Source: an uncultured Methanosarcinaceae archaeon (GTDB lineage Archaea; Halobacteriota; Methanosarcinia; Methanosarcinales; Methanosarcinaceae). From it: 64,000 bases of DNA. Shown here in pieces: positions 1 to 64,000 of this stretch. Position numbers and translations under genes: made by a program. Every line of letters begins with the position of its first letter. Within the stretch, counting starts at the first letter, position 1. The stretch lies in assembly GCA_963833425.1 (NCBI GenBank), contig CAWHXP010000011.1, forward strand, positions 1-64,000, written 5' to 3'. The notes under the pieces were generated by a model. It saw nothing but the letters and a program-made list of their open reading frames with translations, did no database searches and was not told the origin of the DNA.

Positions 1-48
1 CTTTATTTGGGGACAAAATGTGTTTTACCAATAATGTCTTTTCAGTAT

Positions 49-64
49 ATTCACAATTGTGAAT
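49..64. promoter_or_regulatory. Perfect 16-bp palindrome ATTCACAATTGTGAAT, candidate operator upstream of larE-like gene
   Basis: Seen directly; immediately 5' of TATA-like TTATAAAATA (69-78); same core recurs at 3363, 3961, 4141, 7726. Confidence 0.7.
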
Positions 65-136
65 GATGTTATAAAATATAAAGTTTTTGAAACTTGCAGA
101 AGAGAACTGTGAAAATCAAAAGGTCGGTATTCATTC

Positions 137-933
137 ATGGACAAAGAAAATATATGCGACGCATTGCTCAAAGAGCTATCAGGATTTGATAGCTTACTCA
201 TTTCATATTCTGGGGGCATAGACAGCACTTTACTCGCAATATTTGCACAAAAGGCACTACATGAGGGAGCCAAATGTATACTTTTTGATGCGCCTATAGT
301 CTCAAGAAGAGCATTTAATGATTCGGAGGAAATCGCACGTAAATTCGGTTTATCTTATAGCATACTGCCATTTCCCATAATGGAAAACGAAGAATTCAGG
401 AAAAATAGCCCCAACCGTTACTACATTTGCAAAAAGCAGTCTGCCAAAATTCTACGAGACCAAGCTGAAAAGCTGGCTATTTCAAATATAGCTGATGGAA
501 TTAATGCTTCCGATCTAAATGAATACCGTCCTGGACTTCAAGCAAGCAATGAGGAGAAGATCATTCATCCTTTTCTTTCATTAAAAATTCAAAAAACTGA
601 ATAAGACAAATGGCTCATGACTGCGGTTTTGATTTCTGGAACAAACCGTCATCTTCATGTCTAGCATCAAGAATTCCATATGGTGAGGAAATAACGACTG
701 AGAAGTTGCAAATGGTGGAAAAAGCCGAAAATATAATTCAAGATCTAGGTTTTTCCAATCTGCGTATACGGTTGTATGGTAAAATTGCACGAATCGAGTT
801 GATGCCTGAAGAATTCGAAAAAGCATTAAACATTAGACATAGAATCGTGGAGTTATTGCAAGAATGCGGCTTTTCTTATGTTACTCTCGACCTGAAAGGA
901 TATAGAAGCGGTAGTATGGATGAAATACTATGA
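137..933 (+). pseudogene. larE: LarE-like ATP-dependent sulfur transferase (PP-loop), split by a 1-nt frameshift near 600
   Basis: SYSGGIDS PP-loop, DGINASDLNEYRPG, KPSSSCLASRIPYG, YVTLDLKGYRSGSMDE; ORFs 137-604 and 610-933 join by restoring one A (KTE-IRQ-MAHD). Confidence 0.8.
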
Positions 934-1244
934 AAATTGAAGATTCTATCACTGATTCCCAGCTATTTCAATGTCTTATTATGTGGGCAATGCTGCAACA
1001 AGTTTAATTCCTGACTAGTCATGAATTCGATTAACGAACACAATCGACAATATCGTACTATTGGAATACCTTGCTGATGATTGTCAGTATTGTGAATTTG
1101 CTGTATTCATTATATTAAGAATTTTGAAAAATCAATGATTTTCACAGATCATCAATATTCCATCTATAAGGATATATGAAATTCAGAAATTAACGAAATC
1201 CTTAATTAATTTTAATCTGGTAGAAATAACTATGACTGATATTT

Positions 1245-2201
1245 TCAGGTGGACTGTTGATCTTGTATTTGTTCTTTGAATCGATCCCAGTTCCAGGGCT
1301 CATCAAGGATATTGACACTAACTTTTTCTATTCCGCCAACGTTTAGAACTTTTCGCTTGACTTGGTCCTTGAGGTATTCTGCCATAGGACAGATATTTGT
1401 TGTCAACACAAGGTTTACGTCTACATTTGCTCCGTCCACAATTACTTCTTTAACCATCCCCATCTTGACAATATCTATTCCGACCTCAGGGTCGATTACT
1501 TGTTTCAGCTGGGAATAAATTTGCTCATCTTTTTTTGGAACTGTTTTTTGTAAAAGTATCCTGTGCAAAGGTGTATATTTTTGTGCATGAGCCTGTTCTT
1601 CTAGGCGGCTTAACCTATCAAGCATCTGGCTTACTAAAGAAAGCATGGGATCGGGTAACTTATTGTGATCCAGTTGACCTACAGATATGGACGGCTGTGG
1701 CTCTGCAATTCTGGCAGGTACTCCCACAACAGTAGCTTCAGGCGGAACTGATCGGATCACAACCGAGCCTGCACCTACTTTAGCACCTCTTCCAATCGTA
1801 ATTGGCCCAAGTACTATTGCACCTGAACCGAGAACCACGTCTTTTTCAACAGTAGGATGGCGCTTTATTCTATCAAGAGCTGTTCCGCCAAGTACAACTC
1901 CCATGTATATGAGAACATCATCACCTACTTCAGCAGTTTCTCCAATTACCACTCCGGATCCATGATCGATAAACACTCGTTTTCCTAGTTTTGCTCCAGG
2001 ATGGATCTCAATTCCGGTAAGCGTTCTGGAAATATGTGAGAGCAAACGAGCAAGAAAAAAAAAGTTTTTTTCCCAGAGAAAGTGAGATAATCGATGGATC
2101 CAGACGGCATGTAGTCCTGGATAACAGCACAGTACCTCCAGAGTAGACCTTGCTGCAGGATCTTTTTCAAAAACTGTCCTTATATCTTCTCTTATTTCCA
2201 T
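1245..2201 (-). CDS. cysE: Serine O-acetyltransferase with C-terminal DUF59 (SufT/MIP18-like) domain
   Basis: [37 protein letters not shown] hexapeptide core; C-terminal [14 protein letters not shown]...TTNICP...PWNWDR. Confidence 0.9.
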
Positions 2202-2233
2202 TTAGAGCCTCCCAATATCAATTGTCAAACAGA

Positions 2234-3160
2234 TCAATCAAATAGATCGGTACTAAGATAACGTTCTCCCGTATCTGGTAAGATTACAACAATCATTTTT
2301 CCACTCATTTCTTCTCTGGAAGCAACTTGCAGTGCCGCATACATAGCTGCACCTGAAGATATGCCTGCAAGTATGCCTTCGTTCTTTGCTAATTTTTTGG
2401 CCGTAGCAGCGGCATTGTCTCCTGTTACCTTGATGATCTCGTCAACCAAGTCAAGCCGGAGTACATCCGGAATGAACCCTGCACCGATTCCCTGGATCTT
2501 ATGGGGCCCCGGACTTCCGCCGCTAAGAATTGGAGACTCGGCAGGTTCAACTGCAACAACCTTAAAAGTAGGTTTCCTTTTTTTGATGACGCTTGCAACA
2601 CCTGTAATGGTTCCCCCTGTTCCCACACCTGCTACAAGCACATCTACCTTGCCGTCAGTATCTGTCCAGATTTCCTCGCCAGTCGTTCTACGGTGGACTT
2701 CCGGATTTGCAGGGTTCTGGAATTGTTGAGGTATGAAGTAGAGATTAGGATCTTCTGCAGCCATGTGTTCTGCTTTACTGACCGCTCCTTTCATCCCTTC
2801 ACTTCCAGGTGTCAGGATGATATCTGCTCCCAGGGCCTTCAGCAGTTTTCTCCTTTCGATAGTCATCGTCTCAGGCATGACCAATATAAGCTTATAGCCA
2901 CGGGCAGCGCATACGCCTGCAAGTGCTATACCAGTGTTGCCGCTAGTTGGTTCGACTATGATAGTATCAGTTTTGATTTTCCCTTCGCGTTCGGTTTTTT
3001 CGATCATTGCCAATCCAATTCTGTCCTTCACACTTCCCAGGGGGTTAAAAAACTCTACTTTAACTATCACATCAGCATGTAGACCTTTTGTTATGCGGTT
3101 TAACCGGACAAGCGGTGTGTTACCTATTGTCCCTGTTATGTCGGAGTATATTCGTCCCAC
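2234..3160 (-). CDS. cysK: Cysteine synthase A (O-acetylserine sulfhydrylase)
   Basis: [12 protein letters not shown] lysine, [33 protein letters not shown]. Confidence 0.95.
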
Positions 3161-3362
3161 AATATCACTTTTTTGTTGCAGTTTTCTCTATGTTCATGTA
3201 ATTTAATTCGTTTCAGACTATATTATAAATTGCCATGTAAGCATTTTTTTTCACTCAAATTTTTCTTATGTTTAATCAGACTTGATCTTCAGCATTTAAA
3301 TTTGCCTAAAATTTTGCAATTCAGAACTATCTTGGACATTAACATAAAGCAATTTAAAATCA

Positions 3363-3376
3363 ATCACTATTGTGAA
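3363..3376. promoter_or_regulatory. Operator-like near-palindrome ATCACTATTGTGAA in cysK upstream region
   Basis: 12/14 match to TTCACAATTGTGAA; lies just downstream (on - strand) of a TATA-like run at ~3389-3398. Confidence 0.6.
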
Positions 3377-3582
3377 GTTATCTTATCTTAAGTATATAGT
3401 TCTTGATGAGTTTCTGTACCTGTGAGAATTAAAACGAGAACCTTCTTATTATTTTCTGGATTTTGAATTGATCGAAGTCAGTTTCCAGTGGAATTAATGA
3501 TAAATTTTGGCGATCCTAGATGATATTAAAAAGTTTCTACAATGAGTTAAACTACGATATTGAACCATGAAAAAATAAGTTT

Positions 3583-3951
3583 TTATTTTTTAGCTTTCAT
3601 TGTTTTATTGTCTGCCCTTTCGGGACCGCAATTGTTATTGCAGTTATTCTCAATTTCTCTTGCATTTACACAGATCTCACATATCCTTACAACAAAGTCG
3701 TCGACTTTATTGTCTATCAAATCCTGAGCAAGTTTTTCTATCAATTCCTTTGTTTCACCCTGAAATTCGATCCTGTAACCTCTTTTTCCCGAAATATACT
3801 GGGAAACTGCCGAAGGCGCAATCCCCAGCAACTTTGCAGAAGTTGCCTGTGACTGTCCTTTGTTTACAAGTTCTATTGAAAGACTAGCCCTTATTGCGGG
3901 GACGAGATCCCACACGACCTTCTGACATGGAGTTTCCATAATCACCATCAA
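3583..3951 (-). CDS. Small HTH transcriptional regulator with Cys-rich C-terminus
   Basis: PCQKVVWDLVPAIRA, SQATSAKLLGIAPSAVSQYISGKRG HTH; CEIC-x9-C-x3-C tail; divergent from iscS; true start may be a few codons downstream. Confidence 0.85.
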   Translation of the reverse strand: MMVIMETPCQKVVWDLVPAIRASLSIELVNKGQSQATSAKLLGIAPSAVSQYISGKRGYRIEFQGETKELIEKLAQDLIDNKVDDFVVRICEICVNAREIENNCNNNCGPERADNKTMKAKK

Positions 3952-3960
3952 ACTTGAAGC

Positions 3961-3974
3961 TTCACAATAGTGAA
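3961..3974. promoter_or_regulatory. Operator TTCACAATAGTGAA directly upstream of the HTH regulator
   Basis: 13/14 match to the palindrome; 10 bp from ORF start, suggests autoregulation. Confidence 0.65.
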
Positions 3975-4140
3975 TGAATATATTGCATATCTGTATATAT
4001 TATTATCAGTGTAAAAAATAATAAAAACACTATTGATCTGTGAATTGATGATTCATCTAAGAACTGCAAGTTTTTAAAAGTTAGTTGTTTTATCTAAGTA
4101 TCTTATGATAAAACTTAAATATTTACAATCATTATATCTA

Positions 4141-4154
4141 TTCACAATTGTGAA
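4141..4154. promoter_or_regulatory. Perfect palindrome TTCACAATTGTGAA upstream of iscS
   Basis: Seen directly; 9 bp before the ATG at 4164 and downstream of TATA-like TTAAATATT (~4116). Confidence 0.7.
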
Positions 4155-4163
4155 GGTACATAT

Positions 4164-5348
4164 ATGACAGTTGAAAATACGATCATATACATGGATAATT
4201 CTGCTACGACTCCTGTAAGAAAAGAAGTTGCTGAAGAGATGACCCCCTACGTAACAGAATATTTTGGAAATCCGTCCTCTATATATGATCTGGGTAAAAC
4301 TTCAAAAAATGCTGTAGGAAAAGCAAGACAGAGGGTTGCAGATGCTATAGGTGCTGAAGAGAACGAGATTTACTTTACATCAGGAGGTACGGAGTCCGAT
4401 AACTGGGCGATAAAGGGGATAGCCTTTGCAAACAGGAACAAGGGGAAACACATAATCACCTCCTCTATCGAACACCATGCAGTACTGCACGCCTGTGAAT
4501 GGCTGGAAGGAGAGGGATTTGAGGTAACATACCTTCCTGTAGATAAATATGGACTGTTATCACCTGAGTATTTGAAGAATGCAATCAGGAATGATACTAT
4601 ACTCATTTCCATAATGCTTGCAAATAATGAAATCGGGACAATTCAGCCTGTCGAAGAAATCGGAAAAATTGCGAGAAAGAACGGGATATATTTCCACACT
4701 GATGCTGTTCAGGCAATAGGCCACATCCCTATAGATGTTCAAAAAATGAATATTGACCTCCTATCCCTCTCAGGACATAAGTTTCAAGGACCTAAAGGAT
4801 GCGGGGTACTCTACATAAAAACAGGAACAAAAATAGAAACGCTTATTCATGGTGGGAATCAGGAAAGAAAACGCAGGGCAGGGACCGAGAATGTCCACGC
4901 TATTGTAGGCCTTGGGAAGGCTATAGAGCTTGCAACAGGCGAAATTGAAGACTCAAATAAAACCCTGGTTGAGATGAGAGAGCGCCTGATTAAAGGCCTT
5001 CTTAAGATTCCCCAAACCCATCTCAACGGGCATCCCACACAAAGGCTTGCAAACAACGTAAATGTAACTTTTGAATATATAGAAGGAGAATCTCTTCTTC
5101 TTTTCTTAAATGCTAAAGGAATTTTAGCATCCACTGGAAGCGCATGTAACTCTTCTTCTCTTGAACCTTCGCATGTGCTTACAGCCTGTGGAGTCCCGCA
5201 TGAGATAGTGCACGGTTCACTGAGGTTGAGCCTCAGAAGGATGAATACCGAAAAAGACGTGGATAGAGTACTTGAGGTTCTTCCAGAAATAGTTCAGAAG
5301 CTGAGAAATATATCTCCATTGACTCCACATGAATACAGTACCATTTGA
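4164..5348 (+). CDS. iscS: Cysteine desulfurase IscS/NifS
   Basis: YMDNSATT, FTSGGTESDN, SSIEHHAV, SGHKFQGPKG, STGSACNS catalytic Cys. Confidence 0.95.
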   Translation: MTVENTIIYMDNSATTPVRKEVAEEMTPYVTEYFGNPSSIYDLGKTSKNAVGKARQRVADAIGAEENEIYFTSGGTESDNWAIKGIAFANRNKGKHIITSSIEHHAVLHACEWLEGEGFEVTYLPVDKYGLLSPEYLKNAIRNDTILISIMLANNEIGTIQPVEEIGKIARKNGIYFHTDAVQAIGHIPIDVQKMNIDLLSLSGHKFQGPKGCGVLYIKTGTKIETLIHGGNQERKRRAGTENVHAIVGLGKAIELATGEIEDSNKTLVEMRERLIKGLLKIPQTHLNGHPTQRLANNVNVTFEYIEGESLLLFLNAKGILASTGSACNSSSLEPSHVLTACGVPHEIVHGSLRLSLRRMNTEKDVDRVLEVLPEIVQKLRNISPLTPHEYSTI

Positions 5349-5458
5349 AATCGTGAATAGGTGTAGAGAAAAAAAGAGGAATCACAGAGGAACCTTGAGT
5401 CAGAAAAGCCCGATTAGAATAATTAGATAATTGAAAAATAGCAACTAGAGGAAAACTC

Positions 5459-5848
5459 ATGGATTACAGCGCTAAAGTGATAGACCATTGTATAAATCCA
5501 AGAAATATTGGAAGTATTGAGAACTGTGATGGGATTGGAGAAGTTGGAAATGCTAAGTGTGGAGACATAATGAAGATATTTCTCAAAATAGAGGAAGATC
5601 AGATTGTAGATGCAAAGTTTCAGACTTTTGGATGTGGGGCTGCAATTGCATCAAGCAGTATGGCTACCGAGCTCATTAAAGGGAAAAAACTGGAAGAAGC
5701 CTGGAGGCTTTCAAATAAAGCAGTTGCAGAAGCGCTTGATGGATTACCCCCTATAAAAATGCATTGTTCAATGCTGGCGGAGGAAGCAATCCATGAGGCG
5801 ATTAACGATTATCTCAAGAAAAAAGGACTTGAGCCCTGGACAGAATGA
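5459..5848 (+). CDS. iscU: Fe-S scaffold IscU/NifU
   Basis: KCGD, FQTFGCGAAIASSS, LPPIKMHCS; follows iscS. Confidence 0.95.
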   Translation: MDYSAKVIDHCINPRNIGSIENCDGIGEVGNAKCGDIMKIFLKIEEDQIVDAKFQTFGCGAAIASSSMATELIKGKKLEEAWRLSNKAVAEALDGLPPIKMHCSMLAEEAIHEAINDYLKKKGLEPWTE

Positions 5849-5908
5849 TTTGACACAATAACACATATTTTTTAAATATACAGCTAATTGAAATCCTGGA
5901 GGATACAA

Positions 5909-6640
5909 ATGGAGAAAAATTCCACTGAAAAATATATCCGGCAGATAATGCTTTTTGGGGAAAATGGCAAAGAAAAACTCAGGCAAGCAAGGGTATTTAT
6001 CGCAGGGACAGGAGGGTTAGGATCCCCTATCTTAACATATCTCGCAGTTGCAGGTGTTGGGCAAATAATAATTGCAGATTTTGACATAGTAGATCCCAGC
6101 AATCTGAACAGACAATATCTCCATCATGAAAAAGATATCGGGAAAGAGAAGATAAAATCTGCAGAAGAAAAACTTATTTCTCTGAATCCGGAAATAAGGG
6201 TCGAAACAATAAAAGGAAAAATAACAGATGAGAATTCGGTCTCTATAGTTCCTCCATGTGATCTGATTATAGATGCACTGGATAATTTTGATACGAGGCA
6301 TGCTTTGAATAAGCTTGCAGTTGAAAGAAAAATACCCCTTATTCACGGAGCAATTTCAGGGTATAGAGGCCAGGTAACAACGATAATTCCTAGTAAAACC
6401 CCCTGCCTCTATTGTATATTCCCTAGCTCATTTAAAAAAGAAGTATTTCCGGTACTCGGAACAACCCCAGGAGTAATCGGCACAATTCAGGCAAATGAAG
6501 AGATTAAATATATAACATGACAAGGAAAGCTTCTGGAGAACCGCCTCTTGTTGTGGGATGGTCTTTCATGCTCTTTTAGTGAACTGAATGTCAATAAGAC
6601 AGAAAATTGTCCTGTATGTGGAATTAATGAAAGAAAGTAA
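5909..6640 (+). pseudogene. ThiF/MoeB/HesA-family adenylyltransferase with one in-frame TGA (6518-6520)
   Basis: GTGGLGS, SNLNRQ, DALDN, PCLYC; frame continues past TGA to CPVCG and TAA at 6638-6640; GGAGG before ATG 5909. Confidence 0.8.
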
Positions 6641-6705
6641 TAAATTGGAAAATACATTCTCTGCAGATTTATTCCTGAGTTTGCGAACAAGAGTGTTACG
6701 GAAAA

Positions 6706-7586
6706 TTGGGAATTGTGGAAGCGATAAAAAGACTTAAAGAAAAAAGAATACAATATTTATTGCTTATTTTTATATACATAAGGGCATTCAGGAAGTTGGG
6801 GATTTTATTATGGATTTCCTTTCCTCGTAAGGCAGAAGTAAATTCAAAAGCTAAGGTTAAGTTTTTGAGGTGTTCATTTTCATGGCAGAGTCGGCATCAG
6901 TTATTTCTCCTAAGAAGCTGGTCCTTTTATCTGTTTCTGATGCAGTCTGTCAATTGCAGATATGATCACTTCAAAATCTCTCAAAAATGAGAAAAAAATT
7001 ATGAATAGGTTATCATATGCTATGCAAATAGTTCGGTCACAGTAAAAGTGGAATCAAATACTCCTGCAAATCGGAAAATGCAATAAGTGCAGTAAATTAT
7101 ATTGAAAGCAGGGAAATTATTTTCATCCCAGATAAAAATCTGCGAGGACTTGTATCACTTCATACTAACAAAAATATCCAAATCTGCCCGGATTTTTCCA
7201 TGTTCATGATGATGGTAGTGATGAGTGTATAAGGAATTGCAAAAATGTATCCTAAAGCAGAATTTCTTGCACATCCTGAATGCATGCCTGAAGTCCAAAG
7301 TCTTGTAAACAGCATTCAGTACCTTCGAAATTGTAATGGAAGCTGGGAAATCAGATTCTACTAAATTTATAATCGGAACCAAAAGAAAATCGTTCAAAAT
7401 TTGAAAGGAAATTATTTGGATAAAAAATTTTATCTGGCTTCAGAGAAAGCTTTTTGCTATAATATTGGGAAAACGACTCTTGAATCAATCTTGAATAGTC
7501 TTCAAAATATAGAATCCAAAATATATGTTTCTGAGCATATAATAGTGAGAGCCAAAAAAGCTCCCGATAGGATACTCGAGATTTAG
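6706..7586 (+). pseudogene. nadA: Degraded quinolinate synthase A
   Basis: Fragments GVHF-MAESASVISPKKLVL, IIFIPDKNL, AEFLAHPECMPEV across several frameshifts. Confidence 0.75.
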
Positions 7587-7705
7587 CTAAAATTGAAGTT
7601 GAAGAAAGTGCATAATCCTTTCCTTTTTTTCGTGAATTTTTTTTTCTAAATCATCTACTTCTTATCCCCTTTTTCTCAGATCAAGAGATAAATATTTATA
7701 CTAAC

Positions 7706-7739
7706 GTCACAAATGCGATAATGCTATCACATATGTGAA
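7706..7739. promoter_or_regulatory. Tandem operator-like sites GTCACAAATGCGAT (7706-7719) and ATCACATATGTGAA (7726-7739) upstream of metX
   Basis: Second site matches TCAC-N4-GTGAA; flanked by TATA-like sequences at ~7691 and ~7747. Confidence 0.55.
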
Positions 7740-7929
7740 TATATCTTATAAATGAATATTTGACGAATGGCTATGCTCCCAGCTGTACCCAGGAACTAAG
7801 CGAATTTGATTCTCAATTGTGACTTGGAAAAAATTGAAGTCCGAATATTTTCGATATAAAACATGCACTTTTCAAGGTCTGAACATGGAAATTTTGGTCA
7901 ATATCCCCTCTATTAAAATTTTTTCCCTG

Positions 7930-9350
7930 GAAAAAAAAGGCCAAAATTTAGGAATAGTTCGTTCAATGAACTACAAAATCCCTGGAATTTTTAACCTTGA
8001 GAGTGGAAAAACTCTTTCCGATATCAGGATTGAATATGAAATCTATGGAAGGATGAATGCTGACAAAAGCAATGTCATTCTCATCTGCCATGCCTTAACA
8101 GGTGATGCCCACGCTGCAGGGTTTCATAAAGGCGATAAAAAAACCAGGCCGATGGAATATAATAATAGGCCCAAACAAAGCATTTAACACTGAGAAATAC
8201 TGCATAGTCTGTTCAAAAATACTCGGGGGTTGTAAGGGATCCACAGGTCCTTCTTCCATAGATCCTGACACAGGAAAGCACTACGGGATATCCTTTCCTG
8301 TTATTACTATAGCAGATATGGTTAATGCCCAGAAGAAATTAATCGAACACCTAGGAGTAAAACAACTTTATGCAGTTGCAGGTGGCTCAATGGGCGGGAT
8401 GCTGGTGCTCCAATGGACAGTGAGCTATCCTAATATGGTAAAAAAGGCTATCGCCATAGCCGCTACTGCCTCCTCAACTCCACAACAAATCGCATTCGGA
8501 GCAATAGAAAGGAAAGCAATAATTGATGACCCTAAATGGAATGAAGGAAATTACTACGGAAAAGAAATACCTGGACAAGGACTTGCACTTGCACGTATGG
8601 TAGGGCATATTACATACCTCAGCGACGCTTCAATGCAAAAAAAAGTTGGAAGAGTTCAACAGGACGAAGAAGGTATAGATCGCTCACCGAATTTTCAGGT
8701 CGAAAGCTACCTGAATCATCAAGGAAATACCTTTACAAAGCGTTTTGACGCGAATTCGTACCTATATATTACAAAAAGCGTTGATTTTTTTGACCTATCA
8801 AAGAATGGATCCCTCATAGAGGGCCTTGCTGGAGTTACTGCAAAGTACCTTGTGATTTCAATAACATCAGACTGGCTTTATCCTGCTTATCAATCTCAGG
8901 AAATCGTATCTGCTCTTACAGCGAATGGGATTGATGCAAAATACGACGAACTCAGGTCACAATACGGACATGATGCCTTCTTGCTCGAAGAAGGACAGAT
9001 GAATTACCTCATTAAGTGCTTCCTATCGCAGATTTTTGTGCATGACATCATGAACCAAAATTTTTACCCAGTTTCCAGAGATGAAACAATAGAAAACGCA
9101 TCTATACTCATGGTAAAAAAGAAAGTGAACTATCTACCTGTCGTATCAGACTTACAAAAGCAGTTGCCTGCAAAATAACTGAATTAAACGAGATAATCAC
9201 ACGTGACGTTAGATATGTGCACGGAGACGATAAAATTGAGACTGCATCATCAATAATGGAAAAATACTCAATTTCAGCACTTCCAGTCATAGACTTCGAA
9301 AACCACATAATAGGTATGGTTACAAGTGAAAGTATAAGTACTCTTATTTG
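7930..9350 (+). pseudogene. metX: Homoserine O-acetyltransferase with C-terminal CBS pair, frameshifted
   Basis: [21 protein letters not shown] nucleophile, RFDANSY, GHDAFLLE; frameshift in A-run near 8140 and disruption near 9150 in the CBS region; start approximate. Confidence 0.8.
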
Positions 9351-9819
9351 AAATTTTAATTGATTAGTAGAGAGGACTCAAAATTATTAGGACTATTGGT
9401 TCTATCGTGACTTATCACAGTTAGTTTTCACATCTACCGTGAAGGAAGTATACTAAATATATATGAGTTATATGAGTGAAATGTTTACATTTAGATAAGT
9501 ATAAGTTCCTGATCCTTAACGAATATTAAAAGATCTATATGTCCACAGTGTCCAGGCCATCTGACAGTGTATTTACATTCGACAATTCAAAATTAACTCG
9601 GTAGACGCAATTTACCGAATTTTGCTTAGACTATGTACAAAAGTTTGTTTTTCCAACATTACGGAGTCTAAAATTAATTTTCTAATTTTTATCTGAAAAA
9701 AAGAAAATATTTTTTTACAAAACATATTTTTTGTAAAGTTTATATCCAAAATATATTTATCCTTTCTTGTCCAAATTAATACTGGCTTTAAAATTTTGAT
9801 GTACCTTGCTTCAAAGAGC

Positions 9820-10100
9820 TCCCAGGCATGAATACCTTGGAATGGTATTTACGAGGGCTACAGAACTCCTATAATGGATATCCATATACGCACGTAGAAC
9901 CTCTCAGAAAAGTGTTGTGATCTACTGTAATATTTACAGTAGGGAATATGTAAAACAGGAACAGATGCCGGGATATTTAGACATATTGTAACTTTTACAA
10001 CAGCCATTATTGGCTTTTCGGATAGTCTCTTAGAAGGCTCGGATAGACGCGTAAAAATGAACGCCAGGTCCAACTATCGTGCATCATTACTCGATTGATG
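9820..10100. ncRNA. Candidate structured non-coding RNA (multiple nested stems)
   Basis: At least seven complementary stem pairs seen by eye; no credible ORF; no family recognised. Confidence 0.35.
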
Positions 10101-10117
10101 TTTTAAAATCCCTTAAA

Positions 10118-10201
10118 GATGATTTCGAAAACCCACTTCGTCTTATGCATATAAATTGTTTATAAGTAACTTGTTGAAACCAGAGGTTTATCGAAATGCT
10201 C
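10118..10201. mobile_element. ~84-bp MITE with IS5-type terminal inverted repeats
   Basis: Ends GATGATTTCGAAAACCC / GGTTTATCGAAATGCTC resemble TIRs of the elements at 12037 and 52435. Confidence 0.55.
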
Positions 10202-10495
10202 TTAAAAGAAACACTTTTAAGCTTCTGTCTATTGTCCTGATTTTCTACAATTAATAATCTTAAGGAAAATTTATCCAGATAACTTATTTACTTTCAAGTT
10301 ATTTTAATATATATTAAGACATGAACGAAGTTTATGTAAACTTTATAAAAAAGGTACTCAACTGAAATAAATTATAAAATTAAATGCTGTGAATATCACA
10401 CATATATTCGCATTTAGAAATGTTAAAACATCAATCTTGTAATGGTGGACGACCTATTACCGGATCAAACTGAGAAAAAATAGGAGGGAAAATAA

Positions 10496-10924
10496 ATGAG
10501 AAATTATGGAAAGTCTATATGGAAAATAATAGTATCGGTTTTCACCATATTAATGATGTTGACTTTATTGTCTGCAGGAGCCTCTGCAAAATGTTATGTA
10601 TCCCCAACTCCTCTTGGTGCAGGAACTCCTCCAGCGACAGCACGTCTATCCTGCTGCGGGAATGAACGTATTGATTATACGGCGGTAGCCGTTTCAAGTG
10701 ATCCACGAATAGTACGATTTAAGGATCTCTCAAAAGGTGATGAGACATATATAAGATGGGATTTTGGAGATGGAACCTCTCTCGAAGGAACAAAAATTAC
10801 TCCATCACTAAAAAATCCGTTACACAAATTTCCAAAGTCTGGTTATTATATTAGTTGTATGACTATCGAATATGATGGCTGCGTTGGGAAGTTGTGGGTT
10901 CATAAGAATGTTATTATTAAATAG
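10496..10924 (+). CDS. Secreted PKD-domain protein
   Basis: Signal peptide ending ASA, VRFKDLS..WDFGDG..NPLHKF; GGAGG RBS. Confidence 0.85.
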   Translation: MRNYGKSIWKIIVSVFTILMMLTLLSAGASAKCYVSPTPLGAGTPPATARLSCCGNERIDYTAVAVSSDPRIVRFKDLSKGDETYIRWDFGDGTSLEGTKITPSLKNPLHKFPKSGYYISCMTIEYDGCVGKLWVHKNVIIK

Positions 10925-11871
10925 ATTCGAAAAAGTTAAAAGTTTACTTACCACTTCAAATTTTTATAAATACTATTTTATATTCATAAATTTTTTTGTT
11001 TTTTTTGTTTAAAATCGCAATCATTAACGCTAAATTAATTTAGCTATATGTTTCTTACTATTTTTTTTGCATTCACCCGTTACTCGTCGAAGGAAACAAG
11101 CATATTCATATGGTCTCTGTAATAATTATCCCAACAAATATCTTCAAAAAACTCCTCATTTTTAGTCCAAATTGCACACCAATCTTTTGAGTAGTCTAAC
11201 ATCCAAAGATACACAGAACCTGAAATGATTCCCAAAATATGTTTCAAGATGCATATTATTGTGTTAACGTAAAATAAATTTTTTTGTTTTTCCATAGGAC
11301 TTTCCTTTCTGAATGAAGAAAATGCCCTAAATCTCCTCCCAATCTTTCATTTTCAATTTAATTAGTATGAAACAGCTCGTCAGTGTAGCTACTGCTGTGG
11401 ATTCACATTCAAGTTTTTTGTAATATTCCTTCTTTTCGTTTTCTATGTAGAATCGCATCTAATCAAATTAATTCACATAGTTAATTTAATATAAACTTAT
11501 ACGACTAAAAATTACTTTAACAATATATGAGCCTATCTCCAATTTAGGAAAGTTAATAGTAATGTTATAACTCTCAGACTGCTTGATACCCCTGCAGCAG
11601 TATCCGTAGCAACCTTTCACCGACTCATATAGGACCAAAGACATAATTTTGATTAATTATATGCTCAAAATTCCAAAATGAGATTTTTTTTAACTCAATA
11701 TAATTAACCTCGGTGATATGCTAACCTTTTTTTTCGTTTGATCTAAAAAGTGACTTAATCTCAGGCTGTACAGTGAATTTATTTTGAACGTGCCTTAGTT
11801 TAAACATTATCTGACTCAAAAAAATCTCTTAAATTGCTCCACAGTAGCTCATTTTTTACTTAGAGCTCTTT

Positions 11872-12880
11872 AATATCAGTAGACACAAGTAAAAAGCAAG
11901 TATTGGGGAAAATTAGTCCAAAACAGACCATGAAATGAAACATGCAAATTCTCTGATAAGGCGATTAAATAAGATGAGAAAGTCTGGTTGTTATATAATG
12001 GATAAAGGATACGATTCAGAAAAAATACATTCTATAGAGATTTTCGATAACCTCCATGCTCTTGAGCATGGTTGGCTTTAAATTTGTTAATATTTATGTA
12101 TATTCATGAAAACTCTTACTGATTTTGCTCTTAAATAAGAGTATAAACGTCTTGAATCTGTTGGAGATAAGCTTGCTGAAATTGCTTCCTTAATTGATTG
12201 GAAAACTTTTCTTATTATTCTTGAGTCTATGTATATTAACAAAACCGTTTCATGAGGGAGACCTGAAACTGATGTCATTGTGATATTCAAAATGCTTGTT
12301 TTACAACAATGGCATGGTCTCTCTGATTTTGAACTTGAGAAACAGTGTATAGATCGAATTTCTTTTAGGAAATTCCTTGTATTTCCTGAATACGTACCTG
12401 ACAGTACTACTGTATGTCTATTTAGGGAGAGAATTATCGAGCATTTCAAAGAAGAAGAAATATGGAGAAAGTTGCAAAGCCAACTTGATTCTCTGGGTTT
12501 ACAGATAAAGCAGGGAATGATTCAGGATGCTACTTTTATCCATTCAGATCCAGGACATGCAAAAGCAGATAAACCTCGAGGAGATGAGGCAAAAAGAGGA
12601 ATTAAATAGAGAAATTGAGGGAAAGATATGAGAAATTCCTGCTAAGAAATAAAATACGAAGTTTATCGAAATCCTCTATAATTAGAGAAGAAATCAAAGC
12701 AGATTCATTCATACCTGTAAGAGAGAAAAAGGAAGAAAATAAGGGGAAAATATGGAAAATAATTGGACCTGGTCTTTGAAAAAATTAAATATAATCAAAT
12801 AGATATAGTGGAGACAATATTTTCTGTAGTTAAATGCCAATTAGGAGAAACACTAAAGGCAGGAAAATTCCGTTATCAAA
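11872..12880 (+). mobile_element. Remnant of the IS seen at 17986-18984, interrupted by a second IS derivative
   Basis: Near-identical to 18523-18893 once 12037-12676 is removed (MDKGYDSEKIHS...YNQ..IVETIFSVVK). Confidence 0.85.
12037..12676 (+). mobile_element. Internally deleted IS5-family element (~640 bp) with TIRs and TATA target duplication
   Basis: TIRs GAGATTTTCGATAA / TTATCGAAATCCTC; TATA on both sides; FKMLVLQQWHGLSD, IQDATFIH motifs with stops. Confidence 0.9.
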
Positions 12881-12906
12881 TAAAGATATCTTATAAGCTG
12901 CAGGAA

Positions 12907-13073
12907 AGAGACACCTGCAGCCTAGTAGACTATCATGTCGGAAAGCTCAGTGACACTTCACTCCAGACAAATAACTAAATTAAAACGGTAAGAGATACCT
13001 GCAGCTTGGTAGACTATTTGCTGGAGAGCTCTACGACAACTTATCATTCATGGATACATAACTACACTAAAAC
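12907..13073. repeat. Degenerate tandem duplication, period 84 bp
   Basis: AGAGAYACCTGCAGCYTRGTAGACTAT at 12907 and 12991, each followed by G(A/G)AGCTC and ATAACTA..TAAAAC. Confidence 0.75.
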
Positions 13074-13412
13074 ATTTAATTTGTGTATGTTTGCTATAGC
13101 GTAATTTATGTATCATTATATATTAGCTGATCATTATATGATATAAAGTTTTTGCATATATTTCACATAACAATGACGTTAGATATTTTGTCCAAATTGT
13201 AAGTAGTCAGACTCTTATGATTATGATGACAGCTTATTGTAATGAATACCTTGTATTCTCACATATATCCAGGCATAAAAAAATAAAATGTATATTCAAA
13301 TATATTACGTATATCTGATCTATTAAAAATAAACAAATATTAATTTTATTAGAATTTTCTTAAGTAAAATTTTTTTATAAATCGATTTGAATAAAAATCT
13401 GAATTTTTTTCC

Positions 13413-16400
13413 TTACGTGTTAAAACTTAATTTTTGAATATCGGTTGAATTAATTGGTAAAGTGAAATAAAAAATTGAACCTTTACCCACTTCGGATTCT
13501 ACCCATATACGTCCACCATACCCTTCTACAATTTTCTCACAAATTGCAAGCCCTATTCCTGTTCCAGAGTATTCTTCCCTTTTATGCAGTCTTTTAAAAA
13601 TTTCAAAGATTTTCTTAAAATGTTGCGGATCAATTCCAATTCCGTTATCCTGAACTGAAAATAACCATCCATTTGCATTTTTTTCTGCAGAAATATGAAT
13701 TTTTGGTGCCTCTTCACGATGGAATTTTATACCGTTGATGATCAAATTCTGAAATATCTGCACTAGCTGGCTAGAATCTGCCATTACTTCAGGTAAAGGA
13801 TCATGAGAAACTGTAGCTTTATTTTCTTTTATCATCATTTTTAAATTCGATAATACCTGCTTCAAAATAAATTCGCAATTTGTAAATTCAAGCTCTCTAG
13901 TAATTGTAGTCACTCGAGAGTATTTTAAAAGATCGTTAATCAAGTTTTGCATACCGAAAGCCCCGTCAACAGCAAAATTTATATATTTATTAGCTTTATC
14001 ATCAAGTTTGCCTTGATATCTACTTTGTAAAAGCTGCAAATAACCTGTTATCATCCACAAGGGCTCTTGTAGATCGTGAGATGAAACGTAAGCAAATCGT
14101 TCTAATTCTTCATTTGAACGAGCAAGTTCTTCCAATTTATATTTTAACATTTCTTCTGCTTTTTTTCGCTCGGTGATATCCACACCTAGGCCACCAATGT
14201 ACCTTTTCCCTGAAAAATCAACAAACTGGAATTTACTAGTCAACCACCATGATGTGCTGCCATCTGGATTTCTCGCTTTTTCTGTAAACTCAATTTGTTT
14301 TCCGCTCTTCAGCACAGCCAAATCGTTCTCAATGAACCTCTCTTCATTTTTCAGTGGCCAGCGATCTAAGTCAGTTTTCCCCCGCCAATCTTCTAAATTA
14401 ATTCCAAATCGTTTTTCATAGTTACTACTCAAGAACGTATGACGACCCTCCTCGTCTTTCATCCAAGCGATAACAGAACTGTTTTCAAGATATGCCTTGA
14501 ATCTAGCTTCACTTTCACGCAGTGCATCCCCTGCTTTTTTGCTCTCAGTGATATCTCTAGTGATAGCTGAGATCGCCACAAGCTTTTTAGATGAATCAAA
14601 AACTGGAGAAAGAGTTATTGAAGCATATATTAACTTATCATCTTTTCTTAACCTTGAAGTTGTGTAGTGTTGGATGTTTTCTCCCAACTTAACCTTTTCA
14701 ATTAAATTTTTTGTTTCATCTTTGAGATTATCTGGTGCAAGTATCGATACGTTTTTTCCCAGAATTTCTTTAGACAAATACCCATAAATCTGCTCTGCGC
14801 CCTTGTTCCAGGTGATAATAATACCATCAAGGGATAAAGTAAGGATGGCATCATTTGATGATTCCACGATATTCGCTAATCTCTGGATTTTTACTTCTGC
14901 TTTTTTTTGCTCGGTAATATCCTGAACCGTTCCCACCATTCGAATAGGATTATTATTCTCATCAAAGGTAACTTCACCCTGTTGGTGGACTACGCGTTCT
15001 TTTCCAACATTTGATATTACTCGATGATCTATATCATATGACTTCTTTCTGTTTAGCGCTTCTTTGACAGCATTATTCACATATTTTCGATCTTCCGGAT
15101 GTATAATTCTTAAAAATGCATCGTAATCTGCACCGAATTCTTGTGGGCTAAGTCCAAAGATACGATAAATTTCATCAGACCAGTATAATTTATTAGTTAA
15201 AATGTTCCAATCCCAATTTCCGATATGAGCTATTCTTTGAGCTTCAGAAAGACGTTTTTCACTTTCTTTTAGTAAATTATAAGCTTTATCTAGTTCCTCT
15301 GTGCGCTCTTTGACTTTTTCTTCTAAACTGTCACGTGCTACTTTAAGGGTTTCTTCCATTTGTTTGCGCTCGGTGATGTCGGTACAAGTACCAAACCACT
15401 GAAGTATGTTTCTTTTGGGATCTTGCAGGGGTAGAACACGCGTAAGAAATGGGCGAAAAATGCCATCGACACCACGCAATAGGCACTCCGTATCAAATAT
15501 CTGCCCCGTAGCAATCGAAGCTTTCCACTGCTCCAGTATTTTTGGCAGCATTCCCGGATCGTGAACACTCTGCCAGCCCCAACCTTCCATCTGCTCTAGT
15601 GTAGTGCCGGTATAAGAGTACCAGCGCTCGTTATACCAGTAGATGTAACCATCAGGGTGCGCGATCCAAGCCAATTGTGGGATCGCATTTGCCATCGTAT
15701 GGAAACGTTTTTCACTCTCCTGCAACTCATTCACCAGGACATCGAGTTCCGCCAGCGACTGGGCCAACTTGAAATTGCTGTAGCTTAGTTGCGAAAGCGC
15801 ATTTGCAAATGTCATGAGGAAAGTCATGCTTGTGTTCACATCCTCTTTACTCAACCGTGGAACTTTATCAAGCGCTGCTATGTATTCTTCCTCATTGAAG
15901 CTGTATTTTCTAGCTTGTGATCTAAAAAACTCATAGTTCAGAGGCTTATCATCAAAAATGAATTGTCCTGAGAAGACATAGCCGACAGGCTGGCCATCCA
16001 ACATTATAGGCGTCACTATATCCCACATATTGTTCTTGCACTCGTACATCTTAAGTTTTCCAGGGGTGGAGTCCAACGTTAGCTTTGTATCGCTTTCTAC
16101 GCAGTACTTGGAGGCTTCGGGATGAACCCGATGGAATTTTGTGCAGATATCCTGCCATCCAACACTTACCAGAACATTGCCTTTGAGATCATTTAGGCCC
16201 ATAGGGATGTGAGCAAGCTTATAGAAATCATTCATAAGAGATTGAATCACCTTGACATCAATGATATCAGCAAGCACAAGGTTCTTTACCTTCCTAACCG
16301 GTGAGGGTAAACACACCAATTTCCGGATGGTAAGCTGCTCATTTCGACGTAGCTCATCTTCAGCTACTTTGCGTTCACTGATATCATGGGCAATATAAAT

Positions 16401-17330
16401 ACCCCCAACGAGTTTTCCTTCAGGATCATGTAATGGAGTGGTGGTTACTATGAAATAACCACCAAGATTATACTCATAAATCTCAGCAGTGTGTTCAAGT
16501 TCATCATTAAGCAACTGTTGGTATGGACAAAAAGTAGGAGGCTCGCATGTCCCATGGAAAGCACTGTAGCTGGTCAACCCTATGCACTCTTCTTTTGTCA
16601 ACCTCAATTTTGCTGCCATGGCTATATTTGCGTGCACTATCCGATATTTAGTGTCTATTATGGCTATCAGGTCTGGCACAGCGTCGAAAGTATGTTCCCA
16701 ATACTTAACGGCTCGAAAAGCTGTTTCTTCAGCTTTCTTTCGCCCTAAATTACCTGTCTTCTTCCATTTTCCATCCTGTTTGCTCAAAGAAAATTGATGG
16801 TTGGAGACCACTTCAACAATATTTGTTGTGCTACACTTGTCGACAAAATATGAACCCAAAGCTATCATTTGATATTTGCTGATAATACCATCCATTTTTT
16901 CCATATAATCAACAAAATAACTCCAATCCTTTTTTTCTAACCAAGAAGTATTTCCACTCAACCTCAACCCGCGATAGCCACTTTTCAAGACATTGTTGAC
17001 TTTTTCAATCCAGTAATTTATGACCCTTTCAGAATCGTAAATTTTCCCTGTTACATGTAAACAAGTGTAAGATATAATTTCTATTTGTCCTTTGTCCAGA
17101 TAAGAATCAAAATAAGGAACAGCCTTTCTTAGAGCTTCCTTTGCGTCCTCGACTTCCAGAGGTTGTGACGTGACCCAAAGGCAGAACTCGTTGTTTTCCA
17201 ACCCTATTTTGAAGTAAGGGATCAAAATCTCCGCTAAATCTTCTTTTGAACCATAGAATTGGCAGATATACGTCCCCCATGGCACATCTCCAATAATCTC
17301 AATGCCAGATTTTCTTAGTTTTTCGTTCAT
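13413..17330 (-). CDS. Multi-sensor histidine kinase (MEDS, PAS, PocR, multiple PAS/PAC, HisKA, HATPase)
   Basis: GDVPWGT.ICQFY MEDS start, GWQDICTKFHR PocR, repeated DITERK PAC ends, SHDLQEPL H-box, DNGIG, GTGIGLAIC. Confidence 0.92.
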   Translation of the reverse strand: MNEKLRKSGIEIIGDVPWGTYICQFYGSKEDLAEILIPYFKIGLENNEFCLWVTSQPLEVEDAKEALRKAVPYFDSYLDKGQIEIISYTCLHVTGKIYDSERVINYWIEKVNNVLKSGYRGLRLSGNTSWLEKKDWSYFVDYMEKMDGIISKYQMIALGSYFVDKCSTTNIVEVVSNHQFSLSKQDGKWKKTGNLGRKKAEETAFRAVKYWEHTFDAVPDLIAIIDTKYRIVHANIAMAAKLRLTKEECIGLTSYSAFHGTCEPPTFCPYQQLLNDELEHTAEIYEYNLGGYFIVTTTPLHDPEGKLVGGIYIAHDISERKVAEDELRRNEQLTIRKLVCLPSPVRKVKNLVLADIIDVKVIQSLMNDFYKLAHIPMGLNDLKGNVLVSVGWQDICTKFHRVHPEASKYCVESDTKLTLDSTPGKLKMYECKNNMWDIVTPIMLDGQPVGYVFSGQFIFDDKPLNYEFFRSQARKYSFNEEEYIAALDKVPRLSKEDVNTSMTFLMTFANALSQLSYSNFKLAQSLAELDVLVNELQESEKRFHTMANAIPQLAWIAHPDGYIYWYNERWYSYTGTTLEQMEGWGWQSVHDPGMLPKILEQWKASIATGQIFDTECLLRGVDGIFRPFLTRVLPLQDPKRNILQWFGTCTDITERKQMEETLKVARDSLEEKVKERTEELDKAYNLLKESEKRLSEAQRIAHIGNWDWNILTNKLYWSDEIYRIFGLSPQEFGADYDAFLRIIHPEDRKYVNNAVKEALNRKKSYDIDHRVISNVGKERVVHQQGEVTFDENNNPIRMVGTVQDITEQKKAEVKIQRLANIVESSNDAILTLSLDGIIITWNKGAEQIYGYLSKEILGKNVSILAPDNLKDETKNLIEKVKLGENIQHYTTSRLRKDDKLIYASITLSPVFDSSKKLVAISAITRDITESKKAGDALRESEARFKAYLENSSVIAWMKDEEGRHTFLSSNYEKRFGINLEDWRGKTDLDRWPLKNEERFIENDLAVLKSGKQIEFTEKARNPDGSTSWWLTSKFQFVDFSGKRYIGGLGVDITERKKAEEMLKYKLEELARSNEELERFAYVSSHDLQEPLWMITGYLQLLQSRYQGKLDDKANKYINFAVDGAFGMQNLINDLLKYSRVTTITRELEFTNCEFILKQVLSNLKMMIKENKATVSHDPLPEVMADSSQLVQIFQNLIINGIKFHREEAPKIHISAEKNANGWLFSVQDNGIGIDPQHFKKIFEIFKRLHKREEYSGTGIGLAICEKIVEGYGGRIWVESEVGKGSIFYFTLPINSTDIQKLSFNT

Positions 17331-17985
17331 TCATATTTTCTCCAAGGTTGAGTGAATAAACGTGAAAAATTCACCTCATTAAGAATGTTTGAATTCAGGT
17401 TCGTTAGATATTTTGTTACATCAATAACTTAACTATATTCTTTAATATTTTAATAGATATATTAACTACCTATATAATATTAATTTTAAAATAACTAATA
17501 TTACTAATTAATTAAATAATCTCTTGATGATAAAGTGGCTACTAAAATAGCAATTCATCACTACTCCTATTTGTTGGTTTAAACTTTCTGTTACCAATAT
17601 AGTTTGGATGATCATTTTCGATCAATGAACGTAAAAAAAATAACTCGTGGAATAATCGTAATTATAGGGAAGATGATGGAAAGAGTCGTGAAGAAGGTAG
17701 CGTCATTACTTTAACGCCAAATAGACTTTGAACCACTTTATGCTGTTGAAGAGCTATCCAAGCAATAATATTTTATAATAAAATTTCGATGGAACTATAT
17801 TTGTTCTACAATTAAATTTCTGCAAGTAATTCAGGAGTAATTTTACAGAGATATTTTCTAAAGCCTCAATTCCATCTGTGACTGTTCGATTAGATCCTTA
17901 TGATTTCTTATTTCATTTAATATTCTGTAGATAATCGCGAAAAACCCATAAATTTCGTCATACGCATATAAATGTTACATAAACT

Positions 17986-18984
17986 GGCTATGTAGAAATG
18001 CTTTAAATTGAACTTTTACATTATGGTATTATAACTATTCAGTTATAATATTCTTCTTATTTTTTCGCTAAAAAATAGGATATTCAACATTGAAATTTAA
18101 TAAGTACATTAAATTTGTTGATACTAGCCTTGAAACTGTTCAGCTTTCGAGACTGAAGCTTTATTCCTGCAAGTATTCAAAATCTGTTTATACCTTGCAT
18201 CAGTTTCTTGTACTGGTTTTATTGAAAGAGTATTAAGTACAGACGATCGAGATTTTGTAGAACTCATTGACCTTATGAGCGATATAAAAGAAAACTTGCT
18301 CTTGATAAGATTCCACATTTTACTACCCTTCAAAAGTTTGTAACCAGGATTTCCTCCTCTCTGTTTAACTTTCTTCTGTCAAGGATTATAAGGCTGTTAT
18401 TATTCATATAGAGAAAATTTCTCTGTTGCAGCGATTGATGCAACAGGATTTGCGAGTTCATATGCAAGTTATTATTATTCTAGAAGAACAGGGAAGCTTC
18501 GAAGAAGCTTCCTGAGAACTTCAATATCAGTAGACACAAGTAAAAAGATAATATTGGGATGGAAAATTAGTCAAAAAACAGACCCTGAAATCAAACATGC
18601 AAATGCTCTGATAAGGCGATTAAACAAGATGAGAAAGTCTGATTGTTATGTAATGAAAAAAGGATACGATTCAGAAAAAATACATTCTATAATTAGAGAA
18701 GAAATCAAAGCAGATTCAATTATACCTGTAAGAGAAAGAAAAAGAAAGAAAATAAGAGGAAAATATAGAAAATAATTGAACCTGGTCTTTGACAGAATTA
18801 AATATAATCAAAGAAATATTGTGGAGACAATATTTTCTGTGGTTAAAAGAAAATTGGGAGAAACACTACAGGCAAGGAAATTCCGTTATCAAGTAAAAGA
18901 GATTAAAATTAAATTAATAGTATACAACATAAACAAAAAAGTTATAGAAATAATTTGCATCAAATTAAGGATTTCGACAGAGCC
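17986..18984 (+). mobile_element. ~1-kb IS (IS5/IS4-like DDE transposase), frameshifted
   Basis: Imperfect TIRs GGCTATGTAGAAATGCTT / AAGGATTTCGACAGAGCC; AIDATGF, KGYDSE, YNQRNIVETIFSVVKR. Confidence 0.85.
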
Positions 18985-18993
18985 AAAAATCTC

Positions 18994-19650
18994 TTAATTT
19001 ATTAAGTCTTTATTTGAATCACGTTTACTTTGTACATACGTAATAATGCCGGGTAGCAATGAAACAAAAATTATCCCAAGTATCACCACGCTGAAGTTGT
19101 CCTTTACAGCTGACAAATTTCCGAAAAAATATCCCCCTAAAAGAAATGTGGATACCCATCCAACCCCACCGATTACGTTATAGGTAATGAACTTTGAATA
19201 GGGCATTATCCCCACACCTGCTACAAAAGGTGCAAAAGTTCGGATGATCGGAGCAAAGCGGGCTAATATTATTGTTTTCACTCCATATTTTGCAAAAAAT
19301 ATGTGCGTACTATCAATATGCTCCTTTTTGACAAATCTTATATTTTCATGATTTATGACCTTGTCTCTTAGTAGACGACCTATGTGATAATTGACAGTAT
19401 CTCCTAAAACAGCTGCAAAACATAGAACCAAAAATAGAGTTAATAAGTTGAGCGAGCCACTAGCAGCTAAAGCTCCAGTCGCGAAGATTAGAGAATCACC
19501 TGGTAAAAAAGGAGTCGCTACCAAGCCTGTTTCAAAAAAGACAGTTGCAAACAGCAGTAAATATGTTAGTAAGCCATATTCGTTCGTTATTGCTTTTAGG
19601 TTTGTATCAAGATGCAAAAAAAAATCAATAAAATTCATTGTATGTTCCAT
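18994..19650 (-). CDS. dedA: DedA-family membrane protein
   Basis: FETGLVATPFLPGDSLIF, GDTVNYHIG, ARFAPIIRTFAPFVAG. Confidence 0.92.
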   Translation of the reverse strand: MEHTMNFIDFFLHLDTNLKAITNEYGLLTYLLLFATVFFETGLVATPFLPGDSLIFATGALAASGSLNLLTLFLVLCFAAVLGDTVNYHIGRLLRDKVINHENIRFVKKEHIDSTHIFFAKYGVKTIILARFAPIIRTFAPFVAGVGIMPYSKFITYNVIGGVGWVSTFLLGGYFFGNLSAVKDNFSVVILGIIFVSLLPGIITYVQSKRDSNKDLIN

Positions 19651-20327
19651 GGAATGATTTTAGTAGACCTATATTATTTATAATGTTGGCTTGGAAATCA
19701 CCTAAGCTTGATGTTTTCGGTTATCCATTAATATAAAGTTAGTGCAATGTATTTGAGCTTGAAATATTTAATGGGAAAACAAAGACTAAAATTAAAATTT
19801 ACTACTCTTACCGTTTTAAAGAATGTAGGATTTGATAGCTGAAGCATTTTTCTGCAAATTGTGCCAAATACGAAAAGTGACGTAATATTATAAACATATC
19901 CTATAACTCTTTGAGTTGAACGAAGTAAATCCACCCAAATATACTGAATTTAATTACATCAACTTTCTCATTGCTCTTTGTGAGTATTTAGCTGTATAGC
20001 CATACTTTGAAACTTGAGTAAAGATAAGTGTTTTTGTTGTGTCACAATTTTTCTTTTCGCTCCTACACGGATATTTGGACAAGAATTCTCCTTTTATGTG
20101 CGAATTCGAGATCTTAGTTGCTAATTTGACTAAATTGAGGAGATTAGCGCCTTTTACGATGGGGGAAATTAATGTGTAGACTGTAGGCATGTAAGAAGCT
20201 TTTCTGTAGGAACTATAATGGTTGAATAACCGGAAATATCAAAATTGCGTTTTTGATGCTTTTCTGTAAACAAAACCTAAATCATCAAATTTAGAATGAG
20301 AACGCAAGGGCTACTCAAAGTCATTTT

Positions 20328-20804
20328 TCAGAATTTGAAACTATATTTCCATTCAAATTCCCTTTTTTCTAAAGTCCTTCTGTTTGCTCCGCTTGAGAAG
20401 GGAAGAATTTTAGTCTCATATCCGATTTTCCTTAGAATCGGCTCGCATTTTCCTGATTTTTTACCATTGAAACAGATCAACCTCAGCTTTGGAGCTATCT
20501 CTTTTAATGTCGAGAATTGATTAATTTCTTCGTCCCTAATCTTTGAATTTTCACTTAAGACTCTCTTTCCGGCTTTAAACACGTCCCATAGACCGATTCC
20601 ATCATATTTAAGGATCTCAAGTCTGCTGCGGTAATCCTTGCTCTGAAGATCTTCACTGATTGCACTGCCGAGCAACCTCCAAAAGTCATTGCCAGGATTC
20701 CCATAGTATTGATGCTTTTTGATAGACATGTTACTCGGAAGGGATCCGAGAATCATGATTTCAGTATTTTTATCAACTACTGGTGGAAAACCTGTTTTTA
20801 TCAT
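20328..20804 (-). CDS. Uracil-DNA glycosylase superfamily protein (DNA-deoxyinosine glycosylase type)
   Basis: ILGSLPS, QYYGNPGNDFW, IGLWDV, FNGKKS, LPFSSGAN; start taken at MIKTGFPP. Confidence 0.85.
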   Translation of the reverse strand: MIKTGFPPVVDKNTEIMILGSLPSNMSIKKHQYYGNPGNDFWRLLGSAISEDLQSKDYRSRLEILKYDGIGLWDVFKAGKRVLSENSKIRDEEINQFSTLKEIAPKLRLICFNGKKSGKCEPILRKIGYETKILPFSSGANRRTLEKREFEWKYSFKF

Positions 20805-22660
20805 GCTTAAAGGAACTAGGACTAAAGGATATTTCAAGTTTTGGAAGCGAAAAAATTTAAAATTTTATTATTCATTTATAATCTTTCTGCAATAGCTGAA
20901 AAGTTCCTGTTTTGGGCGGAGCTTTTCGCAAAACTCACGACTTCGTGATTATAGCATCTACCGCCTTTTGAGGTAAGTGATATAAATATAAGAAAATTGA
21001 CAATAATGCTTGAAGATAGATCAATTTTATAATCACGCGCAAAGAGATTTCTATTTACAAAATTTATAAATTTTTTATATTTTTCATACATTATGAAATA
21101 AGTTTTCGATACGTTAATCTTGTCCTCGAAAGATTAACTATATTATTATTATTTCTAAAATGTTTATTGAAGGTAGGATCCCCCATAATAAATAAGAATG
21201 AGAATTCATAAATATTTCAGACCTGTAAAGTAAATCCACAATTTAAAAAGAGCAATTAAAAATAATTGTTCTCTCATCACCTACTCTCATAATTATCACG
21301 TTCTCAGATCCATTTAGCACACGAGTGGTGGTGCACAAATATGTTTGGCAAGTAATAATGGTTTTCATCGAGCACATGACATGTTAGAAGACGATGCTAT
21401 ATTTTTTGAACAATAAACTTTCCTTCTGCAGCACTCGTAAATATTTTTTTTGCACAAGAAGGTCCACCCATCTGCAATCTGAAATATGAGCCGAAATAGA
21501 GCTAAAATTAAAATTAAACTCGATTTGAACATATTTAATCTTTTTGGCCTTTAATTCAGTAATAAAAACCAAATTCTTCCCTTTGTGCTGAAAAAAGTCA
21601 AATCTTTCAGATTAGTTTCATATTCGTTTCATTCAGCATCTGCAAATGAATTTTGCAGTCATATCTTAAATGAAATTAAATATCTAGGATTTTATGGATT
21701 AGAAAATTTAATTTTAATATGACATTTTTGGACTTCAGCGCAAGCTGATTAACATTGATTTCGAGAGAGCTATGTTTTTAGATGTACAAACAAAATTATC
21801 AATGACTGTTTTGTTATTGATCCGCTAGGCTCTTGATTTATGTGACTTTCTAATATTTCTAAAATCTCCACTATTTACCATGAATTCGTTTCCAATTGTT
21901 TGCAATCAATTAAGAATATAGAAAATAATCCCAATTTAGTGGCTTACAAAGCTTCTTGCATCTAGGTTTGCTACTGTAATTTTGATTACATTAGCTTCAT
22001 ATTTCCAAATTTTTTGGAGAAAATACCTCTAGAAGTCAAAAAACCTAGCTCATTATTTAATTAGGCAATCGACTGAAAGTTCTGTAAAATCTGCTTGATT
22101 CTATATACTTTTTCTTTCGCTAAAGCAGGGTGCAGATTCAATGGCTTATGCTGAAAATATTTATGTCTTTGTTGTTTCTTTGATGTACATGTTTTTTAGA
22201 TTAAAACCTATGTATTGCTTAAGTTTTCAGCCGAAATTATAGGATATTTTTTATCTAATTGTGCAAGAAATAAGTAATTTTTATAAAACATATGCTATAT
22301 TCTAAAGCTAAAAAATTGCTGTACTTATCTCTCGAAGGATAAAAATAAATGAAAATTAGTAACTATTTTAAATACGTACTTCAAGTTCAAAATTCTTATC
22401 AATCAGAAGGTCATAGGAGCACCAGGAACTAAAGATCATCGCAGAAGTATCTGATAATATATTTGAATTTCAATCAAACATCTGGATATTGTCAAAAGGA
22501 AGTTGAAACTTATGGTGGAAAAACAATGATAGTCTATTTACCCTAAATTTAGTGAATTTTACAAAGCTTAAATATATCTGAAAAAATTTAAAACTACTGT
22601 TAAAATTTAGCTATCTATGTTATATATTTATTAAATGAAAATGCTGTAGAAGGTTGATAG

Positions 22661-24726
22661 ATGCATGAAAAAGAAGGACAAATTATATCCAACGTCTTTA
22701 GTTTTAACAACCTTTCTTTTATTCATACTTATCTATTTATCTACTGGCCTATTAACCACTGCACAAACCGTCTATCCAGTGGGCAGTCTTCCGATGTGGC
22801 GAACGGACACGACAATAATGTCTCTGTAATTAATGCTAACACAAACAAAGTTATAGCCATGGTGCCTGTAGGAAAAACCCCCCTTTTATGTGTAGTTGGG
22901 GGCTCGCAGCATGGATCAAAGATTTATGTAGCAAATTACGGTGAAGATACTGTCTCTGTAGTTGACATACTAACTAACCTCGTCACAACCACGTTGAAGG
23001 TAGGAAATAGTCCTTTAGGAATGACATTTAATCGATATAGATTCGAGATATATGTAGCGAACAGCGGCGATGATACCGTCTCTGTGATTGATACTACAAC
23101 TGACACAATCAAAACCACGTTTAACGTTGGAAACAAACCCTCAGCAGTTGCAGTCAGCTCAGATGGATCAAAGTTATATGTAACAAACACTGGGGAAGAT
23201 ACTGTATCTGTAATTGACACGGCAACAAACACTATCAGAACATTAGTGAACGTAGGAAATAATCCTTCTGGAATTGCAGCCAACCCGTATAGATCGCAGA
23301 TATATGTAGTTAACAGCCAAGATAACAATGTTTCTGTAATTGACACAATAACCGACACCATCACCACTACGTTGAACGTAGGAAGTAAACTTACAGCAGT
23401 TGCAGTCATACCGGATGGGAAAGAGGTATACATAGCGAATAGTGGTGATAACACTGTCTCCGTACTTGATACAGCTACAAACAAAGTTACAGCCACAGTG
23501 AATGTGGGAAGCGAACCCTCAGGAGTTGAAATTGGGAAATATGGATCAAAGGTATATGTAAGAAACACTGGTGACAATACTGTATCTGTAATTGATACAG
23601 CAACAAATACTGTCACTACCACATTAAAATTAGAAAATAATCCAGAAAAGGAAACATTTCATTCACCAGAATCTCCTACGCTTATGTTCGATACAATAAC
23701 TGCTTTAACTTCTTCAGCTAATCTATATACATCAGGCCAGCCAATAACGCTTACCGCTACAGTTGGTACGAAATTGGATAAAACAGAAAAGGTTTCAGGT
23801 ACAGTCACTTTCATAGACGGGACCACAAACATCGGAATTGGAACTATAAATTCTGGACAAGCAACCTTGAATATTTCAGCACTTTCAGTTGGCTCACATT
23901 CGATCACAGCCCAATATAGCGGTGATAATAATTCAAATCCAGTACATCATCTATTTTAATATTAACGATTCTAAATCAACCTGGTAAAGAACAACAATTT
24001 AATAACACAAGTCCAATAAATCAGTCTGGTTCAGAACTACAGCCTACTCACATAGAGAACCCCATGTTAGATACAATGACTGCTGTAACTTCTTCATCTA
24101 ATCGTTATACATTAGGCCAGGTAATAACACTAGTTGCTAAAGTTGGTACAAATTCGGGAGAAACAGTAAATCCTTCCGGCCTAGTAACTTTCTTGGATGG
24201 GACTACATCCTTAGGAAATGCAGATTTTACTTCTAGGCAGACAACTCTGAATATTTCATCACTTTCAGTTGGCTCACACTCGATCACAGCCAAATACAAC
24301 AGTGGTAATAACTTCAAACCCAGCACATCATCCATTTTAACTCTAAAAATTTTAAATCAGTCAGATTTAGAACCACGACCTATCCACATAGAGAATCCTG
24401 TGTTAGATACAATTACTGCTGTAACTTCTTCGGCTAATGAGTATACATCTGGCTAGCCAATAACATTTACTGCCAAAGTTGATATGACGTCACAAGGAAC
24501 AGAAAAGCCTTTAGGTACAGTTACTTTCATCGACGGGAACACTCAAATCGGGACTGAAGCTGTAAATTCTGGACAGGCACTTTTGACTACTTCAGTACTT
24601 TCAGTTGGCTCACATTCGATCACAGCCCAATATATTGTTAATACTTTAAACCCAGCACTTCACCAGCTTTTACATTAACTGTTAAAAAAGAGCTAATATT
24701 TCAACACCCATTATTTCCAGTAGCTT
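22661..24726 (+). pseudogene. Surface protein with YVTN beta-propeller and three Ig-like repeats, fragmented
   Basis: Seven YVxN/VSVIDT repeats; three GTVTF.DG...LSVGSHSITA.Y units; frameshift near 23935, in-frame TAG at 24454-24456, frameshift near 24635. Confidence 0.8.
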
Positions 24727-25240
24727 GTGGTATTTTTGTTACAGTAATTGGTGGTTTCATACTGTCAAAAATTCAAAAAAAATATTAAAAAAGCATAACA
24801 AATTAAAAAACCTTACTTGCTGTCGATTTTTAAATTGAATTAATTTGAGGGAATTATTTTATAAAATTGTGAGTTTTTATATATATCTTTATTCTGTTAC
24901 ATAATTTCTGTGTCCCTCACTCATTTTGAAACGGAATATAATCGAATGTATTGAAGTTGTGATACTCCATAAAAAACAAATCTGGGCGGAATTTATTTAT
25001 TACTATCAAGATAAATAATGCAGTGTTCATCCTACATTATAATCTTTAAAATGAGACAACACATCGAATTACGTATGTAGACAAATAAAGCAAATTGGAC
25101 AAAAAAATTATTTTGTCTAAAATCAATTTACTATGTGTTTTTACATAATCTTAAACTTGTGAGTGTTAAACAATAATAACACAAAAAAATTAAATTAAAA
25201 GTTGAGTTTGCGAATATATATTTATTATACTACTTATTGA

Positions 25241-25346
25241 TCAGTGAAAACAATAGAAACAGAAGTTGGATCAGTAAAATTATTGGCTCTGCGTCCTATT
25301 TTTTGCAGTGCAAGAAAATAATAAAGAACCAGTCATATTTTAAAGA
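25241..25346 (+). repeat. Dispersed ~105-bp non-coding repeat, copy A
   Basis: TCAGTGAAAACAATAGAA...GCTCTGCGTCCTA...ATAAAGAACCAGTC shared with 39363-39468. Confidence 0.75.
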
Positions 25347-26790
25347 CAATTCTCTCTCTTTTGATCGTTATTTTCCTCATTTTGATCGAATTTTTAAGAT
25401 TGAGTTTGATAGATAATATTAATACACACTGAAATAATTGAGGAGTTAAGCAAATTGAAGAGCAAATAAGTCAAAATTAAACAAAGTCAATAAATTTAAT
25501 ATTCTTTTTTGAATTATTAAATCATACATGACTAATCTAAGACTAGTTTGATGAAATTTTTTAAGGATTTCAAATTATTTTTTAACGAAGAGATGGAGTT
25601 TCATAGAAAATAAAATTTGTGCTAGCAAACTAAGAGGATTTCAATTAAACTTCTGATTTTCACGAATAATTAATGTATCAATTATAAGCATATGAAAAGC
25701 AGAAGGGGTTCTTTAACGCTTCTAAAATTTTTAATTTCTTATTGTAGAATATTTTTTTCCGATATTTATACACAAAACTATATGAGAGGTGATCAAATCA
25801 AAGCCATGACTAAAGTAATTAAATTCCAATGCATATTGCATCTGGGTTGGACGGTTGGTGGAGTCACCCTAAATATCGTGCTAAAAACAAACTCATTATA
25901 TATAGAAAAATCTATATTTTAAGGGTTAAACGAAAGCAAAGAAAGTTCAGAGTTCACTTCATCTACAATCTAAAGGACTGATTCGTGACATCATCACTTC
26001 CTTGAAATAACATCAAGTGTTGTCTTAGATCTCCAAATTATATATAGGGCGCAGAACCAATATCCCCCTGAAGTTTGATTTTTAGATCTTAATTTAATTA
26101 TAGACTGAGTATTTTGATTCCATAATATTGAATAGTGTTAAATCAACAGCAGTTATTGAACCTTAGTTTTAAGATCCACTATCCTGAAAACTTTGCTATT
26201 TATTTATCTGGATAAAGAATAAAAATTTCCAAAATAACTGAATTCTCTATAATTAAAAATAGTATCTGGAGAAATTTTTATTTTTTGTATTTTTGAGATG
26301 ATATCGTTAGTTACAGATTCAAGAAAATTGGTAAAAGACGCTATAACTTGAATAAAAAATTAATAACTTCTTGAGAGTAATGATTTGCTTCGTCAGATAG
26401 AATAGTATAACAATAATATATTAGATAATTCTGGGAAAATATCTACAGCAAACTGACTGTGCACACAGCAGAAATAAAGTCATCTTTCTTGGTTACAATC
26501 AACGATATATTACCTTCAATAATTTCTCCAGATCTTGTTTCGATTTATGAAAATAGTTTTGGAACTACGATATTCGAAACTACTGAACAATTTAATAGGT
26601 AGTACAAATCAACATACAACATCACTCTATATTTTAGAATGTACTTTGGATATTTGCAATTATATTTCCCGATTGATACTTATTTAGCTAATATTCAATT
26701 AAGGAGGAGTCAAATATAAGAAATTCAAAATGTTCTGGGGAAAAAGAACTATCTGCCGAACAAAAGTATGGTCAGACTAAATATACTAAA

Positions 26791-28131
26791 GTGAAAAATC
26801 ACAGAGCTTTGCTCGAGAGTTACGAACAAAGGTTGAAAAATCTTGATCCCGAACTTATCACCATAGGTGAAGAGATATTCTTAAAGGAAGCTTTTCTCCA
26901 TGCAAAAGAGGTTTTTGGGCCTGAGAAACTGGTAAAATGGTTTGCAATCAGAGCCGAACCTTTCTATAGGCCAGGATCCTGGGAAGTGGTGTTACCAATG
27001 TATGAAGAGCTGCTTGATATTGCAGAAAAAAAACTCGGGTCCGAAAATCCTGGAACTGCCACTGTATTAAATGGTCTGGCAAGAATTTACCGTTATATAG
27101 GAAACTACGAAGAGGCTCTCAAGCTTTTTTCAAGGGCGCTCAAAATTCATGAAATGTTCCCTAAAACTGAAAGAGCTGAGATCGGGGACACACTCAGTGA
27201 GATGGGTATTCTTAAATATCTGATGGACAAGCAAGCTCTTCCATATTATACTAAGGCACTGGAGATCCAAAAAAAATTTTTAAGCCCTGAAAACCTTGGT
27301 GCTGTTGTAACCCTGAACAGAATGGCTTTCTTTTATAGGGGAATGAAAAAACCCGAAAAAGCTGAAGAATTATTCAACCAAGCACTAGAATTTCTTGAAA
27401 CGTTTCAGGAGCTAAAGCCTGACGAACGCGTGATCATGACCTATAAAGCCGGCACCCTGAATAACTTTGGCATTCTGCTTTCCGAGACAGGAAAAATTGA
27501 GGAAGCTGAGGACAGATATGGGCAAGCTCTAAATCTCCAACATAAAGTATATGGCCCAGTACACCCACAGATAGCCCAGACCCTGAACAACCTTGCTCTA
27601 CTATATTTCCAGACGTCAAGGTATGAAAAAGCTCTGATCCTGAATGCCAAATCTCTCGAAATCATGGAAAAACTCGGAAAAACCGAACATCCTGGATTTG
27701 CCACAACCCTGAACAACCTTGCGGGCGTCTATGTACATAAAGGCCGCTATGAAAAAGCTCTGGAACTTTATAAGCGAGCTTTTGAAATCCGCGAGTACAT
27801 CCTAAGTCCAGATCATCCGGATGTTGCTAAGACCTTGAACAACCTGGGTGAGCTCTACAGAATCCTTGGCCATCACAAAGAAGCCCTACTTATGTATACC
27901 CGTGCTCTCAACATCTACAAAGCAACCTTTGGCACCGTGCATCCCGATGTAGGTACTACCCTCAACAATCTTGCAGGCCTCCACGAAAGCATGGGAGAAT
28001 ACAAAACCGCAATCGATCTATACGAAAAAGCTCTCGATACAATTCAAAAGGAATATGGACCTGATCATCCTTATTTCAAGATCACAAGGAATAATTTAAT
28101 TGGCCTTTATGATAAAATGGAACAGAGCTAG
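26791..28131 (+). CDS. Tetratricopeptide repeat protein (42-aa kinesin-light-chain-type repeats)
   Basis: Repeated HP.xA.TLNNLA..Y...G.Y..A units. Confidence 0.9.
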   Translation: MKNHRALLESYEQRLKNLDPELITIGEEIFLKEAFLHAKEVFGPEKLVKWFAIRAEPFYRPGSWEVVLPMYEELLDIAEKKLGSENPGTATVLNGLARIYRYIGNYEEALKLFSRALKIHEMFPKTERAEIGDTLSEMGILKYLMDKQALPYYTKALEIQKKFLSPENLGAVVTLNRMAFFYRGMKKPEKAEELFNQALEFLETFQELKPDERVIMTYKAGTLNNFGILLSETGKIEEAEDRYGQALNLQHKVYGPVHPQIAQTLNNLALLYFQTSRYEKALILNAKSLEIMEKLGKTEHPGFATTLNNLAGVYVHKGRYEKALELYKRAFEIREYILSPDHPDVAKTLNNLGELYRILGHHKEALLMYTRALNIYKATFGTVHPDVGTTLNNLAGLHESMGEYKTAIDLYEKALDTIQKEYGPDHPYFKITRNNLIGLYDKMEQS

Positions 28132-29478
28132 ATAAATTGAAATTCAGAAGAGCGAATAGAAAGAATAACGTTTAACATTTAATTAGTTTGCCTCAATGCA
28201 GCAGAATTTAGCTTTTGACGTTTTAATAGCGCTGGTGCTTTGAGAAACTCTCAAACTGAATCAATTTCATAAATACATATTTTTTATAATTATGAATATG
28301 AGGCAATAAAGCAAATAACATAATCCTTTATTGAGTCAAACAATACTTCTGCAAAAAATATATTTTGAAAAGCACTTTGAATCCAATTTTCAAACAAAAA
28401 CTCTTTCTTCTGTACCTAAATGTATTGATGATTTTAAACTTGCTTCTCCTTCCTTACAGGAAATATTTGACAAAATGGCGATTTACTGTTACAAATGCTC
28501 TAAAACCAGTCATTAAGCCATTTTCTCTCAACTTCTCCTTGATCTTCTGATATCTCCTTATCTGTTCGAGCAAAAGTCATCCAAGATATAGCGAAAATGA
28601 TATCCTTAACATGAAGAATTAGGCATAAATAAAATCACATATTGAATGAAAATATTTGAGTTAAACAATTCCTCCAAATCCAGAGAATTAGCGCGAAAAT
28701 AATTCGTACTTACAGCGTGATAGAATCGAAACTTTGATTTGCAGTTTCAATTACATATACAGTGTTCCTGTCTGGTTTCGCAGCATATATCTTTATTTTA
28801 TTCGACTGGCTTCACCACAAAATGATAAATTCCTACATGAAAGTGAGACTATTGAATCATTTTTTTATTTATTCATGTATCTGTCCTTTTTCCCAAATAC
28901 TATTCATTAAAGAAAATCAGAAGAGAATCATCTCCAATGGAAAATATTCATCAATCTGCTCCTTAGTATTGCAATATCTCAAATTTTTGGTATCAAATTA
29001 CTTATAGAGTGGTTATAGCTATGGAATTTGTCATTTTCTTACGCATACATTCACTTCTGGTTACAAATAGCAACATTTTCCAAGGTAGAAAGAACAATAC
29101 CTTGAAACCCTAGTTTGACAGTTTGATTTTTATGTTGGGAGATGTTTTCATATTTTAGAAGAATGAAGAAGTAATATTATGATCAATAAATTTTTGTCCA
29201 ATTATTTATGATTCATTTGACAGATAATTATATGTACTAAGATTGTTATTTTTTTTCAAATTTTTATCGAATATTTTGATTTTGAATTTGACAGATTATA
29301 CTGATAAAAAACAAATATTTAATAAGTGTATAAATTTGTGCAGAAAAAACGATAAAATGGAATCAGATTATAACTTAATTCCACCCTACTCCAGAGGGTT
29401 GGAAAATGACAGATCTGATATAATTTTAATAATATTTTTGAAGACCGTAAATTGGTATTTGATTAGAATCTGCGATTC

Positions 29479-29584
29479 ATTCCAAATGGAATTCATATTA
29501 TCAAACTAAGATTATGTTTTTTTTCAAAATAATTCCAAATGGAATTCATATTATCAAACTAAGATTATGTTTTTTTTCAAAATA
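29479..29584. repeat. Perfect 53-bp tandem duplication
   Basis: ATTCCAAATGGAATTCATATTATCAAACTAAGATTATGT8CAAAATA twice. Confidence 0.9.
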
Positions 29585-30123
29585 TCATATTATTGATGAA
29601 GAAATACCATATTTTCATTTACCGCAAATTATTAATACTTAGCATATCGTGTTTATCGAGATGACCAGAATTACTAATCGCTTACACAAAAACGTGTTGA
29701 GTGTTATTATGGACATTTTAGAAATGGATCATTTCCACGAGCCTGAACTTGAAGAGGTCCAGTTTTTCCTTGAAAGCACCGGAACTCACGGCTCTATTGT
29801 TAATGAAAATGCTGTGGAAATGAACTGTACATCCTCCAAAGTCCAATCAAGGGAGAATGTATTGATCGATTTCAATAATTCCTTTCCATCCATTAACTAA
29901 CACCCTCCCTAAAAAATTTAGACCCCCTTACTGAGACCCAAACCTTTAACTATTTCCATTTTGAAGTTAATTTTGGATTTCAGTCTGTTTTTTGGTACTT
30001 TAATCTGTTTTTACCTATTTCTGTCCTTATTTCCAGAATGTATTAATGTCAATTTCTCTTGATATTCTAATTTAGATTAAATACGTGACTAATCTTATTC
30101 TTCATGTCCTTTGATGCCTGTAA

Positions 30124-30209
30124 GGGGATTTCAATAAACCCCGAATTTTCAAGAGTTATTTATATTAGTTATAAGATATGATAAAATTTAGGAGTTCATT
30201 GAAATCCTC
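30124..30209. mobile_element. 86-bp MITE with IS5-type TIRs
   Basis: GGGGATTTCAATAAACCCC ... GGAGTTCATTGAAATCCTC followed by TATA. Confidence 0.65.
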
Positions 30210-30828
30210 TATATTTTTCTGAGTTTAGAAGTGTAGTTTTTGCTGTTAGTACTTAGTCATATGGACTACTAAAAAAAAATTTTTCAAATTCTAAATAGAG
30301 TGATCACTTTAGGCAATATCAAGTAAAACTAGATGAATACAAAGCATAAATATTCAGCTTACTGAAAACAATTTGACCAATATCAATTTCGACGCGATGA
30401 ATACTTTGATCACTAATTGATTAGAAAAAACATGATAAATAACCGACTATTAAAAAGTCCGTCGAAATTTGCTCAATAAATCTTAGTAAAGATGGTTAAA
30501 TATATTGATTTTTCAAGCAGGGTAGTTAAAAAATAGCTTAATTTAACTCTGGAGAGACGATACAATAAAAAATAAAATAGACATCATTTAGCATAGTGCT
30601 CATTCTACCCCAATTACATTACAAGTAAACTGATTCAACGCTTATCAGGCCAATTTAAATTGAATATTTTTTCCTCTATCAATAGCATTTGAGGCCAATA
30701 CTGTGAAAGAAAAAAATCAATATTTTCATCATTTTTCTGCAAACCTAGTGAAAAATTGTAGTATTTTATCGGATATATGACACACTTTGTGAGAGTACGA
30801 ACTAAAAATTAATAATTACTTACATGCT

Positions 30829-31752
30829 TCAAATCTCTCCGAGCTCCCAACCCAAGTACTCTTTTATAATTACATATGCTATGGCAGGAGAAATTATCCC
30901 GACATCAGTTACTATCATGTCGATGTATCTGGCAGGAGTGAAATCAAAAGCCGGATTTTTTACCTGCAAATGAGATAGATCTGCAATTAATAAAGGATCG
31001 ATAATTTCTTCTGAACTTCTTTCTTCGATTTCGATGAGATCTCCAACAATTGTACTTGGGCTAAACTTGAAGGTCTCTGCAGCTACCATGAAAATCTTTC
31101 TCGCCTCATGGGCAGCAAGAGCAAGTTGAGAAGTCCCAATTTTATTTACCAGGGTACCATTAGTCGAAATAGCATCAGCTCCAACAATGACCATGTCCAC
31201 GTCTTTCATGTAATAACGCACTGCAGAGTCCACAATAAGAGTTGTAGGAATCCCAAATTTATTAAGATGATGGATCGTCGATAGACCCTGGCGCCTAGGG
31301 CGACTTTCTGTGGCAATTACTGAAATGGCCTTCCCATCCTCAAAAGCCGTAGTGATAATGGAAAGAGCAGCACTAGAATTGCAGTGGGTCATAATGATAT
31401 CTCCATTTTTGATTCTTCTTGCACCTATTTTCCCAATTTTTTCGAGAGCTTTTTCAGCTCTATCGATGAAGAGATTTGCGTTCCCAATGATTTCCTTCTT
31501 TGCTTCTTCTATATTTCCTGAAGAATATTTCGTAGCAAGTTTTACGGCATTCGGGAGAGAAACAGCTGTAGGACGGGTACTTATAAGTAAACTAGAAGCA
31601 TCTCGAATGCAAGTATCAAATTTCTCCATTGAAACTACTTTTAGGCCTGCAGCATAATCTCTGACGGCTTCAGCAGCAGCTTTTGCAATCCGGCTTGCTC
31701 CCCGGAGTTCCATCGTCCTAATTTTTTCTGCGGTTTCCTTCAGTTTTTGCAT
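30829..31752 (-). CDS. Ribose-1,5-bisphosphate isomerase (eIF-2B-like)
   Basis: MELRGA, TRPTAVSLPNA, MTHCNS, TESRPRRQG, VGADAI, NKIGT, NPAFDFTP. Confidence 0.88.
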   Translation of the reverse strand: MQKLKETAEKIRTMELRGASRIAKAAAEAVRDYAAGLKVVSMEKFDTCIRDASSLLISTRPTAVSLPNAVKLATKYSSGNIEEAKKEIIGNANLFIDRAEKALEKIGKIGARRIKNGDIIMTHCNSSAALSIITTAFEDGKAISVIATESRPRRQGLSTIHHLNKFGIPTTLIVDSAVRYYMKDVDMVIVGADAISTNGTLVNKIGTSQLALAAHEARKIFMVAAETFKFSPSTIVGDLIEIEERSSEEIIDPLLIADLSHLQVKNPAFDFTPARYIDMIVTDVGIISPAIAYVIIKEYLGWELGEI

Positions 31753-32204
31753 ATTATCAGAAATAGCAAGAGTTCAATTTATAGCTATCTTCTAGTATTT
31801 TCGGAATATTCTCAAATAATAATTCAGATTATATTTTTTATCATAGACATCCCTTTAGTAAGCAAATAGACATCCTCCACATTGGAGAGGGCAGAGTAAA
31901 ATACATGGCATCTTCTCTATAATCAAACATCTCGGAAGAAAATCGACAAACTGATCAAGGAAATTATATTTGTTAATATGAGTACAAAAATCGTTCAATT
32001 TTAAAACAGAGTTTTATAGTAGCATATAAATAATTTGTATATAATATCAATAGAGTTACAAATAATTGCATCTTCAAAGAAGCAAATCTCGATGACTAAT
32101 TAGAATGTGATATTTACTCAGTGAATCTGCCGAAGATAGGTTAATTGGAAGACAAACAGTATAAAACTTTGATTAAATTGGCTGAAGATTTGGAGAGTAT
32201 ATAA

Positions 32205-32495
32205 ATGGAAAACCAGCCATATGATAGATCAATAAAGATATTGACAATTTTACTGGTAGTTTTTTTTGTAGTAGTATTAACCGTTGCCATAGCAAACTTA
32301 TTGGCCGTTAAAGGCCCCAAGTACGAGCAAGGCTATGGAGCCGGCTACAGAATCAGCTACCGAGCTGCTTTCAACGGTGATTTTTATGATATCAAAGTTG
32401 GTTTAGGTCAGAATTCTAGCTATAACGAAGGCTACAGGAATGGCTATGATGAAGGCTACCCTGATGGTCAATCAGACAAAAAAAGCCTTCATTAG
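32205..32495 (+). CDS. Small exported/membrane-anchored protein with GY-rich repeats
   Basis: N-terminal hydrophobic segment; YEQGY, YNEGYRNGYDEGY; GGAGAG upstream. Confidence 0.65.
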   Translation: MENQPYDRSIKILTILLVVFFVVVLTVAIANLLAVKGPKYEQGYGAGYRISYRAAFNGDFYDIKVGLGQNSSYNEGYRNGYDEGYPDGQSDKKSLH

Positions 32496-33769
32496 CGGGA
32501 TAATTAAGACAAACGGCATCAAAAATCGTCACAAAAAAGTTTTAAAGACATGGAATAATTTTTTATTTATTTCTTTTTTAGTATTTTCTATGCTTCATCC
32601 CCACGTTTAAGACCAATGAAAAATTTTTGATACTTCACTAAATTAATGTTTCCAATTTAATAAAATAAAGATTAATATAATATTTATACATAGTTTTTGT
32701 GAAGAAACAATGCGTGTTACCTTTTAAAGAAAATTTAATGATCATTCCCCAAAAGCTACTAAAATCTGGAACTTACGCGGTGAAAAGAGAATTAAATAAC
32801 ATTATATATTTCATTGTATAAAATAAAAAGTTAAACGACAATTTTTGTTGTGTTTGTATTTTTACTTTAAGTTCATAAATCTTATATAATTCATACGATA
32901 CAGATAGTAAATAGATTATATTTAAGCAATGAGTAGACTCCTTTTTCGTTGTCATTCTCAACGATTTAATGTCTTCAATAGCTTGTTTGTGACTAGCCTG
33001 TCTGGGGAAAAGTTGATTTAACATGATAACAAATGATATGTGAAAGGATAATTATTTTAAATGTTGTTATGTAATAATTAACTCATATTTATTAGTTCCA
33101 TTTCTCAAAATTTTAATTCATAAAATGGTGATACGCAACTGAAACAATTTAAAATCATACTTCATTGGCATATGATGCTCTGTTACAAAATTAAATGATT
33201 TTTACATGTCTTAACTGTATTTTGCTACCGAGTCGGCATATGCTATGAAAATATGGAAAATTTAGATAAAGTTCTGATTTTCTCGAGTTGTTTGTATGTC
33301 ATCTATAATCATATGGCAAAATTTAGGGTTCATCGCGATCCTCTTTGAGTTCTCTTATATTATTTGATAGAGTTCATTTCCAAAATGAACTTAGTACCAT
33401 TTATCCGTATTCTTTTTCGCCTTTTAGCGAGTTTATTTATAACATATATTCTACAGTGAACGAAAATGCAAAAATTCGTTTAATTTGAAATTTAATTAGA
33501 AGGTAATAACTACTTCATAGCAAAAGAACCCAATCTTGTTAAATCAAGTATGTACATATTTCTACTAAACTTAAGTGCAAAGTTGAACCACAGAAATACT
33601 GCAAACATGGACAAAAAGAAACAAGGAAACAATTTTTCTGTGAGTCTCCACCTTTTTCTCTTGGTTATAGCATTTCTAGAGACTTAAGCTTAAATAATTA
33701 TACTTGAAAATAATTACACTTGAAGATACAGATTAAACGAAAGATGTATAATAATATTCATGGAGAAGA

Positions 33770-34225
33770 TTAGGAATTAATTGATTTCAAGACTGCAATT
33801 TCGCTGCAGTCTGGAAACTTTGGGCATCTCTGGCAGCCGGACCATATTTTTCTGGGAAGGCTATTTTTGTCCACTACCTTAAAACCCAGAGTCGCAAAAA
33901 AATTAGGCACATAAGTAAGAGCAAATACCTCTTTTATATCAAAGTATTTGGCATCATCGAGGCAGGCTGAGACAAGCTTTGTGCCTATTCCTTTTCTTGA
34001 AAATTCGGGTTTCACGGCAAGGGCAAGTATCTCTGCAAGGTCTTCCCAGACCACATGGAGAGCTCCACATCCTACAATTTCTTCATTGGTTTCACATACA
34101 TAATAATCCCTGATATTCTCATATATCTCACTAAGAGAACGAGCTAGCATGAGCTCGTCCTTGGAATAAATACTGATAATCTGCCTCATTACAAAAACAT
34201 CATTTATCCTGGCTTTCCTAATCAA
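33770..34225 (-). CDS. GNAT N-acetyltransferase (short ArgA-like amino-acid acetyltransferase)
   Basis: MLARSLSEIYENIRDY, GCGALHVVWEDLAEI, RKGIG, LPRKIWSGC..CPKFP.C.E. Confidence 0.85.
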   Translation of the reverse strand: MIRKARINDVFVMRQIISIYSKDELMLARSLSEIYENIRDYYVCETNEEIVGCGALHVVWEDLAEILALAVKPEFSRKGIGTKLVSACLDDAKYFDIKEVFALTYVPNFFATLGFKVVDKNSLPRKIWSGCQRCPKFPDCSEIAVLKSINS

Positions 34226-34490
34226 TTACTTTTCCCTCTGGAGTAGCACTGTATTTTTCAATAGATCGATATTGTCCTGGACTTCTTATTTCGCCAATTC
34301 ACTTAACTAGCTACGAAACTATTCTTTTTTCAGATATAAAATTTTCCTAGAGATTACAGAATATGTCCACCTAATTTAGTGAAATTTAACTTCTCCTACT
34401 GAATAGATACTCGATATTTCGAGTGTAATAGCCGATCGAAAAATACTCATTTTAGGAAGAAGCTGGAGAGAACAGATTAGAGGAAATTGA

Positions 34491-34565
34491 CGGGCGCGAA
34501 GGGATTTGAACCCCCGATTCACAGCTTAGGAGGCTGGTGCCATATCCGGGCTAGGCCACGCGCCC
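34491..34565 (-). tRNA. tRNA-Arg(CCT)
   Basis: - strand GGGCGCGTGGCCTAGCCCGGATATGGCACCAGCCT-CCT-AAGCTGTGAATCGGGGGTTCAAATCCCTTCGCGCCCG; acceptor GGGCGCG/CGCGCCC, T-loop TTCAAAT; no CCA. Confidence 0.93.
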
Positions 34566-35223
34566 ATTATACAATTCCAGAGAGAATTCAACCATATGAC
34601 TGTTTACTGAATCAGCATTTCAGGTGAAGTATCCATAATAGCGATATAAGATATATATAGTTATCTTTCAGATAACGATCGATTCCATCTGAAAAACAAG
34701 ACTGATTTCCTGGAAAGTATAATCAAAATGCAAAATTATAGAACTTAATCATGTTGGCAATACTCTTATAATTTAAGAGACTCTTCAATATGAGCTGGGA
34801 TTGAAAAAGTACCATTAATTCCACTAGTAATTGGTTGCAATCAATCCAAAAACCAAAAAACAATATAATGGAACCACTTCAATAGATTCTCTGTCACATA
34901 GAGGTTAACTACTAACAGTTTAGAACGTACTATTCGAAGTACAAAATAGAGTGCCTTTTTATACTCTGTGTTTCAAAATTCCTTTTCGTATCGTTATATG
35001 CATAACGATATTTATTTCCCAATTAAATCGTATAAGTCTTATAGTTCTTATATTTACTTATAGGAACTGATCAAGTAACATAGACTAGTTTCAGTTCTAT
35101 TAAAACTTCACTTTCTATCAAGTCTATACTCATCTATCTTTTTTGACTATACAATCTTGACATACTTTCACAAAGCAAAAAATGAGAAGATCTAGACAAA
35201 TGAGATGAAAAGAGGGAAAAGCG

Positions 35224-35780
35224 TGCACATAAAATACAGTCACGCGTATTCAGCAAATACTCGTAACTCAGAATGATGGTTCTTGCATCTTTTTTTTGCA
35301 GCCCTTACAGTCCCAGGTACATACATAATGATTCCTGTACCTTTATCCCCTGCTCCTATAACACTGCAGGTTTTCTTTGTTCTACTTGCTGGCAGTATAT
35401 TGGGAAACAAATGGAGCAGTCTAAGTACGGTTGTGTACATACTTCTTGGTATTGTAGGGCTTCCAGTATTTGCAAGAGGCGGTTCAGAGTTAGGAATGCT
35501 TTTTGGGCTCACAGGTGGGTGAATTTTGTTTCATTTTAGCTGCCTATCCAATAGGAAGGTTTTCTAGGAAGACTGGCAATGGTGTTCAATCCAGTTTTTT
35601 CATTAATGTTCTTAATTTGTTTGCAGGAATCCTGGTTATTTATGCATTTGAAGCTTTCCGGTTAATGATGGTGACTGACTTGGAGCTTGGAATTTTTTTT
35701 TTTCTTGGTGTCATCCCTTTTCTGCCTGGAGATATTATCAAAACATCATTGCAGCCTATATAATTTCTCTCATGAATCTA
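35224..35780 (+). pseudogene. bioY: BioY biotin ECF substrate component, frameshifted
   Basis: PVPLSPAPITLQVFFVLLAG, YILLGIVGLPVFA.GGS, GLTGG*, PFLPGDIIK. Confidence 0.8.
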
Positions 35781-35859
35781 AAAGTCCATACTTTGGGTTA
35801 CTACAGTCAATTATCTAGCAGCTTGCTGTGGGTATGGGAGTTACTTGTAGATCCGTTTA

Positions 35860-36405
35860 CTGACCAACTGATTTATATTTTAAGCTAGTTTTGCACTATA
35901 AAATGAAAATACATCCTATAAACTATTGGGTCTATAATATAAAATATCAAGTGTTTTCTTGTTTATTAAGTATCAGGGGGAATTTTTCCAAATAATGATA
36001 TCATCAACGAAGTGAAAAATATTTAATGGAATTGGTAAAAGGTACTGTTTTTGAATTTGATTCAATTGATGGTGATGTTGAGCATGTACATTTTTTCGTT
36101 GATGCCGGAACAAAATACTTTCCTTCAAAAGTGATGAGGATAATGAAAAGTATCATTCCAAGAAAAACTTTCAGAGAATACTTTTAAATTAAAACATAGT
36201 TATGGGATCATGAACTGATAGTAATATGGAAATTATTTGGAATTTAGTGATGGTAAGACTTATGATTTAACTAGACGTTCTGTTGAAAATCAGATAAAAA
36301 AGGAAGAAAATGAATCATCTGAGTAATTGAAAATATTTGATTTGGAATAATTCATTTATATCAAAAAAATAGAATGAAAATACTCCGCTCCTTGCAGCGA
36401 TGTAA
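35860..36405 (+). mobile_element. Degenerate IS200/IS605 TnpA remnant between bioY and ECF ATPase
   Basis: GDVEHVHFFV..GTKYFPSKVMRIMKSI HUH motif; boundaries approximate. Confidence 0.65.
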
Positions 36406-36484
36406 GATACCGAAATTTCGATTTATTTAAGGTCCTAGAATATTCAGGAGAACTTAAACAAAGGAGAATAAAGTTTGATTAAGC

Positions 36485-37020
36485 ATGATCAGATTTGAGA
36501 AAGTAAATTACAGTTATCTGATGGAACTCCTGCACTTGAGGACGTGAATTTGACGATACAAGAAGGAATTCATAGGATAATATGTAAAAACGGCAGTAGT
36601 AAATGAAACTTGCCATTCACATAAATGGGCTCCTTAAACACCGAAATGGATGGTAATAATACGATGATGGATACCTGTGACCCTTCAAAGCTTCAAAGTA
36701 TCGAAGGATCATAGATGTCGTATCGCAGAATTCTGAGACTCAGTTTGTGGGCAGAATCGTAGAAGGGATCTGGCTTTTGGCCCCGAAAATCTCTGTCTTC
36801 CTCCTTTAGAAATCCAAAAATGCGCTAATATGACTCTTGATGAAATGGGCTTGAGAAAAGAGATCTCGCTATCCAAAAAATCTTAGTGGTGAACGGATCA
36901 AGTGTGTAGCCCTTGCAGGAATCCTTGCTATGAAGCCTGAATGCATTGTTTTTGATGAGATAACTTTCATTCTCGATCCTGACCCTGGAACCGTTATCCA
37001 CAAAAGCATAAAAAAATAGA
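36485..37020 (+). pseudogene. ECF-transporter ATPase fragment
   Basis: NGSSK Walker A remnant, QNSETQFVGRIVE, AFGPENL, LSG, ALAGILAMKPECIVFDE. Confidence 0.7.
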
Positions 37021-37326
37021 GGAGAAGAAGAAAAAGCACAATTTTTATGCTAAATTTCTGAATTTCTTAAGGTCCATGTGAGATAAGAGAATATTGCTGT
37101 ACTGTTAATTATTTGCATTTATTCACAGTACTTCTGAAAAAACGAAATAATTGATCTTTATTAACATTAATTTATATATCATTAATGACATTAAATGATA
37201 GGACAGCAGGGATAACTTTAGTTTGCCAAATTAATGCATCTCCCACTCCGTTATTTAAAAAAACATGACCATTACTTTTTTGAACTTCGTTTTCCAAAAA
37301 GTTAAAATTAAGGGGTTAATGGTTCT

Positions 37327-37446
37327 ATGGCGTTAGTGGTTATAACAACAGTGGCGTCTTCGGCAGCAGTGTTAGCAGCTGCAGCTTTCAAAATAAAAGA
37401 ATATCATGCTAGCCGTAAAAATAAAGACAAGAGTAAAAGGATGTAG
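37327..37446 (+). CDS. Putative 39-aa small membrane protein
   Basis: MALVVITTVASSAAVLAAAAFKIKEYHASRKNKDKSKRM*; hydrophobic N-half, basic tail, AGGGG upstream. Confidence 0.45.
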   Translation: MALVVITTVASSAAVLAAAAFKIKEYHASRKNKDKSKRM

Positions 37447-38073
37447 ATCCTCCATAATTTTCTATACTTTTAATTTTGAAGCTTAAGCACATGCGATCAA
37501 AAATCGAGTGCATTAGGTATTTTTATTTTGAGTTATTGTTATACAATTTACTATTATATGTAGATTTAGATATAAATATTAAAATTCTTAGTTCTATCTT
37601 GTGCGTTCTATTCAATATATAATTGCTAATTGCATAGTTTTTGCTATAGAACCGTGTACTAATAAGACGAAAATCGTATCTTTTTTAGTTAAAAAAAGGA
37701 TACTGAATCATTTAGAATTTATAATGACTTTGGTACACTAGCTAATTTCTGATGTAATCTGCCCAAATAATATCTTATAGTCGCCATTCAAAATAGAAAA
37801 TATTAAATATAATTATGTATCTAGTACATTACCGTTAGTATATGGATAATATGTATTAGGTTGTCATACATTCGTATGTCTATCCAACAGATCTAAAAAA
37901 CTAAGGATGCCTGAAATATATTCATCAAGTTTGTATCGGTGGATTTCCTGTGGTGGTGAAATTCCTTCTCTATAGGTGCAAGTAGGTGGCAGTTTCAGGC
38001 TTCTAAAACAAAATACCAAGTGTCATGGAAGGGTTTACTCACTCCATCCCTTCCATTCATGCTTTTCAAATTG

Positions 38074-38645
38074 AAGCAATATCAATAATATTCCTTTTAG
38101 TCATCGTATAGGATTTCGATAGAGCCCAACTTCGGCTTGTTCTTAATAAATAATATATAAAAGTTTGTTGACATCAGAGATTTGTCGAATGTTCTATATT
38201 TTAGCATGCGATTAATTTTAACAAAATATAAAGGATGAAATAAATGTTAAAACAAACATCTAGTAGAATTAAAAAGGTACTTGCTATTTTGCTAGCAGTC
38301 CTTTTTGTAATATCGGTGACATCAGTGGCAGCTAGTGCACACTATGGTGGCTGGGGCCGCGGATGGGGCGGCTATGGCTGGGGTCCCGGATGGGGTTATG
38401 GTACTGGTTGTATGTGGGTGGGTGGTAATAATTGGCTCTGCCCTGGATTCAATTTTACATCGGGAATGCCATATACCATTCAAACTACAGCACCTGCAGC
38501 TCCAGCTCCTGCGGCTCCGGATCTAGGTCCAGATGCGGGACTAGCTATATTTCCAAAAAAAGCATCCACATAGATAATTTCTTCAAGTATGTGATTAAAA
38601 CAATGTGAATAATGTTACCCTTAGTCATTGTATAGGATTTTGATA
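38074..38645 (+). repeat. ~48-bp imperfect direct repeats (38074-38121, 38598-38645) flanking one gene
   Basis: AAGCAATATCAATAATATTCCTTTTAGTCATCGTATAGGATTTCGATA vs AAACAATGTGAATAATGTTACCCTTAGTCATTGTATAGGATTTTGATA. Confidence 0.7.
38244..38573 (+). CDS. Small secreted Gly/Trp-rich protein
   Basis: Signal peptide ending AASA; GGWGRGWGGYGWGPGWGYG; Cys pair; Ala/Pro-rich tail. Confidence 0.75.
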   Translation: MLKQTSSRIKKVLAILLAVLFVISVTSVAASAHYGGWGRGWGGYGWGPGWGYGTGCMWVGGNNWLCPGFNFTSGMPYTIQTTAPAAPAPAAPDLGPDAGLAIFPKKAST

Positions 38646-39362
38646 AGCAAGGCATAAAACATTTTAAAATTGACAACAATTTAATAGTAATTTTATTTTT
38701 TTATTATTTCGATATAACATCACAAGGTTGTTAACAAATTACATATTTTACTAGATAAAAACCACTATCATAAAATATCGCTCTTTTTCAAATTTTACAT
38801 TTAATTTTGATAGGCTTCTTTGATAATGGAACTAAAGTTTGTGAAATCTAATTGGCTCTTTAATCCTTTTCCTTCTCTGCAAAAAAATTCGGGTCCTGAA
38901 CCAATGGTATGTTAAAAAGGTATGTTTCTGTTGTTTCATTAATGCACAGTTTCTTGTATCAAAATCTCTGAATTTCCTAAGTTCCATCTAGAATAAAAAT
39001 TATTTAGGATTTATTACTCATGGAGCTTATGGGACTTATAGAACATCTGAATCTCCTGGAACACTTGGAATTAATTAACTTAAACTACTGTTGTAAATAG
39101 AAAAATAAGAAAAAATGATTGTGTATAACTCTTTTAAAAACTAAAAATACGAGTAAACTGAATAATAAACTCAATTTTGCAATACCATAAAAAAATTTGA
39201 GAAATAATCGGGAGAAATGTTTTTGATACTCTTTTTGACAATTAATATACAAGTTTAAGACTAGTAAGCAAAGTATAGTATTTTATAATCCAGTTTTCTC
39301 ATTTGATAAAATACTGGTTCGTAGAATACTTATACGTAGATTATTGTTATGAAACTTATGTC

Positions 39363-39468
39363 TCAGTGAAAACAATAGAATAAGAAATCTTATCAATAAG
39401 ACTATTTGCTCTGCGTCCTACTTTTTGCCGTGAAAGGAAAGGATAAAGAACCAGTCGTATTTTACAGA
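39363..39468 (+). repeat. Dispersed ~105-bp non-coding repeat, copy B
   Basis: Matches 25241-25346. Confidence 0.75.
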
Positions 39469-39479
39469 ACTTTTAGTAT

Positions 39480-39840
39480 AACACCAAAAAACTCAATCGG
39501 AAAGGATAATAATCCCGCTTCCAAGTATGTTTGGTTACTTAACGAAGGACTTATTCTCCGCACAAAAACCACTTGCTGAAACAAATTGGAACAAATATTT
39601 AAGAAAATGGGCATTAACGGAGGATTAATATCCTCATGGATCTCTTCAAAGACCATAAGGGAAACTATAGAAAGTTGGTGCATTAAGGCGGGTATCCTTA
39701 AATCTACTGTATATTTAGGGCAAGGACGTGACAGTTTAACTAGTATGTAACGCCATCAAGGACTAGTCTTTAACGGTAGCTAGATTAGTGAGATCAATAA
39801 GCAATTAACAGTATGGAATGTGATAAAATACTATTTGTGA
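39480..39840 (+). pseudogene. C-terminal remnant of a small tyrosine-recombinase/integrase-like gene
   Basis: NWNKYLRKWA, KTIRETIESWCIKAG, GQGRDSLTSM, HQGL (degenerate R..GH..Y region) with stops and frameshifts. Confidence 0.5.
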
Positions 39841-40028
39841 CCGATTACATTCGGTAAATGCAAAAAGTATTAAAAAAATTTCGACAAAAATCTGGTTCTT
39901 TGATATTTTGTCTAGATCGAAATAATTATACATTTAAATAAATGTTCACGCCAAAGAGATTAATGTAGAATAAAAACTTGATTTTTTTTACATCATATTT
40001 GTTGAAGGATTCTGCATATTGCACACCC

Positions 40029-40246
40029 ATTTAGAAAGCGAATTATAACTCTTCACCTAAAATAGCAACGAGCTTATAATATTAATCGTGTTGTTTCTTT
40101 AGGAAAAAATAATATTGAATTATGAAGACTTTGAAAATAATTAAAAATTATTATTAATATTTAATTGTTTTTGATCGTGAAAAATCTTATGCAGGATCAT
40201 TTTTTGTTTAGAAACTATTTTCCGCATAATTAATTTAAAATAACTA
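40029..40246 (+). repeat. ~220-bp non-coding module, copy 1
   Basis: Nearly identical to the reverse complement of 43235-43454; weaker similarity extends to ~39945 / ~43535. Confidence 0.9.
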
Positions 40247-40444
40247 CGTGGATTATTTTGTATTTAGGACATTTTGATTGGATTATGCCGTAACTACATA
40301 GTTTTTATTAAAAGAGTGTTATGTTAAAAAGCCAAAGAGTTGCTATATTTAGCTAGCTGAAGATAAAAATAAATAAAAATTTTATAAATATTCAGCCTAC
40401 AAATTGGATTTATTTAATCTATTAGATAAAGTTCCTTTATTGTA

Positions 40445-41074
40445 TCAAGCTTTTGAATCGATTTCGTTTGCTTTGGCCCAAGCTTTTTGTGCTTCATCTG
40501 ACTTGCCTAATTCGCTGAGAGAGACACCTTTATAGTGCCAAGCTTTTGAATTCTGCGGGTTAATATCAATTACTTTGTCAAATGCTTTTATTGCTTCATT
40601 TAACTTGCCTAATTTTCCTAAAGCTATGCCTTTATTGTACCAAGCATCTGACAAGGTCGTTGAATTCTGAGGGCTAATTTCAATTGCTTTTTCGTATGCT
40701 GTTATTGCTCCATCGAATTGATTTAAGTAGTATAGATCATTTCCTTTATTGTACCAAGTTTTTGAATCTATTTCGTTTGCTTTGGCCCAAGCTTTTTGTG
40801 CTTCATCGGACTTGCCTAATTTGCTGAGAGCAACTCCTTTATAGGACCAAGCTTTTGAATCCTGTGGGTTTATTTCAATTGCTTTATCATATGCTTTTAT
40901 TGCTTCATTGTACTTGCCTGAGTTGGTCAGAGTATTTCCTTTATGGAACCAAATATTTGTAGATTGTGCCGCGCCGGCGATACTTACTAAGATGAAAAAT
41001 GCTAGCATAGTCATTTCTAAAGCCATTATGATTGTATGCTTTCCACTTGATCTACCATATATTGCTTTTTTCAT
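40445..41074 (-). CDS. Exported TPR protein with internal duplication
   Basis: Signal-like LAFFILVSIAGA; AWY.KG..L...EAIKA.DK.IEINP; LGKSDEAQKAWAKANEIDSK twice. Confidence 0.85.
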   Translation of the reverse strand: MKKAIYGRSSGKHTIIMALEMTMLAFFILVSIAGAAQSTNIWFHKGNTLTNSGKYNEAIKAYDKAIEINPQDSKAWSYKGVALSKLGKSDEAQKAWAKANEIDSKTWYNKGNDLYYLNQFDGAITAYEKAIEISPQNSTTLSDAWYNKGIALGKLGKLNEAIKAFDKVIDINPQNSKAWHYKGVSLSELGKSDEAQKAWAKANEIDSKA

Positions 41075-41684
41075 TTTCAGTCTCCAGATATTCGTTCAGA
41101 TATTAATGATGAAGAATAACTAACCAAATACACATGACATAATAATTTATTCTATAAGTTAAACATTTCTACTTAAAAATTATATTATTAAATTTATTAA
41201 CAGATATTTTACCTAGATGTCGACAAACGAACTCTTTAAAATTTTCTAAATCAAATATTTAAATAATATTTTAGCTCTCAAGGCAGCTATGCAGAAAAAA
41301 GCTTTTAATTTGCACTCTTATACAAGTAAAAAAAACTATGTTGTAATGAGGAACATAGCTATCTAAAAACAATGATAATATGTTTTTCTCTAAAACCTAT
41401 GCATTAACGTAGATATTCTTAAATACAAAGAAACTCGTAATCAAATGCCTTTTTTGAAATGTATATATCCTAAAATGCAGATACATGATCCTGGATATAA
41501 GACATCTTAACTCATCCTTGGTTTCGATATTTATAAACGAGATTTGCCTAAAAATGTTGTTTAAATTTTGTTTAATAGTTAGGATTGTTTGATTGAAAAA
41601 CACTTTTCTCCTGCAAATTCAGTGTTTCAGTTCATAAATCCAAAAATCACTAAATTTTGGGCTAGAGTCCATAAGGATGGATTT

Positions 41685-42353
41685 TTATTTTATCAATCCT
41701 TTATGGAAATACCAATCATAATCATGAGCAAAGCGTTCCTTATTGAATTTTGCCAGCTGGCAAAAATATTCTGTGCGCTGACGATGTATTTCCTCCTGGT
41801 CGGGATATTCAATTTCTCCTCGAATTGCCTTTACCAACTTCTTTCCAAGATCTTGCGCAGGCCCTATATAATTCTCAAGTGCTGAGTTGTCTCTCCCGAG
41901 TATAACTCCAATGCTTCCGACAACTGTAACGCCAAGATTCATGAGAACACCATTCATGTATTTCAAGACTTCGTCATCGCCACTTCCCCCTGCAGTACAT
42001 ACCGAGCACCCAAATTTTCCAGTTAGCATCTGGCAGTGAATAGCATCTGAAAGCCTATCGAAAAGAGCTTTCATTGGAGCCGGAACAGAGTTAATGTAGT
42101 TCGGAGCACCAAGAACAACCCCATCGGCGTTCATAATCTTTCCAAATATCTCCATAAAATCATCAAATAAAGAACATTCACCCGTAGCGTAACAGGCTCC
42201 ACATCCAGTACAATATTCGATATTCAGTTTATAGAGATCAATAAGCTCAGTTTCTGCCCCTGCAGATTCAGCACCTTTGAGTACAGAATTTACCAGTTTT
42301 AAGGTGTTACTTGCATTGCCCCTTGGACTTGCATTGATTCCAATTATTTTCAT
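41685..42353 (-). CDS. Flavodoxin-family iron-sulfur flavoprotein (Isf-like)
   Basis: GINASPR..SNT, CTGCGACYATGEC (CX2CX2CX5C), GAPNY, MKALFDR. Confidence 0.88.
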   Translation of the reverse strand: MKIIGINASPRGNASNTLKLVNSVLKGAESAGAETELIDLYKLNIEYCTGCGACYATGECSLFDDFMEIFGKIMNADGVVLGAPNYINSVPAPMKALFDRLSDAIHCQMLTGKFGCSVCTAGGSGDDEVLKYMNGVLMNLGVTVVGSIGVILGRDNSALENYIGPAQDLGKKLVKAIRGEIEYPDQEEIHRQRTEYFCQLAKFNKERFAHDYDWYFHKGLIK

Positions 42354-42454
42354 TTAGCTCCCTCGACGAAATATTCCAAAATAAGAGGATTCCGATTACT
42401 CGTATCTTCACGAATTGTTTATATATAATTTATAGGCATATGATTAAATTAAGA

Positions 42455-42826
42455 ACTTGTTTGAAATCCTCTCTATACCAATTGATTTAAGGATTAAAAA
42501 AGGTACTTGAGTTGGTACATATGAAAGCAATTGAAGTATCTCGTCTCATCAAAAAATAATTGAAGCTCCTGGAGCTAAAAACTTATGGTGGCGATTTGGG
42601 GAAAATACAGAAGACAGCTGTACGAAATCTTTGACAAAATCAAATACAATCAAAGGAATATAACGGAGACGGCGTTCTCTTTGTCAAAAGGAAGTTTGGA
42701 GAGATATTTCGGGCAAAAAAAGTTCCATAATCAAGTTAAGGAAATTAAACTTAAACTGATAGTCTGCAACATGAATAAAAAAATATCAGAAATAATTTGA
42801 ATCAAATTAAGGATTTCTACAGAGCC
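42455..42826 (+). mobile_element. Internally deleted IS related to 17986-18984
   Basis: KIKYNQRNITETAFS, QVKEIKLKLIV; right end AAGGATTTCTACAGAGCC; left end approximate. Confidence 0.7.
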
Positions 42827-42852
42827 GAATATGAAAAGCTAAAATGTTGGTT

Positions 42853-42923
42853 CATATTAAATTAGCGCACATATTAAATTAGCGCACATATTAAATTAAC
42901 GCCCATATTAAATTAACGCCCAT
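42853..42923. repeat. 17-bp tandem repeat x4
   Basis: CATATTAAATTAGCGCA x2 then CATATTAAATTAACGCC x2; no spacers. Confidence 0.9.
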
Positions 42924-42971
42924 CAGGATCCTAGGAAACAAGAATGTACTAATAGAGTAGCAATCAAAATA

Positions 42972-43200
42972 GGAGATTAAGGGGGTACAGAGCACATTTT
43001 ATGGAAATTATGCATTCCCCCAAATCAGGCGCATAAAAAAGATTGGATGAAAGCTTGGAAGAGTTGTTTCTACTGCCAGCCCAACGAATGCATCTTCGAA
43101 TATATCTCATCGGCAGTATACTTAGTTCGAAATAAGACCAACCTCTTCCAAGCAATTCTCCCCCTACCAGTTGATGATCCCCTTTTACGATTTATTCATT
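42972..43200 (-). ncRNA. Candidate structured sRNA, copy A
   Basis: TATA-like TTATATATT (~43217-43225, - strand); long stem GCTTGGAAGAGGTTG / CAACTCTTCCAAGC; paralog at 44630-44860. Confidence 0.5.
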
Positions 43201-43234
43201 GGTGTTACTCTAGCACAATATATAATTATCCCTA

Positions 43235-43454
43235 TAGTTATTTTAAATTAATTATGCGAAAAATAGTTTCTAAACGAAAAATAATCCTTCATAATATTTT
43301 TCACGATCAAAAAACAATTAAATATTAATAATGATTTTTAATTATTTTCAAAGTCTTCATAATTCAATATTATGCTTTTCCTAAAGAAGCAACACGATTA
43401 ATATTATAAGCTCGTTGCTATTTTAGGTGAAGAGTTATAATTCGCTTTCTAAAT
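43235..43454 (-). repeat. ~220-bp non-coding module, copy 2 (inverted relative to copy 1)
   Basis: Reverse complement of 40029-40246. Confidence 0.9.
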
Positions 43455-44410
43455 ATATGTACAATATGGATCATCTTACAAAAAATTTATTCTGGGAAAT
43501 CGAGTTCTATTCGACGTTAATCTCTTTAACGTGCTCACTTTCAACTAGATAATACTTCCAATTCTAAAAATAGCAAAAATCAAATTTGTGCTCATTTGAA
43601 AGAAAGTGGTTAAAAATTTCTTACAAAAAGTTTGCAAATATGGTTTAAATATAGCAAGCATGTTTTCTAATATATATGGATTGACATATAATAATTTAAC
43701 TTCAAACATATTCTTGAATACATTGGAAGTAATTATCTTATACTCCAATATAAAAATAAAATTATTCTATAGATGTTGGTAAACTTATTTATATATTTTT
43801 CTAATTTTAAAAAAATAGTTAGGGAACTACTTGACGGTTGAATTTTCCAGCGATGCCTCCACCGATGAGCATGAGATATGAGGAATCTAGTGCCGAATAT
43901 ATAGGTGAAGGACATGAATATAGGAAAAAAGCATTCTAAGAAAATCTATTTATCCAAAATTAACGTTAGCTATCGATTTCTTTTTTTTAGAAAGCAAAGA
44001 ATAAATCAAAAAAAATCCGGAAGAAACTCTAGTTTTAGGTAAGGCTCCTGGATATCCCAACTCTTTGATTAGGAATCCCAATATTTTTATTATGTACTTT
44101 TTTTTGCATAGAATGCGAACATGCTTTAAATTAATGCTGTATCCAGCTTTTGAATAAAGATGCCTAAAAGTGCTTTATTACAACAGTTTTTTCTGATCAA
44201 GGCAGTACCTTTACTTTAATTATATAATCGGAGTTTCTATTTTCTTAAATCAAAATATATCAAAAGACACATTTTTTGTATTTACTGTGCACGTAATCGA
44301 TAAAAATTTGTGTATTCTATGTTTTATGGTATGATCGAGTTTATGGCCACATAGGCGAAAATCTAGTTCTTTGTGGTTTCTTGTGATTGAAAATAATTAT
44401 CCAATTAAAC

Positions 44411-44537
44411 GAGGACTTCGGAAAAAATTAAAAATCATTATTAATGTTTAATCGATTTTTAATTATAAAAAAATATTATGAAGGATTATTTTTCTTTTAG
44501 AAACTATTTTTTGTATAATTAATTTAAAATAACTACG
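44411..44537 (+). repeat. Non-coding module, copy 3 (partial, more diverged)
   Basis: AATTAAAAATCATTATTAAT...TATGAAGGATTATTTTTC..TTAGAAACTATTTT...ATAATTAATTTAAAATAACTACG. Confidence 0.8.
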
Positions 44538-44629
44538 AAAAATGATACGGGATTATTTTTCGTTTAAAAACGATTTTTTATATAGTTAGTTTAAGATAAT
44601 TGTGGGGACAATTTTATATTGTACCCCTA

Positions 44630-44860
44630 AACGAACAAATACTTTGAAAAATTAGGAAATCACCACTGGAGTAGAATTGCTTGGAAGCATTGGTCGTATT
44701 TCAAATTAAATTATACTTGTGTGGGTCTATGTTCGAAGTGATTGGGACTGGACAGACAGTAGAGACAACTCTTCCAAGCTTTCATACATTCTTTTTTAAT
44801 GTGCTTGATTTGGCAGAATGCGTAATTTTCTGCAAAATCTGCTCCGTACCCTTTGTCTCC
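44630..44860 (+). ncRNA. Candidate structured sRNA, copy B
   Basis: GGGACAATTTTATATTG promoter-like at ~44605-44621; stem GCTTGGAAGCATTG / CAACTCTTCCAAGC; second stem GCAGAA/TTCTGC; colinear similarity to copy A. Confidence 0.5.
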
Positions 44861-44916
44861 ACCACAAAAAAACAGTGTTTATTGTTTCATTGATGCAGAG
44901 ATTTTGCTATAAAATC

Positions 44917-45200
44917 TGTTCCGTTGCAAAAAAATATGCGGGGGATTCACTGAAATAAGTAGAAATTTAGGAGTATATATTATTCCAGTAAATTCCTTTA
45001 AATAGAAGCATTATGAAGGAGAAATTATCTTATTAAACGTAAGATGGTACTTAAAATATGCATTAAGCTATAGAAATTTAAAGGAAATGATGGCAGAAAG
45101 GGGAATAAAAGTCAACCATTAAGCAATCATAAGGGATATTTGACTTTTGTTTATTATCCATATATTTACATGCTTATTCTGAAATTTTTGCAACGGAACC
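44917..45200 (+). mobile_element. Internally deleted IS6-family element (284 bp)
   Basis: TIRs TGTTCCGTTGCAAAAA / TTTTTGCAACGGAACC; KHYEGEIILLNVRWYLKYALSYRNLKEMMAERGIKVNH. Confidence 0.85.
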
Positions 45201-45331
45201 TGGTAGAAGATTAAAGCAAAAAGTCATATCATCTAATTAAATTTAATCATGATATAACTTAATGCGTAAGTCCGAATTAAATTATGCATATAAATATACT
45301 CAAATTCGCTCTTTTGTCTTATTATAAATGC

Positions 45332-45774
45332 TCATCTTACAGCGAGTACTGATTTATTAGAATGTTGGACCACATTGTCGGAGATACTAGCATTCAGTAA
45401 TCCTTTAACCCCGGTCATCCCGTGAGCGCCCACAATGATAAGGTCAAATCATTTTTTTCTGCAAATTCGATAATGCCTTCTGAAGGGCTTCCTCGAAGAA
45501 TTAAAGATTCGACCTCAACGTTTGCAGCTTTTCCCACATTCTCAACATATGTGATTGCTTCTTTACCTTCTGTTGCGACCTTCTTAGCAAATGCCTTTCC
45601 CTAGTCCTCACTTGTGTCAAGAGTCATCGAAAAGAATGCCATTGCTATCATATGTAAAGCATACAGTTTTGCGCCGGTCATTTTAGCAATTTCAATTGCT
45701 GTATTTACAGCTTTTTCTGATGCTCCAGTACCATCGGTTGCAACCATTATCTTTTTGAAAATACAGTGTTCACA
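45332..45774 (-). pseudogene. Universal stress protein, in-frame TAG plus frameshift
   Basis: FKKIMVATDG, GSPSEGIIEFA, DLIIVGAHGMTG, SISDNVVQHS..SVLAV; TAG at 45601-45603, 1-nt loss near 45445. Confidence 0.8.
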
Positions 45775-46212
45775 CCTATTCCCCCTATTTTACATTATTT
45801 AACATTATAATATATTCCTCAATAAATATTTGCTGGTAGAAAAGCAAGCTTATAAGTAAATGAATATAATTGATTTTTAGTAAAAAATGTATCAGGAACG
45901 CTGGGCGAACATATCCTTTCGCTTGTGCGGGATGCACCAGCGCAAGTTTGATTCAGAATAAATATATTTAATTAAAATCTTAAATTAACTCCAAAAACCC
46001 CTGATTTAGTTTCAGCACTTCGCTAAAATCGGCTCTTTGCAATTTTGTGTGAGTTGAAAATAATTCTCTAGTTGAAGAGTTACCATACTAAAGAGAAATA
46101 TCGTACTTGAGTTTGATTTTCAGCAATAACTTCTCTCAAAGAGTATAATATCTTGCAAGTATATTTAAGAAATGACTTTAAATTACCGCTCAAAACCGCG
46201 ACTTAAATTATT

Positions 46213-46360
46213 TCAGAAAAAAACCGAAGATAATTCATATGCAATGACTGCAACTACAAAAGGACAGTTTCCGACATTCACAGTGGGTGTAATAGCGTTT
46301 GTGGTTGTGTTAATTGCAGACACATTATTGCTGTCAACGTTTGTAATATACGCATATTGC
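46213..46360 (-). pseudogene. Isolated YVTN repeat fragment
   Basis: YAYITNVDSNNVSAINTTTNAITPTVNVGNCPFVVAV. Confidence 0.6.
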
Positions 46361-46451
46361 ACTGTGCATGCGATACTTATAGCATAAAAATCAAACCTGT
46401 TGAGACTAAAGCTATCGAATACAATTTTTGTGTTCAATTTAATCGTTCATA

Positions 46452-46826
46452 CTACAGTTTTTTTAATCTAGACTCTAGATTCTCCTTTAAAGCTATGGCG
46501 TTATTAAAACGTTCATTCTTTGCGGCATATAACAAGGTTAAATCAGTTTTGTTTGCTTTTTCGATAAGTGTTTGTACATACTCTTCTTTTTGTTCCAATT
46601 CTTTAAGATAGCGTATCTTGAACTCTTCCCATTTTTCAGGATCATGGGAAAACCATTTTCTAAGCTCGTCATCCGGAGCTATTTCCTTTAGCCAGGCGTC
46701 AACCGGACTTCATTTTTACGGAGTCCTCTGGGCCAGAGCTTATCCACAAGTACCATCCCCCATCTTGATCGGAGGATTGTTCGTAAATCCTTTTAAGTCG
46801 GATCAACTGCTTTCCTTCATACTCAT
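46452..46826 (-). pseudogene. DUF488 (YeaO-like) protein, frameshifted
   Basis: LVDKLWP, LKEIAPDDELRKWFSHDPEKWEEFKIRYLKEL, LTLLYAAKNERFNNAIALKE. Confidence 0.75.
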
Positions 46827-47511
46827 TATAGTATGCTTGTTATATACGAATATTATTTACTCATGTTTTTATTCTAGTATATTTATGTGTCCATATATTT
46901 AAAAACAACCGTTTCTTGAGGCAGAACTGAGAATAAATAATCATTATATTTAGAATTCTTGTTTTACAGCAATTGCATGATCTTTTCGACTTTGATCTTG
47001 AATGTTCAATGGAGGATTCCTGGATATTTGACCGTAGTGTGGCCAAAATACATAATGGCATTGGTTAGGGATCTATGTAGGTGTTACTACACAGTAACGC
47101 AGGATAATATTAAATGATACTTTACATCCAAAAATTTTGGAAAGATTTTGGAGTAAAACTAATTTATATACTCTAATTTTCATTTCTCTCTGTCTTTCAA
47201 CTGATCAAGGAGACTAGCCTTTCGCTTAGATTATATCTATGGCTTTCTTGTCCATTCTTGAAATTATATAGAGTCTGTATTTTTTTGGAAATGGGTGGGG
47301 TACAAAATTATTTAAAGCTTAATAATAATTATCCATTTAGGGAATCAGAACAGGAGAGATGGGCAAACCGAGCTAATGACAACAAGATGACGAAAATTGG
47401 GCAGAAGAATTTTTTTGGTGTCATTATTTCAAAACTGCCTGAAAATAAAAGTTTTGTATTAGAGTTCTATTAGTTAGTGGAACTCATGCGAATTTAGATA
47501 AAAAGGAAAGA

Positions 47512-49254
47512 ATGTATGGGGTAAAATTTATGGATTGTACACTTCGAGTCGGAGGAGAAGCTGGGCAGGGGCTGGTAACTGTAGGAGGAGCTCTTTCAAA
47601 GGTCTTTTCCATAATAGGATATTATGTATTTACGCACCAGGATTACATGTCCAGGGTACGTGGTGGTCACAATTTTTACCAGATTCGCCTTTCCGACCAT
47701 GAGATATTCGCCTCCAGAGAGATGGTCGATATTCTCTTGGCTCTTGACCTGAATACTATAGAAATTCACAGAAAAAGTGTGAGAGATGAGGGATTTATTC
47801 TCTATGATTCTGGAATTACCAAAAAGAAATTTGAAGAACCTGAGTTTATGGATATTCCTTTCAGAAAAATAGCTCTTGATGTCGGAAAGGAAAGCATTAT
47901 GGTAAATACAGTAGCAACTGGAGCAGCACTTGGGATGCTTGGTATTGGGCTTGATGCCTTCAAGAATGTTCTAAGAAAAGCTTTCAAGGAAAAAGGGGGT
48001 GAAATAATCCAGAGCAATATAGCATGTGCAGAAGCTGGGTATAATTATGCTCATACAAACTGCACTAACTGCGGAGCTTTCGGAATCCATGAACCTGAGT
48101 ACAAAAAGCTAATGCTCATTGACGGGGTTCATGCAATCGGAATAGGAGCTGTTATTTCTGGTTGTAAGTTTTATTCCGGTTACCCTATGACGCCTTCAAC
48201 GGGAATTCTTGATTATATGGCCTCTAGAGCAGAAGAGTATAACTTAGTCGTTGAGCAGGCTGAAGATGAAATTGCGGCCATTAATATGGCTATAGGAGCC
48301 TCTTTTGCAGGTGTAAGGGCGATGACCGGAACTTCGGGTGGAGGATTTGCTCTGATGGTAGAAGGTCTTTCTCTGGCAGGAATGACCGAAACTCCTATTG
48401 TGATTGCAGAAATGCAGCGTCCTGGACCTGCAACCGGTTTGCCGACACGTACGGAGCAGGCAGACTTGCTTTTTATTCTTCATGCAGCACATGGAGAGTT
48501 TCCTAGAGTAATTTTTGAGCCCGGAAATCCAAAACAGGCTTTTTACTTAACCAATAAGGCTTTTGATCTTGCTGAAAAGTATCAGGTTCCCGTGTTCATC
48601 CAGTCGGACCAATATCTTGTGGATACTGAATGGACATATGAAACGTTCGACCTCGAGCATCTTATTTACAAAGATTACCGATTTAGACAAAAAGACCTTG
48701 AAGATGTTGAGGAGTATAAACGTTTTAAATATTCTGATACAGGAATCTCCCCCCTTGCGGTCCCCGGAGAAGCTGGAAGGCACCTGGTAGTAGCTGATAG
48801 TGATGAACATGACGAAGAAGGACATATTATAGAAGATAGTGAAACCCGTATTAAAATGGTTAAAAAAAGGCTGTTCAAGAAATTGTCCCTTATAAGGAAG
48901 GAAATGGAACCACCGTTTCTTTATGGAGACGCTTCTCCAAGTGTGGTGCTCATAGGGCACGGCTCTACTCATGGGGTATTAAAAGAGGTTGTTGATACTT
49001 ATTTTAGGGATCAAAAGGTTGCGATGATGCATTTCAGCCAGATATATCCCCTCCCAGAGCGGGGTAAGTTTGATTATATCGAGCTTCTTAAGAACGCAGA
49101 CCTTACCGTCAATATAGAAAATAATGCAAGCGGACAATTTGCAAAACTAATGCTAGCAGAAACAGGGTTTGAATTCTCCAACCAAATTTCAAAGTATGAT
49201 GGGAGGCCTTTTACCATCGAAAACCTGAAGGAGGAATTGCATGCCTACTTCTGA
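47512..49254 (+). CDS. korA: 2-oxoacid:ferredoxin oxidoreductase alpha subunit (gamma-alpha fusion)
   Basis: GGEAGQG, SRVRGGHN, YPMTPS, EQAEDEIAA, TSGGGFALM, QRPGPATGLPT. Confidence 0.9.
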   Translation: MYGVKFMDCTLRVGGEAGQGLVTVGGALSKVFSIIGYYVFTHQDYMSRVRGGHNFYQIRLSDHEIFASREMVDILLALDLNTIEIHRKSVRDEGFILYDSGITKKKFEEPEFMDIPFRKIALDVGKESIMVNTVATGAALGMLGIGLDAFKNVLRKAFKEKGGEIIQSNIACAEAGYNYAHTNCTNCGAFGIHEPEYKKLMLIDGVHAIGIGAVISGCKFYSGYPMTPSTGILDYMASRAEEYNLVVEQAEDEIAAINMAIGASFAGVRAMTGTSGGGFALMVEGLSLAGMTETPIVIAEMQRPGPATGLPTRTEQADLLFILHAAHGEFPRVIFEPGNPKQAFYLTNKAFDLAEKYQVPVFIQSDQYLVDTEWTYETFDLEHLIYKDYRFRQKDLEDVEEYKRFKYSDTGISPLAVPGEAGRHLVVADSDEHDEEGHIIEDSETRIKMVKKRLFKKLSLIRKEMEPPFLYGDASPSVVLIGHGSTHGVLKEVVDTYFRDQKVAMMHFSQIYPLPERGKFDYIELLKNADLTVNIENNASGQFAKLMLAETGFEFSNQISKYDGRPFTIENLKEELHAYF

Positions 49255-50092
49255 AGATTACGAGGGACAGGTTCCGGCCTGGTGCCCAGGATGTGGAAAT
49301 TTCAATATCCTTTCGACTATCAAGCAAGCACTAGCAGAACTTGGTATCGAGCCATGGGAAGTGCTTGTAGTTTCGGGAATAGGCCAGTCTGGAAAATTGC
49401 CCCACTATATTAGATGCCACACTTTTAATGGGTTACATGGCAGAACCCTGCCAGTAGCTACTGCTGCAAAACTTACCAATCACTTTTTGCAAGTAATTGC
49501 GGTTGCAGGAGATGGGGATTGTTATGGGGAAGGTGGGAATCATTTCCTTCACACAATTCGTCGCAACCCGAATATTTCTTTGTTCGTGCATAACAACCAG
49601 ATTTATGGACTGACAAAAGGACAGGCATCTCCTACCACAGCCAAGGGGACCCGCACAAAAATACAGCCATATGGTGTCCCTGAAGAGCCATTGAACCCGC
49701 TTGCTCTGGCAATTTCCCAGGACTGCAGTTTTGTAGCCAGGGGTTTTTCAGGGGATCCGGATTACCTAAAAGATCTTATGAAGGCCGCTATAACACACAA
49801 AGGTTTTTCCCTCCTTGACATCCTTCAACCTTGTATTACCTTTAATAAGATAAATACTTTCAAGTGGTATCAAAACAGGGTATATAAATTGGAAGAAGGA
49901 TATGATCCCAATAACCGCTTAAAGGCATTTGAAAGGTCTCTTGAATGGGGAGATAAGATTCCCAACGGCATTTTTTATCAAAATGCGCGCGAGACTCTCG
50001 AGGATGGAGTCCCAGCGATTCAGGAAAAGCCTCTTGTAAGGCAAAAATTTTCTATTGAGGATGTGAAGCACGAAATTGAAAAATTTTATTAA
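49241..50092 (+). CDS. korB: 2-oxoacid:ferredoxin oxidoreductase beta subunit
   Basis: WCPGCG, SGIGQS, LHGR, GDGD TPP motif, YGLTKGQASPT, QPCITFN; overlaps korA. Confidence 0.9.
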   Translation: MPTSEDYEGQVPAWCPGCGNFNILSTIKQALAELGIEPWEVLVVSGIGQSGKLPHYIRCHTFNGLHGRTLPVATAAKLTNHFLQVIAVAGDGDCYGEGGNHFLHTIRRNPNISLFVHNNQIYGLTKGQASPTTAKGTRTKIQPYGVPEEPLNPLALAISQDCSFVARGFSGDPDYLKDLMKAAITHKGFSLLDILQPCITFNKINTFKWYQNRVYKLEEGYDPNNRLKAFERSLEWGDKIPNGIFYQNARETLEDGVPAIQEKPLVRQKFSIEDVKHEIEKFY

Positions 50093-50355
50093 AATCAGCT
50101 ATATAAAATTCTCGGTTGATAGCACAATATTCTAATTTGACAGAAGAGCCATTGGAAATAAAGAATATAAGTTGTAATTTTACTTCTAAAAAAGCGCATC
50201 TTATATGTCTGATTTTGTTCTATCAACAGATAACTTCACCAATCTTCCTTAGGTTTTAATAATTGTGATTTTTGATATATATTATATTTAAAAGATTCCG
50301 AACTTTATTCTTCTTCCTTTGAATTCTCTTTTTGAATCAATTTCTCAGTTTGTGT

Positions 50356-51360
50356 TCATTCTTCAAGCATGAGTTCTCCCTTCAAATATGAGGCCGCTTT
50401 TTCGGGAGGAACCGTATTGATATAAGTTCCTGTATTCAGCTCAAATCCTGCACTAATAGAAAGTCTAGGAAGAAGCCGAAGATTTAGGTGATATTTAGAA
50501 TTTTTGAAAAGCTGGTAAAACATATAGTTAAAAGGAACATTTCCTAAGACTCTTCTGTAACTTCTGAGAGAATATCTTAAAGCGTCTCCAAGGGCAAAAA
50601 GGAGTTTATCATTGCAATCTCCGAGAAAACTCATATGTTTCCTAGGAAGAATCCATACTTCAAATGATCCCATCGAATAATAAGGAGCAAAGGCGATCCA
50701 TTCACTATTTTCATAAATGAGTCTAGATGAAGCTTTTTCCTTAGCAAAGATTGCACAGTAAGGACAATTTTCTCTTTCTTTAATAGCCTTCATTTCCCTT
50801 TCAAGTGAAGGAGGGCAAAAAGGAAGGGCGATAAGCTGACTATGTGAATGATCTAGGGATGCACCTGCATCTTTCCCTGAATTTTTGAATAGAGAGATAT
50901 AGCGTATTTTTTCCTGAGTTATATAATTACATGTGCGGTCTCTATAAACATTCATGAGTCCTGCGATCTCAAGGTCAGAAAAATCTTCTAGTCTTCTCCA
51001 ATGCAAAGGTGATTCTATAATAACTTCATGAAAACCATATCCAGGTTCAGACTGCAAGCCAATTTCTTGATTTTCCAGAATATCAGGGACAGGAGAAAGG
51101 GTAGGATAGAGATTCGGAAAACATCGAAAATCCCAGTTAACTATTCTCTTTTCAGGAGTATCTACAAAAATTTTCCCATCTTTATATACTGCAGTAGCTA
51201 GGGGAGTATCTGCCTCAGCTCCTCCACAAAACGAACAACTTACAGTACTGGATTTCACTAAACTTTCAGCTATATCAGCAAAATCCGAAGGTCTTTTAGT
51301 TCTTTCTTCAGCAATTATGCAGTATTCAAAAAGAAAATAATGCTTTCTGATTTCTGACAT
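50356..51360 (-). CDS. galT: Galactose-1-phosphate uridylyltransferase (HIT family)
   Basis: R.KRP, CSFC, PNLYP, GFHEVIIESP.H, FKNSGKDAGASLDHSHSQ, CPYC. Confidence 0.88.
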   Translation of the reverse strand: MSEIRKHYFLFEYCIIAEERTKRPSDFADIAESLVKSSTVSCSFCGGAEADTPLATAVYKDGKIFVDTPEKRIVNWDFRCFPNLYPTLSPVPDILENQEIGLQSEPGYGFHEVIIESPLHWRRLEDFSDLEIAGLMNVYRDRTCNYITQEKIRYISLFKNSGKDAGASLDHSHSQLIALPFCPPSLEREMKAIKERENCPYCAIFAKEKASSRLIYENSEWIAFAPYYSMGSFEVWILPRKHMSFLGDCNDKLLFALGDALRYSLRSYRRVLGNVPFNYMFYQLFKNSKYHLNLRLLPRLSISAGFELNTGTYINTVPPEKAASYLKGELMLEE

Positions 51361-52434
51361 AAGGTAAACCCCATTATTCTTAGTTGGTACTTTCCGATTT
51401 TTTCTTTCTCTCGATTGTTGGGGATCTTATAGGATAAATCCATTTTTATTTGTGGCCCTTTTTATCTGCTTCTCCAAATGTACACCTTAAAATTAACGAT
51501 ATAATTCTTTTCTATTCCTTCAAGTGTACAAACGTAGACTTTTATGAATTATTGCCTACTCTATGTGTAGATTTCTACGGATTAGGAATCTTTTTGATAT
51601 TTTCTAATTTTTCTTCAATTTTGAACGAATTAATCACCGCAGAAGGAAAAAAAGCCTCAAAAATTCCTGTGCGAATTCTTGGTACTAGACTAAGATATTG
51701 GTATAAGGTTCATTAAAGTATTTAATAAGGAATCTACAATAACAATAACTTCGGGGTGTAATTTTAAATAAAGTGAGGTAAAATTATGTAAAATAATGAA
51801 AACATATTAATCCAACCGTATTTTTAGTATGTGCTTGTTGGATAGCACCGAATGGTGATTATCGGATTGAAGTGTTGGGCTAAATAAAGACTCAAACATG
51901 ATATTGTAGTCTATGTTTTTCGGATAGGAAGATCTCAACTGATAAACTATTCTGTGTGGGCAAAAAACACGGTTTCTAAGCAGGAAGGTTCTGTTAGAAT
52001 ACAGTATGCATATGTAACTTGAAACGGATTAAATGACATAGCGTTTTATTGCTATTATGGAAAAATACTTAGAAATGATTAAAAAATCTGGTCGTGTTAA
52101 ATCTTTAAGCAAGTGGTAAATAAATATAATGTTCTGATAGCTCTTAGTGAGTTGGTTCTGTAAATATTAATGCGTAATAAAATGTTGCTACATCTGTAAT
52201 TCTAGTGTATTAAAAAAAATTTATATATGCATATATCAATAATTTCGTGTCTTACCGGAATCCCCTTCGGAGATCTTTCCCCTCGTTTCTTCGGTTGCTT
52301 TCTTCGTGATATTTTGGTGTGGATCATAAATCAAAAATAAATTTTTTGTATAGATGACTCATGATTAGTAATGATTTTCAATTCAAACTCAGTAGTGAAG
52401 AGCAAAGCAAAACGTTATTTAAAAATAAACTATA

Positions 52435-53064
52435 GAGGATTTCGATAAACTTCGGATTTTATTTCTAGCAGGGATTTCTCATATCTTTCCCTCAATTTCT
52501 CTCTTTAATTCCTCTTTTTGCCTCATCTCCTCGAGGTTTATCTGCTTTTGCATGTCCTGGATCTGAATGGATAAAAGTAGCATCCTGAATCATCCTGCTT
52601 TATCTGTAAACCCAGAGCATAAAGTTGGCTTTGCGACTTTCCCCATATTTTCTTTGAAATTTTCGCTAATTCTCTCCCTAAATAGCCATACAGTAGTACT
52701 GTAAGGTACGTATTCCAGAAATACAAGTAATTTCCTAAAAGAAATTCTATCTATACACTGTTTCTCAAGTTCAAAATCAGAGAGCTCCTGCCATTGTTGT
52801 AAAACAAGCATTTTGAACATCACAATGACATCAGTTTCAGGTCTCCCTTCTGAAACGGTTTTGCTAATATACATAGACTCAAGAATAATACGAAACGTTT
52901 TCCAATCAATTAAGGAATCAATTTCAGCAAGCTTATCTCCAACAGATTCAAGACGTTTATACTCTTCTTTAAGAGCAAAACAGAAGAGTTTCCATGAATA
53001 TAGATAAGTTTTGACAAATTTAAAGCCAACCATGCTCAAGAGCATGGAGTTTATCGAAATTCTC
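52435..53064 (-). mobile_element. Second copy of the internally deleted IS5-family element (~630 bp)
   Basis: Reverse-complement match to 12037-12676 including the deletion junction; TATA on both flanks. Confidence 0.9.
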
Positions 53065-53225
53065 TATAATCATTATCTAAAAATTCATTTTAAGATCAAA
53101 ATTTAATTTTAATATAGAGTCGATATAGCAAAATGGATGGGTGTGAGCTCGTTAACTCGTGAACAAAAGTTTAAAGAATGAGCTAACAAGGCTTCAAGCT
53201 TTAATTTACTAGCAGTTCACTTACT

Positions 53226-53432
53226 TTATTTATGTTTGGATGCGTAAACAAGGCCTTTGACAACTCCAATTGAAACCATTGCTATCAGCAATGCAGTTAA
53301 TAGAACCATAAGAAGGTTTTTCTCGTCAGCATATTTAAACATGAAGTGGAATAAAAAAGCACTTAAAATTGCTCCAACACCCACTAAGATTAATGTTTGG
53401 CTTCCTAAAATTTTTTCTGTATCCTTGCTCAT
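53226..53432 (-). CDS. Small two-TM membrane protein
   Basis: 68 aa, two hydrophobic stretches, basic tail. Confidence 0.65.
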   Translation of the reverse strand: MSKDTEKILGSQTLILVGVGAILSAFLFHFMFKYADEKNLLMVLLTALLIAMVSIGVVKGLVYASKHK

Positions 53433-53852
53433 CGCCCATTATCTCCAGAAAATAATTGCCAACAAATGGCGGAGGATTTCTATAAATTCTAATTTTTGGC
53501 TTTTTATTTATAAACGTATGTGTCAACACTTTGTTAAAATCGAAGGTTTAAATGAAATTTTCTAAGATTTAAAGTTTGCGAAAAGTCAGAAGCTTAATAA
53601 AAAAATCATGGATAGTTAGTTATATTTATGAGGTTGTTAGATATCCATAAACAAGATTGTTTATTCAACCTGCTTTCCAAGATGTACTCAAGAATTCCAT
53701 TTATTTTCCCAATATGACAGTAGCTTAAAAATTAATCTAACTTTCAGTGAGGATAGCTGGTAAATGGGCTAAGAAATTATATATCTGTGTATATATACAA
53801 AATATCGAATTTGAGTATTTGTGGAATATACTACCATTTAAAAATTACATAT

Positions 53853-54074
53853 TCAGAGAAATTCAAGACAAAGATCTACGTAGTATTCTCTTGCAATATT
53901 TTTTAGCCAATCAGGCACCAGACAATTCCTGTCAGCTATGATTTCATTCAGGTAGTATAGAGATTCTTCTGTTCTACACTCGCTGAGCCTTTTTATGGCA
54001 GTTCTCCTCCCCCATGAAGATCTTTCATCATCAAGAGCTTCAATGTAAAGCTGATATTCTTTACTATCATCCAT
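53853..54074 (-). CDS. Small HEAT-like helical protein
   Basis: MDDSKEYQLYIEALDDERSSWGRRTAIKRL...; ATG at 54074 preferred over 54146. Confidence 0.55.
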   Translation of the reverse strand: MDDSKEYQLYIEALDDERSSWGRRTAIKRLSECRTEESLYYLNEIIADRNCLVPDWLKNIAREYYVDLCLEFL

Positions 54075-55489
54075 AATATAATTGACATTACCAATCGGAT
54101 ATAATTGTTTTTGTTGGATGTCAGGAATTAACAGATTTTTTAACATTTTCTGGATCGTAAAAATTCATCATAATATTTTGCATTCTACAACTGAAACGAA
54201 TCAAAACCCAGCAAAAATAAAAAGTTTTGAAATTAAATATGGCCGAAATAAATTATGTGGTAAAGTCCTTATGAAATTTCTTTCGTTCAATAAATATAGA
54301 AAAATAAAGATATACTTAAGTAATACTTTTAAAATATAAAGATAAGTTAAATCATACTTTCTAAAACTCGCAGATTTCTCACTTTAAAAGCATCTATTCA
54401 AATTCCAGTTTTTATTTCATTTAATAAATATAATTTAGTGTCGTGCTTAATATTATTTAGTTTACTTATCCATGAAACCAAGCTCTGAACTCTCAAATGG
54501 AATATACTTGGATGATGTAGACTCATGATAAGTTTTATGAAACGGCACTATTTATGCTTCCCACAAGCTCTGATTCAAACATGAATGACTATAAGGCGAT
54601 TTTAGGGACACTCTTGAGTTAAGTAATAAAATTATTTATCAACATTAAGAAAACTCAATGACGGAGCCGAGAATTAGTCAGATAATATCGATCTATAAAC
54701 GAAATCTGGAACAAGGTTAGTAATATAGTCCAAACTAATAAAAAAGTAAATGAAATCTCATTTGATGTTGAGAATAAAAGAAACCAATATTATTTTGATA
54801 CAATTAGTAAAGGATGCTGTTGATACTGATATAGAGAAGCTAGGTAAGTGTTATAGTCATCAATCATCATTCATTTGTATATTGTAAGTGAGTCTGTGGC
54901 ATTGTTTATAATAACTTTTAGTTACTTATTAATATAATTTAATTAATACATTTTTAGTATTTATTTTTATCAACAAGTCTTCACATCGAAAATAAAAATA
55001 GACCCTTTTAATAAAAACAAACTATTAATTTAAAATCAAAAAAATTACTATGTTAAATTCTTTGCAGTTAGCAAATATTAATTTGGATAGGAGGCATCCG
55101 TTTTTGGCAGTTTTCTCTATAACTTGGTAAATTATTTGAAAATATAGAATCAGATTTATTGAATTGGAAAAATACTCTTTTTTAATATTTTTCATATATG
55201 CTATTATACATGAACACTTAGGATTAAATATTGGCAAATAAATTATTTTATATAATTATTTCATTAATACAAATCATCCTAGGTTAGTTTCTAACACTCA
55301 TTTTGAATCAAAAATGACTAAATGAGACAGAAGATAACAAATTTAAAGATTATAGCCACTCGATTAATTGATTCGATATCAAGAACTAGCAGTATGCAAT
55401 GCCAAGAAGCCGATTGATAAATACTTTATATATAATCAAACATCTTCTGATTTTTTAGATTTATAAAATAAGGAGAATGGTGAAAATAA

Positions 55490-58488
55490 ATGATAAGTAA
55501 ACATAAGTTATATTTATTCTTGATTTCAACAACCATGATTTTAATTCTGACAAGTATAGCAGGTGCATTTCAAGATGCCTGTATTACAAACTACTGGAGC
55601 AACAATGTCTCTGTAATTAACACAACGAACAACATTGTCTATACCAATGTAGCTGTAGGAGATGGACCTCGGGGAGTTGCGGTCACACCTGAGGGATCAA
55701 CTGTATATATGACTAACGGAGGCAGTGGCAATGTCTCTGTAATTAACACAACAAACAACACTGCTTATGCCAGCGTACCTGTAGGAAACTGGCCTTATGG
55801 AGTTGCAGTCACACATGATGGATCAACAGTATATGTGGCAAACTACAAAAGCAGCAATGTCACAGTAATATAACACATCTAACAATACTGCCTATGACAC
55901 TGTAACCGTAGGAAATGGGCCCATTGCTTTCGGGCAGTTTATAGGTAATATTCTAGTGACTAATCCAAATATGATCATCACCAAGTCACCATCTTCAACA
56001 ACTTATAATGATGATGGTAGTGTTTCCTACACATACACTGTAACTAACGTAGGAAATTTGGATTTAAACATTACCAGTGTTATCGATAACCTTATTGGTT
56101 CAATTCCTGGCTTTGTTGGCAAAGTTGTTGGAGCTGATGGTGGTTACATTAGCACAGTTCCATACAAAACTAACCAATCTCAATTTGACGTCGATTCTAT
56201 TACAAATAACGTAACTGCAACCAGTTAGTTGTTAAACGGTAGCTTAGGTCCAACAAACCAGACTAGTGCAACAGTATATGCAGCAGGTCAGGAACGTAAT
56301 ATAACCATAATAAAGCTTCCATTTTCACCAACTTATAATGAAAATGGTACCGTTTACTACACTTACTATATAATTAACAGTGGAAATTTGGGTTTGAAAA
56401 TTACTGACGTTACAGATGAAGTTGTTGGTTCATTAATCCCCTTTAAAAACATTATTCTTCCATCGAATAGTTACACTTACATGAATAATGTTCCCTATTT
56501 AACTAACCAGACACAATTTGATGCAGGTAAAATTACCAATACCGTAATAGTAACCAGTCAGTTGTTAAATGGTACCAAAGGACAATCAAACTCTACTAGT
56601 GCAACAGTATATGCAGCAGGTCAGAATCCAAATATAACCATAACAAAAGTATCATCTTCACCAACTTATAATGAAAATGGTATGTTTACTACACCTACAC
56701 TGTAACTAACAGTGGAAATTTGGATTTGACAATTACCGGCGTTACTGATGACCACGTTGGTTCAATTACCAGGTTTATTGGCACTACTCTTGGAGCTAAT
56801 GGTGGTACTGCTAGAATAACAGTTCCCTACGCGACTAACCGGACACAATTTGACGCTGGTTATATTACCAATAACATAACTGTAACCAGTGTTTTGTTAA
56901 ATGGTAGTGCAGGGCCAACAAACCTGACTAATGCAAAAGTATATGCATCCAGTCATATTCCTACAATTTTCTGGAGTAATCCTTCTAACATAACCTATGG
57001 AACAGCATTAAGTAGTACCCAGCTAAATGCAACTGCTTCAGTAAATGGGACATTTAACTATGATCCACCATCAGGAACTGTATTAAGTATAGGTACACAT
57101 ACCTTGAGTATTATTTTCACACCAACTGATACTGCAAACTATACTACAGCAACAAAAAATGTTTCAACCAATGTGACTCCTGCTACATTGCCTATAGCAC
57201 AATTTACTGCAAATACAACTACGGGTAATGCTCCACTAACTGTACAGTTCACTGATACAAGCACAGGATCACCAACTTCATGGAACTGGTCATTTGGAGA
57301 TGGAACTTATGCTACGCAACAGAACCCAGTGCATACTTACTCGACAGCTGGAAACTATCAAGTTAGAATGACAGCAATCAATAGTGCTGGTCAATCAAAA
57401 TCAAAACCTACTAAGATAACGGTAGATTCTGCCACTGCAACACCACCCGATCAGGGTGCAGGTCTGACAATAATAAAATCAGCATCTCCAATGAGTTACG
57501 ACGCTATAGGACAAACTATCACATACACTTACACTGTAAAAAATATAGGAAATGTGGATCTCACAGGTCTTCAGATTATAGACGACAAGTTTGGCTCAAT
57601 CAAGCTTTCAGCAACTAGTCTTGCCCCAAATGCTCAAACTACAGGAACAGCTACCTACATAACAACACAGCATGATCTTGATGCTGGTTATGTGACCAAT
57701 TTAGCTACTGCAACGGGTTTATTCAACGGTAAGAAAATTACTTCAAACAACGACGTGGGGTCGTTCTCTATGAACATGAACATCATCAAGAACATCCAAC
57801 CAATGAAAGAGATTTTGGACCTAACTATGGGGGTGCTTTTTCGCCACCGATGATGTCTGGCATTCCTGTGTATGGCAGTCTGATGTATGGCAGTCCTATA
57901 GATGGAAGTGGGCCTCCGTACACAACAGAAGCACCACGGTTGGACTTGATTGGTTCCAAAACGAAGGCTTCTTTGGAGAAACATAAACAAAAAAACCATT
58001 CAAAACACCACAAAATAGAAAAAAATCACTCAAAACACCATAAAGTTAGGAATATACGCCATCCTTAGGAATTGTACTCAATGCAGGTATGCATACATTG
58101 ACTATTGCTTTCACGCCAACTGATACTAAAAACTGTACTACAGCGTCAAAAATTGCTGCGATCAATGTTCTGAAGGCCACTCCTGCAATATCTGGAGTAA
58201 TCCTGCTAACATGTGTCAAGGAATGCCATTAACTATGATCAGTTAGATGCAAGTGCTTTAAATGCAGCTGGAGTCGCAGTACCAGGAATTTTCTATAATC
58301 CAGACGTACGCACTGTATTGAATGCAGGTCAGCAACTGCCATTGTCTATGTATTTCGAACCTGCTGATGCCTTAAATTATGCTAACGCGTCAAAGACTGT
58401 TTATATTAACGTGAACCAGTGCCCAGAAAAGCATGGATTCGACCGCGAGTCGGAGTATAGTACATTTCTTCCATTAAATTGGGGGTAA
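55490..58488 (+). pseudogene. Large surface protein (signal peptide, YVTN, three DUF11-like repeats, PKD, further DUF11-like, His/Lys-rich tail), fragmented
   Basis: YTYTVTN.GN repeats, WNWSFGDG..QQNPVHTY PKD; frameshift ~55870, in-frame TAG 56226-56228, frameshifts ~56685 and ~57755. Confidence 0.8.
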
Positions 58489-58549
58489 AAATCCTAATAA
58501 AATCTAAAAAGTAAGGAGTCCAGCACCTCCTTTTTCTAATCTTTTACAT

Positions 58550-58771
58550 TCATAAGTTCGCAAAGTTCCCCGTTATTCCTGTTTCACACGTTGAAAGAGT
58601 CAAAAGTTCAGGCTGTGCACCAATTTTCATTATTTCCCTTGCTGTAAGAATGCTATCCTCCAGCACAATACCAGAATCAAGAGGATCAGATGGATTGAAG
58701 CCTGCGCAAGTGCTCATATGATAATTCACCTTTCTATCAACAATTTCACAAATGACTTTACGATGCTCCAT
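58550..58771 (-). pseudogene. CHAT-domain fragment
   Basis: DPLDSGIVLED.ILTAREI...ELLTLSTCETG. Confidence 0.55.
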
Positions 58772-59251
58772 TAGTTTTAAGGTCTATTTTAGTTAATATA
58801 TGAACACTCTTGTTTAAAATGGCATGTACGGACAGTGCACATCCACTTATCAGCAGGGGTATAAAGCATGTGGTAACAAATTACAAAACTTACGTAAATA
58901 ACGATTTTAGACATTTACATTTATCGACTCCGTAGAAAACCTATCTAAATCAGCTACATTGGACTGAAAATAAATAAGTAAAAATATATTGGGTCATACA
59001 GTTCAAAATAATGGAAATCCGATATTTCATATGAAAAAAATTGTGGTGCCCAATTGCATAGATGCAATTTTTTGCATGCCTCAGTTCCTTTTAATGGTAC
59101 GATGGTAGCTTAAAATAAATTCGCATGTGAATTTTTTTATCTTCGAAAAAGAAAAATAAACATCTATTAAAAATTTATACACAAATTATTGGTTAAAACA
59201 AAAAAATACCAGGGTAAAATGATGGGAAAATGATTATAACTCCCAGTCCCT

Positions 59252-59605
59252 TCAATTTGAGAAATTATCCATTTCGCACCATTTGAATTCCCCTTCCCAA
59301 ACCTTTACCTTCAGAGGAAAACCGAACCGTTCCAGAAGGTTTGAGTGAATTCTCTGGCAGACATATTCAGAACTAGGGAACTCTATTAATTCGTTTAATA
59401 AAATATGATCATACTCCTGAAGAGTTTCTTTTAAGCCACTTTTCAGGTCGTAAAAATCAATTATCATCCCATTTTCCTGTATTTCACCCTCTATTAAGAC
59501 CTCTATTTTATAAGTGTGGCCATGCACTTTGCCACATTTTCCATGTCCTGGAAGGTAATGGGCACTGTCTATGTAGTCAATGATTCCCAATCTCATTTTT
59601 GTCAT
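59252..59605 (-). CDS. queD: 6-carboxy-5,6,7,8-tetrahydropterin synthase
   Basis: DSAHYL, CGKVHGHTY, GMIIDF, YDH.LLNE, PSSE, VWEG. Confidence 0.9.
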   Translation of the reverse strand: MTKMRLGIIDYIDSAHYLPGHGKCGKVHGHTYKIEVLIEGEIQENGMIIDFYDLKSGLKETLQEYDHILLNELIEFPSSEYVCQRIHSNLLERFGFPLKVKVWEGEFKWCEMDNFSN

Positions 59606-59790
59606 CCTATATACTCCATTTCAGTCAAGCAGCTTTTCTATTATGTTATTCCCTCTCAAATTCTTCCCTCATTAAGAAATTTTTTGTTATTTTTTGGGTT
59701 TTGACTTGATTGCAGTAAATTGCTAGTTTAATTAAAGGTAACTTTTGGCCATCCCACAGGATTTAAAAGTATCTTTATTAATAATATCGG

Positions 59791-60558
59791 CTATAAGCAT
59801 CCCCACATCCTGTGGGTCTGAGGGATGATTCGTGTGTCTGTAAGTTCAAGCAAGTTTTTCTGCAGTTCCAGAATTTTTTGTACTGAAGCTTTAGTAAACT
59901 GCTGAGTTGTTGCCACGTTGCCAATTGGGGTTTCGGGCTGGAGAATTAAACAAGATACATACGTTGCTATAGCCTCTGCGGCCATGATCACGGTTTCGAA
60001 TTTAGTGTTTCTGCTTACAACTATTTTGCAAAAACAGTCTCTTGAATTAGTTTTTTTCAGGTGCATGAAGCATTCGATTGAATTTTTAACATGGACTTCC
60101 CAGTTATCTGGGTTACTATTCTGAATGGTTTCAGGAAGTTTGAAATCCCCGGCAACATAAGTGACCTTTTCACTAATTTTTCTGGCCTGTTTAGGTAGGG
60201 TCATATTGGATTCCAAGTAAAGGGGTAATGACAAATTTAGTTTTTCTATGAAATCTGCATTCAAGAGAGGTTCTCCTCCTGTAAGGGACACTGAATGAAT
60301 CTTTTTGAAAGGCTGCAGCATAGTTTCCAGTTTTTCGATACTTACAGGGTTATGAATTTTTTCAAAGTTTCCACTTCCTTCTATCTTCTCGTAATCGCAG
60401 GTCTCTATATTTGCAAAATTTGTATCACAATAGTTACAATTGAGGTTGCAACCTGAAAAGCGGACGAAAGCCTGCCTTGCGCCTACATATGGGCCTTCGC
60501 CCTGTACAGAGCAGAAGACCTCCTTTATAGGAGCAAATTTATAGTCTGAAGTGGACAC
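59791..60558 (-). CDS. queE: 7-carboxy-7-deazaguanine synthase (radical SAM)
   Basis: SVQGEG, FVRFSGCNLNCNYCDT, SLTGGEPLL, ILQP, RIIPQTH. Confidence 0.9.
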   Translation of the reverse strand: MSTSDYKFAPIKEVFCSVQGEGPYVGARQAFVRFSGCNLNCNYCDTNFANIETCDYEKIEGSGNFEKIHNPVSIEKLETMLQPFKKIHSVSLTGGEPLLNADFIEKLNLSLPLYLESNMTLPKQARKISEKVTYVAGDFKLPETIQNSNPDNWEVHVKNSIECFMHLKKTNSRDCFCKIVVSRNTKFETVIMAAEAIATYVSCLILQPETPIGNVATTQQFTKASVQKILELQKNLLELTDTRIIPQTHRMWGCL

Positions 60559-60970
60559 CTATACAACTCCCATGTTGCTAAATTTCCTAAGATTCTTTTC
60601 AATATACTCCAACTCACAGATTTGAACTCATCCTACCGCTGATATGAAGTTTTAAATTTTTTTATCGCCTCTTATGCGGTCTTCTGTCATATTTTTCATA
60701 GATGTCTTGAAAAAAGTTAATTTCTTAATGAATCTTCTGGGAAACTGCATAGGTGCTGGCTGACAGATACTACTAGTTCTTTCCTAAAATGAAACTGTCA
60801 TCTCCATAGTATGCAGTTTGTACTCCAATCCAAACAAGCTTTATAAAAGGGCGATAAAAATGCGCTGCTGCGCACAACCAGCTTCAGATAGATGGAGTCA
60901 AATTGTTCGATGATAAAACTTACCCATATATTCATTGACTCTTTGTTCATCCGTCTTCAAGGTCAATCAT
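60559..60970 (-). pseudogene. Degraded DUF366-like gene upstream of queE
   Basis: FIIEQFDS..LKL..AQQRIF, GDD, IEKNLRKFSNMGVV* abutting queE start. Confidence 0.55.
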
Positions 60971-61999
60971 ATATTCTATTTTTATGTTATATGCATCTCT
61001 GCATACTACAACAAAGTTTTTTAAACTCTAAGAATATTGTAGCTTAGTGAATGGAGATCTAGTCAAATTTGCTAGGCAAGAAAATTTACTTCATATGCTT
61101 TTTTGTAGTTTCTGATGTAATGCGTTTTGTTTCAATTTTTCTTCCATTTTATATTCCCAGCTTTTCCTAAAAGAATTCTTTGTACATATATTTTAAAATG
61201 CATATGCTGAGCATCCAGCTTTCATAGTCTCCGTAGGGAAATTCCCTTCCAAAATAGCAACTCTAGCCGTGCTTAAGGGAGATTTTTACTTCCAGAATAT
61301 TTTTGACTATTATGTTATTTCAAGTTTTATTAGGGGGTTGTACAGTTACTTATTCTGTTTGGGCAGTAAAAGATATATCTACTGCTTGCGCATGGACCAG
61401 GATTTGCAAGTGAAAGTTTCGGCCTAATATTCCTTAAAACAATTATATTGTCATCAAATTAGCTGCTTTCGGTAAAAGCTCACGCGATATTGAGCATCAG
61501 ACATTTCTGGTAGGGAATTAAAAGGACTTTACTGAAGCTCCTGTGATGTATTTAGAGATCACTTAATCAAATTTTCTAAATATAACTAAGGAAGTTCAGC
61601 ACTCCTAATTGATCTGAGTGATCGCCTTATTTATGAAAGCCGTTGCGACTTGATGATATATGCTCGATTTCGGATAGCCACATCTTTTTGAAAATATTCA
61701 ATTTCCCTTTTCCTGTCAATCTATTTTTTATCAAAAGTTATTCCTATATCAACGTCGCAACTTTGAATCGCAATTCCAAGTGCTGCAAATGAATCAAGCT
61801 CGTTAGTCGAGAGGTTATAGTTTTCATTTTTGAATAAAGATTTGAATTCACTATTTTGAGTTATTTATCCTCCATAAATTTCTTTACATCCATTATTCCA
61901 GGATCCCTTGGATATTCTTAAGAGATTATCCTGATAATACCTAACCCATATTTAAAAGTAGCTGTTTTCTGGGCTTTTGTAAAGGAGTCTGGAATTATA

Positions 62000-62860
62000 G
62001 ACAATTTCGATAATTTTTACTAATGAAAACTCTTACTGATCTTGTTCTTAAGAAGACCCCAAAAGTCTCCGGTAAGTTGGGAACAAACTTGCTGAATTGA
62101 TTCTTTATTTGATTGGAATTTTTTTACGTATCATTTTTGGGTCCATATATTTCAAAAAAATGGATCCCAAAGTAGATCTGAAACGGAAATAGTAATTATG
62201 TTTGAGATGTTTGTTTTGTAGCAAACGTGGGGTCTTTCATACTTTGAAAGTGAACAAAAAATTTATTGATCGAATTTCTTTCAGGGAATTACTTGGTTTT
62301 CTCGAATACATCGTAGACAGTAACACATTTTTGTAATTCAGAAAGAAATTATTTATAACTGAAAAGAAGAAAAATGTGGAGGCATTTTAAAGCCAACTTT
62401 ATTTCCGTGATTTGAAAATATAAAAGGGAATGTTTCAGGAATCTACTTTTATCCATTCGGATTCGCATGCTAAATCAGATAAACCTCGAAAAAAAAGCAA
62501 AAACAAGAATTTTCAGAGACGGTGCTTGGACAAAAAAGGTAGAAAGCAACACTTTGGATATAAGCTTCATAGCATAATAGACACGGATTATGGATTGATC
62601 AGAAGATCCAAAACAACAACGTCATTACGTCATGATTTATAGGTAGATTTATTAGAAAAAAATGAAATGGTTTAGAGATTCAGATATATCTTGGAGCAAA
62701 ACCAAAAGGTTATGATGCAACAATGAAAAAAAACAGTAAAAAATCAGTATTTAAGGAGTAATATATTAGAAACAGGACGATTAGCTCAAAAATAACTATG
62801 GGGATGAATTTCTGCAATAACTAAATAATATTCAAAGTAGGATAAGTTCTTGACACTAGT
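62000..62860 (+). mobile_element. Highly degenerate near-full-length IS5-family element
   Basis: Colinear with 12037 element plus the region deleted there (KKG..HFGYKLHSIIDTDYGLIRR..TT...HD). Confidence 0.75.
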
Positions 62861-63084
62861 GTTTACAGAGTGAATCTGAAGATGTTGTGTACAGCTTTTT
62901 GTTATAATCTCGATCATTTGATGACATTGAAAATAAAAGAAGTATTATTAGGTATAGGTGAACTATCTTTAAATTCGAAGAATGATGAGCCAGATAAAGA
63001 ATAGAGTCAAACACATAAATTAATGAGAACGATTTGGACAATGTTCTCTCGAAGAAAAAAAATTGGAGTAGGCTAAAATCCTCT

Positions 63085-63200
63085 ATTTTGTATCTATACT
63101 TAGGTACTAATACTTTGTGATAGGTTGTCTGACAATTGCCACGGCTAAAGCTGTTAAATCCCACTTTTTTGTATAACATTTTTGTAAGATGTGGGTGGCA
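63085..63200 (-). mobile_element. IS200 TnpA N-terminal fragment
   Basis: SFSRGNCQTTYHKVLVPKYRYKI resembles YHIVxxPKYR. Confidence 0.55.
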
Positions 63201-63404
63201 TAACTATGACTATGGTGCCAAAAACATATCCATTTTACAAAGAACCGATTATATAGAGGACAAAAATAGATCCAAAAAGTGAGGGTTCACTTTACCCGCT
63301 GATAAAGAATGAGGTATTCTTGATCTTTCTAATTCCCGACACAATAAGTCGTCAAAGTTCTTTGAAACATTATAGACAAAGCAAAAATCGAAAAGCCCTT
63401 TAAA

Positions 63405-63584
63405 TCACTTTACAAGCGCTTTTGCCGATCTTCTGATGAAGCGTCTCTTGTGACCTGAAGAAGTGAAGCGCTGCGCAGGCCCTGGATGCGCTTTTAGTGC
63501 CTGTGATTTCTGGACCTTAATTACTTTTCCTTTTCTACCTTTTACCTTTACCCAATTGATACTACCGGTTTTGCCCATTATCAT
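63405..63584 (-). CDS. Small basic DUF5350-like protein (not in ORF track)
   Basis: [64 protein letters not shown] upstream. Confidence 0.75.
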
Positions 63585-64000
63585 TCCTCTTTAGCTTTCA
63601 ATCTTAATTTTCTATGAATTTATTAATATTTTATCACGTACCGCATTTCCTAGAGTCATCAATTTGTCGATAAACGCTGTCTGTTGCCTTGGATATTTCT
63701 TCTTAGACAGTTTTCAACAAATAAATATTTCTTGATTTTGCAGCTTTAAATTGATGATTTCCAATGATATCTGGAATATTCAAAATATTTTAAAATATGG
63801 AAGTTTGAAATTATAAATATAATTAAGCCTTGGGTTTATCATAAAGAGAAATGCTAGTAATTAAATGTTACGGACATTGGCTGAAAATAGGGTATAAACT
63901 GTGAAAAATGAGAAATGAATACAATGTAAAATCCAATTATTAAAATAGTGTAACCTGAGAACTGAGGAATTTTATTCTAAAAAGATCAATTAGCAAAAAA

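Follow-up and report, generated by a model that had tools for sequence, protein, structure and literature searches.

In Escherichia coli, IscR, a small autoregulated repressor of the Rrf2 family encoded beside iscS-iscU, has its operators in the isc promoter and binds a [2Fe-2S] cluster through three closely spaced cysteines and a histidine in its C-terminal part. CymR of Bacillus subtilis, also an Rrf2 protein, acts with CysK and represses the genes of cysteine and methionine supply. In Thermococcales, the sulfur-response regulator SurR has an ArsR fold with a CxxC switch, recognises the motif GTT-N3-AAC and controls hydrogenase and sulfur-reduction genes. To our knowledge, operator and regulon have been established for few archaeal transcription factors. 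In the literature searched, neither the operator nor the regulator presented below was described, and the control of sulfur assimilation and Fe-S assembly in methanogens was not treated; no regulator was named in the accessible portions of the M. acetivorans ISC papers. The locus analysed here points to an undescribed archaeal sulfur regulator. It lies at the start of a 64-kb stretch (the window, meaning the whole DNA that was analysed) from the genome of a Methanosarcina. The domain and family matches agreed with the gene names originally given to the locus, which contains the following genes and pseudogenes:

137-933, plus strand: larE-type ATP-dependent sulfur transferase (NCBIfam TIGR00268 on both halves; 1-nt deletion at 601)
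1245-2201, minus strand: cysE, serine O-acetyltransferase with a C-terminal FeS_assembly_P domain (TIGR01172, 240 bits; PF01883, 4.8e-17)
2234-3160, minus strand: cysK, cysteine synthase A (TIGR01139, 473.6 bits)
3583-3951, minus strand: XRE-like HTH protein, the candidate regulator (called at 122 aa; 118 aa with ATG 3939 as the probable start)
4164-5348, plus strand: iscS/nifS-type cysteine desulfurase (TIGR03402, 613.8 bits)
5459-5848, plus strand: iscU/nifU-type Fe-S scaffold (TIGR03419, 220 bits)
5888-6640, plus strand: thiF/moeB-type adenylyltransferase (PF00899, 2.9e-68; in-frame TGA at 6518-6520)
6720-7583, plus strand: nadA pseudogene (10 in-frame stops)
7819-9178, plus strand: metX, homoserine O-acetyltransferase with a CBS domain (NF001209 on both pieces; disrupted)

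The larE deletion was evident against an intact paralogue (locus L003), and the thiF/moeB gene had no indel relative to its paralogue. A tblastn search with the NadA of locus L102 spanned residues 2-302 of 303 in the nadA pseudogene (E 9e-24). Comparison with a paralogue and with contigs of RNA libraries placed the metX lesions at 8137 (+1 nt) and 9151 (-37 nt). These contigs, 95-99% alike, came from four metatranscriptome libraries of a single study and from a related strain; as they cannot give transcript starts, strand or level, may include DNA and are uninformative for the parts left uncovered, their ends near 3947-3950 and 4136 are weak hints at most.

We propose, with a probability of roughly 70%, that the HTH protein, XRE-like and not a member of Rrf2, acts as a dimer to repress a regulon for sulfur and Fe-S supply and its own gene as well. 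Like IscR, the candidate regulator is a small, putatively autoregulated repressor encoded beside iscS-iscU with putative operators in the isc promoter, and its conserved cysteines could report Fe-S supply. It differs from IscR in its XRE-like HTH without an Rrf2 domain, in its cysteine set (C9 plus C-x2-C-x9-C) and in a predicted regulon that extends to SepCysS, larE and the synthesis of cysteine and homocysteine; sufB yielded no site. The adjoining cysK gene and the cysteine and methionine supply targets resemble the CymR system, whereas the fold is unrelated, operator and regulator persist where the locus has no cysK, and a complex with CysK is without support here. SurR is likewise archaeal, tied to sulfur status and equipped with a C-x2-C pair, but no ArsR-type domain was found in the candidate regulator and the SurR targets are not cysteine, methionine or ISC genes.

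The full motif of the putative operator is the 14-bp palindrome TTCACAATTGTGAA. Its copies and the neighbouring promoter elements were located as follows:

50-63: putative larE operator, exact TTCACAATTGTGAA, 74 nt 5' of the larE ATG (137)
3363-3376: putative cysK operator, ATCACTATTGTGAA, 204 nt 5' of cysK and 3' of the HTH gene
3961-3974: putative operator of the HTH gene, TTCACAATAGTGAA, in the candidate regulator's own promoter, between TATA-like box AATATATT and ATG 3939
3977-3984, minus strand: TATA-like box AATATATT of the HTH gene
4114-4121: TATA-like box CTTAAATA of iscS
4141-4154: putative iscS operator, exact TTCACAATTGTGAA, 3' of TATA-like box CTTAAATA, with 10 nt between its end and the iscS ATG
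7706-7739: putative metX operators, a decayed pair made up of 7706-7719 (differing from the consensus at 4 positions) and 7726-7739 (ATCACATATGTGAA), starts 20 nt apart
7810-7823: weak copy TTCTCAATTGTGAC, 2 mismatches to the consensus

The strict dyad TCAC-N4-GTGA matched five times in the window, always within 51-7738 and outside ORFs, while 100 dinucleotide shuffles of the window gave a mean of 0.48 matches and none reached five. The looser pattern TTCAC-N4-GTGAA with up to one mismatch is less telling than the strict dyad, as it matched six times against 2.6 on average in the shuffles, 4 of which (out of 100) reached six; the sixth match, at 4486 inside iscS, looks like chance. The original prediction had placed intergenic palindromes at five promoters, with weaker copies at 7706 and 7810 and none noticed in the other 56 kb, and all of this was borne out at the coordinates it gave. 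The excess over random frequency and the genome-wide and cross-species recurrence, which it had offered as checks, were likewise found.

Across the window's own genome, the 14-mer with up to one mismatch occurred 17 times against 2.6 expected (5 exact and 12 one-mismatch copies, compared with 0.2 and 2.4 in five second-order Markov genomes). Ten of the 17 sites were at iscS, cysK, larE, metX, SepCysS (SepCysS/O-acetylhomoserine sulfhydrylase) or HTH genes, three flanked a Methanosarcina-only orphan gene beside pdxS, one preceded a Prismane/CODH-like gene, and three had no informative neighbour (C3:247588, C3:593137 and C8:210298; one-mismatch). Several of the site-bearing loci are paralogous copies and are not independent. 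Five dyads with A/T spacers (C2:263230, C3:193513, C6:32704, C7:237361 and C15:91388) were treated as chance occurrences because they lie inside ORFs or next to unrelated genes. On comparative grounds, the dyad marks a sulfur regulon genome-wide. The 156-aa product of the orphan gene, which is confined to Methanosarcina, gave an AlphaFold2 model with a pLDDT of 49.6, a quality insufficient for a structure search, and its Atlas leads all scored below 0.9.

The palindrome was also kept in relatives, in two orders. Of the loci fetched through the HTH protein, 45 were of Methanosarcina type and 14 came from Methanomicrobiales; 43 and 13 of these, respectively, contained at least one dyad. The AATT spacer was retained at 93-97% per position, though the search did not demand it. 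In a Methanomicrobiales chromosome of 2.1 Mb, a stretch of 16.2 kb around the HTH gene contained all six exact copies (reversed control, 0), at iscSU, nadA, thiN, HTH-larE-fdhD, SepCysS-sulfhydrylase-metX and a cysteine desulfurase. In M. hadiensis, 14 exact copies were counted against one for the control, and among 121 sampled genomes of the class the exact 14-mer occurred in 38 and the reversed control in 2. The analysis provides a precise 14-bp operator, a candidate four-cysteine regulator and a target list common to both orders (iscSU, larE, SepCysS, O-acetylhomoserine sulfhydrylase/metX and DUF1890/DUF1894), to which cysKE is added in Methanosarcina and nadA in Methanomicrobiales. It would also tie the orphan 156-aa protein, DUF1890/DUF1894 and the Prismane-like protein to sulfur metabolism.

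The family alignment indicated the fifth codon, ATG 3939, as the likely start of the HTH protein. A Pfam scan (E<=0.01) returned only sub-threshold matches to P22_Cro and HTH_3, the latter (PF01381) with 17.0 bits against a gathering cut-off of 23. The family profile matched a lambda-repressor-like chain (E 8e-7), the nearest Atlas clusters carried HTH_3 on 38-68% of their members, and the best Foldseek matches were XRE regulators, with E values of 0.27-0.45. The AlphaFold2 model (pLDDT 84.3) has five helices. A Foldseek search of the PDB with this model gave no match at E<=0.001, the best Z in the wide VIA-align search was 5.2, a range that its notes call a common arrangement, and no solved relative of the whole protein emerged from the fold searches. 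The protein can be described as XRE-like from these comparisons. Besides the closest sequence and fold signals, it shares with XRE/Cro-C1 proteins a predicted dimer and a short palindrome, the centres of whose half-sites are separated by about 9-10 bp, but it falls below the Pfam cut-off. It also has a long N-terminal helix, at the start of which stands a conserved cysteine, and a C-terminal cysteine-bearing helix that matches no solved structure. Neither an Rrf2 domain (PF02082) nor an ArsR/HTH_20-type winged helix of the SurR type was found in the Pfam scan at E<=0.01, and the single Rrf2 match of the genome lies elsewhere (C8:196097, 33 bits). Since the protein is not an Rrf2 member, its earlier description as a non-Rrf2 analogue of IscR/CymR is fair as far as the role is concerned.

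The predicted tail C-E-I-C-x9-C-x3-C is present (C91, C94, C104 and C108), but only its first three cysteines proved to be conserved. C108 is missing in the same-genome paralogue and in Methanomicrobiales, and C9 belongs to the set instead, so that the conserved residues form a C-x2-C-x9-C pattern with an N-terminal cysteine and not an IscR-type ligand set. Conservation among 65 family members was 89% for C9, 86% for C91, 92% for C94 and 71% for C104, and all four are invariant in full-length orthologues. Some Micrarchaeota homologues have neither C91 nor C94. In the model, a single long helix (86-107) carries C91, C94 and C104, but its prediction is poor beyond residue 100, so that a joint metal site stays conjectural. 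More tentatively than binding, dimer formation and repression, we suggest that the four cysteines may hold an Fe-S cluster or a metal, or form a thiol switch, and that the regulon might open when sulfur or Fe-S supply falls. The strongest competing explanation, unlikely but deserving weight, is that the protein does bind the palindrome while the cysteines hold structural zinc only, the signal being a metabolite or partner such as O-acetylserine or cysteine via CysK, as with CymR of B. subtilis. In the wider family the cysteines are spaced C-x2-C ... C-x2-C, as is typical of zinc sites, clades differ in their cysteine set, and cysK adjoins the regulator gene in Methanosarcina. However, C9, C91, C94 and C104 stay invariant in operator-sharing orthologues that have lost the distal C-x2-C, and the Methanomicrobiales loci retain regulator and operator without cysK.

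The connection between palindrome and HTH protein was evaluated across the class. A linkage tally covered 30 genomes, namely the 14-mer-positive genomes with listed coordinates and a homologue; a copy was within 5 kb of the HTH gene in 22 of them, and 14-mers were far from it in 8. The protein occurred in 96 of the 121 genomes and the 14-mer in 38, without a clean presence/absence correlation, probably because the operator varies. Many genomes encode a homologue of about 50% identity and have no exact 14-mer (in genus g5, the protein in 8 of 8 and the 14-mer in 0 of 8). Methanospirillaceae-type homologues were preceded by TTCAC-N3-GTGAA, 49-58 nt before the start, in 5 of 5 cases. Among 15 distant homologues, from Micrarchaeota, Thermoplasmatota and an uncultured Methanosarcinales record, 8 had TTAAC-N4-GTTAA-type palindromes, and hybrid palindromes occurred in loci L071 and L093. 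The variants of the distant homologues stand before the homologues' own genes; the operator form changes together with these homologues.

It is improbable, though not negligibly so, that another transcription factor binds the palindrome and that the HTH gene is a mere member of the regulon. This reading draws on the sites far from the HTH gene and on genome G109 (same genus Methanosarcina, 99% complete, 10 contigs), which has 7 exact 14-mers and 10 core 12-mers (reversed control, 0), located at the orphan gene, the Prismane-like gene and SepCysS-sulfhydrylase. In G109, orthologues were detected neither for the HTH protein nor for the window-type iscS or cysK, and the family is represented solely by a paralogue of 38% identity that adjoins nre. 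Against it, the N4, N3 and TTAAC-type palindromes track HTH homologues across phyla, directly before their genes, and no other regulator gene recurred beside the sites in annotated loci. The orphan 156-aa gene, being found only in Methanosarcina, cannot be the regulator in Methanomicrobiales. On the evidence of linkage, conservation and co-variation, the predicted binding of the dyad by the HTH protein is very probable, with G109 as the contrary case.

The promoter geometry is relevant to the direction of control. At the window's HTH gene, the site is 22 nt before ATG 3939 and adjoins the TATA-like box; the order of TATA box, operator, about 20 nt and ATG recurs, and an own-promoter operator was present in 23 of 23 Methanosarcina loci compared and in 13 of 14 Methanomicrobiales loci. 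This position in the gene's own core promoter, between TATA box and start, points to autoregulation, as had been predicted. At iscS in Methanosarcina loci, the TATA box is followed by an imperfect site, an exact site and, 10 nt further on, the start codon, with a 10-11 nt spacing in nearly all of the 23 loci (L030 and L053 differ). In relatives, metX is preceded by paired near-exact sites at a distance of 19-21 nt from each other, cysK by an exact 14-mer about 130-330 nt away, the same place as in the window, and larE by a site about 70 nt away, much as in the window (L023 and L033). Archaeal repressor sites usually lie downstream of the TATA box and near the start codon. We regard it as quite improbable that the protein acts as an activator, or as repressor or activator depending on the promoter. 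The sites about 70 nt (larE) and 200 nt (cysK) before the start codon would suit such a protein, the larE site being upstream of a TATA-like run, and these two positions do not alone indicate repression; however, in nearly all of the 23 loci the iscS and HTH-gene sites are downstream of the TATA box, within some 10-22 nt of the start codon.

In the proposed repressor mechanism, TTCACAATTGTGAA would be the operator of the HTH protein encoded at 3583-3951, bound by two copies, one per TTCAC half-site, with half-site centres 9 bp apart. The bound dimer, at or just downstream of the TATA box, would block transcription of its own gene and of those for cysteine synthesis (cysK-cysE and SepCysS), homocysteine synthesis (metX and O-acetylhomoserine sulfhydrylase) and cysteine-sulfur transfer (iscS-iscU-thiF and larE). 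An IscR- or CymR-like role would thereby be filled by an unrelated fold. Such control could explain how the cell chooses between cysteine-dependent ISC and sulfide-dependent routes, and the proposal is directly testable in genetically tractable Methanosarcina.

That the dyad is an RNA hairpin in 5' leaders, or chance or duplicated sequence without function, is very improbable despite a possible 4-7 bp stem and the paralogous copies, and the hairpin reading was rejected: folding is weak (-2.9 to -5.4 kcal/mol, z-scores -0.25 to -2.8), the sequence is conserved with the loop included and without compensatory change, and the dyad precedes non-homologous genes in two orders.

A broader interpretation is offered tentatively, as one that we hold to be somewhat improbable. 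The protein may be the first known representative of an archaeal regulator family not described before, XRE-like and defined by a cysteine where helix 1 begins and a helix with C-x2-C-x9-C, which would sense Fe-S cluster or sulfane-sulfur status through these cysteines. It would be an independent counterpart of IscR/CymR that couples the tRNA-dependent and free routes of cysteine synthesis, homocysteine synthesis and ISC assembly in one feedback loop, its operator having co-evolved with the regulator from Methanosarcinales/Methanomicrobiales to Thermoplasmatota and DPANN Micrarchaeota. There, homologues are again encoded beside iscS-iscU.

The five palindromes of the original prediction were found at exactly the predicted positions in the window, each between open reading frames, and the names proposed for the surrounding genes were confirmed (larE, cysE, cysK, NifS/IscS desulfurase, IscU and MetX). 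The locus also encodes a ThiF/MoeB adenylyltransferase, and MetX carries a CBS domain.

Features of the window
50-63, palindrome
137-933, larE
1245-2201 (-), cysE, with an FeS_assembly_P (SufT/DUF59-like) domain fused at its C terminus
2234-3160, cysK
3363-3376, palindrome
3583-3951 (-), HTH gene (122 aa as called, probably 118 aa from ATG 3939)
3961-3974 and 4141-4154, palindromes
4164-5348, iscS; 5459-5848, iscU; 5888-6640, thiF/moeB-type gene
6720-7583 (+), nadA pseudogene with 10 stop codons in frame
7726-7739, palindrome
7819-9178, metX

The cysE fusion ties serine acetyltransferase and Fe-S assembly together in a single polypeptide. The core dyad TCAC-N4-GTGA occurred five times in the 64-kb window, always within the first 7.7 kb and nowhere in the other 56 kb; the mean in shuffled sequences was 0.48, and none of 100 shuffles reached five. 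The signal was weaker for TTCAC-N4-GTGAA with up to one mismatch (six matches versus 2.6 expected; 4 of 100 shuffles reached six), the sixth match lying within iscS.

The window opens contig 11 of an assembly of 4.07 Mb in 21 contigs, whose completeness is rated 80%. Across this genome, 35 core dyads were counted. In 21 of them the spacer consisted of A and T only, and 18 of these 21 lay outside ORFs of at least 120 aa. The consensus TTCACAATTGTGAA was present in 5 exact and 12 one-mismatch copies, more than in random DNA (averages of 0.2 and 2.4 in five second-order Markov genomes). The excess faded at two mismatches (46 observed versus 34.6 expected). All 17 exact and one-mismatch sites were annotated.

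Neighbours of the 17 best sites in the window's genome
Contig 5, three sites: metX, iscS and a second HTH gene
Contig 8, two sites: cysK and larE
Contig 11 (window), three sites: larE, HTH gene and iscS
Two sites: close to two SepCysS genes, with O-acetylhomoserine sulfhydrylase after one of these
Three sites: around an orphan 156-aa gene beside pdxS
One site: before a truncated Prismane/CO-dehydrogenase-like gene
Three sites: no informative neighbour

The HTH gene on contig 5 was 85% identical to that of the window. At sufB, no comparable site was found in 3.7 kb, the best having three mismatches. The truncated Prismane-family gene continues into a fragment of an ABC-ATPase, and part of an IS6 transposase lies close by; in two Methanosarcina genomes, genes of this family have an operator approximately 135-140 nt upstream (L002:2059-3204 (-), site 3344; L126:498-2510 (-), site 2645). 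The orphan protein, which ends in S-Y-C-C, is restricted to Methanosarcina (52 clusters), matched no Pfam family and gave a poor AlphaFold2 model (pLDDT 49.6). In three genomes, where SepCysS or pdxS is its neighbour, the orphan gene has palindromes on either side (L004:4011-4481 (-), on contig 16 of the window's genome; L110:1764-2231; L125:3815-4288).

Conservation was checked in 80 loci fetched by similarity to the HTH protein and scanned for the dyad and the window's genes. At least one dyad was present in 43 of 45 Methanosarcina-type loci (L016-L060) and in 13 of 14 Methanomicrobiales loci (L061-L073 and L085), where the HTH protein was 53-65% identical. The usual Methanosarcina-type sites were single ones 10-11 nt before iscS, between the HTH gene and cysK, and about 70 nt before larE, as well as two upstream of metX that were separated by 19-21 nt. 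In M. acetivorans, the HTH orthologue is located between cysK and iscS2. The Methanomicrobiales dyad usually lay 54-60 nt before the HTH start, beside iscSU-thiF, larE or metX. The spacer was AATT at 93-97% per position, though the scan required TCAC and GTGA alone, and the exact 14-mer accounted for 65 of 119 Methanosarcina and 22 of 29 Methanomicrobiales sites. A complete 2.1-Mb Methanomicrobiales chromosome contained six exact copies, all within 16.2 kb around the HTH gene, and none of the reversed 14-mer used as control. The complete genome of M. hadiensis contained 14 exact and 3 one-mismatch copies versus one for the control. The motif and the regulon are real and conserved.

Genes of the Methanomicrobiales island
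iscS-iscU, divergent from a PAPS-reductase/desulfurase fusion
nadA
thiN and an AIR-synthase-like gene
HTH-larE-fdhD unit
SepCysS, O-acetylhomoserine sulfhydrylase and metX
thiI
DUF1890/DUF1894, divergent from a further desulfurase

Genes at M. hadiensis sites
Two iscS/HTH/cysK loci
Sulfhydrylase; two SepCysS genes; the orphan gene
larE, divergent from ThiS-like-DUF1890-DUF1894
HdrD-like gene (L112); NifH-like neighbourhood

The island's fusion joins a PAPS-reductase-like part to a class-V desulfurase (880 aa, L102:2423-5062 (+)), with one operator between it and the divergent iscSU. DUF1890 and DUF1894 have an operator in both orders (L107 of M. hadiensis; L102:17571-18337 of Methanomicrobiales), with a ThiS-like gene ahead of them in Methanosarcina, and are candidates for unassigned sulfur-transfer functions. 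Exact M. hadiensis palindromes (L108, L110, L113) adjoin NifH-like, nitrogenase-component-1-like and Nitro_FeMo-Co genes; the regulon may extend to nitrogenase-like or redox enzymes.

The HTH protein very probably binds the palindrome, and we put the probability of this reading, which rests on comparative sequence data, at roughly 0.7. In a 121-genome sample of the class, the exact 14-mer was present in 38 genomes and the reversed control in 2, while 96 genomes encoded a homologue of the HTH protein (E<=1e-15). The 38 positive genomes comprised 30 with both coordinates listed, seven without listed coordinates and one (G109) lacking the orthologue; among the 30, the 14-mer lay no more than 5 kb from the HTH gene in 22. 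Stronger evidence came from distant homologues, whose genes were directly preceded by palindromes of a related but altered form: TTCAC-N3-GTGAA in all five Methanospirillaceae-type loci, and TTAAC-AATT-GTTAA-type palindromes in 8 of the 15 more remote loci (Micrarchaeota, Thermoplasmatota and an uncultured Methanosarcinales record), the other seven showing none. Hybrid palindromes occurred in L071 and L093, and several distant homologue genes also adjoined iscS-iscU (L087, L092). An autoregulated factor is usually recognized by an operator that co-varies with it and remains at the promoter of its own gene. The palindrome varies with the HTH homologue at the homologue's own promoter and bears this signature.

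Confidence in the HTH protein as binder is lowered by G109, a Methanosarcina genome with 7 exact 14-mers, 10 core 12-mers and no control match, in which no orthologue of the regulator, of the window-type iscS or of cysK was found. Another factor may bind the motif, as G109 keeps the sites without an HTH orthologue. Alternatively, its sole family member, a paralogue of 38% identity that adjoins nre (L121:1507-1863), may serve in place of the orthologue; no such palindrome was seen within 300 nt upstream of the paralogue gene. The HTH locus may also be unassembled in this genome, which is 99% complete on 10 contigs. Two other Methanosarcina genomes (G047, G095) were without the exact 14-mer but had core 12-mers beside the HTH gene, and a third (G035) had neither orthologue nor site. 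The 38%-identical branch, in which a distal C-x2-C is present, sits directly before the archaeal nre gene; its counterpart in the window's genome (contig 7:138810-139077) contains many stop codons.

That the HTH protein acts as a repressor and regulates its own gene is a well-grounded inference. Promoter layouts were compared side by side across 23 Methanosarcina loci, in the DNA between iscS and the HTH gene. Towards iscS, a CTTAAATA box was followed immediately by an imperfect site, then by the exact site and, after 10-11 nt, the start codon; nearly all 23 loci kept this order (L030 and L053 deviated), and the imperfect site was lost in the window. Towards the HTH gene, a GATATATT-type box came first and then an operator, some 20 nt ahead of ATGGAAACT. 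Most species had this operator in a conserved, weaker form, TTCTCAATTGTAAA; the second paralogue type had TTCACAATTGTGAT. From what is established for archaeal repressors, a position downstream of the TATA box, as at iscS and the HTH gene, is consistent with repression; the geometry at larE and cysK fits less clearly. Short tandem repeats of differing units were expanded between the two operators in several species (L016, L018, L050), so that the spacer varied from about 230 to 500 nt with both promoter cores fixed. Metatranscriptome contigs of a related strain (95-99% alike; four libraries, one study) covered cysE, the HTH gene, iscS, iscU and metX. They ended near 3947-3950 and began at 4136, at most a hint, since contigs cannot reveal transcript starts. 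RNA folding of the dyads was weak (-2.9 to -5.4 kcal/mol).

Close homologues of the HTH protein (77-97% identical) are called transcriptional regulators of Methanosarcina species in their source records. Among 1.84 billion representatives, 815 relatives were detected at E<=0.001 and 94 at 1e-10. The Pfam matches (HTH_3 and P22_Cro) were both sub-threshold, the family profile matched only XRE/Cro-type chains among solved structures, and the closest Atlas clusters were small HTH_3 regulators of archaea that bear no specific name. The AlphaFold2 model (pLDDT 84.3, pTM 0.73) had five helices, with the helix-turn-helix at residues 35-54, C9 opening helix 1, and C91, C94 and C104 on helix 5, which was poorly predicted beyond residue 100. 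Foldseek and VIA-align searches with this model returned no relative of the whole protein. In a 65-sequence alignment, C9 (89%), C91 (86%), C94 (92%) and C104 (71%) were conserved; a further distal C-x2-C (68% and 51%) was absent from Methanosarcina. Full-length orthologues sharing the operator had all four cysteines invariant, whereas C108 of the noted cysteine tail was not; the four may have a sensing role. The description as a non-Rrf2 functional analogue is a fair one: the protein resembles IscR and CymR in gene position and predicted targets but is no member of their family. The openly accessible literature searched contained no description of the 14-base motif, the HTH protein or the regulon. 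No regulator was named in the portions consulted of the M. acetivorans ISC literature or of PMC10500019, PMC12068725 and PMC10846266; PMC12068725 cites a review of methanogen sulfur trafficking.

Several genes of the window carried lesions.

Lesions in the window
larE, 601: -1 nt
thiF, 6518-6520: in-frame TGA
metX, 8137: +1 nt in an A-run
metX, 9151: 37-nt deletion

The homopolymer lesion may be an assembly error; the RNA-library contigs of the related strain were without the extra base at 8137 and had 38 letters at 9151. Together with the operators before metX, which were likewise decayed, the larE, thiF and metX lesions point to a paralogous locus in decay. The nadA pseudogene was covered in a single frame by tblastn with Methanomicrobiales NadA (residues 2-302). 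Relatives have an intact nadA at the same place, and that of Methanomicrobiales carries the operator.
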